Shown here piece after piece: positions 1 to 52,779 of a stretch of 52,779 nucleotides of DNA. Both the position numbers and the translations under genes were made by a program. Origin of the DNA: Candidatus Bathyarchaeia archaeon (GTDB taxonomy: Archaea > Thermoproteota > Bathyarchaeia > Bathyarchaeales > Bathycorpusculaceae); NCBI GenBank assembly GCA_050015395.1, contig JBEKBM010000022.1, positions 1-52,779 on the forward strand, in the 5' to 3' direction. The notes below the pieces were generated by a model, which saw only the letters and a list, made by a program, of their open reading frames with translations, made no database searches and was not told the DNA's origin. Each line of letters begins with the position of its first letter. The first letter of the stretch is position 1.

Positions 1-2
1 GA

Positions 3-1736
3 GCTGGAGAAATCTCAACCGAAGTAAACGTAACATACTTCTCAAGACTGCAAACTGAAACCGAGGAAGTTCATGCTAACTGTGACGAAGGCAGAGTTAG
101 GCGTCCACTCATAATTGTTGAGAATGGAGCGTCAAAACTTCAGCCTAAACATTTTGAAAAGATTGGTTTAGGCGAGTGGACTTGGGAAGACGTAGTCAAG
201 AACGGTTTAATTGAGTATTTGGACGCTGAAGAAGAAGAAAACGCTTACATCGCCTTAACGTTCGACGAAATTAAACCAGAAAACACTCATGTGGAAATAG
301 CTACTTACACGATTCTTGGAATTTGCGCCTCAACAATCCCGTATCCAGAACACAACCAGTCGCCTCGTAACTCATACCAGGCAGCTATGGCTAAACAAGC
401 GCTGGGCGTTTATTGCACCAACTTCCACCACCGCGTTGACTCACGTTCACACATACTTCACTACCCGCAAGTGCCGATGGTTGAAACGGAACTAATGGAA
501 GTCATGGGTTACAAGCAACGCCCCACAGGACAAAACTGCGTTGTCGCCGTGCTCAGCTTCGAAGGCTACAACATGGAAGACGCCTTAATCTTCAACAAAG
601 CATCTATAGAACGTGGCTTAGCCAGATCCACTTTCTACCGAATTTATGAAGCTGAATGCCGCCAATACTTGGGCGGATTAAAAGACAAGTTCACGGTTCC
701 AGAGCCTGGAACTCGTGGTTACCGCGGCGAACAATATTACAGGCTTTTGGAACCTGACGGGATAATCAGTTTAGAATCTCAAGTTGTCGGCGGGGACGTA
801 TTAATCGGAAGAATTAGCCCGCCCAGATTCTTGGAAGAATACAAAGAATTTGAGGTTAAAGGTCCATCAATGCGTGATACATCAGTTGACATGCGTCCCT
901 CTGAAACAGGAATCGTGGACGGCATATTCATAACGATGTCAGGCGAAGGCAGCCAACTTGTAAAAGTAAGAGTGCGTGATCAGCGAGTCCCGGAGCTCGG
1001 CGACAAATTTGCTTCACGCCACGGACAAAAAGGAGTTATAGGCTTAATTGTTCCGCAAGAGGACTTGCCCTTTACTGATGACGGTATGGTGCCTGACCTA
1101 ATAATCAACCCGCATGCTATACCTTCAAGAATGACCATCGGCCAATTCATCGAATCCCTAGCTGGAAAAGCTGCATCGGCACGAGGAAGACCAGCAAATG
1201 GCACACCATTCTCAAACGAAGGGCCCACTGAGGTGCGTAAGAGCCTGGTAAAGCTTGGTTACAGCCATACTGGAAGCGAAGTCTTTTACAATGGCACCAC
1301 AGGCGAAAAGTTCGTTGCAGACGTCTTCGTCGGCGTAGTCTATTATCAGAAACTTCACCACATGGTTGCTGACAAAATACACGCCAGAGCCCGCGGTCAA
1401 GTCCAGATGTTAACAAGGCAACCCACTGAAGGCAGAGCCAGAGGCGGGGGTCTCAGATTCGGAGAAATGGAACGAGACTGTCTCATCGGACACGGCGCAG
1501 CAATGCTGCTCAGGGACAGATTGCTGGAAGAGTCAGACAAGTACACGCTCTACATCTGTGAGAACTGCGGTCAAATCGCTTACTTCGACATGAAACAAAG
1601 ACGCTATGTCTGCAGGATATGTGACGAAAAAGCAAAGATTTCACCCGTAATCGTCTCGTACGCTTTCAAGCTTCTATTACAGGAGCTTCAAAGCCTATGC
1701 ATTACACCAAAATTAAGACTTAAGGAGAAGGCGTAA
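3..1736 (+). CDS. rpoB: DNA-directed RNA polymerase subunit B (Rpo2), 5' truncated by window edge
   Basis: Frame is open from position 3 (...NCDEGRVRRPLII...) into the 219..1736 ORF. Motifs GDKFASRHGQKG, NPHAIPSRMT, RFGEMERD and C-terminal Zn ribbon CENC..CRIC. Confidence 0.98.
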   Translation, partial: AGEISTEVNVTYFSRLQTETEEVHANCDEGRVRRPLIIVENGASKLQPKHFEKIGLGEWTWEDVVKNGLIEYLDAEEEENAYIALTFDEIKPENTHVEIATYTILGICASTIPYPEHNQSPRNSYQAAMAKQALGVYCTNFHHRVDSRSHILHYPQVPMVETELMEVMGYKQRPTGQNCVVAVLSFEGYNMEDALIFNKASIERGLARSTFYRIYEAECRQYLGGLKDKFTVPEPGTRGYRGEQYYRLLEPDGIISLESQVVGGDVLIGRISPPRFLEEYKEFEVKGPSMRDTSVDMRPSETGIVDGIFITMSGEGSQLVKVRVRDQRVPELGDKFASRHGQKGVIGLIVPQEDLPFTDDGMVPDLIINPHAIPSRMTIGQFIESLAGKAASARGRPANGTPFSNEGPTEVRKSLVKLGYSHTGSEVFYNGTTGEKFVADVFVGVVYYQKLHHMVADKIHARARGQVQMLTRQPTEGRARGGGLRFGEMERDCLIGHGAAMLLRDRLLEESDKYTLYICENCGQIAYFDMKQRRYVCRICDEKAKISPVIVSYAFKLLLQELQSLCITPKLRLKEKA

Positions 1737-1737
1737 C

Positions 1738-4700
1738 ATGTCAACGGAAGAATTAATCCATAAAATAGTTGATGAAATCTCATTCGGTTTAATTTCACCC
1801 AAAGACCTCCGTAAACAATCAGTCGTTGAAATCCAAACCCCAGACACCTACGACGAAGACGGCGCACCCATCACCGCCGGCTTAATGGATGGCAGACTAG
1901 GCACACTTGAGCCAAGGCAAAGGTGCAGAACATGCGGCAACACAGCTATTCGCTGCCCGGGACACTTTGGACACATCGAACTAGCCGTACCAATCGTACA
2001 TATAGAATTCACAAAAATTATCTTCGACCTTTTGAAAGCCACCTGCCGCAGCTGCGGTCGCATACTCTTACCTGAAGGTTCCGAAGGTCCTGCAAAAGAC
2101 ACAAGCCTTGATGGAAGGATGACCGTTAAAAAGGCGCATGCCCGAATCGAACGGTACAACGAGCTCTTAGGCACAATTCCAGATGAAGTTTACAAGGAAA
2201 TAATGACTGAAATAAAAGCTAAACAATGCCCCTACTGTGCCTCCGCTCAGTACAAGATTACATTTGAAAAGCCAACAAAGTTTATTGAGCAGACTGAAGC
2301 AGGCTCCGAGCCATTGACACCCAGCATGATTCGTGAAAGGCTTGAACGCGTTTCAGACGAAGACCTTGAAATCTTGGGTTTCAACCCGAAAGTTGCACGC
2401 CCAGAATGGATGGTCCTGCAGGTTTTGCCTGTACCCCCAGTTTACGTTCGCCCATCAATCACTTTAGAATCAGGCATCCGCTCTGAAGACGATTTAACCC
2501 ATAAACTAGTGGACATCATTCGCATTAATCAGCGTCTGAAAGAGAACATGGAAGCAGGTGCACCTACGCTTATCATTCAAGACCTTTCTGAGCTTTTGCA
2601 GTACCATGTTACCACGTACTTTAACAATGAAGCCTCAGGCATTCCGCCGGCAAGGCACCGCAGTGGCAGAGCATTAAAGACTCTCTCGCAAAGGCTTAAG
2701 GGAAAGGAAGGTCGCTTTAGAAGCAACCTTTCAGGCAAACGAGTTGACTTTTCAGCCCGTACCGTTATCTCTCCTGACCCGAACCTTGACATTAACGAGG
2801 TTGGCGTACCAGTAGATGTTGCCATGCGGTTATCTATTCCAGAAAAAGTCACAGCATGGAACATTGACGAACTGAAGAAACTCGTAATTAACGGTCCAGA
2901 AAACTATCCTGGCGCATTATACATTATTAGGCCAGATGGCAAGCGCATTAGGCTAGAATTCGTTGTTGACCGAACCAAAATCTCTGAAGCTGTAGAGTTA
3001 GGATTCGTAGTTGAACGGCACCTCAAGAACGGTGACATTGCAATCTTTAATCGGCAGCCTTCACTTCACCGCATGTCAATTATGGCTCATTACGTGCGGG
3101 TTTTGCCGTACAAGACCTTCCGCCTCCACCTCTGCGTTTGCCCACCTTACAACGCTGACTTTGACGGCGACGAAATGAACCTTCATGTTCCACAAAGCGA
3201 AGAAGCACGAACCGAAGCACTTCTGCTAATGCAGGTTCAAGACCAAATCCTCTCACCTAGATTCGGCGGACCCATCATCGGTGCAATAAGGGACTTTATT
3301 ACAAGCGCTTACTACTTCACTCGAAAAGGAAACTACCTGACCAGAGGCGAAGTTAACAGGCTACTTACCACAACAGAATACGTTGGGGAACTACCAGAAC
3401 CAGAAATTAAGGAGCCGCAACCCATGTGGTCAGGCAAACAAATATTCAGCCTGTTCCTGCCAAAAACGTTGAATTACGTTCTTAAAGCTAACATTTGCCA
3501 AGGCTGTACAAAATGTGAAGAGGAAGCATGCAAGCACGACGCTTATGTAGTGGTCAGAAATGGCCAGTTAGTCTCAGGCGTTATCGACCGGCGCTCTATA
3601 GGTGCTGAGCAATCTGAAAGTCTCCTTCACAGAATAATCAAAGACTATGGCACCCAAGCAGGACGAGAATTCCTCAACAATATAACTCATCTGCTAAAAC
3701 TATACATTTCAATGCGAGGATTCAGCTACACCTACGATCAACTTGTTCTCTCGCCGAGAGCCCGCAATCGCATGGCAAAGACCATGGAACGTATCCAAAA
3801 GAAAATCGATGAACACATTGAAAACTTCCGAAACGGAACCCTCCCGCGCTTGCCAGGACAAACCTTAGAGGAATCCTTCGAAATCTACGTCATGCATGAA
3901 CTTGCCACAGCCAGAGACGAATCAGGCAAAATAGCAGACGAAGACTTCACACTAGAAAACGCGGGTATCGTCATGACCCGAACAGGCGCAAGAGGTTCAA
4001 GCTTAAACATTGGCCAAATGGCTGCTTGTGTTGGGCAACAATCAGTGCGAGGCAAACGTATCATGCGAGGCTACGCTGGACGAGCGCTGCCCCACTTTGT
4101 TGATGGCGATCCAAGTCCACGAGCAAGAGGCTTCGTTTATAACTCTTACCAGACAGGTTTGGACGCCATTGAATTCTTCTTCCATGCTATGGGTGGCAGG
4201 GAAGGTCTAGTTGACACTGCCGTTCGCACTCAACAGAGCGGTTACATGCAGCGCAGGCTAATCAATGCTCTAGAGCATATTCGTTTGGAATACGACAGCA
4301 CGGTACGTGATTCAGCCGGCGACATCATTCAGTTTAGGTATGGTGAAGACGGTGTTGACCCTGCTAAAAGTGACCATGGCAAAGCGGTAAACGTAAGCCG
4401 ACTCATTGACCAAATAAAAATCGGTGAAGAAAAAGGTGAAGCAGCATCTGCTGAGGAAATTAAGAAGCAGTTGAAACGCGTTGACGGTCAGCTTACGCCG
4501 ATTTTGATGACTCAGCTTAAACAAAACTTCGCGAAGAACAAGCTTACCAAGAAAAGTGTTGAAAAAGCCACAACCTCGACTGCTGAGCAATACAAGCGTG
4601 CTTTGATGGAGCCTGGTGAAGCAGTAGGAATTGTTGCTGCTCAATCAATAGGTGAACCGGGTACACAGATGACTCTTAGAACCTTCCACTATGCTGGTGT

Positions 4701-5613
4701 CAAAGAACAAAACGTTACCTTAGGCTTACCAAGGCTTATCGAAATCGTGGATGCACGTAGGATTCCGTCTACGCCAATCATGACCGTCTACTTAAAGGGT
4801 GAAGCTGCGAAGAGCAAAGAGGGCGCTGTTGAAGTCGCAAGGAACATAATTTACACTTCAGTTGAAAACTTGGCTTCAGCAATCTACGAAGACCCTGTGC
4901 GCGAAGAAATCGTTATTGAATTAAGCAAGTCAATGATGGATGACAGAAATATAACAATGGATGAGCTGAAAGAGCGGTTGGAATTGCAAAATGCAACAGT
5001 TACAATTACTGATTATACAGTGCAGATTAAGCCGAAAAAAGCTGAGCAACTGAAGAGGATGTTAACAAAGATTCCAGGTTTTCAAGTTAAAGGTGTACCG
5101 GACATTAAACGTGTGCTGGTTACTGAAGAAAGAGGAGAATGGGTAATACGCACTGACGGCTCAAACTTGTCTAAAGTCTTAGAAGTTCATGGTGTGGACA
5201 CTTCACGAACAAGCACCAACAACATTCACGAAATAGCTAACACTCTCGGTGTGGAAGCATCAAGAAACGCGTTAGTCAACGAGGCAAAAGGCGTCTTGGA
5301 AGACCAAGGCTTAGATGTTGATGTACGCCACGTTATGCTCGTAGCAGACATGATGACTACAACTGGCGATGTGCAGCAAATCGGCAGGCATGGCATTAGC
5401 GGCAAGAAAGCAAGTGTTTTAGCCAGAGCAGCATTCGAAATTACAGTGCCTAACATTGTTGAGGCGGCTGTGAAAGGTGAAATTGACCCGTTGGCAGGTG
5501 TAACAGAAAACGTTATAGTCGGGCAGTCGATACCAATCGGTACAGGCTTAGTTGAATTGTACATGTCAACATTTGATAAACAAGCTAAACAAGGAGGAAA
5601 AACAGAAGCATGA
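1738..5613 (+). CDS. rpoA1: DNA-directed RNA polymerase largest subunit Rpo1, A' and A'' fused in one ORF
   Basis: Catalytic NADFDGD, clamp Zn motifs, and A''-type GEPGTQMTLRTFHYAG and ARAAFE all lie in a single 1291-aa ORF. Confidence 0.98.
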   Translation: MSTEELIHKIVDEISFGLISPKDLRKQSVVEIQTPDTYDEDGAPITAGLMDGRLGTLEPRQRCRTCGNTAIRCPGHFGHIELAVPIVHIEFTKIIFDLLKATCRSCGRILLPEGSEGPAKDTSLDGRMTVKKAHARIERYNELLGTIPDEVYKEIMTEIKAKQCPYCASAQYKITFEKPTKFIEQTEAGSEPLTPSMIRERLERVSDEDLEILGFNPKVARPEWMVLQVLPVPPVYVRPSITLESGIRSEDDLTHKLVDIIRINQRLKENMEAGAPTLIIQDLSELLQYHVTTYFNNEASGIPPARHRSGRALKTLSQRLKGKEGRFRSNLSGKRVDFSARTVISPDPNLDINEVGVPVDVAMRLSIPEKVTAWNIDELKKLVINGPENYPGALYIIRPDGKRIRLEFVVDRTKISEAVELGFVVERHLKNGDIAIFNRQPSLHRMSIMAHYVRVLPYKTFRLHLCVCPPYNADFDGDEMNLHVPQSEEARTEALLLMQVQDQILSPRFGGPIIGAIRDFITSAYYFTRKGNYLTRGEVNRLLTTTEYVGELPEPEIKEPQPMWSGKQIFSLFLPKTLNYVLKANICQGCTKCEEEACKHDAYVVVRNGQLVSGVIDRRSIGAEQSESLLHRIIKDYGTQAGREFLNNITHLLKLYISMRGFSYTYDQLVLSPRARNRMAKTMERIQKKIDEHIENFRNGTLPRLPGQTLEESFEIYVMHELATARDESGKIADEDFTLENAGIVMTRTGARGSSLNIGQMAACVGQQSVRGKRIMRGYAGRALPHFVDGDPSPRARGFVYNSYQTGLDAIEFFFHAMGGREGLVDTAVRTQQSGYMQRRLINALEHIRLEYDSTVRDSAGDIIQFRYGEDGVDPAKSDHGKAVNVSRLIDQIKIGEEKGEAASAEEIKKQLKRVDGQLTPILMTQLKQNFAKNKLTKKSVEKATTSTAEQYKRALMEPGEAVGIVAAQSIGEPGTQMTLRTFHYAGVKEQNVTLGLPRLIEIVDARRIPSTPIMTVYLKGEAAKSKEGAVEVARNIIYTSVENLASAIYEDPVREEIVIELSKSMMDDRNITMDELKERLELQNATVTITDYTVQIKPKKAEQLKRMLTKIPGFQVKGVPDIKRVLVTEERGEWVIRTDGSNLSKVLEVHGVDTSRTSTNNIHEIANTLGVEASRNALVNEAKGVLEDQGLDVDVRHVMLVADMMTTTGDVQQIGRHGISGKKASVLARAAFEITVPNIVEAAVKGEIDPLAGVTENVIVGQSIPIGTGLVELYMSTFDKQAKQGGKTEA

Positions 5614-5921
5614 TAGATATAGATAAAGCGTTAGCGACAGCAGTGAAAACTGGCAAAGTGTCCTTTGGAGCCAACGTTGCATTGCAGAACGCTAAAACTG
5701 GCAAGGCTAAGATGATAGTTTTAGCCTCTAACTGTCCAAAAGACATAAAAGAACAGATAGAGTACTATGGAGAAATCTCTAAAGTCCCTGTGATGACGTA
5801 CAAAGGTGGCTCAATGGATTTAGCGGAAGTCTGCAAGAAACTCTTTATTATATCAGCCTTAAGCATTAGAGAAACTGGGGACTCAGAAATTCTCAAAATA
5901 ACCGAAGAAGTTAAAGAATAA
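5610..5921 (+). CDS. rpl30e: 50S ribosomal protein L30e
   Basis: AVKTGKVSFG...LASNCP...TGDSEIL motifs; canonical position after rpoA. Confidence 0.96.
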   Translation: MIDIDKALATAVKTGKVSFGANVALQNAKTGKAKMIVLASNCPKDIKEQIEYYGEISKVPVMTYKGGSMDLAEVCKKLFIISALSIRETGDSEILKITEEVKE

Positions 5922-5938
5922 AAAATGGAGGAAAAAAA

Positions 5939-6376
5939 CTGACAACCGGCATAAAAATCACCTGCGACGAAATGCGTTACATAGCATTGTTTGAAAGCGT
6001 AAGCGGCGCCAGCGTGAAAGACTGCATAATCGACGAGGAACAGGAACGAGCAATATTCATCGTCAACCAAGGCCAAGTGGGCGTTGCCATAGGAAAAGGC
6101 GGCAGAAACATCCACACTCTCGAGCGAATGACGGGCAAAAAACATGAAATCATCGAGTACAGCGAAGACCCAGTTCAATTTATAAAAAACGCCCTCAAAC
6201 CAGCAGCAGTCAGAGAAGTACGCGTCACGGAACGAACTGATGGCAAAAAGATGGCAGTCATCACCGTCAACCCGAAAGATAAGGGCGTCGCAATAGGCAA
6301 GAACGGCAAGAACGCCGAGCGTCTACGCTTTTTAGCAAAACGCTATTTCGACATTCAGAACGTAAGCATCACCTAA
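5939..6376 (+). CDS. nusA: Archaeal NusA (KH-domain transcription factor)
   Basis: Two KH motifs (AIGKGG, AIGKNG). The conserved N-terminus IKITCDEMRYIALFE starts upstream of the ATG at 5972, so the start is placed at an in-frame CTG (5939) after GGAGG. Confidence 0.93.
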   Translation: MTTGIKITCDEMRYIALFESVSGASVKDCIIDEEQERAIFIVNQGQVGVAIGKGGRNIHTLERMTGKKHEIIEYSEDPVQFIKNALKPAAVREVRVTERTDGKKMAVITVNPKDKGVAIGKNGKNAERLRFLAKRYFDIQNVSIT

Positions 6377-6383
6377 GCAGTCC

Positions 6384-6432
6384 AATACAGGTTGACTAGG
6401 CGATGAAACGTCGCTGAATCAAGTCTTGTATT
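6384..6432 (+). other. Imperfect stem-loop immediately 3' of nusA
   Basis: aatacag..ttga..gcgat-gaaa-cgtcgc..tcaa..ttgtatt pairs over about 49 nt. Confidence 0.5.
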
Positions 6433-6539
6433 CCTCAGTCTAATTAGTAAACAGCATAACTTATGCCTGAACATCGAAGGCATTTACCCACTAATGTATG
6501 ACAAGCTTTTATTGTCACTTCGTTGATGTTTTATCAGGG

Positions 6540-6763
6540 ATGGTAAGGTTGAAGTTCGTAGTTATTGTCGAAAAGGATGACGAGGCTACTATGTTGCCTC
6601 TGTTCCTGAGCTTTCTGGGTGTCACACGCAAGCAAAAACTCTTGATGAGTTAATGGTGCGAGTTAAGGAAGCTATTGAGGCGTATCTAGAAGCTGAAGGG
6701 TACGAACCAAAAGAGGGCGTTGAACTAGTTGGCCTTCAGTCCGTCGAAGTATCTGCAGAGTGA
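6540..6763 (+). pseudogene. hicB: HicB-family antitoxin, frameshifted
   Basis: Frame 1 gives MVRLKFVVIVEKDDE. A shifted frame continues GYYVASVPELSGCHTQAKTLDELMVRVKEAIEAYL...SAE*, the HicB consensus. One base is missing near 6583-6586. Confidence 0.85.
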
Positions 6764-6819
6764 GTTTAACGCCTTTACCTGATAAAAAAGTGCTGAAGAG
6801 TGTGTATTTAGGGTTTTAG
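6760..6819 (+). pseudogene. HicA-like toxin N-terminal remnant
   Basis: GTG overlaps the hicB stop (GTGA) and reads MSLTPLPDKKVLK, like a HicA N-terminus. It then runs into the dispersed repeat and stops; there is no GSH motif. Confidence 0.55.
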
Positions 6820-6918
6820 TCCGAGTAGTTGTTGTTATGCTTTTAGCATTCTTATTTCAATAGTAAATAGCACCCGTCCTCCCCTTTCTGGAAGAGCTTG
6901 TTTTGGATTGCTTTTTTG
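6801..6918. repeat. Dispersed intergenic repeat, copy A
   Basis: 6833-6918 matches 45884-45969 with 5 mismatches in 86 nt; both copies start with tgtgtatttag. Confidence 0.9.
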
Positions 6919-7025
6919 AATTTAAGCTTGAACCGTTTGCAGGTTGAGTCAATAAAAGTGTAAAAAAGTGCAGAAAAGTTGTTTAGAGGGGCGCTTAGTC
7001 CGCTCATAAACATTGAAGTTTTAGG

Positions 7026-7676
7026 CTACTCGTTTTCTTGTTCTTCTTCTTCCGAGGATTCTTCCTGTGGTTCAGCGGTTTCTGCTTTTTGCGCGTCACT
7101 TGAGAGTAGCATGTTGATTAGCGCTTTCTGGTCAACTTCTGCCCTTGTTCTCCAATCTAGAAACATTTGTCCATTATCATCTTGTCCTAGGTAGCCGTAG
7201 CGAATGTACCTTTCGATGTTTAAGCCAACTTTCCAGTTTGGCATTTTCTCGGCAAGGAGTTTTTCAACGTCTTTTCGTGCTGCTTGCCCTTTCTTGCTGA
7301 TTATATAAGAGATTGTTATGGCTAAGCCTGCTAAGTCGTCAATGCGCCAACCCATCAACTTATCCTTTGTAGCCAAGTCTCCTCGTAAAGTGACATAGAA
7401 TCTTGCTTTGTCAAGCTCCTCTAAGGTTGGCTTTTCTGGAGTTTTCTCCTCTTCAAAAATCGTTTTTACCTGCAGATTCAGCGGTTTTAGGTAATCGTCA
7501 AGTAAATCAAGCACTTTAGGGTAATCTGAACCTAACGCTTTACGCAGTTCCCAACCTTTAACGCCTGGTTTCTGGTGGCGCTTGTAGAAGAGCATCTGCG
7601 TTGCTTTCTTGATTTTGCTGCCGTAAACGCCTTTTCTCTTGCTCAATCCAATTCGCCTCTTTTCCATTTCTGCCAA
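7026..7676 (-). CDS. Putative kite (tandem winged-helix; ScpB/Nse1-Nse3-like) subunit
   Basis: 216 aa with two apparent wHTH segments (GWELRKALG...LNLQV; RKDVEKLL...YIRYGYL...FLDWRT) and an acidic tail. Third gene of the SMC operon. Confidence 0.6.
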   Translation of the reverse strand: MAEMEKRRIGLSKRKGVYGSKIKKATQMLFYKRHQKPGVKGWELRKALGSDYPKVLDLLDDYLKPLNLQVKTIFEEEKTPEKPTLEELDKARFYVTLRGDLATKDKLMGWRIDDLAGLAITISYIISKKGQAARKDVEKLLAEKMPNWKVGLNIERYIRYGYLGQDDNGQMFLDWRTRAEVDQKALINMLLSSDAQKAETAEPQEESSEEEEQENE

Positions 7677-8470
7677 TCTTCACATGAGACGGCGATGGCA
7701 ACCGATGTTGATTGTTGAGTTAAAATCTCCGTTTTCGGTTTGTCGAAGGGTTTTATGAAAACTAGCTCTTCTAACCTGTCAATCTCCAGCGTTGCGTAAC
7801 CGTAAGTAACAAGAAAACTCGTTAAGAAAGCTCTTTGAACTGTTTCTTCGTAAGTGTCAGCTCCAATAAAATCCCAATAATTGATTTTTCCATCCTGTCC
7901 TTTCTTAACAACGCACTCTCTGAGTTCTTGCCAGTAACAATTCAGTTCCTCAGAAAATTCCCTGTCACCTAAGACTCCCTGCTTAATCAGTTCGTCCCTG
8001 CTTGCAAAACCCATCGAAACCTCAGCGGCATCAAGGTCTTTCCATCTTTCACTAAGAGGAGCCAACGCTTCCCAATAGAGCAATCCCTGTGCTAAAGTGT
8101 TGAGGCTGATTTGTTCAAACTCGATTAGTGGATTCCAAGCTTTAAGAAAAACGTTAACCATCTCTTGCTTGCCAATTTGCAGGATTTTCTCTTCCAACAA
8201 AAACGGGTCAGTATAAAGCGAAGTTGACCGTTGCTTAACCCATTCACTCTGCAATTTAATAACCGAAGCTAAGTGGTGAAGTGTTTCAGCGTCTAGTTTT
8301 AACTCGTCAGGGTGTTCCCAATGCGGGAAATACTCTCTAACTATTTTGATTATTTCGTCAATATTTAGTGTGAAGGGGTCTGCTGTGTGGTTTTCGATGG
8401 CGATGCACATTTCAATTATGCGTTCAAGCTTTTCTTTGCCTAGCGCCTTTTGTTGTTTTATTGACTGCAT
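7643..8470 (-). CDS. Putative kleisin (ScpA/Nse4-like)
   Basis: N-terminal DPFTLNIDEII...LASVIKLQSE resembles the ScpA N-terminal helical domain. C-terminal FLTSFLVTYGYATLE resembles the kleisin wHTH. Translationally coupled to the SMC gene. Confidence 0.65.
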   Translation of the reverse strand: MQSIKQQKALGKEKLERIIEMCIAIENHTADPFTLNIDEIIKIVREYFPHWEHPDELKLDAETLHHLASVIKLQSEWVKQRSTSLYTDPFLLEEKILQIGKQEMVNVFLKAWNPLIEFEQISLNTLAQGLLYWEALAPLSERWKDLDAAEVSMGFASRDELIKQGVLGDREFSEELNCYWQELRECVVKKGQDGKINYWDFIGADTYEETVQRAFLTSFLVTYGYATLEIDRLEELVFIKPFDKPKTEILTQQSTSVAIAVSCEDWQKWKRGELD

Positions 8471-10395
8471 TAAGTGGCTACCTCGCGCACGACTGATTTT
8501 CCTTCTATATTTTGAACCGTAATCACGTTAGCGTCTTGCTGGGCAAAGGTGATTTGGCTTGGAGTGATTACCACGTATTGAGCGTTCGCGTCTTTAATAA
8601 TGGAAAGAAGGATTTTCGCTATCATCTCGCGGTTTTTAGGGTCCATGTGAATGTCATATTCGTCTACTGCTCGGAATGGTGAGCGTACATGCTGCTGCAA
8701 GGCTAAGAGAAAACTCATGGTTGCCGTGGTTCGCTCGCCGCCGCTTTGCGTGTAAGCGTCTAGCGCCACTGGTTTTCCACCTTTGAACCCAACGAGGATG
8801 TCTAACCCAGCGGTTTCAATATCCTGCGGATTCGACAGTTGCACTTCGCCTGTTGCTGAAGTTTGGCTCATGATTTTCTGGTATTCCAAGTTGACGCGGT
8901 CAAGGAGGTTCTGCATGACTGTTCGCCATGTTTGCATTCTGGTTTTGACTTCTTCAAGGGTTTTCTCGCGGTTTTCGGCTACGAGTTGCGCTTTCTCTTT
9001 CAGCTCCAAGTAAAGTTTCGAGTAGGATTCATACTGACGTTCTATGTCCTCTGACACGTCAGCGAGAGCTGCTATATGCCCTTCTGTTAAGCTGATTTCA
9101 TCTTGGATTTCAGAGGCGTTTTTTAGGACTGCTATTCGTTCACCTGACTGCTGAGCCTTAAGAATTGTTGCCTTTAGGTTTTCTTCGGCCTCCTTTAGTG
9201 ACTTTTCAATGTCTTTTAGGTTGACAATTGCGTTTGCACGCTTAAACTCAAGCAGGGCAAGGTTTACTCGTTTCTCTAACACTTCGCCTGTAACCTTGTC
9301 AGCTGACTCTTCCAGATTGAGCATTTTTGCTTGGTTTTCTTTAACTTGCTCGTTTGCCCTGATGATTTGCTGCTGTGAGTTTTTCAGCATTTCTTTGAGG
9401 TTTTCGCTTCTGAGCAGCTTAAGTTGGCTTTTGCTGTTCTGGATTGCTTGCGCCAGCGTTTGTGTTTCTTCAAGCAGTTGTGCAATTAGTGATTGTGTGG
9501 ATTGGTTTTGGGCGATTTGGTGTTCGAGGCTTAATCGTTCATCAAAAGCTGTCCTTGTTTCTTTTTTTAGCGCTTCCTGCTGGTTCTGCTGACTGTTTAG
9601 CTGGTTGGTTATTGCTTGCTTTTCCCCTTCGACTTTGCTTAGCGCGTCTTGGTTTTTGTAGAGGTTTGATTGTAAGCTTTTAACTATGCCTTCCCGTCTT
9701 TCAACTTCTGCCCAAGTTAATTCTCGATCCAAAAATCTGCGTTTAATCTGAAGTTGCTTTTTCTCTTGATATTTTTCGTATTGTTCACGCCAGTAATTGA
9801 GCGTTTGCTGGGCTGACTCTAAAAGTTTGCTTACGGATTCTTCTTGCGTGAGAATTCGCATAAGTTTTGTTTTTGCTTGCAGGACATTTTCGCGGAAAGG
9901 TTCTAAGCCGACTGCTTCTTCAACCATGCGCAGTTTTTCTGTGTTGCTCAGCACGGTGAATTGTTCAACCATGCTCTGATGCATGATGATAAGCATGTTG
10001 TCGGGGTTAACGCCGAACCTGCCGAGTAACCGTTCAACATCTTGCTTGCCGACGGCTCGGTTTTCAAGTTCAAACCCGTATTTGCCATCACGGCGCAAAA
10101 CGCGGGTTAAGAAAAGTTGGTCTTTTTGGTATTTTGGTACTGGGCGCTTGTTTCCTTGTTTGCTGTTATCTAAAATAAGCGTTACCCGCGCCTGGTCTTG
10201 TCCCCACCTGATTAAATCGCTGAGTTTTCTTGAGCGTTCAGTATATGATTGCCCCAAGCCAACAGATATTGCCAGCAGCAGAGAGGATTTTCCTGCCCCG
10301 TTGGGTCCACCAATTACGTTTACGCCTTGTTTAAACGGTACCCTAGCGTACTCGTAACTCATGAAGTTTTCAAGTATGACTTCTTGGATTAGCAT
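8470..10395 (-). CDS. Short SMC-family ATPase, SMC5/6- or coalescin(ClsN)-like
   Basis: LENFMSY, Walker [10 protein letters not shown], long coiled coil, signature QSGGER, Walker B/D-loop PFRAVDEYDIHMD, ITP motif; 641 aa. Confidence 0.88.
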   Translation of the reverse strand: MLIQEVILENFMSYEYARVPFKQGVNVIGGPNGAGKSSLLLAISVGLGQSYTERSRKLSDLIRWGQDQARVTLILDNSKQGNKRPVPKYQKDQLFLTRVLRRDGKYGFELENRAVGKQDVERLLGRFGVNPDNMLIIMHQSMVEQFTVLSNTEKLRMVEEAVGLEPFRENVLQAKTKLMRILTQEESVSKLLESAQQTLNYWREQYEKYQEKKQLQIKRRFLDRELTWAEVERREGIVKSLQSNLYKNQDALSKVEGEKQAITNQLNSQQNQQEALKKETRTAFDERLSLEHQIAQNQSTQSLIAQLLEETQTLAQAIQNSKSQLKLLRSENLKEMLKNSQQQIIRANEQVKENQAKMLNLEESADKVTGEVLEKRVNLALLEFKRANAIVNLKDIEKSLKEAEENLKATILKAQQSGERIAVLKNASEIQDEISLTEGHIAALADVSEDIERQYESYSKLYLELKEKAQLVAENREKTLEEVKTRMQTWRTVMQNLLDRVNLEYQKIMSQTSATGEVQLSNPQDIETAGLDILVGFKGGKPVALDAYTQSGGERTTATMSFLLALQQHVRSPFRAVDEYDIHMDPKNREMIAKILLSIIKDANAQYVVITPSQITFAQQDANVITVQNIEGKSVVREVAT

Positions 10396-11074
10396 TAAAG
10401 TTTCTTTGCCTCTAAATTGAGCGTTCGTATCTAAGGAAAAGCGTCTTATTAAAACAATTTGACATCTTTATGGTGATTGTTCTCGTGAACATGAATGATC
10501 AAATCTTTCTAGTGTTTGCTGTTTTAATAATGCAAACAAAGCCAGCATTATTTGTAAGAGCTTGTACGCCTTGTTTACCTTTTTTTGATGGCAAGAAAAG
10601 GGTTCTGTTACTTCTTCGGTTGTATAACTGTTGCTTTTTGGTTGATAACCTACTATGTACATCCTAAGAGGACATACAAACGAATATGCTGAAGAGAACT
10701 ATTATTTCAGTAATAGCGGTGGAGGAGTTCGACCGCTCAGAGCCACTTTACCCACATATTTGTTCAAGGGGCTGACATTCCCCTTTTTCTCCTAATTTCG
10801 GGTCAAGCGGTTCTGTAACCTTCATCTCAAATTTTCCATCAAGAGTTAACCATAATATTGTAGGAAACTTAACTTAATTTTATGCCTAAATTATTTTTCT
10901 CTTGAGGTTGATTGAGTTTGAGTTATCGAAGGCATTCCAAAGGTTCTTACGGAATTAGAAAACTCCAGCGTTTTTATTTCAAAACTGCGTGATGGTCAGT
11001 TTTGTGGCTTTAAATTAAGCGAAGTCAAAGTAGGAATCTACGAAGACAACGGTCAAGTATCAGACGCATAAATG

Positions 11075-11626
11075 CTAAGCGGTTAACACAGCAACATAAC
11101 ACTTCAGATCTTCATTATCAACAAAAGAAACTATCTTCAAACCAGAGCTTTCAAGAACATCCATGAATGCATTGAGCGAAAAGGCCTTTTTCAACCCAGT
11201 CACGACAACCCTGCCGCCTAGCTTGGTTACCCTTTTGAATTCGTTTAATGTTTCTGGGGGTTTTGGCATGTTTTGAAGCACCGTATACGCGAAAACAGCA
11301 TCAAAAAATGCTTCTCTAAAAGGTAAGTGGTCAGCGTCAGCCTGCAAAACCAAAACATTCTGAAAAGCATGCGCTTGTTCTTTAGCTTTAAGCAAGAGTT
11401 TGCGTGAAATGTCAACGCCCACGAGTACCTTTGCCTTTGCTGCCGCATGGCTGAAAAACAAGCCTGAGCCACATCCAACATCCAAAACAGCGCAGTCTGC
11501 TACGATAACGTTTTCCAATGCTGCCCCGTATTTTACTTCCTGTTCTTGGGCATATCGCTCTTCATACATTTCAGCCGTCAAATCATAACGTTGCATTACC
11601 TTGCGCTTGTCTTTCCAGCCTGTCAC
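11075..11626 (-). CDS. Class I SAM-dependent methyltransferase
   Basis: VLDVGCGSG, GVDIS, ADADHLPF...FDAV motifs. Confidence 0.9.
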   Translation of the reverse strand: MTGWKDKRKVMQRYDLTAEMYEERYAQEQEVKYGAALENVIVADCAVLDVGCGSGLFFSHAAAKAKVLVGVDISRKLLLKAKEQAHAFQNVLVLQADADHLPFREAFFDAVFAYTVLQNMPKPPETLNEFKRVTKLGGRVVVTGLKKAFSLNAFMDVLESSGLKIVSFVDNEDLKCYVAVLTA

Positions 11627-11692
11627 TTCTGTGTTCCTTCAAGAAATCTTATGTACCCAAGGAGTAACTAAAATACTTGGCTGAAAACAAAA

Positions 11693-12481
11693 TTGCAGGA
11701 ACCAAACAAAATCTCTGTCCTTACAGAACCAACACTTGCGGAAGCTGCCAAGCTAATCGAGAAAGCCTTCGCCCAAAGAAGAACCCTCATCATCGCAGGT
11801 ACATGCCAAGTAAACTATGCTGGCAGGGCAAGTTCAACTCTTGAACCTGGCGAACGCATCTTAATAATCAAAGCTGACGGCTCGCTTCTTGTTCACCGCC
11901 CAGTCGGCTATGAACCAGTCAACTGGCAACCTTCAGGAAGCATCTTCCACGTCAAAGCCAGCGAGACCAATCTTGAAGTTCACGCTGTGAGGCAGAAACC
12001 AAGAGAAAACGTCAAAATCACATTTAGCAACTTGCTTATGGTTTCAGCCTTAAACTTGGACGATTCGGGAGAGTTTCTGCTTTACGCAAGCGAAAAAGAC
12101 ATGCACCAGGCGATTCTGCTCAAGCCGTCGCTTTTAGAGGAAGGTTTCAAACCAATCAGTTACGAGAAAAAAGTGGAGCCGGGTTTTGTGGACGTTTACG
12201 GAGTGGATAAGGATGGGAAACTGGTTGTTGTTGAGGTTAAGCGGAAAACGGCTGGAAAAGAAGCTGTGTTGCAGCTTGCACGGTACATGGATGCGATTAA
12301 GGAGAAAGCGAACCGTGAACTCCGCGGAGTGCTCGTAGCGCCCAGCTTGGGCAAGGATGTGCAAAGGTTGCTGGTGACCATGGGCTTGGAGTTTAAGGCG
12401 TTAGACCCTAAAGAATGTGCAGAAGTGCTAAAGAGAGCGGAGAATGCAAAGTTAGAATCCTTCTTTAAAGAAAAAACCTAG
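11693..12481 (+). CDS. nucS: Endonuclease NucS/EndoMS
   Basis: YAGRASSTL, KADGSLLVH, PVNWQ, VDVYG..VVVEVKR, QLARY motifs. Confidence 0.95.
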   Translation: MQEPNKISVLTEPTLAEAAKLIEKAFAQRRTLIIAGTCQVNYAGRASSTLEPGERILIIKADGSLLVHRPVGYEPVNWQPSGSIFHVKASETNLEVHAVRQKPRENVKITFSNLLMVSALNLDDSGEFLLYASEKDMHQAILLKPSLLEEGFKPISYEKKVEPGFVDVYGVDKDGKLVVVEVKRKTAGKEAVLQLARYMDAIKEKANRELRGVLVAPSLGKDVQRLLVTMGLEFKALDPKECAEVLKRAENAKLESFFKEKT

Positions 12482-12651
12482 CGCCTGTTCATGGTTTAAG
12501 GAGGCTTAAATTTCAGTTACGATGGATAATCAAAAGTACTAGCGTGCCTGCCAGACAACAGTGCAGTGCTGGATATGACTATTAGAAGTCAAACAAAAAC
12601 ACAACCAATAGGCATTAGGTAAAAATAATATTTTAGCATTCAAGCCGAAGA

Positions 12652-13197
12652 CTATGCGGTTAAAGCTTCAAGTATTTCAAGTGTTTTATCTTTTTGCGCC
12701 TGTTTTCTGACAGCGATAATATTCAATTTGGTGAAGGCTAAAATTGCCTTAATATCTTCTTTATCTTTACTTGCGCGTTCAGGCGGTAGGGTTGCCTTAA
12801 TCATTCTGAGTTTTGCCGCAATCAAGCCTTCAGGCGACTGGAAAAAAGTTTGTAGGTTACCTATCTTTCCTGATTTTTTGTCTAGTTCGGCTTCCGAGAG
12901 TATAATGTCAACGGTGTACGGTGTTATTTTGTCTTTGAATGTCACTATTTTGTAACCTGAGGTTAATGCCGTCTCGATTTTTCTTTCATTTGCTTCTAAA
13001 TTTGCCTGTTTTAATGCAGCGGTAATCTTTTTTTTCAAGTCTGTTTCGCCAGCAACTGCTATTATTACATCTACGTCAATAGTGGTTCGGGGAACGCCGT
13101 AAAAACTCGCTGCCAACGCACCAGTGAATGCATAATCTAACTTTGCACTTTCAAAAGCATTAACAAGTTTCTTCACAAAACCGTAGTATGCTTCCAA
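12652..13197 (-). CDS. Nucleotidyltransferase (DUF6036/AbiEii-like) putative toxin
   Basis: TGALAASFYGVPRTTIDVD (GA.A...YG.PR.T.D.D) and C-terminal K...KD..D motifs. Confidence 0.75.
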   Translation of the reverse strand: MEAYYGFVKKLVNAFESAKLDYAFTGALAASFYGVPRTTIDVDVIIAVAGETDLKKKITAALKQANLEANERKIETALTSGYKIVTFKDKITPYTVDIILSEAELDKKSGKIGNLQTFFQSPEGLIAAKLRMIKATLPPERASKDKEDIKAILAFTKLNIIAVRKQAQKDKTLEILEALTA

Positions 13198-13209
13198 TCT
13201 AACTTCACC

Positions 13210-13419
13210 TCAACGGTTGTGCTTGGACCATTCGAACCGCTCACGCAATTTCACAATCAACTCTTCCTCGGTAATGCTTGGAAACTGGTTCCTGATACCG
13301 TCAGCACATATTTGGGCGCATCCGTCAGTCATGTCGATGCATAACAGCACTTTTTCTTCAGGTTTGAGGCGCCCTAAACGTTCCCAGTCCTTATCCATAA
13401 ACGATACACACGCATGCAA
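13210..13419 (-). CDS. Small helical protein, putative partner/antitoxin of the nucleotidyltransferase
   Basis: LKPEEKV...GIRNQFPSITEEELIVKL pattern; directly upstream of and co-oriented with the NTase. True start may be the internal Met (MDKDW). Confidence 0.6.
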   Translation of the reverse strand: MHACVSFMDKDWERLGRLKPEEKVLLCIDMTDGCAQICADGIRNQFPSITEEELIVKLRERFEWSKHNR

Positions 13420-13503
13420 GAATTATTGCAGTAGTGCCTAAAATAACCTTACATCACAAGGACGCCCAGCATCAAACGAACCCATCATGTAAAAATGATT
13501 GGA

Positions 13504-14160
13504 TTAAGGCGCTATGTTTTTTGCCCCGTTCCTGTGAGACTTATGAACTAGCCAGCATTTCTGGCAGTACACGGGACGGTCTGCATGGGGTTGAAATGGT
13601 ACTTTGCATTCGCAGCCGCAGTCGCTACAAACTGCGGTGTAAACTGGTTCTTGGTGAAATTGGCTAAACAAATGGTAGTTCTTGAGGCGTGGCCAACCTG
13701 TCTTGGCGTAACGTAGCATTTCAGGTTTGTCTTTTAGCCAGCGCATCATGTGGAAGAAGCTTTTGCCTCTTTTTTCTTCACGTTCAGCTAATGGTTCGTA
13801 GCCTAAGTTGCGGATTTCGTCTAGGTAAGCGATTTCTGTTAACCTCTGCGCTTCGCCGACGACTCTGACGCGTTTAACGCGGTCTTCGCCGTAAACTTTA
13901 CGGAGCTCCTCAGCGGCTACGTCAAAGATGCAGCCTTGGCAAATGTGAATTGCCTCGTCTGGTTTAAGGTTAAACCATGCGACAAGTTTGGAGACGATGC
14001 GTGAGGATTCTTGCAGGTACTCTTTTTCGCGGAAGATTTCTTGGTAGAACCTTACGTCGATCATGTCGTATTTGAATTCGCCTGTTTCTTCTCGGTAAGC
14101 GCCGACTACTACGCCGAAAAGTAAGTCGCCGCTGCCTGCATCGTCAACAATAAGTGTCAA
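13504..14160 (-). CDS. RNase HII-like fold protein fused to a CxxC-x17-CxxC zinc ribbon
   Basis: N-terminal IVDDAGSGDLLFGVVVG resembles RNase HII GxDEAGRG. C-terminal CSDCGCECKVPFQPHADRPVYCQKC. Confidence 0.6.
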   Translation of the reverse strand: MTLIVDDAGSGDLLFGVVVGAYREETGEFKYDMIDVRFYQEIFREKEYLQESSRIVSKLVAWFNLKPDEAIHICQGCIFDVAAEELRKVYGEDRVKRVRVVGEAQRLTEIAYLDEIRNLGYEPLAEREEKRGKSFFHMMRWLKDKPEMLRYAKTGWPRLKNYHLFSQFHQEPVYTAVCSDCGCECKVPFQPHADRPVYCQKCWLVHKSHRNGAKNIAP

Positions 14161-14266
14161 ATTATCTGTGCCCTCACTTCTTTCAACGCAATGCTTAATT
14201 CATGTATAAAAATAGTCCTCCCAAAAAGAAATAGAACTGATGGAGTTTATCTAACTGTTGCTGGTG

Positions 14267-14965
14267 CTAACTGCTGCTTAATACTTCAGCAGGGCTTTGT
14301 AATGTGCTGATAACTCCTTTTTTTCCAAGGCGCAGTTGCTTCTCGCCTCTAAAAACGCATATATGTGAATTCTTTATTTCAATGTTATCTCCGACAGCGA
14401 CTGTGTTTATTTGTCCTTCCCATAGGCAGAGTTTGATTTTTCCTGTTTCGTCTCCAACCAAAGCGTTAACTACCCTGACAGTATTGCCAAATTGCGTGTG
14501 AACCTGCACTGGCTTAGGAATCTCAAGAACCTCAGCCTTAACGTTAACCCTTTTCATACAAGCTCTCAAATCGTGAATCGTAGTGAAAACTGATTCTATA
14601 TTTTGTTTAGCGATTTTTTTGCATATTTTATCAGTTGTCATCCAGCTTTCGAAAGGATTATCCTTTCTCAACAGAAATTGTTCATCAACTCTGAACTGAG
14701 CCACAGCGTTATTGTCTTTTTTTATTAGAAAAATTATTTCATCTTTCACCTTACCACGGTATTCAACTGTAAGGTTGCCGCAGACAGCTTTTTCGTTGTC
14801 TTTTGCTTTAATAAGTGCTTGGAAGACTTCAGAGGGGTAAATGTTGTGTTTTACTGAAAGAAGAGCAATGTGCTCTCCTAAGGTTGATTTTTTCTGTCTC
14901 AAATTTCTTCTCCCATGTGTCATGTCAGAGTTAAGAGAAAAAGCAAAGCACAAATGGTTCCACAC
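14267..14965 (-). CDS. OB-fold (RPA/SSB-like) protein with uncharacterised N-terminal domain
   Basis: C-terminal IHDL..VNVKAEV...VGDETGKIKLCLW...GDNIEIKN...FRGEKQLRLGK. True start is probably downstream of 14965. Confidence 0.8.
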   Translation of the reverse strand: MWNHLCFAFSLNSDMTHGRRNLRQKKSTLGEHIALLSVKHNIYPSEVFQALIKAKDNEKAVCGNLTVEYRGKVKDEIIFLIKKDNNAVAQFRVDEQFLLRKDNPFESWMTTDKICKKIAKQNIESVFTTIHDLRACMKRVNVKAEVLEIPKPVQVHTQFGNTVRVVNALVGDETGKIKLCLWEGQINTVAVGDNIEIKNSHICVFRGEKQLRLGKKGVISTLQSPAEVLSSS

Positions 14966-15262
14966 TTTCTCTCAATATTTTGAATGCCTACAATATAACG
15001 AAGCGTACCTATATTAGCTTGAATGTACAAAAAAGCCATTTTTCCTGAATTTTTGAGGAAATTTCAAACCTTAAGTTATCATAATGAAAAAACGTTCAAA
15101 ATACTCTTCTCTATTTATCTTCTGTAGTTTAAAAAAATAATTTAATGTTTAATCTAAAAATAATAAGCATTTAAGCATTCAATTTATAAGCATGGAAAAC
15201 ACGTTAAAGGTGTGCAAGAAGCAATTTTTGCACAGCAAATGTAGTAGGAGTTGAAATAGCGA

Positions 15263-15403
15263 ATGTATAATAACAGAGAAATGCACAAGGCAACCTGCGC
15301 TGACTGCGGAAAAGAATGTGACGTTCCTTTCAAGCCAGACGGCTCAAGGCCAGTTTATTGCCGTGAGTGCTACGCAAAACGAAGACCACCACGAAGATAT
15401 TAA
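15263..15403 (+). CDS. Small CxxC-x17-CxxC zinc-ribbon protein (46 aa; not in ORF track)
   Basis: Manual translation MYNNREMHKATCADCGKECDVPFKPDGSRPVYCRECYAKRRPPRRY*; aggag upstream and a T-rich tract downstream. Confidence 0.9.
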   Translation: MYNNREMHKATCADCGKECDVPFKPDGSRPVYCRECYAKRRPPRRY

Positions 15404-15420
15404 GCTCATCAGCTGAACAT

Positions 15421-15470
15421 CTTTTATTTCGTCTTTATTATTTTCTTTTTATTTTTTATCATTTTATGTT
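15421..15470 (+). terminator. Oligo-T archaeal terminator-like tract
   Basis: Several T runs directly after the 15263-15403 gene. Confidence 0.5.
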
Positions 15471-15518
15471 GCTGGAAACCACAATTGTTATAATTCACGT
15501 GTCAAATAATAACGCTAA

Positions 15519-16316
15519 ATGTTAAGGGAGTTAACTGAAGTGAAACAGTTCCTCATTACACCATCGGCAGGAAAACGCTTAATCGCCAAAGCATTAGCAA
15601 ATCACCCGACAATTTTAAGTGCCCTTAAAAATGGCACGCTTGTAATTGTAGCTGGAACAACAAACGGCTACATCGCGGAAGAAATACTAAAAACCCAAAA
15701 AATTTCAAACGATTTCTCTAGAAAACACTTTTTCCGCGGAATAATTCTACCTCCGAACAAAACCCTAACTGTAGAAGGGCGAATAGCTGACGAAAGCAGA
15801 TTTCCCGGAGACGTAGTGATAACCAAAGGTGCCTGGCAAAAAGGCAAAACAATATCCGACGTGGTTGACTCTCTCAAAGAAGGCGACGTTATCTTAAAAG
15901 GCGCAAATGCTTTGGATTTAGAGCATAAACAAGCAGCTATCCTGATTGGTCACCCGAAAGCTGGAACCATAGGTTTAGCATTGCCCGCCGTTCTGGGGCG
16001 CCGGGTAAAACTGATAATACCGGTAGGCTTGGAAAAGCGCATAAACGGCGATTTGTACGCTTTAGCCGAAAAACTAAATGAGCCCGGTGCAGGTGGCTAT
16101 CGCTTGTTACCTGTTCCAGGACAAGTGTTTACTGAGTTGGATGCGGTGAACTTTTTGACTGGAGCCAATGCTGAATTGTTTTCCGCTGGCGGCGTCTGTG
16201 GCGCAGAAGGGTCATGCTGGCTGGCTGTTACTGGCACAAAAGAGCAAGAGGATGCTGCCGAAAAAATCTTTGCCTCTGTGGCTTATGAACAACCATTTAA
16301 TCTCGATAACCTCTAG
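15519..16316 (+). CDS. Conserved hypothetical alpha/beta protein (possibly CoA-transferase-like fold)
   Basis: 265-aa ORF with [33 protein letters not shown]. Function not recognised. Confidence 0.7.
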
Positions 16317-16567
16317 GACCGCAACTGGAATCTAACGCTTCTTTTAGCCGCGCATGCTTCCTCTTTTTGTTGTTGGATTTTGCCACAAATAGCAGGGTAT
16401 CCTATCGGGTAAAGCTAAAAGTGTGTGCGCTACAGCCTACCCTCGGAGGTCAAAAATATATACGGTTTTCATATACGTTTGTATATACGCTCCAACATGA
16501 ATCAACATCGATGTGCAACGAATGAATACGCGCACTTTGCATGCAGAATACGTTGATTTTGATTGTC

Positions 16568-16661
16568 TCCAGAGGTTAAATCTTGAAAAAACTTGTCTTT
16601 CAATTTCTTGTCCAGGGGCAAGCCTGACTCGTAAATGTAGACTTCTTCGACTTGGGCGCCC
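16568..16661 (-). pseudogene. hemD internal fragment (duplicate A)
   Basis: Near-identical to 22901-22994 of the intact hemD. Confidence 0.9.
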
Positions 16662-16663
16662 GG

Positions 16664-16719
16664 ATGGGAAACCCTTTCCCGTAGGGGTTCGCAGGTTCCA
16701 GCTCCTGCCCGCAGCACCA
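16664..16719 (+). repeat. tRNA-Leu-like 3' half, copy 1 (T-loop mutated)
   Basis: atgggaaaccctttcccgtaggggttcgcaggttccagctcctgcccgcagcacca: long variable arm, T-stem, acceptor strand and CCA. Confidence 0.8.
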
Positions 16720-16763
16720 ATCCATCCTTGCCTTTTGCCTAATAGATGGCTAGAATGTTCCTC

Positions 16764-17097
16764 TTAGCGCTCCCAGTACCGTGCTAACGCTGTTAAGGCT
16801 TCTTCAAACAAGTAGTCTTGGGGCATCACATCAACATTTATGCCCATTTCCCTCAGAGCTTCAGCAGTTGTAGGTCCAATAGCAACAGTTGTAACTTTAC
16901 TATTTATTAGGGCCCGTAGCGTTTCCATGGAGGCTTTTTCGCTAAGCATTTTGAAAATATTCTTGGCGCTTAATCCGCTGCCGAAAACGATTGCGTCAAT
17001 TTTTCCAGAGGTTAAATCTTGAAAAAACTTGTCTTTCAATTTCTTGTCCACGGGCAAGCCTGACTCGTAAACGTAGACTTCTTCGACTTGGGCGCCC
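16764..17097 (-). pseudogene. hemD 3' fragment (duplicate B, ~110 codons)
   Basis: Translation almost identical to the C-terminus of 22661..23488 (K/N swaps at two positions, several synonymous changes). N-terminal part absent. Confidence 0.92.
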
Positions 17098-17099
17098 GA

Positions 17100-17134
17100 A
17101 TGGGAAATCCTTTCTCCTATGGGTTCGCAGGTTC
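17100..17134 (+). repeat. tRNA-Leu-like 3' half, copy 2 (truncated in T-loop)
   Basis: atgggaaatcctttctcctatgggttcgcaggttc, then diverges. Confidence 0.7.
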
Positions 17135-17238
17135 TATCAAAAAAAGTGAGTCTAGCTGCATAGTTTGAGGATTTTTCTAAATAGATAAAAGTTGATACGG
17201 CAAACTGAATTAAACTTGCACAATTCTTAAGTATTTAG

Positions 17239-17278
17239 ATGTATAAAATAATGAGCGGAATGTATAAAAAAATGAGCG
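17239..17278. promoter_or_regulatory. 19-bp direct repeat, putative operator of the MNT-HEPN module
   Basis: atgtataaaataatgagcg and atgtataaaaaaatgagcg; 21-bp period, one mismatch. Confidence 0.5.
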
Positions 17279-17346
17279 ATAATCGCAGCATTATTAATGG
17301 TAAAAAGCGTCTAAAGACCTATGCATATAGCAACATTAACGATGAT

Positions 17347-17889
17347 GTGTCTGAAAAGTTGCATTTTCTGACGCCGAAGGTTTTGGCTGTACTGGAGTTT
17401 TTCTTATTCGACCCGTTGAATGAATATTATGAAAGAGAAGTAGCGGGAAAAACTAATGTGAGCAGGGGTTCTGCGCACAAGATACTAGTAATGCTGGCGA
17501 ATGTAGACTTTTTGACAAGGAAAGAGAGAGGCAGAATGCTAATGTACAGACTTAACATGAAAGAACCCACTGTAAAACAGCTAAAAATCGCTATCAACAC
17601 CTTCGCCCTGAAGAAGTTGGTGGATGACCTAAAAAGTTATTCCAGAAGGGTTATCCTTTTCGGTAGTTGCTCTCAAGGTACAGACACAAAAGAAAGCGAT
17701 GTTGACTTACTGATTGTCGCGATGGAGAAGGAGCCTATAGGAAAATTACTCAGTGACGTCAATAGAAAGAACGAAAGGAAAATAGCTCCCATAGTGGTTG
17801 ACATGAACGAGTTCATTCGCCTAAAAAAGGAAGACAAGCCCTTATATGAAAACATAGAAAGAGGCATAATACTGTGGGAACAAGAGTAA
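17347..17889 (+). CDS. wHTH-MNT nucleotidyltransferase antitoxin
   Basis: N-terminal wHTH (YEREVAGKTNVSRGSAHKIL) and MNT motif LFGSCSQGTDTKESDVDL. GTG at 17347 preferred over the ORF-track start at 17239. Confidence 0.88.
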   Translation: MSEKLHFLTPKVLAVLEFFLFDPLNEYYEREVAGKTNVSRGSAHKILVMLANVDFLTRKERGRMLMYRLNMKEPTVKQLKIAINTFALKKLVDDLKSYSRRVILFGSCSQGTDTKESDVDLLIVAMEKEPIGKLLSDVNRKNERKIAPIVVDMNEFIRLKKEDKPLYENIERGIILWEQE

Positions 17890-18311
17890 GTTCTGAAATC
17901 GCTAGACTGCTGGCTGAAAGAAAACTAATGAAAGCGCAAATAGGCAAAGAAATGATTCTTAAAGAGATTGAAGCTGCTCAAACGGATTTGCGGGATGCAC
18001 AGGATTCTCGTCAAAATAATAAGTTCAAATGGGCAACAATACAGGGTTACTATTCGATGTTTCACAGTGCAAGAGCATTGCTTTTTAGTAAAGGATTCAG
18101 GGAGAAGAGTCATTATGCACTAATGCTTGCAATTAGAATTCTTTTTTCAAATGAACTTGAAAGTTCTTTGGTACGCCAATTCGAAGAGGGCATGGCATTG
18201 AGACAAGAGGCTGATTATGGCCTTAAGTTTTCTGAGAGAGGCGCGTTAGAAACAATCAGCGGAGCAGAAAAACTGCTTTCAAAAGCAAAGGAAATTCTTA
18301 AAATAAAATAA
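17874..18311 (+). CDS. HEPN-domain toxin
   Basis: KWATIQGYYSMFHSARALL...KSHYAL...RQEADY; overlaps the MNT gene. Confidence 0.88.
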   Translation: MGTRVSSEIARLLAERKLMKAQIGKEMILKEIEAAQTDLRDAQDSRQNNKFKWATIQGYYSMFHSARALLFSKGFREKSHYALMLAIRILFSNELESSLVRQFEEGMALRQEADYGLKFSERGALETISGAEKLLSKAKEILKIK

Positions 18312-18384
18312 CTTTGCTTGAACAGTTAACGGTGTGGCTGTTTGTCTCAAAATGCCCAAAAGGCGCACAAAATTGCGTTCCACT

Positions 18385-18481
18385 AAGGACTCAAGATCAA
18401 TCATTTGGCCTGTAATGGGCCTCTATATGGGAAATTCTTTCCCGCAGGAGTTCGCAGGTTCGAATCCTGCCCGCAGCACCA
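18385..18481 (+). pseudogene. tRNA-Leu(CAA) remnant with putative intron, copy 3
   Basis: aagga-ctcaag (anticodon CAA), ~37-nt insert, a-ttctt, variable arm cccgcagga, perfect T-arm gcagg-ttcgaat-cctgc, ccgcagc-acca. No convincing D-arm or 5' acceptor strand. Confidence 0.7.
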
Positions 18482-18638
18482 AATACCTTATTTTGGACCT
18501 ATTTTACAATTTTAAGCTCAAATTGAGCATTATACGTGCGCGTGCGAAGGCATAGTGAGGCGTGATAGAAGGAACGCTTAGGTTTGTAAACTCGCTCTAT
18601 AGACTCCGGTTTAAATCCCACCCTTCTCCATTATGTTG

Positions 18639-19592
18639 TTATTTCTTGGTTAGCTCAAAAGCGAACCTTGTTGTTAAGCGAGCTTCTACTACTCTTGAAT
18701 CGTTGTAGAAATCACAAGTCCAATCTTTGACGTCAAAGTGCAGTTTTGTATTCGTGCGTGCTATAGTCACTAGAGTTTTGTCTATCCCCCTTGCATATCC
18801 TAGTTCAAAATAGACATTTGGTTTTTCGTGAGTAAGATCCGCAACGATTATTTTAGCCGCGCAAATCAGTTCAATTATTTTATCCGTAATTTTATAATCT
18901 CCTTGAACATCTTTGACACGTTCTGCTGTTAGCCCATTTTTCTCCGCAGCTGCTTTTATGCCTTCGAATATTGGGTCCATATCCGGTAAAAAAGACATTA
19001 TCACAAACACCAAATTTGATGGGTAATTAGCTGCATTGGATGTTGGTTTACGAATGCCTTTTGGATCAGACTTCAAAATCTCAGCTACTTCAATTGCTAC
19101 CGCCTTTGCAAGACCATTGACATCAACAAGTTGGTCAGGAGACTTAGCTATCTTGCTTGGATGTTTTTTCAAAGCGATTATTTCTGATAATCCCTTTTCA
19201 TAATCTTTTGAGAGATCAACCCATGCAATATCGTCTATCCATCCAGCATATTTGAAAAAAGGTGAAATTCGGTCTTTGTCCACTTTCTCTATTATAACAG
19301 GTATTATTCGAGTCTTTGCCAAGCTCGGGTTTTTCGAAACTGCCAGACTAATTTCCTTGTTCACCCCGTAGGACTGAAGGCTATTAGGTGAAATGAGTAC
19401 GAGTAAATATTGTGTATTCTCTAAACCGCTAGTAACTTTATCAATAATAGAATCACCGACATGAATATCCCATTCACTGAAAAAAACCCTGAATCCTCTT
19501 TCTGTAAGATCCCGTGCAATTTTACTTGCTATTTGCTTGTCTTTTGAAGAGTAACTAAGAAAAAAATCAAAGACAAATTTTTTAGAGGACAT
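18639..19592 (-). CDS. TIR-domain protein fused to a nucleoside 2-deoxyribosyltransferase-like domain
   Basis: N-terminal FDFFLSYSSKDK...VLISPNSLQSYGVNKEI (TIR_2). C-terminal VFVIMSF...IIVADLTHEKPNVYFELGYARG. Confidence 0.85.
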   Translation of the reverse strand: MSSKKFVFDFFLSYSSKDKQIASKIARDLTERGFRVFFSEWDIHVGDSIIDKVTSGLENTQYLLVLISPNSLQSYGVNKEISLAVSKNPSLAKTRIIPVIIEKVDKDRISPFFKYAGWIDDIAWVDLSKDYEKGLSEIIALKKHPSKIAKSPDQLVDVNGLAKAVAIEVAEILKSDPKGIRKPTSNAANYPSNLVFVIMSFLPDMDPIFEGIKAAAEKNGLTAERVKDVQGDYKITDKIIELICAAKIIVADLTHEKPNVYFELGYARGIDKTLVTIARTNTKLHFDVKDWTCDFYNDSRVVEARLTTRFAFELTKK

Positions 19593-19899
19593 TTTATCGC
19601 CATCCTTAGTAAATTACAGTGTATCCATTTATATTGCTTGCCAGAGAAAGACGTAAACGTCAATCAGGTTAAGATGGGATATAATGGGCTATTTATTGGA
19701 ATTGCCAATTCAATCGCTTTAGCAATATTCACAAATCACACACTTTTCCAATTAGCAAAACAAACGAGCCTTTTCGCGTAATTCTAATAATTTTTTTGAT
19801 ATTGTTCAAACATCAACAGTAAAGCGCTCAGAACTAGTTAACTCTCAATCAATTGTTAAAAAAGGGAATGAGGCATAGATTGTAAACATTAAAAGTTAT

Positions 19900-19953
19900 A
19901 TGGAAAATCCACTCTTTCAGGGTTCGCAAGTTCGAATCCTGCCCGCAACACCA
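19900..19953 (+). repeat. tRNA-Leu-like 3' half, copy 4 (degenerate)
   Basis: atggaaaatcc...gggttcgcaagttcgaatcctgcccgcaacacca. Confidence 0.8.
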
Positions 19954-19979
19954 AAAATTTGCAGGTGCTTATTTTGATA

Positions 19980-20846
19980 TTAGAAAAAATAAGGTTGATG
20001 ATTGCCAATTCTTGCCAGCATTTCTTTTAGCTCATTACCGGGAATCAATCTAACACCAACATTTTCAGCTGCTTTTCTAGCGGCTTGGCTAAAGTTCGCA
20101 TTGGTAACCAGCCAACCCTCAACTTTTTTAGTTGGCGTTGCTCGTTTGACAGCTTCAACATACCCACATAGCTGATAAACAGAACTATTCAGAATGCTAT
20201 TGCCGGCTGTTCTTGCCTTTACTTCTACTACAATAACTTCATTTTTTCTGGAGAGCAGTAAATCAGCCATCAATGAGGTACCAGCTATAATCGGGTTTAG
20301 GATGACATGATATCCTTGTCTATTCATTAGCATTGCAAGTTTCTTTGTTAGATCTGTCTCAGTAACATAGGGCTTGCTCTTTCCGAATTCTTTTGCAAGG
20401 AAGTTCATTGTGTCGTCGCTGGTTGTCTTTACGTCAATTTTATCAAATGAAAAGCTTGGATGCATTTCATTAAAAAGTAGTTTTGAGAAATATATGGCAG
20501 ACTCGACATCTTCTTTTCTTGGAACAAAAGTCCCTGCATGGTAAAGTGAGTTTCGTATATCATGAAAAGCGACGAATTGATTCTTATTATTTTCAATTGA
20601 CTCCAAATCGTTTACGCAAGCATCCAGTAGTTGTGGAAAAAACATTTTCTCTATTTGCCCCCAAGACATGTTCTTTTTGAATCGCATATGTTCTTTCAAC
20701 ATTATCTCGACGGCATTGTCAACATGGACTAAAGCAATAAGAAGATCTTTTTCCGTGCCTTTTTCTAAATGTTCTGAAGAATGCTCGATAAGCTCTTTCG
20801 CATGTCGAGCTATTGGCAAGAGTGGTTGACGAGAGTAAGGTCCCAT
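19980..20846 (-). CDS. HEPN-like domain + Mrr-like PD-(D/E)xK restriction endonuclease fusion
   Basis: N-terminal DNAVEIMLK...RNSLYH (Rx4H). C-terminal ADLLL...VVEVK...VYQLCGY...GWLVTNANFSQAA. Confidence 0.8.
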   Translation of the reverse strand: MGPYSRQPLLPIARHAKELIEHSSEHLEKGTEKDLLIALVHVDNAVEIMLKEHMRFKKNMSWGQIEKMFFPQLLDACVNDLESIENNKNQFVAFHDIRNSLYHAGTFVPRKEDVESAIYFSKLLFNEMHPSFSFDKIDVKTTSDDTMNFLAKEFGKSKPYVTETDLTKKLAMLMNRQGYHVILNPIIAGTSLMADLLLSRKNEVIVVEVKARTAGNSILNSSVYQLCGYVEAVKRATPTKKVEGWLVTNANFSQAARKAAENVGVRLIPGNELKEMLARIGNHQPYFF

Positions 20847-20983
20847 GGTTGCTTATTTAGCCCTCTTGCTTTAAAAGATTTATGAGCTTATGTTATTGCT
20901 AGCCACTTTCTACGAAATATCTTCCGTCTGCCTGTTAAACCATTGTTATGGTTAATAAGTTCAAAAATATCGTATTTAGACAC

Positions 20984-21760
20984 CTATTTTTTATAACTGT
21001 CAGCAAGAGCCTGTTGCATTTCATCGATTTCATTTTCTATTTTTTTAATTGCTTCCTTTTCGTTACGGCTTGTCAGAAGGTGCCACGCGATGGATATTGT
21101 TGGCTCAGGCAGACCTCCCTGATACCTTTTAAGTAAATCTTTGGGAACCCATTGTTGTGCACTTTCTGCTGCTTCTATCATAAACGATTCTGCAGCAAAA
21201 CTAGCAATGGGTACAGTTCCTTTCTTAACATGTTTGTACTTTTGGTATACTTCCATGACTTTAATGAGCTGCTCTTTCAGCCTAACTTGTAACATAGTCT
21301 CCATGTACTTAGATGCGCTCTCATTATCCATTTGAGAAGTAGATGCAAGAACTTCTGCGAGATTATAGGTAAAGAGTTTGAGAGCAGTATCCATATAACC
21401 CCAAGCTTGCTCTTCTTCTTCAGAGAACTGGATTCCAGGTGTTGCCTTCAGAAGATCATACATTTCTTTTTCAGTGAGATTGCCGTAAAAGGGTTTCTGA
21501 GATACAAGGCGATAGTAAGTTTTGGATAGCTTGGAATGGGTACTAGACTCTTCATTTTTAACGACGACGCCTTCGTCGGTAAATTGCTTAAGGTACTTTG
21601 CCAACGTCGCTGTGCTTATCCCAGTTGGTCTAGATGCTTTTTTGAGAGCACCCCAACTTTGCGGTTCCTCTGAAAGTATGTTATAAACGGATTTCTTAGA
21701 TTCTTCTTCTTTTTGAATTGATGTTCGCGTGTCTCCTATTCGCCCAGGCACTCTAATCAC
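20984..21760 (-). CDS. Winged-helix domain protein with helical C-terminus
   Basis: ILSEEPQSWGALKK...ISTATLAKYLKQFTDEGVVVK...YYRL. Confidence 0.7.
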   Translation of the reverse strand: MIRVPGRIGDTRTSIQKEEESKKSVYNILSEEPQSWGALKKASRPTGISTATLAKYLKQFTDEGVVVKNEESSTHSKLSKTYYRLVSQKPFYGNLTEKEMYDLLKATPGIQFSEEEEQAWGYMDTALKLFTYNLAEVLASTSQMDNESASKYMETMLQVRLKEQLIKVMEVYQKYKHVKKGTVPIASFAAESFMIEAAESAQQWVPKDLLKRYQGGLPEPTISIAWHLLTSRNEKEAIKKIENEIDEMQQALADSYKK

Positions 21761-21791
21761 TAAACTAGTTTAAAGCACTAAACTAATTTAA
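21758..21791. promoter_or_regulatory. Tandem palindromic operator-like sites at the wHTH gene start
   Basis: cactaaactagtttaa and cactaaactaatttaa, 18-bp period; core taaactagttta is a perfect palindrome. Confidence 0.55.
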
Positions 21792-21929
21792 GTCTTTAGC
21801 ATTAACTAACAATATGGTTAACCAAAAGAAAGAATCAGAGCGCTGTCGAACCAATCGCACGAGGCAAAACATTGCAACGTCGAAATATGACAGCCTTCTG
21901 TTTCTTTTGAATGGAAGCCAATTTAGGCA

Positions 21930-22481
21930 TTGGAGAAATCGTCTATGGATACTAGAATAGAAGCACTGATAAAAGAAGCGGACAGAAAAAGTTTCGCAGG
22001 TCGGCTAAATAGATTGAGGTTCCTCTTGGACAATTTAGGAGAAAATTACCCTCCTTTTCCTAGAATTGTCTTTGAGTATTTTGAAGAGACGAAACTTTGC
22101 TTTTACGAGGGAGCGTTTGTAGCGACCATTATTATGGCCTCAGCAACGTTTGAAGAGCTCTTTCGACAAATCTACAGAGATGCAAATGAGATGGAAAAGG
22201 CAGAAACCAAAGGCATGGCAAATCTCGTAGAATATGCAGTCGAAGATGGTTTAATCTCATTGGAAGAAGCAGAAAAACTCACCGAACTAAGAAAATTACG
22301 AAACAAGTTTACCCATATCAACATTGGTTTTGGCGAGGGTAGTTTCAAGAACAAACAAACGTTCTTAGACCACATGCTTTTGTGGGGTGACCCTAGAAAA
22401 GAGTCTCTACTAGTTGAGGACCTTAGTAGAAGTGCCATAATAATATTGAAACTTTTGCCAGAACTATGCAGTCGTTTCTGA
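21930..22481 (+). CDS. Stand-alone HEPN-like (DUF4145-type) protein
   Basis: ETKLCFYEGAFVATIIMASATFE...LRKLRNKFTH (Rx4H). Confidence 0.7.
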   Translation: MEKSSMDTRIEALIKEADRKSFAGRLNRLRFLLDNLGENYPPFPRIVFEYFEETKLCFYEGAFVATIIMASATFEELFRQIYRDANEMEKAETKGMANLVEYAVEDGLISLEEAEKLTELRKLRNKFTHINIGFGEGSFKNKQTFLDHMLLWGDPRKESLLVEDLSRSAIIILKLLPELCSRF

Positions 22482-22565
22482 GGCCTTGACAAACATGACC
22501 TAAAAATTACGTTTGACCTGCCAATGCAGGCTTGAGGGTCGATACTTTGACTTGATCGCCCCCGA

Positions 22566-22616
22566 ATGAGAAACCCTTTCCCGGGTTCGCAGGTTCGAAT
22601 CCTGCCCGCAGCACCA
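22566..22616 (+). repeat. tRNA-Leu-like 3' half, copy 5
   Basis: atgagaaaccctttcccgggttcgcaggttcgaatcctgcccgcagcacca; perfect T-arm and CCA, shortened variable arm. Confidence 0.82.
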
Positions 22617-22660
22617 ATCCATTCTTGCCTTTTGCCTGATAGATGGCTAGAATGTTCCTC

Positions 22661-23488
22661 TTAGCGCTCCCAGTACCGTGCTAACGCTGTTAAGGCTTCT
22701 TCAAACAAGTAGTCCTGCGGCATCACGTCAACTTTTATGCCCATTTCTCTTAAGGCTTCAGCAGTTGTAGGTCCAATAGCAACAGTTGTAACTTTACTAT
22801 TTATTAGGGCCCGTAGCGTTTCCATGGAGGCTTTTTCGCTAAGCATTTTGAAAATATTCTTGGCGCTTAATCCGCTGCCGAAAACGATTGCGTCAATTTT
22901 TCCAGAGGTTAAATCTTGAAAAAAATTGTCTTTCAATTTCTTGTCCACGGGCAAGCCTGACTCGTAAACGTAGACTTCTTCGACTTGGCCGCCCAATTCC
23001 TTGAGCTTCTCAGTTAAAGTCGGTGTTGCTCCAGTAGTTCTTGGAATGCGTATAGTTTTGCCTGAAATTTCTTTGTCTTGCAAGCACTCGATTAATCCTT
23101 CAGAACTGTACTTCAACGGGACTAAGCTCACATGCACCTGGTATTCTTCTTCCAGCGCCTGAGAAGTTCTCGGGCCAACAGCAATAACAAACGTCTTAGC
23201 CAATCCTTCCTTCAATTGGCTGGATTGCTTCAGGGTTTCAGCAGCGCTGAAAAGGTATTTCACGCCGTTAGTGCTCATAAAAATAACATAGTCAACTTGC
23301 CCCTTTAGCAGTTCACCGACAAATTTTTTCACTGGCGAAAAATTGGTTAAACCTTTGATTTCTATGGCAGGTATAAAGTAGGGTGTTCCGCCTTTTTCCT
23401 CGATTAGTTTGCCCGCTTCTTCCGCCTGACCGGTGGGGCGTGTTATGGCAACTGTTTTTCCTTTCAGGCTAAAGGCTTTTTGAACCAT
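22661..23488 (-). CDS. hemD: Uroporphyrinogen-III synthase
   Basis: VAITRP, FMSTNGV, AVGPRT, VYES, AIGPTTA. Confidence 0.95.
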   Translation of the reverse strand: MVQKAFSLKGKTVAITRPTGQAEEAGKLIEEKGGTPYFIPAIEIKGLTNFSPVKKFVGELLKGQVDYVIFMSTNGVKYLFSAAETLKQSSQLKEGLAKTFVIAVGPRTSQALEEEYQVHVSLVPLKYSSEGLIECLQDKEISGKTIRIPRTTGATPTLTEKLKELGGQVEEVYVYESGLPVDKKLKDNFFQDLTSGKIDAIVFGSGLSAKNIFKMLSEKASMETLRALINSKVTTVAIGPTTAEALREMGIKVDVMPQDYLFEEALTALARYWER

Positions 23489-24219
23489 GCGAGTTTCCTG
23501 CCCAAGTTTGCAACTTCACCTATAACTATAACTGCCGGCGGCTTGACCTGTTTTTCTTCTGCTTCTTTTGCGATTGTGCCTATTTTGCCAATGATTGTTC
23601 TCTGATTCTTTAGGGTACCTGATTCAATGATGGCTGCAGGCGTTTCTGGGTTTAAGCCGCCCTCAATTAGTTTTTCCGTTATGGCCTGAAGCGATTCCAC
23701 ACCCATCAAAATAACCATCGTATCCACGGCGTCGGCTATTTTTGCCCAGTTGATTACTTGTTCCGCGTCGCCTGCCTTGTGCCCCGTGATAATTGCCACT
23801 GAAGAAGCGTAATCTCTATGCGTCAACGGTATGCCAGCGTATTCAGGAGCCACAATTGCTGAACTGACTCCGGGTACAACTTCAAATTCGATGCCGTTTT
23901 CCACAAGGGCTTCAGCTTCTTCGCCGCCTCTGCCGAAAATAAACGGGTCGCCGCCCTTGAGCCTCACCACTTTGCCGCCGAGTTGGGCTTTCTCAATTAT
24001 CAACTCAGTAATCTTGTCCTGTGGAACCTCATGTTTGCCGGTTCTTTTTCCAACATAAATCTTCTCTGCTTTTTCTGGGGCTAAGCTGAGGATTGATTCG
24101 CCAACTAGCCTATCATATATTACAACGTCAGCTTCTTTTAGCAATTCGACCGCTCTAACTGTAAGCAGTTTGGGGTCGCCCGGACCAGCGCCTACAAGGT
24201 AAACTTTACCATGCACCAT
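23464..24219 (-). CDS. cobA: Uroporphyrinogen-III C-methyltransferase (SUMT)
   Basis: VGAGPGDPKLLT, RLKGGDPFIFGRGGEE. Confidence 0.96.
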   Translation of the reverse strand: MVHGKVYLVGAGPGDPKLLTVRAVELLKEADVVIYDRLVGESILSLAPEKAEKIYVGKRTGKHEVPQDKITELIIEKAQLGGKVVRLKGGDPFIFGRGGEEAEALVENGIEFEVVPGVSSAIVAPEYAGIPLTHRDYASSVAIITGHKAGDAEQVINWAKIADAVDTMVILMGVESLQAITEKLIEGGLNPETPAAIIESGTLKNQRTIIGKIGTIAKEAEEKQVKPPAVIVIGEVANLGRKLAWFKKPLA

Positions 24220-25141
24220 ACTTTTCTCTCCATTCTTTCTCGAAGTCTTTAGCTCCTTGTTTTATGAGGTCTTCACCGACTTTTCTGCCTAGCATTTCAG
24301 CTTCAGCTAACGTGCCTTGTGCGGATGCGCTGATTTTCTTTCGGTCGTTAAGTGAGAAAATGCAGCCGAAAAGCGACAGGTCGTTGCCATTTGCTCGTCC
24401 TACCGCGCCTATTGGCACTCGGCAGCCGCCTTCCAATTGAAGCACAAGGCTTCGCTCAGCCGTAATCTCAGCCCTTGTCGCTTTATCTTCAACAGACCGC
24501 AAAAGCGCTATTACATTTTCGTTGCCCTCTTTGGCGACTACCGCTAAAGCCCCCTGTCCCGCTGCTGACGGGAACCGGTCAAGTGGTAAGCGCTCGGTTA
24601 CTTCGTTTATTAAATTCATTCTTTCAAGTCCTGCTTCAGCAATGACAACGCCTGCAAACTCGCCTTTCCTAACCTTATTGATTCTGGTGTCCACGTTGCC
24701 TCTGATTGGCTGCACGTCTAAGTCTGGATGATTGTACTTGATTTCAGCCATTCTTCTCAGGCTGCCTGTTCCAACAACTGAGCCTTTGGCTAACTCGTTT
24801 AGCGGCACTTTGCCCTTTGAGATGAACACGTCGTTTTGCGAGTCCCTTTTGGGGATTGCGGCTAAGACCGTGCCAGTTTGTCGTTCAACAATGGGCACAT
24901 CTTTTAGGCTGTGAACGGCAAAGTCGATTTCACCTTTGATTACTTGCTGGTCGATTTCTTTTTCAAAAATGCCTTTGCAGTCAATGGCGAATAGAGGCTT
25001 GCCTTGTTCTTTGTCGCCTAAGGTCTTGATGATTTTTAGGTTAAACTCCACATGTGGATGTGCCTGTTTGACCTGTTTGAGAACTCCTTCTGTTTGGGCA
25101 AGCGCGAGTATGCTTCCTCTAGTGCCAACATTTATAATCAT
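24206..25141 (-). CDS. hemC: Hydroxymethylbilane synthase
   Basis: GTRGSILALAQ, AVHSLKDVP, IRGNVDTR, GGCRVP. Confidence 0.97.
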   Translation of the reverse strand: MIINVGTRGSILALAQTEGVLKQVKQAHPHVEFNLKIIKTLGDKEQGKPLFAIDCKGIFEKEIDQQVIKGEIDFAVHSLKDVPIVERQTGTVLAAIPKRDSQNDVFISKGKVPLNELAKGSVVGTGSLRRMAEIKYNHPDLDVQPIRGNVDTRINKVRKGEFAGVVIAEAGLERMNLINEVTERLPLDRFPSAAGQGALAVVAKEGNENVIALLRSVEDKATRAEITAERSLVLQLEGGCRVPIGAVGRANGNDLSLFGCIFSLNDRKKISASAQGTLAEAEMLGRKVGEDLIKQGAKDFEKEWREKYGAW

Positions 25142-25142
25142 T

Positions 25143-26441
25143 TTAACCTGTTTTCTCCTTTGCTGCCTTGCTGAGTGCCTTGTCGAAAGCGCTTATTGTA
25201 TGCTTCAAATCATCTTCCAAATGAGCGGTTGATAAGAAGCAGGTTTCAAACTGTGATGGCGGGATAAACACGCCTTGCCGTAATAGCTCATGGAAGTACA
25301 CAGTAAACATTTGTGTGTCAGATTGTTTGGCGCAGGCGTAGTCGGTGACTGGCGCCTTTGTGAAGAAGATTTGGTACATTGAAGCGATATTGTAGACTTG
25401 CGCTTGCACCTTATGAGCTTGAGCTAAGTCAGTTAGGGCTTTCTTTAGTTCAACGCAGTTTTTCTCAAGTTTCGGATAAATTTCTTTTTTCTTTTTATTC
25501 AGAATATTTAGGATGGTGAAGCCTGCTGTTGCTGAAACTGGGTTGCCGCTGAAGGTTCCAGCCTGATATACTTTGCCGACTGGTGATATGTTTTGCATGA
25601 TTTCTTTTTTTCCGCCGAAGGCTGCCAGTGGGAAGCCTCCGCCAAGTACCTTGCCAAGCGTTGCCATGTCCGGTTTCACGTTGAAGTATTCTTGTGCGCC
25701 GCCTAAAGCTAAGCGAAACCCCGTTATAATCTCGTCAAAAATTAAAACTGTGCCATACTCACTTGTTATTTTTCTTAAGTAACTCAAATAATTGTTCTTG
25801 GGCAAAATAAGCCCAACATTCGCCAAAACAGGCTCAACAATCACAGCGGCAATATCGCTGCCCTCACGCTTCATTGTTGTTTCTAAAGCTTCAAAATCAT
25901 TATACGGCACAACAATCGTGTTTTGAGTTGTCTCCTCTGGAATCCCAAGCGAGTTCGGTGCACTAAAAGTTGTGGCACCTGACCCTGCCTTAACCAAAAC
26001 GCTGTCGTGAGACCCGTGGAAGCAGCCCTCGAACTTGATAATCTTTTTTCTTCCAGTATAGCCCCTTGCAGCTCTGATAGCATGCATGGTTGCTTCAGTG
26101 CCTGAGTTTACAAGTCGTAGCATTTCCATGCAAGGTGACGATTTCTGGATTAACTCGGCAAATTCAACTTCCCTCTCGGTTGGTACGCCATAAAGTGAGC
26201 CTTTGGCTAATTGATTCTTCACGGCTTCCACGATGTCTAGGTAAGCATGTCCCAGAAGCAAAGCACCATACGCCATGCAATAGTCGATGTACGTGGTATC
26301 GTCTACACTGTACATTTTTGCGCCTTGGGCGTGTTCCACAAAGAATGGGTAAGGCTCAAAGGCTCGGACTGGACTGTTTACGCCGCCGGGCAATACTTTT
26401 TTGGCTCTTTCAAAAAGCGTTTGTGATTTGGTTTCATTCAC
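25143..26441 (-). CDS. hemL: Glutamate-1-semialdehyde 2,1-aminomutase
   Basis: PGGVNSPVRAF, NSGTEA, FDEIITGFR, LGKVLGGG. GTG start overlaps the hemB stop. Confidence 0.97.
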   Translation of the reverse strand: MNETKSQTLFERAKKVLPGGVNSPVRAFEPYPFFVEHAQGAKMYSVDDTTYIDYCMAYGALLLGHAYLDIVEAVKNQLAKGSLYGVPTEREVEFAELIQKSSPCMEMLRLVNSGTEATMHAIRAARGYTGRKKIIKFEGCFHGSHDSVLVKAGSGATTFSAPNSLGIPEETTQNTIVVPYNDFEALETTMKREGSDIAAVIVEPVLANVGLILPKNNYLSYLRKITSEYGTVLIFDEIITGFRLALGGAQEYFNVKPDMATLGKVLGGGFPLAAFGGKKEIMQNISPVGKVYQAGTFSGNPVSATAGFTILNILNKKKKEIYPKLEKNCVELKKALTDLAQAHKVQAQVYNIASMYQIFFTKAPVTDYACAKQSDTQMFTVYFHELLRQGVFIPPSQFETCFLSTAHLEDDLKHTISAFDKALSKAAKEKTG

Positions 26442-27418
26442 GTTTGATTCAACCATGATTTAATGTCCTTGGCAAAGTAGGTTATGATTAGGTCGGCGCC
26501 TGCACGTTTAATGCCTGTTAAGATTTCGCGGATTACGGTTTTTTCGTCTATCCACCCGTTTTGGGCTGAAGCTTTTACCATCGAGTATTCGCCGCTGACG
26601 TTGTACGCGACAATGGGCACGTTAAAGTTTGCTTTCGCAAGACTAATAATGTCCAAGTAAGCTAAAGCGGGTTTAACCATAATCATGTCTGCGCCCTCGT
26701 TAAGGTCTAACTCCATCTCACGCAAAGCCTCCTCTGAGCTTCCGTAACTCATCTGGTAACTTTTGCGGTTCCCAAACTTCGGCGTAGATTCCGCTGCCTC
26801 CCTGAATGGACCGTAAAAGGCTGAAGCGTACTTTGCTGAGTAAGCCATAATCGGCACTTGCTCAAAACCAGCATCATCTAATGCTTCTCGTAAAGCGCCG
26901 ACTTGACCGTCCATCATGGCTGAAGGCGCCACAATATCCATGCCCGCTTCTGCTTGGCTAACAGCAACTTTACCGAGAACATCAAGGGTCTGATCGTTTA
27001 AGACTTCGCTGCCTTTAATTAAGCCGCAGTGCCCATGGCTCATGTACTCGCATAGGCAGACATCACCGATAACCACAAGTTCTTCTCCGAAAGCCTTTTT
27101 TAATTCGCGAGTTGCCTTTTGAACAACCCCCTCTTTAGCAAAAGCGCTTGTACCTACTTCATCTTTTTTTGCTGGAATGCCAAAGAGAAGCACGCTTTTG
27201 ACGCCCTGCGCTAACGCTTGCTTTCCCTCATCTACGACTTGAGCAATTGGCAGTTTGCTGTATCCCGGCATTGCCTCGATGGGCACGGGTTTTTTGATGT
27301 TCTCATCAACGAAGATTGGGTAGATTAGGTTGCTTGGCTGCAGGTTAACTTGGTTTAGCATGTCTCGCATGGCTGCAGTCCTGCGTAGTCTTCTCATTCT
27401 AACTGTTGGAAAACTCAA
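26438..27418 (-). CDS. hemB: Porphobilinogen synthase (Zn-type)
   Basis: DVCLCEYMSHGHCG, MVKPAL, AYNVSGEY. Confidence 0.97.
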   Translation of the reverse strand: MSFPTVRMRRLRRTAAMRDMLNQVNLQPSNLIYPIFVDENIKKPVPIEAMPGYSKLPIAQVVDEGKQALAQGVKSVLLFGIPAKKDEVGTSAFAKEGVVQKATRELKKAFGEELVVIGDVCLCEYMSHGHCGLIKGSEVLNDQTLDVLGKVAVSQAEAGMDIVAPSAMMDGQVGALREALDDAGFEQVPIMAYSAKYASAFYGPFREAAESTPKFGNRKSYQMSYGSSEEALREMELDLNEGADMIMVKPALAYLDIISLAKANFNVPIVAYNVSGEYSMVKASAQNGWIDEKTVIREILTGIKRAGADLIITYFAKDIKSWLNQT

Positions 27419-27419
27419 C

Positions 27420-28073
27420 TTAATGTGCCTCCTTTTTTTGTAAGAGTTTCATGGCTATTTCTTGAGCCTCAAGAAGCTTTCCTTCTTTTAAAACTTGTTT
27501 AATGTTATCGTTATTAAGTATCTCGTATAACATTTTGCTTCTAACCTTCGGATCAGGTACCTGCTCTTTGAGGAACCTGCGTACATGTGCTTGCAGTTGA
27601 ATTTCAAGTAAATCCTCAGGAGTTATCATTTGCTCTATCCTTTCTCTTAGCACCCTAGCCATGGCTGGACTTTTTCCCGAAGTGGAAACTGCAATCTTTA
27701 CCTCACCAACTCGCGCGACAGCAGGCAATATGAAATCGCTCAAGGTCGGGTTATCAACTGAGTAAACCATGCACCCCGCAGACTTTGCTGCTTTAACTAG
27801 CTCAAGGTTAAGTTTAGGCTCGTTCGTAACTGCCAAAAGTATATCTGGCTTAGGATTCAGGCTGTTAACGAAAGCCTCTGCATCTTGAATTTCAGTCTTA
27901 ACCAAAGCAACTTTTTTTGCTTCATTTAATTTTTGGATGCCGCTTGAGAAGGCTTTACTTATAACCCAGATTTTTGCGCCTGAATCAACAAAGCTTTGGG
28001 TTTTTCGGTAGCCCTCCGAGCCTCCGCCGACTACTATAATGGTTTTTCCGTCAAGTTTGAGGTCTATGAGCAA
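27420..28073 (-). CDS. sirC: Precorrin-2 dehydrogenase (SirC / CysG N-terminal-like)
   Basis: IVVGGG, VDNP..SDFILPA, AVSTSGKSP. Confidence 0.88.
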   Translation of the reverse strand: MLIDLKLDGKTIIVVGGGSEGYRKTQSFVDSGAKIWVISKAFSSGIQKLNEAKKVALVKTEIQDAEAFVNSLNPKPDILLAVTNEPKLNLELVKAAKSAGCMVYSVDNPTLSDFILPAVARVGEVKIAVSTSGKSPAMARVLRERIEQMITPEDLLEIQLQAHVRRFLKEQVPDPKVRSKMLYEILNNDNIKQVLKEGKLLEAQEIAMKLLQKKEAH

Positions 28074-29683
28074 TTTTGTGTTTTGCCACCTTCGGAAGCG
28101 TTAAGCTTATAGTTGGTTAGTAAATTTTTGAATTTTTCCATAAATGCTCCATAATCAATTTGGTTTAGCTTTGGAGCGTCTGCAATTCTTATTAGAGCAT
28201 CCAAGTTTATGTATTGTTCTACTGCTTCGATAGCTTGGGCTCCGAACTCTTCATATTTTATCTCGATCTCCGGTATCATGCCTCTTCCTTCCACCTCCAT
28301 TCGCGGCACAATACCTAGCAGTTCTACGCCTGCGTTTTCGAAGGCGCGTTTCATGGTCAGCTTGATTTCGTCGGTTAGGTAGCTTATGCGCGCTTTGTTT
28401 AGAATTACACCGGTTATTTTTACTCCGAGGCTTCTGAGAATATTCACGTAATTAAGCGTGTTAATCAATGCGCCTTCTATGCCCTCTTTATCACAGCTAA
28501 CCACAACAATGGTGGATGCGCCTAGAGCCGCTGCAACTTCAACTGTTGACGTAGGTCGCACAACTTTATCATTTAACAGTCCTGTGAAAGCACTCATAGC
28601 TCCTTCAACAAGGAGAAAATCATGATTTTGGCTGGCTTCCCCCACTGCTTCAGCTAAAGGTTTCCAGCCGCTTTCCCCAATTTTAATCGACGAGTAACCC
28701 TTAATCGGCTCTTTAATGAGGTAAAGTGCAGGCACGGCATCTCGTATATCTCCGCCAACTTTAATGACTCCAACTTTGAAGCCTCTCTTTTTTAATGCAC
28801 CAGCGATTCCCGCTACGAGAAAAGTTTTTCCTGAACCACTGCCTGTCGCCGTCACCAACAGTAAACGTGGCGTTTTTTGGTTGACTGTGCCTTGCTGATG
28901 GATGTTGGTTGAGATTCCGACTTCGCATTTAATTCGCTCCAAAAGTTTAGCGTTTGCACTTCGAACTGCTTCGAGCTCGACTTCGTTGATGTTTAACGAT
29001 TTAGTGATGCTTTGGATGATAGTTGGATTCTGGTCCAGTAGTGCATGTATGAAGACGCCTACCACGTTGCCTTCTTTGTTGGCTACTCCTGAAACCAAAT
29101 CTTGGGGGTCGTTATGGTAGTTGACGCGTTTTGCGTGTGAAACAAGTATTGTTTTCGTGTCTTTGTGAAGTATGATTTTGCCGTATGTGTGGCAGTGGAA
29201 GCCTGAAACTTCTTTGCCAATTTCGCCTGTGATGAAACTTTTATCAGTTATAGTGGCGCTCACTCGGTCAGTGCAGATTAATGGCTTAAACTCTGCGTCT
29301 AACAGGCCTAATCCTTCTTTAGTTATGGGGACTGTTGATAGGCGTCCTACGTCGGTTTCTTTTGCAAGTATTTGGAAGCCTGAGCAGATTCCAAGCACGA
29401 ATTTGCCGCTATCAGCCATTTTCATTATTTCCCCTGCTACTTTCTTGTTAATGCTTTGTGATTCAACGAGGCTTCCGCCTGGGATAATTATCATGTCCAA
29501 AATTTCAGAAGCGGGCTTGCCATCCACAAGCGCATCAGAGCAAACTAGGTCGGTTGGCAAGTTTCCGAAGTCTTCGAAGCATGGAAGCGCCCCTGGAACG
29601 TAAACCAAACCGATTCTGCGTCGTAAAATCGTCCCAAGTTGCCCCCATCGCGTATTTAGGTAAAGCTTATATTTAAGCCGCAT
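28064..29683 (-). CDS. CobB/CobQ-like amidotransferase with reversed domain order (GATase first, P-loop synthetase second)
   Basis: N-terminal IIPGGS, LGICSGFQ, GVFIH. C-terminal ATGSGSGKT, LLVEGAM, GVILNK. True start probably near 29641. Confidence 0.8.
   Translation of the reverse strand: MRLKYKLYLNTRWGQLGTILRRRIGLVYVPGALPCFEDFGNLPTDLVCSDALVDGKPASEILDMIIIPGGSLVESQSINKKVAGEIMKMADSGKFVLGICSGFQILAKETDVGRLSTVPITKEGLGLLDAEFKPLICTDRVSATITDKSFITGEIGKEVSGFHCHTYGKIILHKDTKTILVSHAKRVNYHNDPQDLVSGVANKEGNVVGVFIHALLDQNPTIIQSITKSLNINEVELEAVRSANAKLLERIKCEVGISTNIHQQGTVNQKTPRLLLVTATGSGSGKTFLVAGIAGALKKRGFKVGVIKVGGDIRDAVPALYLIKEPIKGYSSIKIGESGWKPLAEAVGEASQNHDFLLVEGAMSAFTGLLNDKVVRPTSTVEVAAALGASTIVVVSCDKEGIEGALINTLNYVNILRSLGVKITGVILNKARISYLTDEIKLTMKRAFENAGVELLGIVPRMEVEGRGMIPEIEIKYEEFGAQAIEAVEQYINLDALIRIADAPKLNQIDYGAFMEKFKNLLTNYKLNASEGGKTQNCS
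29663..29680. promoter_or_regulatory. Putative bidirectional TATA element
   Basis: gctta-tatt-taagc inverted arrangement lies in the very short gap between the divergent operons. Confidence 0.45.
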
Positions 29684-30983
29684 GGTTTATCCAACCATGC
29701 ATTCCTCGGCGAAGATAGACCACGTCATCAACGTTAGAATAACGTATAAAACAGCCCACGTGCCGTTAATGGAGGCTGTAGCGTTTAAAGACAAGGAAAA
29801 GGCGCTTGCCGAGATTCGTTCCATTGAAAACGTGGAAGAATGCTTAATCCTTCAGACATGTAACCGCATCGAAATCTATGCTGTTACTGAAGATGGAAAA
29901 AATACCCTTAATTTGGTTAAGGATTATTGGGTGAAAAGAGCCATGGCGCACGCTGAGGAAGCATCTAACGCCATGGAAACTTCAATGGACAACGAGGCTT
30001 TCAATCACCTCTTACGAGTTACTTCAGGCTTAGAATCAATGGTTATAGGCGAAGATCAAGTTCTCAATCAAGTCTGGAACGCTTACTTAGAAGCGGAAAA
30101 CGCCAAAACAGTCGGTCCAATCCTAAAGCACCTGTTTAATCGTGCAATGACCGTTGGCAGGCGCGTCAGAAACGAAACAGGCATCAACAAAGGCGCCGTG
30201 TCAATTGGTTCAGCAGCAGTTGAATTAGCCGTCACTTTACTGGGCAATTTGGAAGATAAGAAAATATTGGTTATGGGCGCTGGAGAAATAGGAACCCTTG
30301 TCGCCAAAGCCTTAGCCCGACGCTGCCTAAGTCCAATCTTTATTGCTAATAGAACCCATGACCGGGCGGTAAAATTAGCTGAAGACCTCTCGGGAAAAGC
30401 AGTAAAGTTCGATCAGTTTGAAGAAGTGCTCGTTGACGCTGACGTAGTAATTTGCTCAACTGCAGCACCGCATTACTTGTTAACCAAAGAAATGGTCTCA
30501 AGATTAATGAAACAACGCACAAACAACAATGACCTTGTAATAATTGATATCTCAAATCCGCGCAACGTTGAAAAAACCGTGCAGGAAGTTGCAAGAACAA
30601 AACTCTACAATATTGATGATTTGCAGTTAATCGCCGACAAGAACAAGCAAGAACGAGAAAAAAGCATTGAGAAAGCAGTTAAAATCTTAGATAAGGAAAT
30701 TGTTATTCTTAATCAGGATATGAAAAGCTTCTCGGTTCGCCTGATCGTTTCTTCGTTGCTTTCCCATGCTGAAGAAGTCCGACAAAAAGAACTTGCAACC
30801 GCTCTAAGCATGATAGGTGATGTGGATGAGAGAGAGCGGGAAATTCTTGATGATTTAACTTCTATTTTGCTGAAACAAACATTTGTGCCGATTGTTGAAA
30901 ACTTGCGGTTAGCCGCCAAAAACGGTGACGCACAACTAATCGATTTGGCAGTTAAATTGTTTGAAAAAACGGAGAAAAACTGA
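29682..30983 (+). CDS. hemA: Glutamyl-tRNA reductase
   Basis: QTCNRIEIY, GLESMVIGEDQVLNQV, GAGEIG, IDISNPRNV. Confidence 0.97.
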   Translation: MVYPTMHSSAKIDHVINVRITYKTAHVPLMEAVAFKDKEKALAEIRSIENVEECLILQTCNRIEIYAVTEDGKNTLNLVKDYWVKRAMAHAEEASNAMETSMDNEAFNHLLRVTSGLESMVIGEDQVLNQVWNAYLEAENAKTVGPILKHLFNRAMTVGRRVRNETGINKGAVSIGSAAVELAVTLLGNLEDKKILVMGAGEIGTLVAKALARRCLSPIFIANRTHDRAVKLAEDLSGKAVKFDQFEEVLVDADVVICSTAAPHYLLTKEMVSRLMKQRTNNNDLVIIDISNPRNVEKTVQEVARTKLYNIDDLQLIADKNKQEREKSIEKAVKILDKEIVILNQDMKSFSVRLIVSSLLSHAEEVRQKELATALSMIGDVDEREREILDDLTSILLKQTFVPIVENLRLAAKNGDAQLIDLAVKLFEKTEKN

Positions 30984-30999
30984 TTTGGCAAAGGTAGCG

Positions 31000-32073
31000 T
31001 TGGATAAAGTTGGTTTAATTCTGATCGGGCATGGAAGCAGACTGCCCCATAACCGAGAAAACCTCGAAAAGTTAGCTGAAATCTTGCGTAAACGATCTGA
31101 GTTTAAGATTGTGGAAATAGCCTTTATGATTAGGAACACGCCAACCATACCTCAAGCAATAGATACACTTGCTAAGAAGGGTGTATCACAAATCGTATTG
31201 GTCCCCGTGTTCCTCGCAGCTGGCGTGCATACTACACAAGAGATTCCTGAACTCATAGACGTGAAAGACAAGGAATCCCAGCTCTCTGCAACGGGAATCC
31301 AACTGTTTTATGGAGAACCCATAGGTCCAGACGAATGCATTGCAGTAATTCTGGCTGAAAAAGCGCTAAAGGCGCTAGGTCAAAAAGGCGCAGAACACCA
31401 ACACGCCTCCTTTAGCACAAACGCAAATGTAAAGCCAAAGGCGCCTGCCAGCTCAAACAAGATATATGACGCCAGCATGAAACTTATCCGTCCCGAAATC
31501 AAGGACACTTTAGCAAAAGCACCCAAAAATCACGTCCCAATAATCGAACGCGTCGTTCACACTACCGCTGACCCTGAATTTGCCAAGCTTTTGGTCATAA
31601 GTGACAAAGCCGTCGATGCAGGAATAGCCGCCATTAAAGCAGGCGCAAAAATAGTCACCGACGTAAAAATGATTAAAGCTGGCATAAACGAGGCAAGAGT
31701 GAAAAGGTATGGTGGAGAAATCCTCACCTACATAGACGATGCCCGAGCTACCGAAATGGCTAACGATGAGTCGATTACAAGGTCCACTGCGGCTATGCGT
31801 CTAGCTGTTGAAGACGGATTAGACGGTGCCATAATCTTGATTGGAAATGCGCCTACAGCCGCGTTTGAGTTGGCAAGAGCAGTGGAGGCGGGAAAGGCGA
31901 AGCCGGCATTAATCGTAGCCACCGAAGTAGGTTACGTCGGCGCAGCAGAATCAAAAGAAGTAATCGCGAAACTGCCAATACCATTCATCACGGTGAAGGG
32001 TCGCAAAGGCGGCAGCACGATTGCAGTAGCAATCTTCAACGCTTTGCTTTCTATGGCTGAAGCCAAGCCTTAA
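31000..32073 (+). CDS. cbiXC: CbiX(short)-CbiC fusion: cobaltochelatase + cobalt-precorrin-8 methylmutase
   Basis: N-terminal LIGHGSR...PVFLAAGVHTTQEIP. C-terminal RVVHTTAD, IGNAPTA, GRKGGS. TTG at 31000 preferred. Confidence 0.88.
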   Translation: MDKVGLILIGHGSRLPHNRENLEKLAEILRKRSEFKIVEIAFMIRNTPTIPQAIDTLAKKGVSQIVLVPVFLAAGVHTTQEIPELIDVKDKESQLSATGIQLFYGEPIGPDECIAVILAEKALKALGQKGAEHQHASFSTNANVKPKAPASSNKIYDASMKLIRPEIKDTLAKAPKNHVPIIERVVHTTADPEFAKLLVISDKAVDAGIAAIKAGAKIVTDVKMIKAGINEARVKRYGGEILTYIDDARATEMANDESITRSTAAMRLAVEDGLDGAIILIGNAPTAAFELARAVEAGKAKPALIVATEVGYVGAAESKEVIAKLPIPFITVKGRKGGSTIAVAIFNALLSMAEAKP

Positions 32074-32086
32074 CGGTGGCATCTTT

Positions 32087-33187
32087 ATGGCAAGGTTTTT
32101 GAAGTACGGCATAACAACAGGCGCATCCGCGGCAGCAGCGTCAAAAGCTGCTTTGATAGCCTTGCTTGAGAAGCCTGTTGACCGAGTGGTTATTCCTACT
32201 CCTATTGGTCTGCGTTTTGAAGTGCCTGTGAAATCCAGCAGGAAACTCGCCGCTGACACGGCAGAGGCTGTAGTCGTAAAGGATGCTGGCGAAGACATTG
32301 ATGCCACCGACAAAATGGAAATAACTGCAACAGTGAAACTAACTGGCGACGGCAAAGTCACAATTAAAAGCGGCAAAGGCATTGGAAAAGTTACAAAGCC
32401 AGGGTTGCAAGTGCCAATCGGCGAGTTAGCGATTAACCCAGTGCCAAGAAGCATGATAACCGCAGCAGTCAAAGAAGTATTGCCCGCTGGGAGAGGCGTT
32501 GAAGTAACAATTACTGCGCCTGAAGGAGAAAAAATCGCCAAGAAAACAATGAATGCAAAGCTGGGTATTGTTGGCGGAGTATCCATTTTGGGCACAACAG
32601 GCGTGGTAAAACCGCTGTCTTTGGAAGCGTGCAGGCGCTCGCTGGTTCCCCAAATTGATGTCGCCTTAGCATGTGGCTACAAGCGAATTTTCTTTGTCCC
32701 GGGGAACATTGGAGAAAGAATTGCTAAGCAGCAGTTTAATGCGCCTGAGGATGCGATAGTTCAAACTGGCGACTTTGTCGGTTATATGCTTGATAAAGCC
32801 GTGGAAAAAGGTGTTAAAGAAATCATTGTTCTGGGTCACTCTGGGAAATTGGTGAAGTTGGCGGCTAATATTTTCAATACGCACCATAAAGTAGGGGATG
32901 CACGCAACGAAGTTATCGCTTCTTACGCCGGCGCTGTTGGAGCCGACACCAAGACTATTAACGCTTTATTGCAGGCTAACACTTCCGATGAAAGTTCAGA
33001 AATCTTAAAGCAAGCCAACCTGTTGGAAGCTACTTATGACAGGATTGCCCGACGGGTTAGTCAGCGAGTAAGCGACAGAGTAGAAAATAAAATTAAGATA
33101 AGCGTGGTAATTGTTTCTATGGATGGCAAAGTCCTTGGAATGGACGAGAACGCTAGGTGCAACAAACCTTGGCTAAACTTAACATAG
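32087..33187 (+). CDS. cbiD: Cobalt-precorrin-5B C1-methyltransferase
   Basis: GITTGASAAAA, KDAGEDIDAT, LGIVGGVSILGTTG. Confidence 0.96.
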   Translation: MARFLKYGITTGASAAAASKAALIALLEKPVDRVVIPTPIGLRFEVPVKSSRKLAADTAEAVVVKDAGEDIDATDKMEITATVKLTGDGKVTIKSGKGIGKVTKPGLQVPIGELAINPVPRSMITAAVKEVLPAGRGVEVTITAPEGEKIAKKTMNAKLGIVGGVSILGTTGVVKPLSLEACRRSLVPQIDVALACGYKRIFFVPGNIGERIAKQQFNAPEDAIVQTGDFVGYMLDKAVEKGVKEIIVLGHSGKLVKLAANIFNTHHKVGDARNEVIASYAGAVGADTKTINALLQANTSDESSEILKQANLLEATYDRIARRVSQRVSDRVENKIKISVVIVSMDGKVLGMDENARCNKPWLNLT

Positions 33188-33843
33188 TCGGCGTCGGACC
33201 AGGTTCACCTGATTACGTGACGCCTGCAGCAAGAAAAACCGTGCAGCAAGCTAAGGTTGTTATTGGCGCCCAAAGAAGCCTAAACCTATTCACGGCGGAC
33301 ATTAAAGGCGAAACGATGGTTTTAACCGCTAAAAACTTAAACAACGCTCTCAAGTTTGCGGTTGAATCAGCCGAGAAAGGCAAGAACGTTGCTTTACTGT
33401 CTACGGGCGACCCAGGCTTCTCAGGGCTTCTGGGGACAGTTTTAAAGAGTAATTTGGTCAAAGCCGTGGAAATCAACGTTGTTCCAGGCGTAAGCTCAAT
33501 TCAAACCTGCGCTGCCAGATTAGGCATAAGCTGGGATGACGCGTGCTTGTTTACTTTCCATGAAGGCAACGTAAGCACCGAGGAAAAAAACAAGTTATTA
33601 TCATGCCTTAAAAAAGGAAGAGAAGCTATACTCCTTCCAGATTCACGAGCGTTTCCCCCAAGCGAAATCGCAAGTTTCCTCCTTAAAGCTGGATTAGATA
33701 AGGAAACGCCTGTTTTTGTCTGTGAGAATTTAACGTTGGATGATGAGAGAGTTACTTCCAGCAGTTTAAAGCAAGTTTCTGAGCAAGCTTTCGAGTCTTT
33801 ATGCGTAATGGTTATCAAAGCAAACCGCAAAGTAAAAGGATAA
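33157..33843 (+). CDS. cbiE: Cobalt-precorrin-7 C5-methyltransferase
   Basis: VGVGPGSPDY, STGDPGFSG, PGVSS, CENLT. Confidence 0.92.
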   Translation: MQQTLAKLNIVGVGPGSPDYVTPAARKTVQQAKVVIGAQRSLNLFTADIKGETMVLTAKNLNNALKFAVESAEKGKNVALLSTGDPGFSGLLGTVLKSNLVKAVEINVVPGVSSIQTCAARLGISWDDACLFTFHEGNVSTEEKNKLLSCLKKGREAILLPDSRAFPPSEIASFLLKAGLDKETPVFVCENLTLDDERVTSSSLKQVSEQAFESLCVMVIKANRKVKG

Positions 33844-33853
33844 GTTGATGTGA

Positions 33854-34456
33854 ATGGATAAAATTTGGGCTTATAAGACTCCGGGCATACCAGACGAACT
33901 GTTTAACCAAAACGATGAGGTACCTGGGCCAACCAAAGAGGAAATTCGGGTTCTAACCATTTCTAAAGCTCGCTTATGCGAAGGCTCCATTGTTATCGAT
34001 GTTGGTTGTGGCACAGGTGGCTTAACGGTTGAGGCTGCTCTTCAAGTGGCGCCAAAGGGTAAAGTCTATGCCATTGATGAGGACCCGGCAGCTATTACGT
34101 TAACTGAGAGTAATGTAGAAAAGTTCGGGGTTCAAGATAACGTTATGATTGTACGTGGTAGCGCGCCAGAAGCGCTGCTGAGCCTTCCAAAGGCGGATGC
34201 TGTCCTGATAGGGGGGAGTGTTTCCTTGAGGGAAGTACTGCGTGCATCTAAGGATAAGCTGAAGGCAAACGGCAGAATAGTCATAAACGCAATACTGCTG
34301 GAGACGGCTTACACGGCAGTTGATGAACTGAAAAAGTTGGGCTTCAAAGACGTTGATGTCGCGCTGGTTTCAGTGGCAAAGGGAAAGCAAATAAACTCCG
34401 GCACCATGATGATGGCAAGAAATCCAATAACTATAGTGTCAGCTTCAAAACCATGA
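33854..34456 (+). CDS. cbiT: Cobalt-precorrin-6B C15-methyltransferase (decarboxylating)
   Basis: GIPDELF, TKEEIR, DVGCGTG, NAILLET, ARNPI. Confidence 0.95.
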   Translation: MDKIWAYKTPGIPDELFNQNDEVPGPTKEEIRVLTISKARLCEGSIVIDVGCGTGGLTVEAALQVAPKGKVYAIDEDPAAITLTESNVEKFGVQDNVMIVRGSAPEALLSLPKADAVLIGGSVSLREVLRASKDKLKANGRIVINAILLETAYTAVDELKKLGFKDVDVALVSVAKGKQINSGTMMMARNPITIVSASKP

Positions 34457-34466
34457 GGGAGAGAAT

Positions 34467-35216
34467 TTGGCGGGCAGATTCATTGGGATTGGCGTAGGTC
34501 CAGGCGACCCAGAACTAATCACGCTAAAAGCGGTAAAAGCCTTGCAATCGGCAGATATAGTTTGTATTCCAAAATCTCATGCTAACAAGCCAAGTTTAGC
34601 CTATACAATGGTTAAGGGTATTTTAGAGGAGCGCAAGAAAGCGCCTGAGATTCTTGAGTTAATTTTCCCCATGACTAAAGATGAGCTTGGTAACAAGGCG
34701 TTATGGATTAAAAACGCTGGCATAATAGCCGACAAAGCGGCAGGTGGCAAAGTGGTTGCTTTCATAACTTTGGGCGACCCCATGTTTTACAGCACTTTCA
34801 TTTACCTTTATCAAAGCCTAAAGGAAGAATACCCGAAGCTCACTCTTGAAATAATTCCGGGCGTAACATCAATGACGGCTTGTGCTGCAAGCGCTAAGAT
34901 ACCGCTCGCTGAGAAAGAGGAAGTTGTCTCTGTTATCGCCTCAGACCTTGACCCTAAAGCAGTCGAAGAAACCGCTAAACACGCGGATAACTTGGTTTTC
35001 ATAAAATGTGCCCATCGACTGAAAGAGTTGATTCCCATAGTTGAGCGGTCAGGTTTCAACGCAAACTCCACAATCGCTCTAGTGCGAAGATGCACCATGC
35101 CTGAAGAAGAAGTCCTAATCGGCAAACTCAGTGATGTGCAAAACTGGGATATATGCGACGACTACTTTTCCGTAGCGATAATTAAAAAGCGCGTGTTCAA
35201 AAGTGATAAGACATGA
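34467..35216 (+). CDS. cbiL: Cobalt-factor II C20-methyltransferase
   Basis: GVGPGDPELITLKA, FPMTKD, LGDPMFYSTF. Confidence 0.93.
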   Translation: MAGRFIGIGVGPGDPELITLKAVKALQSADIVCIPKSHANKPSLAYTMVKGILEERKKAPEILELIFPMTKDELGNKALWIKNAGIIADKAAGGKVVAFITLGDPMFYSTFIYLYQSLKEEYPKLTLEIIPGVTSMTACAASAKIPLAEKEEVVSVIASDLDPKAVEETAKHADNLVFIKCAHRLKELIPIVERSGFNANSTIALVRRCTMPEEEVLIGKLSDVQNWDICDDYFSVAIIKKRVFKSDKT

Positions 35217-35977
35217 GTAAAGTAGTTTTTATCGGCGCAGGCCCCGGAGACCCCGAGCTCATTACTCTCAAAGGTAAACGGTACTTAGAACAAGCTGACG
35301 TGGTAATTTACGCTGGTTCACTGTTGAACCCCAAAATCCTCAATTACGCTAAGCCAAGCGCCCGGCTTTATGACAGCGCCAAAATGAGCCTGCCAGAAGC
35401 CCTAAAAGTCATGATTGAAGCTGCTAAGGCAGGTAAGCTGGTTGCAAGAGTACATGACGGCGACCCAAGCTTCTACGGAGCCATCCAAGAACAAATGGAC
35501 GCTCTAGACAAGGAAAAAATAGAGTACTTCCGAATTCCAGGCGTAAGCTGCTTGCAAGGCGGCGCCGGAGCACTAAACCGCGAATTAACCCTGCCTAACA
35601 TTACCCAAACCGTTATTATAACACGACCCGAAGGCAGAACTCCAGTGCCAGAAGCCGAAACCATCAGCAAACTCGCTGCGCACCAAGCAACAATGGTCAT
35701 ATTCTTGGGCACTCCGCATATAGCTCGTGTTGTGGAGGAGCTTGTGAAGGGCGGTTACCCGAAAGACACTCCGGCATCAGTGGTGTATAAGGCGACGTGG
35801 CCTGAGCAAAAAATCGTGAAGGGCACATTAAACGACATAGTCGCAAAGGTTAAAGCGGCTGGCATAACCGAGACAGCGTTGATTTTTGTCGGAAAAGTTC
35901 TCAACCCGCAAGCGTATGATTTATCAAAGCTTTATGACCCAAAGTTTACTACGAGTTTCCGTAAAGGCGAAGAGTGA
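35213..35977 (+). CDS. cbiF: Cobalt-precorrin-4 C11-methyltransferase
   Basis: YAGSL, HDGDPSFYGAIQEQ, QTVIITR, KATWP. Confidence 0.95.
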   Translation: MSKVVFIGAGPGDPELITLKGKRYLEQADVVIYAGSLLNPKILNYAKPSARLYDSAKMSLPEALKVMIEAAKAGKLVARVHDGDPSFYGAIQEQMDALDKEKIEYFRIPGVSCLQGGAGALNRELTLPNITQTVIITRPEGRTPVPEAETISKLAAHQATMVIFLGTPHIARVVEELVKGGYPKDTPASVVYKATWPEQKIVKGTLNDIVAKVKAAGITETALIFVGKVLNPQAYDLSKLYDPKFTTSFRKGEE

Positions 35978-37078
35978 ATGTACGCTAAGGGAATTGCTGT
36001 TGTTGCTATTACGAGGCGTGGAATAGAAACTGCTCTTAAAATTAAAGAAGCATTAGATAATGCAGGCTTATCGTGCATTGTTTATGCGCCTAAAAAGTAT
36101 AATCAAAACGGCGTAATCCCCCTAGACAAAAAAATAGCTGAATTCATCAAGGACACCTACAGTACAGTGGACGCTTTAGTTGCGGTTATGGCAACAGGCA
36201 TAATTATCCGCGCGGTCGCGCCATATCTTGAAAGTAAACTAATCGATCCAGCAGTTATAGGCGTTGACGCCACAGGAAAATTTGTTATCAGTCTGTTGTC
36301 GGGACATTATGGCGGAGCAAATGAATTAGCAAAAATAATCGCCCAAGGCATAGGTGGCACAGCGGTGATTACTACGGCGTCTGACGTTACTGGCAAACAG
36401 AGCGTTGATGAACTTGCAAGAACTCTGCATTTGACCATACAGAACCCTGAAAGCCTTGTGGCAGTTAACTCTGCAATCGTCAACGGCGACCACTTGGTCG
36501 TAGTATTAATTGGCGATGTAGAAATCCCAACTAACCAGATTGGCTGCTATGAAATTAAGAAGTCGGAAAAAGGCACTCAAGCCTTAGAAATAATTAACAA
36601 CTATGATGCTGGCGTAATAATTACAAGTGAGCCTTTATCTGTTGAGCTTTTGTCAATTGATAAAGTTGTTAAGCCCTTCACAATACTGAAAACTAAACGT
36701 ATAGTCGTCGGGTTAGGGGCAAGGAAAGACTCAAGCGAAGACAGCATGATTAAAGCCGTTGACACTGCTTTGGAACAAGCCCATGTACCCTTAGCCAGTG
36801 TTAACCGTTTCGCCACAGTTGACATTAAACGGAACTCTCCGGCCATGGTAAAAGCTGTGGAACAGTTAGGTAAGCCGCTTGAGTTTTTAAGCGTCGATAC
36901 GCTTCGTTCTCTAAGTCACCAGGACCTTTCGCCTGATTCAAAGATGGTTCAAGAAAAGATTGGTGTTGGAGGAGTATGCGAACGAGCAGCTTTACTAGCA
37001 GCGGGAAAAAACCCAAAGTTAATACTGAAAAAGACCAAGTTCAACGGGGTAACAGTAGCCATAGCCGAGGGCGAATAA
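35978..37078 (+). CDS. cbiG: Cobalt-precorrin-5A hydrolase
   Basis: MATGIIIR, DPAV, LSGHYGGAN, ITTASD, GVCERAAL. Confidence 0.94.
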   Translation: MYAKGIAVVAITRRGIETALKIKEALDNAGLSCIVYAPKKYNQNGVIPLDKKIAEFIKDTYSTVDALVAVMATGIIIRAVAPYLESKLIDPAVIGVDATGKFVISLLSGHYGGANELAKIIAQGIGGTAVITTASDVTGKQSVDELARTLHLTIQNPESLVAVNSAIVNGDHLVVVLIGDVEIPTNQIGCYEIKKSEKGTQALEIINNYDAGVIITSEPLSVELLSIDKVVKPFTILKTKRIVVGLGARKDSSEDSMIKAVDTALEQAHVPLASVNRFATVDIKRNSPAMVKAVEQLGKPLEFLSVDTLRSLSHQDLSPDSKMVQEKIGVGGVCERAALLAAGKNPKLILKKTKFNGVTVAIAEGE

Positions 37079-37806
37079 GCGTAGTCGGCATTGGACCCGG
37101 CAGCTTGGAGCATTTAACGCCTAAAGCTAGAAACGAAATTGAAAACGCCGATGTCATAGTCGGTTACGGCACATACATAAAGTTAATCCAATCAATCATC
37201 AAACCAGATGCTGAAGTAGTTTCTGGAACGATGGGTCGAGAGGTTGAACGAGCCAAAATCGCTGTTTCAAAAGCTTTAGAGAACCACTGCGTCGTGATGG
37301 TTAGCAGCGGTGACCCAGGCGTTTACGGCATGGCAGGAATAGTTCTTGAAGTCGCCGCAATGGAAAAAGCAAATGTGCCAGTTGAGATTGTTCCCGGCGT
37401 TACTGCTGCTACGGCTGCTGCATCAAAGCTTGGAGCGCCACTGGTGAGCGATTTTGCCGTGATTAGCCTTAGTGATTTGTTGACTCCTTGGGAAAAAATT
37501 GAGCGCAGACTAGAAGCTGCTGCAGCGGCTGACTTTGCCATTGTGCTGTATAATCCTAAAAGTGAGGGGCGGATTGAGCCGTTAGCCAAAGCCTACGAAA
37601 TATTTCTCAAGCACATGCGTCCTGAAACTCCCGTGGGCATTGTTAAGCAAGCTGGACGAGACGGGGAAGAAGTCATTATAACCACGCTCGAAGAGATGTT
37701 GGCGGCTGAAATTGACATGGTCACAACGATAATTGTTGGTAATTCGGCAACCAAGGTTGTTAACGGAAAGATGATTACTGCTCGGGGCTATGACCTTTTG
37801 AGTTAA
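36976..37806 (+). CDS. cbiH: Cobalt-factor III / precorrin-3B C17-methyltransferase
   Basis: VVGIGPG, SSGDPGVYGMAG, ISLSDLLTPW, LYNP. Recognisable homology starts at ~37070; start codon uncertain. Confidence 0.92.
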   Translation: MRTSSFTSSGKKPKVNTEKDQVQRGNSSHSRGRISVVGIGPGSLEHLTPKARNEIENADVIVGYGTYIKLIQSIIKPDAEVVSGTMGREVERAKIAVSKALENHCVVMVSSGDPGVYGMAGIVLEVAAMEKANVPVEIVPGVTAATAAASKLGAPLVSDFAVISLSDLLTPWEKIERRLEAAAAADFAIVLYNPKSEGRIEPLAKAYEIFLKHMRPETPVGIVKQAGRDGEEVIITTLEEMLAAEIDMVTTIIVGNSATKVVNGKMITARGYDLLS

Positions 37807-37808
37807 AA

Positions 37809-38690
37809 TCAATGCTTGTTGTTTGCTTCCAATAACTCAACGATTTCTTTTCTTGCTTCTCCAATCGTTAATGGGAACTGCTTATCTGTTGAAAGCTGAT
37901 TTCTCTTGGCTAAAATTTCAAACAGGTGAGTTATTCTTGGAAGTCGCAAGTCCACTTTTCTTATCAATTCTGTTTCTGCAAAGACTTCTTTGGGCGGTCC
38001 TTGCAGAACGATTTGTCCCTTGTTGAGGATGCAGATTTTATCTGCGAAAAGCGGAACTAAATCCACATCATGCGTCGCAATAATCAATGTTAAACCTAAA
38101 TCCTTGTTCAGCTGAAGTAGTAACTTTAGGATCTTGCTTGCTGTTCGCGGGTCAAGGTTAGCCATAGGCTCATCTAGGACCATTATTTCAGGTTTCATGG
38201 CTAACACACCAGCTATGGCTGCTCGTTTTTTCTGTCCTGTGCTAAGGTTTTGAGGAGGCTTGTTTTCTAACTCTGTTATTTCCGTAGCTTCTAAAGCCCA
38301 TTTTACTCGAGCCTTAACCTCGTCAGGTGGTAACCCCAAGTTTACAGGTCCAAAGGCAACGTCCTGACCCACAGTACGCGCAAACAACTGATCATCAGGA
38401 TCCTGAAATACCAAACCAACTTTTTGCCTAACCCAGTCAAGGTCTGCAGTAGCAACCTCCTTTTCTAGGACAAGAACTTTGCCAGAAGTAGGCATCAATA
38501 ACCCATTGAAATGATGCAGTAACGTGGACTTCCCCGCTCCATTCGGACCCAGAATCGCCATGTTCTCGCCTTTCTCAACTGAGAAATTCATTTCAGACAA
38601 AGCTTTTGTTCCGTCGTGATATGTGTAGCACAGATTGATTGTTTCAATTGACTTCAACTTATTTTCTCTCCAAATTATCTTATTCAACAT
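37809..38690 (-). CDS. cbiO: Cobalt ECF transporter ATPase
   Basis: [30 protein letters not shown]. Confidence 0.92.
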
Positions 38691-39500
38691 TTAAAAGAAT
38701 ATTCCAAAGTGAACGCCTCGAAGCGCAAATGCGTCCACCAGAACCATGCTGATACTGGCAATTATTATCAGTGAACCTACAAAGGTATCTTTTTTAGGTA
38801 ATTTCTTTTTCTCTATAGTGAAAAGATTGTACTTTCCAGTATATCCCCTTGAGACCATGGCATTCCCAACCTTAACAGACCGTTCAAACGCTCTTACCAA
38901 AAGTGCACCTGCAATATTGCCATAATTAGCTAGCTTTTTGAAGTAACCTACCGATTTGGAATGGCCGCAACGTGAAGCTTGCGCTCGATACATCCGTGTG
39001 CTTTCCTCAGACAGAATACCGATGTACCTAAACATTAACAACATAGTGTCAATGATTACCGATGGCATCCGGAACCACGCTAATGAATCCATGACCGTCG
39101 TTATCGGAGTTACAAGGATAAGCACGTTCAGAACTGAAACCGCGGAAATACAACGCGTAAACACAAGAACACCAAAGTAAATGCCTTGTGAATAAATAGG
39201 AATCGTTAGCAAGGGAACTCTAGCTATTATCGTTGACCCATAAGTAAAAGGCATAATTACGCCAATAAATGCGATAAGAGAAATCGGTATCAGAAGCCTT
39301 TTACAATAGATTTTCAGCGACGCTCTCGAGTAGATGACCAGCCCAAAACAAACCGCGAAGAAAAGTAGGGGCATATACCAGTGGGTCAAGAAAACAATAC
39401 AGAAAATTGAGATTATGGCGCATAAGAGTTTGATTCTAGCATCTAACCTGTGCAGTGCCGAATGTCCTTCAGTGTACTCTTCAAGGTTCACATACTCCAT
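38691..39500 (-). CDS. cbiQ: Cobalt ECF transporter T component
   Basis: HRLDARIK, MFRYI, AQASR, AMVSRGY. Confidence 0.92.
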   Translation of the reverse strand: MEYVNLEEYTEGHSALHRLDARIKLLCAIISIFCIVFLTHWYMPLLFFAVCFGLVIYSRASLKIYCKRLLIPISLIAFIGVIMPFTYGSTIIARVPLLTIPIYSQGIYFGVLVFTRCISAVSVLNVLILVTPITTVMDSLAWFRMPSVIIDTMLLMFRYIGILSEESTRMYRAQASRCGHSKSVGYFKKLANYGNIAGALLVRAFERSVKVGNAMVSRGYTGKYNLFTIEKKKLPKKDTFVGSLIIIASISMVLVDAFALRGVHFGIFF

Positions 39501-39505
39501 TTATT

Positions 39506-39631
39506 TCAGCTCTGGCTTTTGCGTTTCATTTGTCTAAGTTTTACTGCACGGCCGACAATAAGAAACGTGAAGAAACCTACTGTTGTCAGTATTCCGACTA
39601 ATGGGTCTCCAGCTAGCCATACGGGGATCAT
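39506..39631 (-). CDS. 41-aa single-pass membrane peptide within the cbiMNQO operon (not in ORF track)
   Basis: Manual translation MIPVWLAGDPLVGILTTVGFFTFLIVGRAVKLRQMKRKSQS*. It fills the gap between the cbiN-like gene and cbiQ almost exactly. Confidence 0.7.
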   Translation of the reverse strand: MIPVWLAGDPLVGILTTVGFFTFLIVGRAVKLRQMKRKSQS

Positions 39632-39925
39632 TTAGATTTTCCTCCTCGGCAAGATGTTACTTTTGAATACTGTTGGGAAGATGTAGCCAACTACAAACCC
39701 TCCGGCGCATCCAGCTGAAAAGAAACCCACATATTCGCCGTGAACTCCCCAGTGTTCTATCGTGAAAGGATTATAGTATGTGTCGCCGTTGCCTCCGGCT
39801 GCATCGTTTACTTTGTCGTCAGTTGCAGAGTTGCCTCCAACCTTGTAACCGATATACGCACTAGCCAACATGACCAACACGATTGCGACCATTACAATTA
39901 AGGCGTATTTTACAAATCTATCCAT
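39632..39925 (-). CDS. cbiN: CbiN-like cobalt transport accessory protein
   Basis: Two TM segments with a TDDKV...YYNPF loop; lies between cbiM and cbiQ. Confidence 0.7.
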   Translation of the reverse strand: MDRFVKYALIVMVAIVLVMLASAYIGYKVGGNSATDDKVNDAAGGNGDTYYNPFTIEHWGVHGEYVGFFSAGCAGGFVVGYIFPTVFKSNILPRRKI

Positions 39926-40576
39926 TTATTTCACCAACCACCACTTTAATAGTTCAGGTCTATGATTTGCAATATATTGAATTGCGGCTGCTGTGAAGCC
40001 AAACTCCAAGATTGCCAGCGGAATCTGTGTCGGTAAGTATCCAAGCATGAATATGCCCCACCACGTATACATGTTCGACGGATGAATTGAGATTGCTAGT
40101 TCAAAAGCTGCTGTTACGTAGGTCATGAGGTCGCCCACTACTCCGCCCATGCCGGCTGAAAGCCAGATTGAGGCACCAGCTTTTCTAAATGCCCAGAATG
40201 TTCCGAATCCTGTAAGTGTTCCCACGATTCCCATTGAGAATGTGTTTGCGCCGATTGTTGTTATTCCGCCGTGTCCGATGAACGTTTGGAAGAATAGGGC
40301 GATTGCTGATATTACGATAGTTGGTCCTGGGCCGATTATCATTGCGGCCATGGGGGTTCCGACTGGGTGGGAGCATGAGCCCGTGACTGGTACGGGTATG
40401 TGCCAAACTGAAATTACGAAGACGGCTGCGCCTAAGAGTCCGACCAGGGACATGTATGATGGGTTAAGTTTGCGTCTAGCCGATAACTGTCTTGCTCCTA
40501 CGAACACAAAAACTGCTGCTACTAGATACCAAATTAAGCACCAATACCATGTGAGTATTCCATCTGCAATATGCAT
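39926..40576 (-). CDS. cbiM: Cobalt ECF transporter S component
   Basis: MHIADG N-terminus, PVTGSCSHP, HGGITTIGAN. Confidence 0.95.
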   Translation of the reverse strand: MHIADGILTWYWCLIWYLVAAVFVFVGARQLSARRKLNPSYMSLVGLLGAAVFVISVWHIPVPVTGSCSHPVGTPMAAMIIGPGPTIVISAIALFFQTFIGHGGITTIGANTFSMGIVGTLTGFGTFWAFRKAGASIWLSAGMGGVVGDLMTYVTAAFELAISIHPSNMYTWWGIFMLGYLPTQIPLAILEFGFTAAAIQYIANHRPELLKWWLVK

Positions 40577-40654
40577 CTTGTTTTGTCCTCTCCCTGTTGG
40601 ATGATTCATCCAACTAATCTAATTAACGTTTGCTTAACTAAAGTTGATGTTAGG

Positions 40655-40759
40655 TTGAATAACTTTGCCGAAGAAAAACCAAAACCTCCCTTGCAAAACA
40701 AAGGCGAATTCACCAAATTCCAAATCCTCCTCGAAATCATGCGCAACCAACCTCACATA
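40655..40759 (+). pseudogene. Truncated N-terminus of an archaeal MarR-like wHTH regulator
   Basis: MNNFAEEKPKPPLQNKGEFTKFQILLEIMRNQPHI resembles the recalled 'TKFQILxEIxxxQP' start of an archaeal regulator family; the HTH that should follow is missing. Confidence 0.55.
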
Positions 40760-40813
40760 CCTATGCTATTTCCCTTTTCATGTTATTCAAAAAAAGAGAA
40801 AAGGTTAGGTTTA

Positions 40814-40854
40814 GTTTCCAACGCTTTTAGCGGTTTCCAACGCTTTTAGCGGTT
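40814..40854. repeat. 19-bp perfect tandem duplication
   Basis: gtttccaacgcttttagcg x2, then gtt. Confidence 0.9.
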
Positions 40855-40859
40855 AAGGT

Positions 40860-41369
40860 TTAGCTAGTTTGGAAGAGCGAAGCGGCTAGTTTGGGATTTA
40901 CAGAGATGTTATAGATCGTGATACTGCTGGTAACGCCTGCGCTGGTTGAAGTGTATGTGTAAGTAGTTCCTTTGCCATTCCAGTTGCCAAGAGCGGTCAC
41001 CTCGCCTGTCCACCTTGCGCCCCATGACGACAAGTCAGTTGCCCAAACGTCAGAAGTCCACGTGGTGCCACTATTAAGACTGCTCGAAGCTTTTTGTGTG
41101 CCATAGTTCAAAATAAAACTCATGTTATAAGCCGGATAGTCGATTCGTACAATTAGGTTTGATGTTCCGATATTTTCTCCTGCGAAATTGAGAGTTGTCG
41201 TTGTCCCTGCACTAGTGGCATTAACAGCGAACTGTAAACTAGTTGCTTTTGCAACGCTCACAGTCACAGTCTTAGCTGGTGCCTTATAAGTTAACGCTAT
41301 TGCGGCTGCTGCAACAACAATGATAACAACCAAAACCGCAACAATAATGTATATTGTCTTCTTATTCAT
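40860..41369 (-). CDS. N-terminally anchored Thr/Ser-rich exported protein
   Basis: MNKK plus a hydrophobic helix; beta-rich body with several N-x-S/T sequons. Confidence 0.75.
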   Translation of the reverse strand: MNKKTIYIIVAVLVVIIVVAAAAIALTYKAPAKTVTVSVAKATSLQFAVNATSAGTTTTLNFAGENIGTSNLIVRIDYPAYNMSFILNYGTQKASSSLNSGTTWTSDVWATDLSSWGARWTGEVTALGNWNGKGTTYTYTSTSAGVTSSITIYNISVNPKLAASLFQTS

Positions 41370-41524
41370 TGAATCACCGAATTTTTCTGTCTATCTTATT
41401 AAAATAAAAGTTAATATAAGCTTTTCTAAGCACTTTAAAGCTTGAAAAGAAAAAATTCGGAAATCACGACTTTTTCCAGAGGTATTTATCCTTTATATAG
41501 ATTTTTTTCGAGCGCGGGGGTCTT

Positions 41525-43612
41525 TTACTGTTCAATTGAGATTTTGCTAACTCCAGCCTCTTTTTCAAGAATTACCACATGGTCAGCTTTTGATGCGAAT
41601 GCTTCGCTGTGCGTAACAGCAATGATTTGTTCAATTGCTTTGAATCGGCTTATAGCTTCTGCCAAGCGCTCTATGCTGCCATCTTCGCTTCCCAAGTTCT
41701 CGGTGGGTTCATCAAGCACAAGTATGCTTAAGCCGTGACCAGTGCGTGATTGCATAATCAGCTGTCCTAAACCTAAACGGTAAGCAAACGCCAAAAGCGT
41801 ACGTTCTCCCCCCGAAAGGTTAGAGACTTCACGGTCAACGCCTGTTTCGCTTTTCACGTAAGGCGTGTAAGTTTCATCAATAACAACGTTTAGCATTGGT
41901 GCTTCCTCGCCGACTAAGCCATCAAGCACCTGCTGAACAAAATTACGCAAAACCTTCACAAACTCACTTCGCAGTTTAGGCTGAATACCACGGTAAGCGT
42001 CACGAATGGCACCTAAAACTTCTACGGTTTTACGGATTTTCTCCATGCGTTCAAGCTTTTCCTGAGCAAAATTAATCCGCTCTTTAGTTTCGTCTAAGCG
42101 TTTGAAAAGGTCTTTTTTGCCGTTTTCTTTAGTGCACAAATCGGAGTTTAACATGTAATATTGTCGAAAAGCCTGTTCACGCTGCGCTCGGGCAGCATCG
42201 AGTTCTGATAAATCAAATCTGCTGATTTCAAACTGAACCTGCTCCAGCTGCAAACGCAAATCAGTTTCAAGCTTCTGCTTCTCCTCAAATTCGGTTGATA
42301 GGTTATTTAGGTTGTTTTCTTCTTCACTTAAGCGGTTTTTTAACTCTTCAACTCTTGTCAAACAAGTTTGCAGGTTCGAGTACGCTTCAGCGGCTACAGT
42401 TCTTGTTTTCTGCAGGTTATCAATTTCAATTTTTAATTGATTAATGTTTTTTTCCCGCTCAAAATTTTCTTGCTGGATCCTTGAAAGCAGATTGCTTTTG
42501 TATTCGCCCTCTAATGGTTGCACACAAAGCGGGCACTTACTTTCTTGTGCTAAAGACACAACTCTCTTCTTGTCTGTTTGCAGGTTTCTTGATGTCGCTT
42601 CTTGATCAGCCCTTAAACTGCTGATTTTATCATCAAACGCTGCCAAAGAAGAATGCAGTGTTTCAACAGGCTGATTAATCGGCAAACCTGCTTGCTCAAG
42701 TTTATCTAAGCACACTTTAGCTTGGGCATCAATTGAGTTTTGGCGCTGATGCAAATTATTCAAGATTGTTTTTTTGCCTTCGATTCGTTGAGTTAGGTTA
42801 GCCAAAGTGTTAGCCATGTTAACATTATCAGCATGGAGTCTTGCTTCTTTTCGCTTAAGGTCTTCAATAGCTTGCTTTTTCTCTTCTAGCTTTTTCAGTT
42901 TGGAATCTGCTTCATTCAATGCTTTCTTGGCAACCGTTAACTTTTGCGTTGAGTTCTCAAGATCCATTTCTAAAAGTGCGTATTCTTCACTTGCCCTATT
43001 GTATTCGTTGCTTAGCTTTTCAAGCCCAGTAACGTCTGGGTCTTTCTCGTAAACCCGCTTTTCAGTTTCATAGTCCCGCTGATACTGAGCAATATTGCTC
43101 CACGCGACCTCATAGTCGGACAAACCGAATAGTTCATCCAAACGCCTTTGCCTGTCACGCGGCGCAGCATCCAGTAGCTCTTTGAGGTGTTCTTGCCTAA
43201 ACCATACTATTTCTCGGTAAAGGTCCTTGTCTAAACCTGTGATAGCTTTAAACTGTTCAGTGATGGCGTCTGTTTTCATGCTGGCAACAAGCTTCTCATC
43301 CTCATAGAGTTTGAGTTCTTCAAAATTTTGGGTAATGCTTTTCCCCTTTCTTTTTAATCCGCGTATAAGCTTGTAGGTGCTTCCGTTTTGTGTAAACTGT
43401 ACAGTGACCTTGCCTGAATCCGCGCCTTCACGCAGCAGATATTCAAAACTTCTGCCTATTGAGTCACCGAACAAGGCGAAGTCAACCGCGTATAAAACGC
43501 TGGATTTTCCGCAGCCTAAACCACCAACAAGACAGTTAAAGCCCCGTGTAAATGGCACGGTGGATTTAATGTGGCTGCGAATGTTTTCCAGCTGAACTAT
43601 TTCAATTTTCAT
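41525..43612 (-). CDS. rad50: Rad50-like SMC ATPase
   Basis: Walker A GGLGCGKSS, central CPLC Zn hook, LSGGE, LDEPT; coupled to mre11. Confidence 0.9.
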   Translation of the reverse strand: MKIEIVQLENIRSHIKSTVPFTRGFNCLVGGLGCGKSSVLYAVDFALFGDSIGRSFEYLLREGADSGKVTVQFTQNGSTYKLIRGLKRKGKSITQNFEELKLYEDEKLVASMKTDAITEQFKAITGLDKDLYREIVWFRQEHLKELLDAAPRDRQRRLDELFGLSDYEVAWSNIAQYQRDYETEKRVYEKDPDVTGLEKLSNEYNRASEEYALLEMDLENSTQKLTVAKKALNEADSKLKKLEEKKQAIEDLKRKEARLHADNVNMANTLANLTQRIEGKKTILNNLHQRQNSIDAQAKVCLDKLEQAGLPINQPVETLHSSLAAFDDKISSLRADQEATSRNLQTDKKRVVSLAQESKCPLCVQPLEGEYKSNLLSRIQQENFEREKNINQLKIEIDNLQKTRTVAAEAYSNLQTCLTRVEELKNRLSEEENNLNNLSTEFEEKQKLETDLRLQLEQVQFEISRFDLSELDAARAQREQAFRQYYMLNSDLCTKENGKKDLFKRLDETKERINFAQEKLERMEKIRKTVEVLGAIRDAYRGIQPKLRSEFVKVLRNFVQQVLDGLVGEEAPMLNVVIDETYTPYVKSETGVDREVSNLSGGERTLLAFAYRLGLGQLIMQSRTGHGLSILVLDEPTENLGSEDGSIERLAEAISRFKAIEQIIAVTHSEAFASKADHVVILEKEAGVSKISIEQ

Positions 43613-44814
43613 TTTGTCAGCTCCTCAATGGTTTGCTTGACTTTCTCGTCTTGTTTTCTTGTTAAGGGCTCTATGAGGCGAAGTGCTGAACGTGCGATTT
43701 TGTCAGCTTCTTCGTGGCTATAACGTTCGGAGAAAATCTGCAGAAAATACTCGAAAGCTTTGGTCTTCAAATCTTTAAATTCGCTCTCAAAAATGGACCG
43801 TGCGATTTCGTCTGAAACAGCGGTTTCTTTTAGCAGTACGATTGGGTGAACAAGCAATGCTTTCTCGCCAGCGCTTCGGATTTTACCTATGTCGATTTCT
43901 GCTCGGCTTGCTTCAGCCGGTAAGGTGCCCTTCAAAACAGGAATTATTACTGCTCCTTCAAAGTCAGCGCCTTTTACAAGTTGAGTGGCTAACTCCGTGA
44001 TCTTCCCTGACGCCATACCCGTGAAATCTTGCTCAAAAATAACGAATTTACGAGTGGAAGCTAATTCTATAGATTCTGGATTTACTTCTCCTTTCTCGTT
44101 TACATTGATGTGGAAGAAGCCTTTTTGATACTTGGCTTCTCTGTAATCTGCTGTTTCAGTGCAGCCGCTATACACTAGGGTGCCTGTTTTGAACTTGCCT
44201 AAGTATCGTTCATGCACGTGACCAGCAGCATAGTAGTCGAAGCCGCCTGGCAGTTGTTCGGGTGAAATTTCTGCTTCAATGTATGGTGGCTTAACGCTTG
44301 GCAAATCCACTGCTCCGTGAAAAACAAAAATGTTGCAAACCTTGCCATCGGGCGTTGGAGGGTTTTCCTCCATGAACTTTGGTAGTGCCTCTTCAGTTTT
44401 ATGCTTATTGTGAAAGTTTGGTATGCCATAGACGTAGCAGCAGTCTGGTTTGCGCCAGCATGCGCCGCTGTGTCTTGGCAAATGGTGGATTAATCCTGCG
44501 CTGTCCAATGGGTAGAGGATTGTACCCGTTACTATGTTTGGCGCGGAATCGTGTGAGCCGTCAACCGTTAAAACTGGGATGTCGGCGTCTTTGAGCCGCT
44601 TAAAACTTCGAATAGTGTTTTCCAGAGTAACGTTTGATGGTCTCGCTTGATGGAACAAGTCGCCCGCGATTATCATAAAGTCAGGTTTTAACTCTATTGT
44701 TTTATCCACTACTTCTTTGAATGCGTTGTCGAAGTCTTGCCTTCTAGCTTCGAGTCCATACTGTGCATAGCCTAAATGCAAGTCTGAAGCGTGAACAAAG
44801 CTAAACGGCTTCAA
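43609..44814 (-). CDS. mre11: Mre11 nuclease
   Basis: SDLHLG, AGDLFH, GSHD, AGHVH metallophosphoesterase motifs. Confidence 0.93.
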   Translation of the reverse strand: MKPFSFVHASDLHLGYAQYGLEARRQDFDNAFKEVVDKTIELKPDFMIIAGDLFHQARPSNVTLENTIRSFKRLKDADIPVLTVDGSHDSAPNIVTGTILYPLDSAGLIHHLPRHSGACWRKPDCCYVYGIPNFHNKHKTEEALPKFMEENPPTPDGKVCNIFVFHGAVDLPSVKPPYIEAEISPEQLPGGFDYYAAGHVHERYLGKFKTGTLVYSGCTETADYREAKYQKGFFHINVNEKGEVNPESIELASTRKFVIFEQDFTGMASGKITELATQLVKGADFEGAVIIPVLKGTLPAEASRAEIDIGKIRSAGEKALLVHPIVLLKETAVSDEIARSIFESEFKDLKTKAFEYFLQIFSERYSHEEADKIARSALRLIEPLTRKQDEKVKQTIEELTK

Positions 44815-44970
44815 GTTGACCTGACTCCCTTTTATTCCCCTTTCACTTTGATTAGTGTCTACCTATTTTAAAGCGTTGTTGCATGTTCAAAATTTAGATG
44901 ATTTTTGTTCTTTGGAGGGGAAAAATTTAAACCACTATGTGTATGTTAATGTGAAAGGCGCCTTAATTAG

Positions 44971-45789
44971 ATGAAATGCCAAGTATGCAATCAAGAAACT
45001 CTTCTTCCGTTTCGCTGTCCATTTTGTGGTGGACAGTTTTGTAGTGTTCACCGTTTACCAGAGAACCATGCATGCCCAAGAATTGATTTTGCTCGTTCAC
45101 AAAGACGAGAACAAGTGATTACACCCCAATCGTACAATTCCTATCAGTACAGCTATAATCTCGGTCAGCAACCGAGGCGTAAGAGACAGGTTTCCTCTAG
45201 TCCTAAAGAGCTAAAACACATAAGCGTTGCAACGCTGCTCGTTATCAGTATTGGTTTCTCCATCGGATTGTACGGAAACTATTTTGGAGGCTTCTTACCC
45301 AAATGGACCTGGGATGCAATAGCTGTTTTCGCCGTTATCATGACTGCGTCTTTTTTGGTGCATGAAATAGCGCATAAAATCACGGCTCAAAAAAATGGGT
45401 TATGGGCTGAATTCCGCTTAACAACTTGGGGAGCAGTCTTAACATTAGTTTGCGTATTTCTGCCTTTCAAAATGATTTCACCCGGTGCAATGATGATCGC
45501 TGGTACACCTAATGGTGATGAGATAGTCAAGATTTCCCTTGCTGGACCAGTCACTAACATCATTTTCTCAAGTGCACTTCTTGGATTAGCGTTTGCTTTA
45601 CCATCAAGTTCGTATGTTGGCATGCTGTTTTTTGCCGCTTACATCAACGCTTTCATGGCAATCTTTAATCTGATTCCATTCGGAATTTTGGATGGCTACA
45701 AAATTTTCAGTTTTAACAAGAAGGCTTGGGCTTTAGCTTTCATTCTAAGCCTTGTTCTCACAATAATTACAGTCATTATTATCTTTTAA
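44971..45789 (+). CDS. AN1-type zinc finger + M50 (site-2) intramembrane metalloprotease
   Basis: CQVC...CPFCGGQFCSVHRLPENHAC; HEIAH; AGP; NLIPFGILDG. Confidence 0.9.
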   Translation: MKCQVCNQETLLPFRCPFCGGQFCSVHRLPENHACPRIDFARSQRREQVITPQSYNSYQYSYNLGQQPRRKRQVSSSPKELKHISVATLLVISIGFSIGLYGNYFGGFLPKWTWDAIAVFAVIMTASFLVHEIAHKITAQKNGLWAEFRLTTWGAVLTLVCVFLPFKMISPGAMMIAGTPNGDEIVKISLAGPVTNIIFSSALLGLAFALPSSSYVGMLFFAAYINAFMAIFNLIPFGILDGYKIFSFNKKAWALAFILSLVLTIITVIIIF

Positions 45790-45844
45790 AAAAACAAGAA
45801 TCAAGATTTTTTAACGAAAACCAAGATTTAAAAAAGATTTTTGG

Positions 45845-46118
45845 TGTGTATTTAGCTGGTGCTTTTAGTCCACGTAATTATTGTGTTATGCTTTTAGCAT
45901 TCTTATTTCGATAGTAAATAGTACTCTCCCTCCCCTTTCTGGAAGAGCTTGTTTTGGATTGCTTTTTTGGTTTAGGGTTTGAATTAGCGTTAGGCTGCAG
46001 TATTTTTGGTAAATTTGGTATATAAAGGGGAAAAAGGCATTGAAGAGTGCTTGCTTGTGAGCCTGCAATGTTTAAAACCAAATTGCAAACAGGTAAATCG
46101 AGCTGTCCTAAATACACA
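45845..46118. mobile_element. Dispersed repeat copy B; MITE-like element with 11-bp terminal inverted repeats
   Basis: tgtgtatttag (45845-45855) ... ctaaatacaca (46108-46118). Its first ~125 nt are shared with 6801-6918. Confidence 0.5.
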
Positions 46119-46164
46119 TAAATTTTAGAACTCTTAAACGGGAAAAGTGGTTAAAACTTTAATT

Positions 46165-46473
46165 TTAGATGAGTTCAATTGTCACGTGGACTTCTTCGGG
46201 CACACGGATGCGCATGATTCTACGCATAACTCGCTCTTCCGAGTCAATGTCGATTAATCGTTTGTGAATGCGCATTTCCCACCTGTCCCACGTGGCGGTT
46301 CCTTCACCTGATGGTGCTTTTAGAACTGGCACTCGCAATCGTTTTGTAGGCAATGGTACTGGACCGTTGATTTTCACGCCTGTCTTCTGTGCTATGCTCT
46401 TCAGTTCTCCGCATACCTCTTCAAGTTTGCCGTAATCTGTGCTTGTGAGGCGTATTCGCGCTTTTCTTACCAT
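46165..46473 (-). CDS. rps10: 30S ribosomal protein S10 (uS10)
   Basis: [28 protein letters not shown]. Confidence 0.97.
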
Positions 46474-46847
46474 TTTGGTCCATCAATCCAATGTTTTGCC
46501 GTTTAATATATGTTGGTGACTCCTTAGATTTAAGCGGAACATAAAAACCTATCGACGCACAAAAAAAGGTATAGCGGAAATTCTACGTTTATAGCTTGTA
46601 ATTCACTCTCAAATGTAATTTATAACTTTGCGCTTCTGAGGGCACCTATCTTTTTTGACGCAAATTTACTAACAAAAAAGCCTACCCTACTCCCTACCCG
46701 CACTTTACAATAGTTTTCACTGGCTAAAGTGCGCCTATCTCCCTATCCTCTTTTTGCTACCCAAACGACCCGACAAAAATAGTCCCCATATCCCATAGTT
46801 ACTGAAAGAATAATCTTGGTCTCTTTATCGACTTAAGAAAACAAACA

Positions 46848-47060
46848 TTAAGTGCTGATTCGTTTTCTAATTGCTTCGTACTGTTCGGGCGTGAACACTT
46901 CTTCTTCACATGCGGGACATCTAAGTGCCTTTACGTTATGCAGTATAACACCGTCAAGTTCAAAGTCAAACTCGACTTCGACGTATTCAACGCAACATGT
47001 CGGACAAAGTAAAGCACTTGCCCTAATGCTTCTCGGTTTATTCGGTGAATTTTTTTCCAA
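46848..47060 (-). CDS. YgiT/MqsA-type zinc-finger protein
   Basis: CPTC...NVKALRCPACEEEVFTPEQ; start uncertain. Confidence 0.65.
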   Translation of the reverse strand: MEKNSPNKPRSIRASALLCPTCCVEYVEVEFDFELDGVILHNVKALRCPACEEEVFTPEQYEAIRKRIST

Positions 47061-47511
47061 GCTCTTCTGCCCAAGCCTCTACCTTAGCCAAGTCCGTGTT
47101 GTCTGACACGGTTTTGCCGAGGATTTTTATGCGTCCGCCGAAGGCTTCCGTAGCTACTGCGTTAATGTTTGGATATTTAGATAGGGTGTTTTCTACAAAT
47201 TTGATTTTTGCTTTTTCGTAGCTTCCAGGCGTCCCAGCCTCAGCCGAGGAAACAAAAAAAGCCACCCGTTTACCGCTGAGGTCGCTTTCAAGAAACTTTA
47301 ACGTTTTATCGTAAACTTTGCCAACTCTTACGCCTCCACCGATAACTACGCTCTGATATTGTGCTATGTCGGGGACTTTTTGCTCTTTGAGGTCAACCAA
47401 GTCAACTTCTAACTGATATTTGGAACGCAAGACGTCGGCAATTTTTCTCGCTGCCTCTTCAGTAGCTCCACCCTTAGTCTCATACGCTATAAGAGTCTTG
47501 TTTCCATCCAT
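47038..47511 (-). CDS. Flavodoxin-domain protein (HemG-like)
   Basis: YETKGGATEEAARKIA, VVIGGGV, FGG motifs. Confidence 0.85.
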   Translation of the reverse strand: MDGNKTLIAYETKGGATEEAARKIADVLRSKYQLEVDLVDLKEQKVPDIAQYQSVVIGGGVRVGKVYDKTLKFLESDLSGKRVAFFVSSAEAGTPGSYEKAKIKFVENTLSKYPNINAVATEAFGGRIKILGKTVSDNTDLAKVEAWAEELGKKFTE

Positions 47512-47514
47512 TTT

Positions 47515-47871
47515 TTAAGCACTTCCATGCGACTCTTCAATCGGCGCAATTCTAGTGCCGCAGTTATTGCAGAAAACTGAGCCATTAGGATTCTTTGTGC
47601 TGCACTTCGGGCAAGCAACAGTTTCTGGCGCCGCAGGTTTTTGCTGTAGGTTCTCTTTTGCTTTCTGGATGGCCGAGTGCGTTTCTCGCGCGGCAATATT
47701 GAATGCTTTCTCAAGCTCTACTCCCACACTATAAAAAGCATCCCGCAACTCGTCAGAAGGATAAACAGCGTTTGCAGCTCTACCTTTCGCGGTCTTAAGG
47801 CCGCATTTTGGGCAAAAATATGCGTCATCAGCTATTTTTTCGCCACAGTTAGAACAGTTAGCCAAACTCAT
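47515..47871 (-). CDS. Double zinc-ribbon protein
   Basis: CSNCG...FCPKCG and CPKC...FCNNCG flank a helical linker. Confidence 0.85.
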   Translation of the reverse strand: MSLANCSNCGEKIADDAYFCPKCGLKTAKGRAANAVYPSDELRDAFYSVGVELEKAFNIAARETHSAIQKAKENLQQKPAAPETVACPKCSTKNPNGSVFCNNCGTRIAPIEESHGSA

Positions 47872-48101
47872 TCACCATAAATATCCATGTTGTATTGCAA
47901 ATTTAAGCCTTTACTGATTTATGCAATTAGATAAAAAAAAGGTATACGAAAAAAGTTAGGTAAGAAGGGCTGAGAAGGCTCTGAATGAAATGAATAGACA
48001 TTTGCATTTTTTTCTCCTAAATCGAATGCTTAATAAATGCCCAAGGCTTCAGCAAACCTTCTTTTGTGCAAATAAGAAAGCAGTTGCTACCATTTTTCAG
48101 A

Positions 48102-49085
48102 TCAGAATGTTGATATATACTGTTGTGGCGTTGGCCACCTGTCGGGGATTTTCCTTGCGCTTGCCTCGATTTTTGTTACACCGCAAATTCTGGCGATTTG
48201 ATCTTGGATGCCGAATGAGTGCGCCATATCTCTTATCATCGCTGACAATTGCAGATCATAATCACCGATAGTTTTAATAATTATGATTACGTCAGGTATT
48301 TTCGCAAGTGACTCGACTACTGTATCAGGCAAGCCGTTGGAAGTCGTAAAAGCTATGTTGAAGTCTAATATCGAGGTATATCCAATTTTATTTGGGTTTA
48401 TTTGGATTGAAACCTTTATTGCGCCCTTTTCCCTGAGTTTATGATACCTTTTTACGACCGTGTCGGTTGATAATCCTATTTCTTTGGCAATTTTAGTAAA
48501 CGAGACACGCCCGTTCAACGTGAGTTTTCCTACTATTTGCTTGTCTAAGTCGTCAATTGTAATTTCATCGGCCGGCATACGGATTGCCTTCTTTGAATTC
48601 GGTTGATTGCTTTTGTTGGCGTCTTTCAGAGTGCCCGTGAGGTTCAAGTTTTCAGGGATGTTTCTAACGCCAGTCCAAATATAAGTTTTTAAACCCATAG
48701 TGGGAAGCTTTCGTTTAATTACCTGCTTCACATGATCCAATTCATTTAGGTCCCTTAAAGTTGCAATCGCTCTAACATTGTAAACACTGTTATACTGCCC
48801 GTAAGCACGCACCTCAGTTATTTTTCCTATAAATTCCATAACCTGTTCCATCTGCTGAGCCTCAACACTGATAAGCAGAGTTGCAAGCGCATCATAGCCG
48901 AAGTGACCAAAATTCATCTGGATAGTTGCCCCTTTAATTATGCCTTTTTTTTCCATCGCCCTGCAGCGTTTCCAAACTTTGTTTTTTGATACTCCGCATT
49001 CTTTTGCTATTTTATCGTAACCTGTCCGCCCGTCTGCAAGCAGATTTTTAAGTATCCTTGAGTCAAGCTCATCGATTTTAGGCAC
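48102..49085 (-). CDS. Lrp/AsnC regulator with two HTH-RAM units
   Basis: IDELDSRIL..DGR and IDDLDKQIV..NGR HTHs; GDYDL in the second RAM domain. Confidence 0.9.
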   Translation of the reverse strand: MPKIDELDSRILKNLLADGRTGYDKIAKECGVSKNKVWKRCRAMEKKGIIKGATIQMNFGHFGYDALATLLISVEAQQMEQVMEFIGKITEVRAYGQYNSVYNVRAIATLRDLNELDHVKQVIKRKLPTMGLKTYIWTGVRNIPENLNLTGTLKDANKSNQPNSKKAIRMPADEITIDDLDKQIVGKLTLNGRVSFTKIAKEIGLSTDTVVKRYHKLREKGAIKVSIQINPNKIGYTSILDFNIAFTTSNGLPDTVVESLAKIPDVIIIIKTIGDYDLQLSAMIRDMAHSFGIQDQIARICGVTKIEASARKIPDRWPTPQQYISTF

Positions 49086-49215
49086 GCAGTTTTCCCTTTT
49101 GTAAAGCTTATGCGAATTTTTGAGATTTAAAATTTCTTATTTTCTTGGAATATTTTGATTAAAAATGCAAATTTCTTTAATTTTTGGCTACTTTGACGAC
49201 TAGATAGGATCTTGT

Positions 49216-50151
49216 TTAAAAAGTTGATATGCATTGGCGCGGGGTTGGCCATTTGTCTAACACTCTCACCACTTCCATGTCCATTCTCAATATTCCTTGA
49301 ATTTTTCCAAGCTCTTCTTGAATTGAAAGCAATTGGTCTGCATCCTGTATCATTGCCCATATTTGCAAGTCGTAGTCTCCTGTTGTTTTCATGATGCTTA
49401 TGATATCAGGTATCCTGCTGATTTTCTCAATAACTAAGAATGACTTTTCATGCGAGGTGACAGTAAAAAAAAGGCACAAAGCTTGATATCCAATTTTGAG
49501 AGGGTTAACTTGAATTGTGACTTTTAATACACCGTTTTTCTTTAGTTTTTCATATCTCCTTTTAGCAGTATCAGAAGAGATTCCTATTTCTCTACCGAGC
49601 GTCTCCATAGACACCCGTCCGTTCTCAGAGAGTTTATCCGCTATTTTTTGATCAATTTGATCGATAACCATGGTTTGAGGATGGCGTTGTTTCTGAGTCT
49701 GCGTCTGATAACTGATTGTTTCCTCAACATTCTTCCTGTTATCAGGAATTATTGCCAAGTTCTCGTTCATTTCTTTAACACCTGTCCAGATTGCAGTTTT
49801 CATTTCCAAGACCGAAAAATGCCTTTTAATGGCGTCTTTGATGTCGTTCAATTGTTCAAGCGTTTTAAGAATTGTAATAGCATCTATATTCCCTTTTGCC
49901 CCTCTACTATAGAAGCTATAAACCTCTGGCATCTTCTGCAAGTACCCGATAAGTTGATCTGCTTGTTGTGAGTCAACATTGATTAAGATGTGTGCTACTG
50001 CTTTGTAACCAAAACTTTTATAATTAATGTGTATTGTTGCGCCTGTAATTATTCCCATTTCTTCCATTTTGCCAAAATTTTTCTTAACACTTTCCTTTGT
50101 TTCGCCTATTTTTTTGGCAATTTCGCTATCAGTTTTGCGTCCATCGGCCAA
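49216..50151 (-). CDS. Lrp/AsnC regulator with two HTH-RAM units (paralog)
   Basis: Same architecture and shared C-terminus (WPTPRQCISTF vs WPTPQQYISTF). The reading frame extends upstream (VQAKILKEL) without ATG. Confidence 0.88.
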   Translation of the reverse strand: MADGRKTDSEIAKKIGETKESVKKNFGKMEEMGIITGATIHINYKSFGYKAVAHILINVDSQQADQLIGYLQKMPEVYSFYSRGAKGNIDAITILKTLEQLNDIKDAIKRHFSVLEMKTAIWTGVKEMNENLAIIPDNRKNVEETISYQTQTQKQRHPQTMVIDQIDQKIADKLSENGRVSMETLGREIGISSDTAKRRYEKLKKNGVLKVTIQVNPLKIGYQALCLFFTVTSHEKSFLVIEKISRIPDIISIMKTTGDYDLQIWAMIQDADQLLSIQEELGKIQGILRMDMEVVRVLDKWPTPRQCISTF

Positions 50152-50249
50152 TAATTCTTTCAGAATTTTGGCTTGAACTACACTTACTTGCTCGTGTAAG
50201 ATTAATGTCCCTCGTTGACGTTCATGGTACTTTTTTCATATTTAAATTA

Positions 50250-50390
50250 ATCGCACATTTTACATTTGTGGTTTATTGTATCATTTTTGTAATTATTTGT
50301 AAAACTTATGTTTTTGCCTTTTTTTGTAAAAAATTGCAATTTTATTTGAGTTTTTTGTTAATTTTGTAAAGTTTTAAATATAAAATAGAG
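50250..50390. promoter_or_regulatory. AT-rich divergent promoter with repeated ttgtaa motifs and a 16-bp palindrome
   Basis: aaaaattgcaattttt at 50329-50344; four ttgtaa copies; ttttaaatata TATA-like element. Confidence 0.5.
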
Positions 50391-50425
50391 AGAGAAGGCT
50401 TGATTACAGAAAAAGGAGAATAAAA

Positions 50426-52779
50426 ATGAAAACCATAAGAAAATCTGGAAAAATCAAAGTATTAACCGCAGTTACGCTGATTCTGTTGATGACTATGTCC
50501 GCTTTTGCTTTCACTCCGCCGCCAGTTAAAGCGCAAGCATCTTCGTCGTCAGCAACTATCTACATGTTCATCACTGCAACCAACGCCGGGCTTGGCCAGA
50601 ACATGCAAGTTGTAGTCTTTATGAGCTCAGTCACGCCAGATGCTGTTGAGAACACAGGTTCACGATGGCAAGATATAACAGTGAACATAACAAGACCTGA
50701 TGGAACCACCGACTCGAAGTATTTCGCCTCGCTTGATGCGGTTGCTTCAGATTTCTTCTACTATAATGCATCTATGGTCGGCACCTACTCATTCCAAGGA
50801 AGCTTCCCAGGACAGACAATCCAGCCATTCTACAATGTAATGACTACAATGTCTTCATTAGTGCCAATAGTATACGGCCCTGCCAAAAGCGCCGTAGTTA
50901 CTGTTAACGTTACAACAACACTAGCACCCGCACCCGTCAGCATTCCGTTTCCCACTGCTTATTGGACACGCCCAATAAGCGCAATAAATAACAACTGGTG
51001 GTCAATATCCAGCAATTGGCTCTTGCCAGGCTGGGATACGATGATGCGACAGTTCGACCAGGGCAGCGCATACGACAGGTACACGACAGCGCCAAACAGC
51101 GCCCACATCCTATGGACTAGTCCATTGACCTTCGGCGGTCTCATAGGAGGCGAGTTCGCTGGAGCAGCTTTCTATAACGGAATGTCTTACGAGCAGTACT
51201 TTAAGCCACCCGTCATCATAGATGGCCGCATATACTACAACACCATCGTTGCAAATGAACCGACAGCGGAAGGAACCTTTGGCGGCGTCAACGGCTACAC
51301 CACCGTAACCCAAGAATCTCAATCTAGCATCACATGCAAGAGCTTAGAAACTGGACAAACGATAATGACCATACCTAATGCTTCACTGGGCTTCGGTCAA
51401 ATCTACAACTTCATTTCGCCCAATCAAGGCGGAGGCATTGCATACCTTTGGGATACCAACGGACCAGGAGGAACTTGGAAGATGTATGATGCGTGGACCG
51501 GACAGTACATACTCAGCCTCACCGGCGTGCCTTCAGGAACGTTGGTCGAGGATAACGATTGGGGCGGGCCAGGAGATATTCTTATCTACACCGTTAACGC
51601 AGCCACAGGAACATTGAGCTGTTGGAATTCAAGTCGCACGCTGCTGCCAACTACGCCGGCAAGCCTTAACCCCATACTTGGGTATTTGCCAGCAAGCTTG
51701 GTCGCATTGTTACAACAGAACCCCTACACTTGGAGACCAGAAAACTACATGGGACAAACCCTCAACGCGACAGGAGTAACAACCATGAACATAGCAGCAT
51801 TCGCTCCGTATATCATGAACTTTGACACAAACGGCACTGAATGGACAGTACCAATACCAGACTTCGCTAAACTCAACGCAACAGGAACACCAACCATCCA
51901 ACAAATTGGCTACGACAACACAATTTGGCTAATGTCGGGAAAAGGCGCCCTTGGAGCTGTCTTTTCAATGTCTCCCTACGAAACATGGGCCAGCTACAGT
52001 ATGACCAATGGCGCACTATTATCAGCACCAGTAAACATAGACTTAACTACAAAACTTCCGGCTAACGGCACGGCATATGACGGAGTAGATTCACCACGCA
52101 TAATAAGCAGCGATGGAACTCTTGCAGTGTACAATAAAGAGACACTTTCGTTTTACGCTTGGAACGTCAAAACTGGACAATTCGCATGGGGGCCAACAAC
52201 ACCCTACACAAACGGTTGGGCATTATACAACTGGGAAGATGACTTCGTCGTAAACAATCTGATGTACAACTGGGGCTTTGACGGCGTGCTGCATGCCTTT
52301 AACATGACGAACGGCGACAACGTTTGGAACTTCAACGCTGGAATTGCTGGAAGTCTGAACCCCTACGGAGTGAACGCCCTGTACCAAGGCATACTCGTCG
52401 CTGATGGCAAAATCTTCGCGCTGACTGGAGACCACGGCAACGGTGTACAACCTCTTTACCAAGGCGAAATGCTGTACGCTATAGACGCCACAACAGGAGC
52501 CAGCCTCTGGAATATGACAGGTTGGTTCGACCAGCCAGCAATCGCGGACGGCGTAATGTTAACGCAGAATCTCTACGACAACCAAATCTACGCTTTCGGT
52601 CAAGGCCCAAGCGCTACAACAGTCACGACATCACCCGAAGTCGGGGGTGTTATAACTATTCAGGGAACAGTTACTGACCAAAGTCCTGGAGCTATCGGCA
52701 CCCCAGCAATCGCTGATCAATACATGAGTACATGGATGGCTTACCTTTACGAGCAGCAGGCACTTCCAAGCAACTTCCC
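50426..52779 (+). CDS. Large secreted PQQ-type beta-propeller protein, 3' truncated by window edge (not in ORF track)
   Basis: aggag RBS; signal peptide MKTIRK...; TRPDGT, YWTRPI, APNSAHILWT..LTFGGLIGG and repeated A.D..TG...W blade motifs. Confidence 0.88.
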   Translation, partial: MKTIRKSGKIKVLTAVTLILLMTMSAFAFTPPPVKAQASSSSATIYMFITATNAGLGQNMQVVVFMSSVTPDAVENTGSRWQDITVNITRPDGTTDSKYFASLDAVASDFFYYNASMVGTYSFQGSFPGQTIQPFYNVMTTMSSLVPIVYGPAKSAVVTVNVTTTLAPAPVSIPFPTAYWTRPISAINNNWWSISSNWLLPGWDTMMRQFDQGSAYDRYTTAPNSAHILWTSPLTFGGLIGGEFAGAAFYNGMSYEQYFKPPVIIDGRIYYNTIVANEPTAEGTFGGVNGYTTVTQESQSSITCKSLETGQTIMTIPNASLGFGQIYNFISPNQGGGIAYLWDTNGPGGTWKMYDAWTGQYILSLTGVPSGTLVEDNDWGGPGDILIYTVNAATGTLSCWNSSRTLLPTTPASLNPILGYLPASLVALLQQNPYTWRPENYMGQTLNATGVTTMNIAAFAPYIMNFDTNGTEWTVPIPDFAKLNATGTPTIQQIGYDNTIWLMSGKGALGAVFSMSPYETWASYSMTNGALLSAPVNIDLTTKLPANGTAYDGVDSPRIISSDGTLAVYNKETLSFYAWNVKTGQFAWGPTTPYTNGWALYNWEDDFVVNNLMYNWGFDGVLHAFNMTNGDNVWNFNAGIAGSLNPYGVNALYQGILVADGKIFALTGDHGNGVQPLYQGEMLYAIDATTGASLWNMTGWFDQPAIADGVMLTQNLYDNQIYAFGQGPSATTVTTSPEVGGVITIQGTVTDQSPGAIGTPAIADQYMSTWMAYLYEQQALPSNF

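Follow-up and report, generated by a model that had tools for sequence, protein, structure and literature searches.

A three-gene operon of Candidatus Bathyarchaeia archaeon (assembly GCA_050015395.1) probably encodes an archaeal SMC5/6-related complex built from a hinge-less SMC ATPase whose arm is of half length, together with an Nse4-type kleisin and an Nse1/Nse3-type kite; we put the probability of this reading at about 0.8. The operon lies in the window, the stretch of 52,779 nucleotides analysed here (contig JBEKBM010000022.1). A first-pass annotation had proposed a minimal archaeal SMC5/6-type complex at this site, and the identity of its parts is borne out by a phylogenetic tree of SMC head domains, by a Pfam Nse4_C match in the kleisin and by the predicted fold of the kite. 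Judged from sequence comparisons, the trio appears to be the second SMC system of an organism that also carries a canonical Smc-ScpA-ScpB.

Operon organization

The three overlapping genes first noted at 7026..10395 are all returned by the list of open reading frames, on the minus strand and at exactly these coordinates:

8470..10395, minus strand: predicted SMC5/6-type SMC ATPase gene, 641 aa, ATG start, stop at 8470-8472, no cysteine
7643..8470, minus strand: predicted Nse4-type kleisin gene, 275 aa, ATG start
7026..7676, minus strand: predicted Nse1/Nse3-type kite gene, 216 aa, TTG start, tandem winged helix, acidic tail, no cysteine

The kleisin gene and the ATPase stop have 1 nt in common, the kite and kleisin genes overlap by 34 nt, and an ATG three codons inside the TTG offers an alternative start for the kite gene. 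Homologues of the trio number in the thousands, and the SMC-kleisin-kite order is conserved in 29 of 30 close loci (the remaining locus ends at a contig edge) and in 14 of 18 more distant ones, where the four exceptions comprise two cuts at contig ends, one displaced kleisin and one SMC gene standing alone in the fetched stretch. The number of homologues together with the conserved gene order establishes that these are genuine genes and not chance ORFs. They form one conserved operon, separate from the canonical operon that the same genome (98.9% complete) carries on contig 9 in the same gene order, with a Smc of 1183 aa (hinge match at 3.4e-21), ScpA (27.9 bits) and ScpB (124.6 bits).

Two other ORFs recur at related loci: a DEAD_assoc (Lhr-type) ORF adjoins 8 of 48, and a 231-aa ORF without a Pfam match adjoins 13 of 48. 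The former is found on contig 6 of this genome, away from the trio, and the family of the latter gave no match in the genome with the query used. A conserved fourth operon gene was rejected because neither ORF adjoins the trio in the window.

An SMC ATPase with a bare-hairpin arm

The ATPase divides into the following features, assigned from the AlphaFold2 model and from residues invariant in the family:

9901..10395, minus strand: N-terminal half of the ABC head, residues 1-165 (AlphaFold2 fold and invariant residues)
10285-10308, minus strand: Walker A, with invariant G30, P31, N32, G33, G35 and K36
8863..9903, minus strand: predicted antiparallel coiled-coil arm, residues 165-511 (AlphaFold2, pLDDT mostly 85-95)
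9421..9444, minus strand: predicted arm tip loop, residues 318-325, at the position that a hinge or zinc hook would take (AlphaFold2)
8473..8862, minus strand: C-terminal half of the ATPase head, residues 512-641 (invariant residues)
8734-8748, minus strand: ATPase signature motif, with invariant S551-E554
8641-8676, minus strand: Walker B/D-loop block, with invariant E579, H583 and D585
8560-8568, minus strand: 'ITP' at the H-loop position, with invariant P612

The SMC head motifs quoted in the first-pass annotation are present, and they are conserved in an alignment of 36 sequences whose invariant residues include G30-K36, the Q-loop glutamine Q140, S551-E554, E579, H583, D585 and P612. Pfam SMC_N matches residues 3-627 at 3.9e-30. 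The AlphaFold2 model (mean pLDDT 88) is a single helical hairpin in which one helix runs outward (165-317), the loop follows (318-325) and three helices return (326-417, 427-443 and 451-511); by arithmetic from the 153-residue outward helix, the arm is about 23 nm long. The earlier description of a 641-aa protein without hinge or CxxC hook holds in each respect. The ATPase has no cysteine, and a CxxC hook is therefore impossible; it has no Pfam match to SMC_hinge, and a six-frame search of the whole genome for the hinge returned a sole match, the canonical Smc on another contig; and a globular hinge could not be accommodated in the helix-loop-helix fold of the modelled arm. The protein thus combines intact ATPase motifs with a bare-hairpin arm devoid of a hinge.

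The 8-residue tip loop is the only part of the model with pLDDT below 50. Both the tip loop and the outer arm are of low conservation in the family alignment, and thus give no indication of a defined distal dimer contact. A two-copy complex prediction of the arm tip (residues 240-400, family alignment) gave a median score of 0.31, where the mark was 0.42 and the controls scored 0.00, and speaks neither for nor against self-association.

These features bear on one alternative, namely that the ATPase is an SMC-related protein of the Rad50 or coalescin/ASRP kind, with a zinc hook as its means of dimerisation. Its short arm is indeed akin in overall size to those of Rad50 and the ASRPs, and a mid-protein CxxC is present in three longer Bathyarchaeota relatives. 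However, zinc-hook dimerisation of this ATPase is refuted by its lack of cysteine, its scores against the NCBIfam ASRP model (71 bits, cut-off 300) and the best Rad50 model (75.7 bits, cut-off 700) are far below threshold, Rad50 forms the outgroup of the head tree described below, and the window carries a separate Rad50-Mre11 pair of its own at 41525-44814, so that this alternative is scarcely credible. The parallel drawn earlier with coalescin (ClsN), which portions of a published account assign to the zinc-hook ASRP family (PMC9389158), fails on the same score of 71 against 300 bits and the same absence of cysteine.

The ATPase groups with eukaryotic SMC5/6

The first-pass annotation had described the head as resembling SMC5/SMC6 rather than canonical Smc or Rad50, and three kinds of comparison sustain this view. 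In a sequence search of the PDB, yeast Smc5 (4.8e-32) and human SMC6 (5.6e-29) rank first. Among 1.84 billion representatives searched, the matches of full length that lie outside the ATPase's own family include, in the set checked, SMC6 orthologues; 19 long representatives were scanned, and all fall short of the canonical-Smc cut-offs. Finally, a head-domain tree (65 rows, 362 columns, Rad50 root; sampled outside eukaryotic SMC1-4, bacterial Smc, MukB/JetC and RecN) unites the short family, the long Bathyarchaeota forms and the eukaryotic SMC5/6-type sequences with support of 100/97, and joins this SMC5/6 clade to an Asgard hinge-bearing form with 95/90. Of the 14 rows grouped there as eukaryotic SMC5/6, two were compared with solved structures. 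Canonical Smc is separate (97/99), Rad50 is the outgroup (100/100), and the short family falls outside the split of the two eukaryotic subclades. An all-archaeal clade was rejected by the AU test (p = 0.0048); the group tested was named after the tree had been seen, yet it matches what the first-pass annotation had set down beforehand as refuting its claim, a grouping of the ATPase with canonical Smc or Rad50/SbcC. The 'TP' block at the H-loop is likewise common to the SMC5/6-type rows, with a different block in canonical Smc and Rad50; the Walker B/D-loop block is also common to the SMC5/6-type rows. On this sequence evidence, the placement of the ATPase with eukaryotic SMC5/6 and apart from canonical Smc is supported.

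A second alternative regards the trio as a paralogue of canonical archaeal Smc-ScpAB that has diverged and been truncated, without any particular link to SMC5/6. The best NCBIfam model for the ATPase is in fact SMC_prok_A (177.7 bits), and Foldseek ranks a Pyrococcus Smc head first (7e-24). Yet the SMC_prok_A score compares with a cut-off of 729.4 bits and that of SMC_prok_B (135.2 bits) with one of 567.35 bits, and that Foldseek search, made with the whole ATPase model, matches the heads of Smc, Smc5/6, cohesin, condensin and Rad50 alike, providing no discrimination. The tree and AU test, moreover, set the ATPase apart from canonical Smc; its head is 24-26% identical to that of the organism's own canonical Smc. 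The partner proteins, considered next, also argue against this alternative, the kleisin by matching Nse4_C and not ScpA and the kite by matching Nse1/Nse3 before ScpB, and neither shows significant similarity to the ScpA and ScpB of its own genome. A paralogue of this kind is thus highly improbable.

Kleisin and kite partners

The second gene was earlier taken to encode a kleisin, which can now be specified as Nse4-type. It scores 27.4 bits with Pfam Nse4_C, above the cut-off of 26, and has the following domain:

7661-7885, minus strand: predicted kleisin C-terminal winged-helix domain, residues 196-270

Among 30 members of the kleisin family, 21 match Nse4_C and none matches ScpA (SMC_ScpA). 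A profile of the family finds EID3/NSE4B at 1.4e-5 and yeast Nse4 at 3.4e-5, and ScpA at E 0.8-1.1. These profile matches support the assignment of the 275-aa protein as an Nse4-type kleisin.

As for the third gene, its identification as a tandem-wHTH kite is supported by structure prediction. The AlphaFold2 model (pLDDT 82.9) comprises two helix-helix-helix-hairpin units, and its top Foldseek matches are Nse1 and Nse3 of 7dg2 (1.4e-5 and 6.9e-5, TM ~0.5), followed by MAGE-G1/NSE1, JetB, MukE and ScpB, the last at 7e-3. Pfam matches across 30 family members are weak (SMC_Nse1 in 4, MAGE in 3), with SMC_ScpB in none. The identity of the kite rests on its fold, because single-sequence scans of Pfam, NCBIfam and PADLOC gave no match and the kite alignment profile found nothing significant in the PDB. 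The modelled fold supports the 216-aa protein as an Nse1/Nse3-type kite.

Distribution and proposed role

Of the 301 genomes sampled across the phylum, 154 contain a match to the short family (E <= 1e-20), representing 65 of 122 genera, and the best 80 loci listed with the kite alignment as query are nearly all labelled Bathyarchaeia or Bathyarchaeota. No mid-protein CxxC was found in 57 representatives of 540-700 aa or in 48 locus ORFs. Three longer Bathyarchaeota relatives that do carry a mid-protein CxxC are nested within the short family. By these sequence matches, the short hinge-less build is the norm for the SMC5/6-related family in the phylum. A tally of 61 genomes (G000-G060) gave both the short and canonical systems in 25, the short system only in 12, the canonical only in 9 and neither in 15; in five short-only genomes (92-97% complete), no SMC hinge match was found. 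The trio's own neighbours encode RNA polymerase A, L30e, NusA, a methyltransferase and NucS; among 61 loci of close relatives with complete flanks, only 20-28 (~40%) retain such housekeeping genes.

Two modes of action might be envisioned for such a complex. One is defence, in which an SMC-based system would restrict plasmids or viruses in the manner of Wadjet or Lamassu rather than maintain the chromosome. The kite model also matches Wadjet JetB (2.9e-4 to 8.3e-4), the ATPase matches PADLOC mad3 (1e-22) and LmuB (9.7e-20), although these are generic defence-ATPase matches confined to the head, and eukaryotic Smc5/6 is described in the abstract of PMC9458440 as a viral restriction factor. Against defence, neither kleisin nor kite has a PADLOC match, the operon carries no nuclease effector of Wadjet/Lamassu type (JetD, LmuA), and no JetD-like or other nuclease recurs beside the trio in the 48 loci. 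The spread of the short system over the sampled genomes and genera is also far more even than is usual for defence islands, the system is the sole SMC-kleisin system found in 12 of the 61 tallied genomes, and the trio's adjoining genes are housekeeping. A Wadjet- or Lamassu-like system is therefore unlikely. The other mode, constitutive chromosome maintenance by way of DNA repair, handling of DNA junctions or folding, is the most likely role of the SMC5/6-related complex, and a defence role the less likely one; a housekeeping role is favoured because of the distribution across the phylum.

By analogy with solved Smc5/6-Nse1/3/4 and Smc-ScpAB structures, the heads of two ATPase copies would come together around two ATP. 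A single kleisin may then bridge the ATPases, its N-terminal helices bound to the neck of one and its C-terminal winged helix to the other's cap, with a kite dimer seated on the kleisin middle and DNA clamped atop the engaged heads within the head-kleisin-kite compartment. Because there is neither hinge nor hook, nothing would join the arms except the engaged heads, the bridging kleisin and perhaps packing of one arm against the other. It is this analogy that suggests both the SMC-kleisin-kite assembly and its mode of dimerisation.

Implications of a hinge-less architecture

It is tempting to speculate, though at less than even odds, that the nearest prokaryotic relatives of eukaryotic SMC5/6 are hinge- and hook-free 'mini' SMC complexes present in most of the phylum and serving as the sole SMC-kleisin system in some lineages. 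Should such complexes retain the ability to entrap DNA or translocate along it, SMC function would not require a distal dimerisation domain. The head-kleisin-kite clamp would then represent the ancestral working core, and the apex would be evolutionarily plastic, bearing a hinge in the Asgard and eukaryotic forms, a CxxC in the three long Bathyarchaeota forms and a bare loop here. With some genomes in which no hinge-bearing SMC was found, the family offers nature's own test of whether an SMC motor can do without a hinge. A small, three-subunit system with a cysteine-free ATPase is also appealing for biochemistry and cryo-EM, and suits engineered cross-linking.

Comparison with known systems

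The canonical Smc-ScpA-ScpB of the same genome shares with the trio a three-part logic and the SMC-kleisin-kite order, but its Smc has 1183 aa and a hinge, whereas the ATPase has 641 aa and none. 'Hinge-less' SMC homologues labelled as actinobacterial have been described from ocean metagenomes (PMC12153180); like the ATPase they combine an SMC head with a coiled coil lacking a hinge and were judged distinct from Rad50/SbcC. The comparison is one of descriptions, and the portions of that report considered here draw no link to SMC5/6, a kleisin or a kite.

With the eukaryotic Smc5/6-Nse1-Nse3-Nse4 core (7dg2, 7tve, 7qcd, 8i4x), the trio has in common the head signatures, the Nse4-type winged helix and the kite fold, and probably also the way in which heads, kleisin and kites clamp DNA. 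It differs in having one SMC gene, which therefore predicts a homodimer and not Smc5 plus Smc6; in having one kite gene, without a RING (no cysteine); in an ATPase without a hinge and with an arm about half as long; and, at the level of the operon, in the absence of Nse2, Nse5 and Nse6.

The closest counterpart is already in print, and the complex is not a new kind. SMC5/6-related archaeal SMC proteins (aSMC) were published with Bathyarchaeota named among their carriers (Yoshinaga & Inagaki 2021, PMC8665677), and operons with an Nse4-related kleisin and an Nse1/3-like kite were reported from TACK and Asgard archaea (van Hooff, Raas, Tromer & Eme, bioRxiv 10.1101/2024.01.07.573240), both according to portions of these texts. 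The main-text portions of the two reports, supplements aside, make no mention of the half-length hinge-less build. The trio resembles the published complex in its SMC5/6-grouping SMC (one gene of this type in the genome), Nse4-related kleisin and Nse1/3-like kite in one operon, in the separate canonical operon of the organism and in its TACK affiliation, and nothing in it excludes membership. The locus thus provides a further, well-supported case of the archaeal complex that is regarded as the ancestor of eukaryotic SMC5/6. The point for specialists is its architecture, an arm of ~23 nm ending in an 8-residue loop, which is typical of the family across the phylum.

Organization and genomic neighborhood of the SMC–kleisin–kite genes

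The first-pass annotation claimed three overlapping genes, and this observation is confirmed: the ORFs are present on the minus strand exactly as follows.

8470-10395 (-): SMC ATPase, 641 aa, ORF
7643-8470 (-): kleisin, 275 aa; ATG start, which has one base in common with the upstream stop
7026-7676 (-): kite, 216 aa; TTG start with a 34-nt overlap, alternative ATG 3 codons inward

The SMC–kleisin–kite order recurs in 29 of 30 loci, the remaining one ending at a contig edge; among more distant loci it holds in 14 of 18. The trio lies among archaeal housekeeping genes, namely those for RNA polymerase subunit A, L30e, a NusA-like KH protein, a SAM methyltransferase and NucS, and such neighbors are retained at 20-28 of the 61 close loci with full flanks. 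The methyltransferase (11075-11626, minus strand) and NucS (11693-12481, plus strand), a mismatch/flap endonuclease, form a divergent pair upstream of the operon (11075-12481), and each also neighbors the trio at 25-28 of the 61 fully flanked close Bathyarchaeia loci. Across the 48 loci checked, neither a nuclease nor any other effector gene was found to accompany the trio.

Several other features of these neighborhoods deserve mention. Many archaea have separate A' and A'' genes for RNA polymerase subunit A, which here is a single unbroken 1291-aa ORF (1738-5613, plus strand). Between the NusA and kite genes lies a HicB-like antitoxin remnant (6540-6763, plus strand). Its last 59 residues (6584-6760) score 29.9 bits against HicB_lk_antitox, and the likely N-terminus, from 6540, is in a different frame; the cause is either a frameshift in a pseudogene or a fault in the assembly. 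At 12652-14160 (minus strand), a weak AbiEii-like nucleotidyltransferase ORF (181 aa) and a 218-aa ORF that combines a treble-clef zinc finger with a weak C-terminal Cas12f/TnpB-type match may be mobile-element remnants. In 8 of 48 loci, all of them distant (e.g. L041:10-1164), a DEAD_assoc (Lhr-type helicase-associated) ORF adjoins the kite gene; the sole DEAD_assoc gene of the window's genome is on contig 6, apart from the trio. Upstream of the SMC gene in 13 of 48 loci is a 231-aa ORF without a Pfam match, whose family was not found in the window's genome in a search with one query.

A short SMC ATPase without hinge or hook

The 641-aa ATPase matches Pfam SMC_N over residues 3-627 (3.9e-30), and its ATPase motifs are intact and invariant across the family (36-sequence alignment). 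Its scores against the NCBIfam canonical SMC models fall far short of the cut-offs (177.7 bits, cut-off 729.4). Identity as ASRP was rejected (71 bits, NCBIfam cut-off 300), as was identity as Rad50, every NCBIfam Rad50 model being far below cut-off. Yeast Smc5 (4.8e-32) and human SMC6 (5.6e-29) are its nearest sequence matches with a solved structure; a construct of Pyrococcus Smc (1.4e-26) and Rad50 (~1e-8) rank lower.

The protein was initially described as lacking a CxxC hook and any evident hinge, and this description holds: it contains 0 cysteines, and the Pfam scan gave no hinge match. In the AlphaFold2 model, built on the 36-sequence alignment (mean pLDDT 88), a single antiparallel helical hairpin links the two head halves, with one helix running outward (165-317), three returning (326-417, 427-443 and 451-511), and an 8-residue low-confidence loop (318-325) at the tip. 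The 153-residue outward helix predicts an arm of roughly 23 nm.

Nse4-like kleisin and Nse1/Nse3-like kite

The identification of the second and third genes as a kleisin and a tandem-wHTH kite was likewise borne out. The 275-aa kleisin matches Pfam Nse4_C at 27.4 bits (cut-off 26); among diverse family members, Nse4_C was detected in 21 of 30 and SMC_ScpA in 0 of 30, and precomputed Nse4_C annotations appear on 40 of the best 120 homologues listed. The family profile retrieves EID3/NSE4B (1.4e-5) and yeast Nse4 (3.4e-5 to 9.5e-5), and ScpA at E 0.8-1.1 only. The domain identified is the C-terminal winged helix only; we infer the N-terminal neck-binding domain.

For the 216-aa kite, sequence methods (Pfam, NCBIfam, PADLOC, and the family profile against PDB) gave no match, and the sole recurring weak Pfam matches among 30 family members are SMC_Nse1 (4) and MAGE (3). 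The AlphaFold2 model (pLDDT 82.9) contains two helix-helix-helix-hairpin units, for which the top Foldseek matches are Nse1 (1.4e-5) and Nse3 (6.9e-5) of the Nse1–Nse3–Nse4 complex, with TM about 0.5, then MAGE-G1/NSE1, followed by JetB, MAGE-A4, MukE and ScpB.

Phylogeny of the ATPase head

Head halves of 65 proteins (362 columns) were analyzed in IQ-TREE under LG+C20+F+G4 with a Rad50 root. The set comprised 24 of 48 short-form ORFs, 5 long relatives, the Asgard form, one unplaced protein, 14 long distant representatives, 14 canonical Smc from the phylum and 6 Rad50, and was drawn up without SMC1-4, bacterial Smc, MukB/JetC or RecN. Of the 14 distant, eukaryote-type representatives, the 2 that were checked are SMC6 orthologues (full-length scores of 316 and 355 bits against human SMC6) and the remaining 12 are unlabelled; canonical-Smc cut-offs were passed by 0 of 19 long proteins scanned.

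The head had been called SMC5/6-like, with grouping with canonical Smc or Rad50 named as the contrary outcome. In the tree, canonical Smc forms one clade (97/99), the eukaryote-type rows form another (99/94) with two subclades, and the short family and long Bathyarchaeota forms join the latter at 100/97, or at 95/90 with the Asgard form included. The alternative of an all-archaeal SMC clade apart from the eukaryote-type rows was rejected (delta lnL 23.3, AU p = 0.0048) in a test whose group was chosen after the tree was inspected. The same division is seen in sequence blocks: (I/V/L)TP occupies the H-loop position of the short family, long forms, Asgard form and eukaryote-type rows, canonical Smc and Rad50 have other residues there, and the Walker B/D-loop block splits the same way.

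Distribution and possible function

The closest homologues listed (best 120, 81-95% identity) are all 629-675 aa, and the source names of close homologues assign the organism to Candidatus Bathyarchaeia. Among 1.84 billion cluster representatives, 139 proteins match at E <= 1e-30, including full-length family members of about 550-690 aa (36-47% identity) and five longer relatives of 928-1047 aa (29-37% identity). In the phylum sample, matches at E <= 1e-20 occur in 154 of 301 genomes (124 of 263 high-quality genomes; 65 of 122 genera), and nearly all listed open frames are about 580-700 aa. Pfam scans of 8 short and 5 long relatives found no hinge; hinges are present in an 835-aa Asgard relative (Candidatus Freyarchaeum) and in one 1125-aa protein. 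A half-length arm without a hinge is the rule for the SMC5/6-related family in this phylum.

A mid-protein CxxC is absent from all 57 representatives of 540-700 aa and all 48 SMC ORFs from the loci. Three long Bathyarchaeota forms of 1016-1047 aa (P0256, P0258, P0269) have a near-midpoint CxxC and, with weak inner support, fall inside the short family in the head tree, which hints that an SMC5/6-type protein secondarily acquired a hook-like apex.

Distribution of the short form and canonical Smc over sampled genomes G000-G060
Both systems: 25 genomes
Short form only: 12 genomes
Canonical only: 9 genomes
Neither system: 15 genomes

In five short-only genomes (G008, G016, G040, G057 and G009, of families f18 and f19; 92-97% complete), the trio is present, canonical Smc gives no match at 1e-60 and the search for an SMC hinge found none, so that these genomes seem to have the hinge-less complex as their sole SMC–kleisin system. 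Genome distribution and the housekeeping neighborhood favor a putative role in constitutive chromosome maintenance over one in defense. By analogy with solved homologues, the heads would engage, driven by ATP, the kleisin would form a bridge, the kite would dimerize, and DNA would be clamped.

Comparison with known systems

The window's genome (98.9% complete) also carries Smc (1183 aa, hinge 3.4e-21), ScpA (27.9 bits) and ScpB (124.6 bits) on contig 9; this canonical system has the same gene order as the trio. The two systems are far apart in sequence. A separate Rad50–Mre11 pair is located in the window (41525-44814, minus strand). Its short Rad50 (695 aa) matches SMC_N and the SbcC Walker B, reaches 19.9 bits for the zinc hook, below the cut-off of 24.3, and is encoded directly downstream of the Mre11-type phosphoesterase (401 aa) with a 4-nt overlap.

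Yoshinaga & Inagaki 2021 define 80 'SMC5/6-related aSMC' homologues, 66 from TACK archaea, and name Bathyarchaeota and Thaumarchaeota (PMC8665677); with a length window of 500-1500 aa, their set could include short forms. van Hooff et al. (bioRxiv 10.1101/2024.01.07.573240) described kleisins related to Nse4, kites resembling Nse1/3, and a distinct operon for each of the two complexes. The main texts of both papers make no mention of short or hinge-less forms, a point on which the supplements may bear. A literature search for 'hinge-less' SMCs returned one paper only, on ocean sequences labelled actinobacterial (PMC12153180). The interpretation as an SMC5/6-type complex is supported, and the locus adds another member to the published archaeal SMC5/6-related family. 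Its under-reported feature is the half-length, hinge-less arm: the length quoted for SMC arms is roughly 50 nm (PMC7055376), and the arm predicted for this ATPase is about half as long.

Follow-up and report, generated by a model that had tools for sequence, protein, structure and literature searches.

Small toxin-antitoxin and defence cassettes that end in tRNA-Leu(CAA) 3' parts, arrayed beside hemD in a Bathyarchaeia genome

Next to the haem-synthesis gene hemD, a Candidatus Bathyarchaeia genome (G000) has small toxin-antitoxin (TA) or defence packets lined up in a row, and every packet is closed by a 3' part copied from a leucine tRNA gene. How can such a row arise in a place that has neither an intact tRNA gene nor an integrase? 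We analysed the window, that is, the whole stretch of 52,779 nucleotides (contig C22), and compared it with relatives. A sequence-only reading had proposed an integron-like array of defence cassettes, captured one after another at a tRNA-derived site by a recombinase acting in trans; what it had observed was confirmed, and its interpretation was partly supported.

tRNA-Leu(CAA) fragments between X265 and hemD

The interval is anchored on the left by X265, a conserved 265-aa gene (15519..16316, + strand) that has no match in Pfam or NCBIfam and is present in 22 of 41 relatives, and on the right by intact hemD (22661..23488, - strand; HEM4, E=1.8e-51). The five direct copies of a tRNA-Leu 3' part claimed earlier do lie between these anchors, all on the + strand, as aligning the window with the intact gene showed; they derive from an intron-bearing tRNA-Leu(CAA) gene. 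This parent, for which a search had been advised, sits intact on another contig of the same genome (C30:6980-7100). When its 33-nt intron is removed ARAGORN calls it Leu(CAA), and it has A73, as do 3/3 intron-less Leu tRNAs, G73 being found in 3/3 Ser tRNAs.

Copy 1 (16645-16719, +) consists of a hemD/intron hybrid joint, the intron end, exon 2 with a mutated T-loop and the CCA end, and is 89% identical to parent positions 48-121. Copy 2 (17081-17134, +) has the hybrid joint and exon 2, and is truncated in the T-loop (85% identity to positions 48-101). Copy 3 (18385-18481, +, or from ~18359 by similarity to the two-intron alleles of relatives) carries the anticodon stem-loop CTCAAGA, a 38-nt intron, exon 2 and CCA, together with the trace of a second intron. 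Copy 4 (19900-19953, +) is exon 2 with a weaker likeness back to ~19860 (84%, positions 67-121), and copy 5 (22539-22616, +), which adjoins hemD, comprises part of the intron, exon 2 lacking 4 nt of the variable arm, and CCA (84%, positions 42-121). The repeat had first been described as starting at 'atgggaaa', which in copy 1 begins at 16664; its actual start lies further 5', in the intron, and for copy 3 in the anticodon stem.

All five copies are 81-89% identical to the parent over 54-97 nt, and the last 33-34 nt of copies 3, 4 and 5 are 94-100% identical to it. They bound the insert as direct repeats of a tRNA 3' part, the kind that, as had been pointed out, tRNA-targeting tyrosine integrases leave. 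A chance origin is excluded by the match counts: with up to three mismatches the terminal 18-mer is matched 4 times in the window against 0.02 expected, 4 being reached in 0 of 100 shuffles, and the T-arm 19-mer is matched 3 times against 0.00 expected.

Part of the row is a copy of hemD sequence. Defence modules had been placed between the copies, but what separates copies 1 and 2 is a duplicated hemD 3' piece. The stretch 16568-17134 makes up 1.3 tandem units of 436 nt, each composed of fragment, spacer and hemD 3' end, and is 95-97% identical to 22545-22994. Its leftmost, truncated unit is represented by an internal hemD pseudogene piece (16568..16661, -; 95-97% to the hemD of G016 and G019). 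Further right lies a hemD 3'-terminal pseudogene copy with a 45-nt spacer (16720..17097, -), which contains a 97-aa ORF (16764-17057; HEM4, E=1.2e-14) and shares 300 nt with 22600-22899 (97% identical). The hemD site 22978-22995 resembles the tRNA intron, with 15/18 nt matching here and 16/18 in G016, and it is at this match that a homology-driven duplication, not a site-specific event, seems to have founded the array next to hemD.

Neither ARAGORN nor Rfam at gathering score finds a tRNA in the window, as had been claimed, and the insertion has no intact target tRNA as its attL end. With introns allowed, the sole ARAGORN call in the window has a 1.1-kb 'intron' and was judged spurious. The earlier statement that the window has no integrase also held: the six PF00589 matches of the genome, which answer the call for an unlinked integrase, are all on other contigs, none of them beside a Leu(CAA) fragment, and tblastn with the genome's integrases gave no match on C22 or C30. 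The genome has no serine recombinase.

Genes of the cassettes

Cassette 1 encodes a wHTH-MNT nucleotidyltransferase (17239..17889, +; NTP_transf_2, E=7e-10; PADLOC PDC-M05A, E=3e-22) and a HEPN protein (17874..18311, +; PF05168 HEPN, E=4e-13; PADLOC PDC-M05B), whose gene overlaps the MNT gene by 16 nt. By its gene content it is a predicted HEPN-MNT toxin-antitoxin pair. In G087 an MNT homologue, 85% identical in nucleotides, directly follows a Leu(CAA) fragment.

Cassette 2 holds a TIR-domain protein (18639..19592, -; TIR_2, E=1e-28, 100.6 bits against a cut-off of 28) and no partner gene. Passing the domain threshold, the protein is a predicted TIR-domain defence effector; its C-terminal part has a weak nucleoside 2-deoxyribosyltransferase likeness (Nuc_deoxyrib_tr, E=3e-5, below the family cut-off). 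No second instance of this cassette was found, homologues being present in 0 of 119 other genus genomes at E<=1e-20.

Cassette 3 comprises three genes. The first encodes a 288-aa protein with a C-terminal Mrr-type nuclease (19980..20846, -; Mrr_cat, E=1.4e-9, residues 164-277) and an N-terminal RNSLYH motif, and has a homologue of ~67% nucleotide identity in G086, where it belongs to a cassette at the native tRNA locus. The second product, of 258 aa (20984..21760, -), possibly has an N-terminal winged helix, for which the weak leads are MCM_C wHTH (E=0.009) and Atlas neighbours that are wHTH regulators (scores <=0.90). The third, of 183 aa (21930..22481, +), bears the motif RNKFTH (Rx4H), read from the translation; it has no Pfam, PADLOC or NCBIfam match and one Atlas neighbour cluster, with DUF4145 in 15% of members. 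The sequence-only reading had assigned HEPN domains to the 183-aa protein and to the N-terminus of the Mrr protein; the Rx4H motifs are there, but Pfam, NCBIfam and PADLOC return no HEPN match for either, whereas MNT, HEPN, TIR_2 and Mrr_cat in the row are borne out by Pfam.

Turnover among relatives

X265 and hemD are convergent direct neighbours, with a gap of 50-620 nt, in G024, G014, G015, G007, G020, G016 and G047. In the last six the tRNA is located away from them, and in G024 there is just a weak match, to another tRNA. Because relatives keep X265 and hemD adjacent while the tRNA lies elsewhere, we take the space between them to be a secondary, non-tRNA att site. It is near-empty in most congeners. 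G019 has there VapBC, then a ParE-type TA, then others; G130 has one ParE-type TA; and G016 is almost empty, with a 26-nt remnant at the place of copy 5. Thus, content differs entirely between the close relatives G000, G019 and G130, which share the same flanks. A ~605-nt ParE unit with its fragment is likewise present in G098 and absent from the homologous, non-tRNA site of G000, so presence or absence of repeat-bounded units is polymorphic among these relatives. The comparison of the hemD-adjacent locus that had been recommended revealed variable cassette content, and cassette types of this locus occur at native tRNA loci as well.

The genus as a whole shows the same pattern. At least 19 of 120 genomes have an intact tRNA and then a same-strand fragment 0.3-2.7 kb away, a survey verified on 21 fetched loci: units of one to three TA or defence genes plus a 35-100-nt tRNA-Leu(CAA) fragment follow one another downstream of the intact tRNA, and fragment-ended units are found at a few non-tRNA sites too. 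In six genomes the alignment of a PIN-type cassette begins at the left CCA and runs to the following fragment. The ParE-type cassette was aligned at 11 loci (seven native tRNA, one hemD site, three other sites), and since the spacer between the left CCA and this cassette varies, left boundaries are not sharply conserved. Taken together with the fragments on either side, the VapBC unit at the hemD site of G019 matches a native-locus unit of G077 at 94% identity over 1002 nt, and the native locus of G000 has, at C30:8530-8682, an internally deleted MNT-HEPN paralogue, 89-91% identical, lacking 970 nt. Since like rows of packets recur across the genus, this suggests that small cassettes are swapped without a recombination enzyme of their own.

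An integrase beside the att, found for none of the cassettes here, exists elsewhere. In G084 the ORF of a 505-aa tyrosine integrase is convergent with and overlaps tRNA-Leu(CAA), within a ~14-kb element that terminates in an 18-nt att remnant, and an integrase of this type lies beside a tRNA-Leu(CAA) fragment in G133. The PF00589 match of the family scores 23.7 bits, under the Pfam cut-off of 27.1. G000 has only paralogues, none adjoining a Leu(CAA) fragment; the closest (C4), 64% identical to the G084 integrase, adjoins a tRNA-Asn fragment. The earlier proposal of a recombinase in trans accordingly finds its cognate family beside the tRNA in G084 and G133 only, and none was identified in this genome.

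Origin of the array and known systems

In our reading the region is an ectopic accretion array, built of very small integrative cassettes that lack an integrase and have as their att the intron end plus exon 2 of tRNA-Leu(CAA); we give this about an even chance (roughly 0.5). A tRNA fragment would first have arrived beside hemD, and the 436-nt unit would then have been duplicated in tandem through the 18-nt patch of 15-16/18 identity. Later, the fragment copies may have served as points at which cassettes were gained or replaced. The recombinase would probably be of the 470-505-aa tyrosine integrase family seen in G084, working in trans on the last ~18 nt of the fragment, and the cassettes could be retained through TA addiction and the benefit of defence. 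Copy 3 is 81% identical to its own parent versus 88-92% to the tRNA genes of G088, G016, G127 and G049, and this nearness to other species' alleles, which suggests a foreign origin, we list in support. The varied content between relatives speaks for the serial capture proposed earlier; the homology-driven look of the founding step does not. Much of the array is probably fossil, because several copies have decayed: copy 2 is cut short, and C30, G130 and G019 have lost right-hand fragments.

We counted the following against the accretion array: the single instance of the TIR cassette, the variable left spacers, the decaying fragments, the homology-driven look of the hemD joint, the lack of a G000 integrase at a Leu(CAA) fragment, and the sub-threshold PF00589 score of the integrase family. 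We also counted the outcome of the search for circularised forms, suggested earlier: in the contigs of four metagenome runs, an assembly type that drops rare variants, there was neither a circular junction nor any variant with a cassette lost or gained.

A less likely possibility, though one to be taken seriously, is that the cassettes are the surviving TA or defence cargo near the attR of larger integrase-bearing elements or proviruses at tRNA-Leu(CAA), whose integrase and core genes were deleted, so that the small units were never independently mobile. Larger elements with the same att do exist (the ~14-kb one of G084, and one of 12.7 kb in G122), fragments in G100 have terminase remnants next to them, the spacer that follows the left CCA varies, and deletions are evident both in the C30 MNT-HEPN copy and in truncated or lost fragments. 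In excerpts of a review, integrase-less integrated archaeal elements are presumed to have lost the integrase after integration (PMC8371274). However, independent deletions are unlikely to yield the same ~0.6-0.7-kb fragment-bounded units in many genomes at differing array positions; the small cassette beside the big element in G084 and G122 is a separate unit, because it has its own short att remnant on the left; and the ParE unit of G098, missing from G000, stands at a non-tRNA site.

Rather unlikely is that the fragments serve only as portable homology, cassettes being moved by host homologous recombination or by homology-dependent integrase activity. The hemD joint inside the similarity patch, the tandem 436-nt unit and the 33-35 identical nt common to the fragments would fit this, as would G097, in which, compared with G000, the native tRNA locus and the hemD locus have undergone a reciprocal exchange; an archaeal integrase giving homologous-recombination-like outcomes and inversions is described in the same review excerpts (PMC8371274). 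Exchange of this sort leaves unexplained the first creation of a fragment copy at each cassette end, the insertion at a site without tRNA-like sequence in G098, and the discrete length classes of the fragments, all ending at the tRNA CCA end.

That the assembler, misled by the repeats, joined pieces of several strains or loci into an array that does not exist is very improbable: a 33-nt identical stretch makes a k=31 graph ambiguous at copy 3, copy 5 and the parent gene, and the loose ends of the C30 gene map onto the copies, but Logan contigs of 4/4 peat metagenome runs (2017-2025) reproduce the array, covering all 30 bins, with contigs 17251-18479 and 18453-22612 (across copy 4) at 0 differences and similar depth, and the independent genomes G019 and G130 have a like hemD'-hybrid-fragment architecture. 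In addition, 0.97-0.99 of the words are contained in 24 runs, which are not independent, since all are flagged as possible sources.

The accretion array resembles several known systems in part. Chromosomal integrons are rows of small exchangeable cassettes, often with TA or defence genes, each with a terminal recombination site and no recombinase inside. The present cassettes share the size, the exchange, the terminal site and the absent recombinase, but the array is not an integron as had been suggested: it has no intI, attI or Pc adjoining it, its sites are direct repeats that align base for base to tRNA-Leu(CAA) and not attC hairpins, and its genes lie on both strands (+ + in cassette 1, - in 2, - - + in 3) with their own upstream regions. 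The CIMEs of streptococcal ICE accretion-mobilisation are att-flanked and without recombination genes, like the cassettes here, and are thought to be moved by a tandem integrase-bearing element with the same att; they are bacterial, conjugation-linked and usually several kb in size, and differ in that no helper is present here in the same genome.

Tycheposons of Prochlorococcus, in the excerpts of their description, integrate at tRNA genes, newcomers displacing older elements outward with partial tRNA copies alone between neighbours, and their islands contain degenerate elements and scattered partial tRNAs (bioRxiv 10.1101/2020.12.28.424599), an accretion similar to that seen here. Tycheposons carry their own tyrosine recombinase and a replication module (primase/helicase), whereas Pfam found neither in the six cassette proteins; moreover, the cargo here is TA or defence instead of nutrient genes, the host is archaeal, and the att includes an intron.

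Integrase-less derivatives of archaeal tRNA-integrating elements are reportedly covered by the 'gene capture' of She et al. 2001. As far as the excerpts go, such elements share with this array the direct repeats of a tRNA 3' part, the reuse of att into arrays, integrase-less members, an attP that may contain tRNA introns, and chromosome rearrangements between att copies (PMC8371274, PMC6563490). The units described here differ from them in being far smaller, 0.3-2.7 kb with one to three genes of TA or defence type only, in recurring in many genomes of the genus, and in forming an array away from tRNA genes too.

The repeats and their parent tRNA gene

The 2.59-Mb genome (G000; 42 contigs, 98.9% complete) carries the window as the whole of contig C22. 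Reading of positions 16400-22900, a repeat finder and alignment to the intact tRNA gene confirmed five direct, same-strand, tRNA-derived copies, which in that alignment lie at 16645-16719, 17081-17134, 18385-18481, 19900-19953 and 22539-22616 (copies 1 to 5). The terminal 18-mer of the repeat (up to three mismatches) occurs four times in the window against 0.02 expected, and its T-arm 19-mer three times against 0.00 expected. As the sequence-only reading had claimed, the window holds neither an intact tRNA (none from ARAGORN, none from Rfam at the gathering score) nor an integrase (zero integrase-family matches on C22).

The search it proposed for the parent tRNA-Leu led to a 121-nt gene at C30:6980-7100 (ARAGORN, introns allowed), which by BLAST is the sole full-length relative of the repeats within the genome. 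ARAGORN labelled it Ser(CGA) with a 33-nt intron, a label rejected after intron removal and comparison of discriminators. We assign the gene to Leu(CAA) because its anticodon loop is CTCAAGA, because removal of the 33 nt between G37 and A38 leaves 88 nt that ARAGORN calls Leu(CAA), because its discriminator is A, as in 3/3 intron-less Leu tRNAs of the genome (G in 3/3 Ser), and because CUCA (positions 32-35) could pair with the UGGG preceding the 3' splice site in a bulge-helix-bulge-like manner. With an intron-bearing Leu(CAA) gene as the parent, it follows that ATGGGAAA of the repeats is the intron end plus nucleotide 38; judged by sequence, the repeats are the intron end and exon 2 of tRNA-Leu(CAA).

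Genus tRNA-Leu(CAA) genes have either a single intron, 33 nt long at 37/38, or two (e.g. L070 3660-3810), those of the relatives G097, G088 and others carry an extra ~27 nt ahead of the anticodon stem, and intron alleles differ among the fragment copies. Copy 3 additionally retains the anticodon stem-loop and an intron that is 38 nt long and differs from the parental one, and it keeps a trace of a second intron, which occurs in tRNA genes of relatives such as G097. Its identity to the alleles of G088, G016, G127 and G049 (88-92%) exceeds that to its own parent (81%), which points to a probable import of copy 3 from another species.

The proposal that the copies delimit defence modules holds for the later intervals but not for the first (16720-17080), which is a copy of the final ~370 hemD nucleotides together with a spacer of 45 nt. 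Scans of Pfam, PADLOC and NCBIfam identified a wHTH-MNT gene (17239-17889), a HEPN gene overlapping it by 16 nt (17874-18311) and a minus-strand protein with a C-terminal Mrr nuclease domain (19980-20846), and matched a 183-aa protein (21930-22481) to no family. A TIR_2 protein (18639-19592, minus strand; E=1e-28), weakly deoxyribosyltransferase-like at its C-terminus, has zero relatives in 119 genus genomes and none among the genome contigs searched, and a 258-aa protein (20984-21760, minus strand) shows a weak wHTH at best. The HEPN label was upheld for 17874-18311; the 183-aa protein and the N-terminus of the Mrr protein are HEPN candidates by their Rx4H motifs, read from the translations as RNKFTH and RNSLYH, respectively. 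For the 183-aa and 258-aa proteins, the Atlas yielded no more than leads.

The founding joint and the hemD site in relatives

Positions 16568-17134 form 1.3 tandem units of a 436-nt segment with 95-97% identity to 22545-22994 (repeat finder), and in every unit the sequence changes at CTTCGACTTGG/GCGCCC from the interior of hemD to the tRNA intron, the joints lying at 16645-16662 and 17081-17098. At the genuine site, a patch of hemD coding sequence (22978-22995), 15 of 18 positions agree with the intron 18-mer in G000 and 16 of 18 in the relative G016, a grade of match for which ~0.05 would be expected by chance within the window. The joint of the 436-nt duplication is common to G000, G019 and G130. 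Unequal exchange at this intron/hemD patch best explains the tandem hemD/fragment duplication, after which cassettes would have been added or swapped at the fragment copies.

The conserved 265-aa gene on the left of the array (X265; 15519..16316, plus strand) and hemD on its right (22661..23488, minus strand) are convergent neighbours in seven relatives (G024, G014, G015, G007, G020, G016 and G047), with a gap of 50-620 nt; the gap is 1.2-1.7 kb in G003 and G008. The tRNA is located away from X265/hemD in G014, G015, G007, G020, G016, G047, G003 and G008, and G024 gave a weak match to another tRNA only. A small conserved gene and no tRNA trace were found inside the gap of G003, G020 and G008, and in G016, whose hemD is 95% identical, a 26-nt tRNA 3' remnant directly adjoins hemD. 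Across the genus, hemD is present in 13 of the 24 other genomes sampled.

Comparison of G000, G019 and G130 bore out the expectation that cassette content at this locus would vary among relatives. G019 carries a hemD piece, the hybrid joint and a fragment, then VapB + PIN, a fragment, antitoxin + ParE and a last fragment, past which more small ORFs run into hemD; G130 carries a hemD piece, the hybrid joint and a fragment, then antitoxin + ParE and hemD. The three genomes therefore have flanks and founding joint in common but wholly different cassette content.

Further changes were seen around the site. The hemD of G019 (L028 5662-6561) has lost its stop codon and runs on for 24 residues into a VapB-like antitoxin remnant (tail ...MFGSNRKLNSFSKKDEAEFNKL), a deletion having joined hemD to the last cassette. 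In G097 the intact tRNA-Leu(CAA) and its pepF-side flank stand 1.05 kb from hemD (L070, C6:147500-154000), and X265 adjoins DNA whose homologue in G000 is C30:8727-12147 (L071, C4:36500-42500 being the other locus compared); compared with G000, the two fragment-bearing loci have undergone a reciprocal exchange, by inversion, translocation or misassembly at the repeat. The hem operon beside the array is variably present: X265 of G077 adjoins a homologue of the DNA at window ~28015 (L073, C8), and in G094 hemD is reduced to a 165-nt 3' remnant (L072, C1).

Mini-cassettes and integrases across the genus

The tRNA 3' part was matched in 115/120 genus genomes. In at least 19 of them, a lower bound among the matches listed given that 15-18-nt remnants escape the search, a fragment lies 0.3-2.7 kb downstream of the intact tRNA gene on the same strand; in G084 and G122, 12.7-15 kb separate the two. 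The recurrent units encode PIN + 66-aa antitoxin, 76-aa antitoxin + 85-aa ParE, 69-79-aa antitoxin + 84-aa ParE, VapB + PIN, an AAA ATPase, or an Mrr protein related to that of the window. In six genomes the PIN unit can be aligned between a point immediately past the left CCA and the fragment that comes next, and among these genomes it stands first, second or third in the array. The ParE unit, aligned at 11 loci (seven native tRNA, one hemD site, three other sites), has its fragment ~10 nt past the toxin stop codon and a variable left spacer. The VapBC unit of G019 and the fragments on its two sides share 94% identity over 1002 nt with the unit at the native locus of G077.

The native locus of G000 reads tRNA, ParE unit, PIN unit, decayed fragment and an MNT-HEPN copy that has lost 970 nt internally. 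A ~605-nt ParE unit is present in G098 and absent from the homologous intergenic site of G000, the intergenic DNA being too diverged to place the att-side boundary of the insertion to the base, and a further site, in G087, has a fragment with an MNT homologue behind it. At the G016 native locus (L034 3194-3562), an IS200-type Y1 transposase gene lies within a ParE cassette, between tRNA and fragment; G000 has a single IS200-type transposase, on C9.

Other tRNAs of G000 (Thr, Arg, Ser, Pro) show the same architecture of mini-cassettes bounded by fragments (L064-L068: C3:66759-68185; C25:41942-47692; C2:137117-138860; C26:36516-39402; C39:12138-15457). Thr(GGT) is followed by HicB-like, fragment, PIN and fragment; Arg(CCT) by a 332-aa ORF, fragment, HicB+HicA, fragment and, further on, another fragment; Ser(GCT) by an AAA ATPase + 159 aa and a fragment; and Pro(CGG) by an 840-aa UvrD-type helicase and a fragment. 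A 994-aa Eco57I/MmeI-type enzyme stands between two Arg(CCT) fragments.

An unlinked integrase had been predicted, and the search for it found paralogues on C4 and C34 of G000 but none beside a Leu(CAA) fragment; the C4 paralogue adjoins a tRNA-Asn fragment. In G084, tblastn revealed a 505-aa ORF convergent with and overlapping the intact tRNA, 64% identical over 461 residues to the C4 integrase and 50% to the C34 one, with a PF00589 match below cut-off. The C-terminus of a G084-type 505-aa protein adjoins a fragment in G133. The G084 element terminates in ATCCTGCCCGTAGCACCA, a remnant of 18 nt, past which stands a ParE unit that is separate and has a fragment of its own; G122 has the same layout with a PIN unit instead. 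Because both elements end in this way, exchange is likely to occur in the final ~18 nt of the fragment.

A seventh integrase-like gene of G000 (C11:65990-67225; tblastn), missed by the PF00589 scan, directly adjoins a tRNA-Ala(CGC) 3' fragment 5.3 kb downstream of tRNA-Ala(CGC). No serine recombinase was found in the G000 genome. An exact scan of IMG/VR with the att 25-mer gave 0 matches, and a 19-mer match there, to one unrelated bacteriophage-like contig, was rejected as a 20-nt chance match. In G100 (L055 C13, L056 C17), tRNA-Leu(CAA) fragments adjoin complete or broken large-terminase genes, suggesting that head-tailed proviruses also use the tRNA-Leu(CAA) att.

Proposed mobilisation in trans and its alternatives

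The data are consistent with an array built by ectopic accretion of mini-elements that lack an integrase and have the tRNA-Leu(CAA) 3' part as att. We favour their mobilisation in trans by a G084-type integrase, and give this, jointly with the descriptive core, a probability of about 0.5. The integron-like array first proposed is not borne out, since the locus lacks all three integron features tested. PMC8371274 and PMC6563490 already describe, for archaea, arrays that arise when a single att site is used repeatedly, integrated elements without an integrase, tRNA introns carried by attP and att-linked inversions; in the account of tycheposon islands, partial tRNAs lie between the stacked elements and degenerate remnants occur (bioRxiv 10.1101/2020.12.28.424599). 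In the full text of open papers and preprints, we did not find described the combination of recurrent, genus-wide 0.3-2.7-kb TA/defence units, a tRNA fragment as their only cis element, and arrays away from tRNA genes.

More tentatively, the genus may run an integron-like cassette exchange built from tRNA parts, with circles, trans integrases and new arrays. The circles would be replicon-less, of 0.3-2.7 kb, each with a TA/defence module and a 35-100-nt tRNA 3' fragment as its sole cis element. G084-type integrases, supplied by co-resident elements or viruses, would excise and insert them in trans, at the last ~18 nt, into the tRNA gene, any earlier fragment copy or occasionally unrelated sites, where insertion would seed new arrays, as beside hemD. 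The same logic would extend to other tRNAs. If the units are mobilised in trans, archaea would have a shuffling of immunity and addiction cassettes analogous to integrons and tycheposon islands, for which a dedicated recombinase at the array would be unnecessary; it would also be shown that new hot spots distant from tRNA genes can be seeded by tRNA fragments, that tRNA introns move along with cassettes, and that fragment copies drive chromosome rearrangement (G097).

Three processes, trans-mobilisation, cargo survival and homology-driven exchange, are compatible with one another. That the units are surviving cargo left by the decay of larger elements is somewhat unlikely as the main account; even so, the locus would be a clean multi-genome record, in an uncultured, abundant peat archaeon, of defence islands built from tRNA-targeting elements. 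Exchange driven by homology is improbable as the main process. An assembly error that chained repeats into a false array is very unlikely: a k=31 graph is ambiguous where the parent, copy 3 and copy 5 share 33 identical nt, but the same architecture is independently present in G019 and G130.

The assembly was also checked against metagenomes. Between 0.97 and 0.99 of the window's words are present in 24 public runs (22 study codes), all from peat or wetland, which are not independent because all were flagged as possible sources. All 30 bins are covered in 4/4 runs examined (2017, 2018, 2020 and 2025), and contigs spanning 17251-18479 and 18453-22612, the latter crossing copy 4, were found in each with 0 differences and similar depth. 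Neither cassette-loss nor circular forms were seen in the assembled contigs of these four runs. The only joint seen, 17280->18251 (30-nt sides, 29 letters between), is no excision product: it corresponds to the C30 paralogue of MNT-HEPN with its internal deletion. Elsewhere, a ~36-nt stretch of the window (16453-16488; atatacggttttcatatacgtttgtatatacgctcc) is common in 4/4 runs to several other contigs that diverge from the window on both sides of it, suggesting a short repeat frequent in the community.
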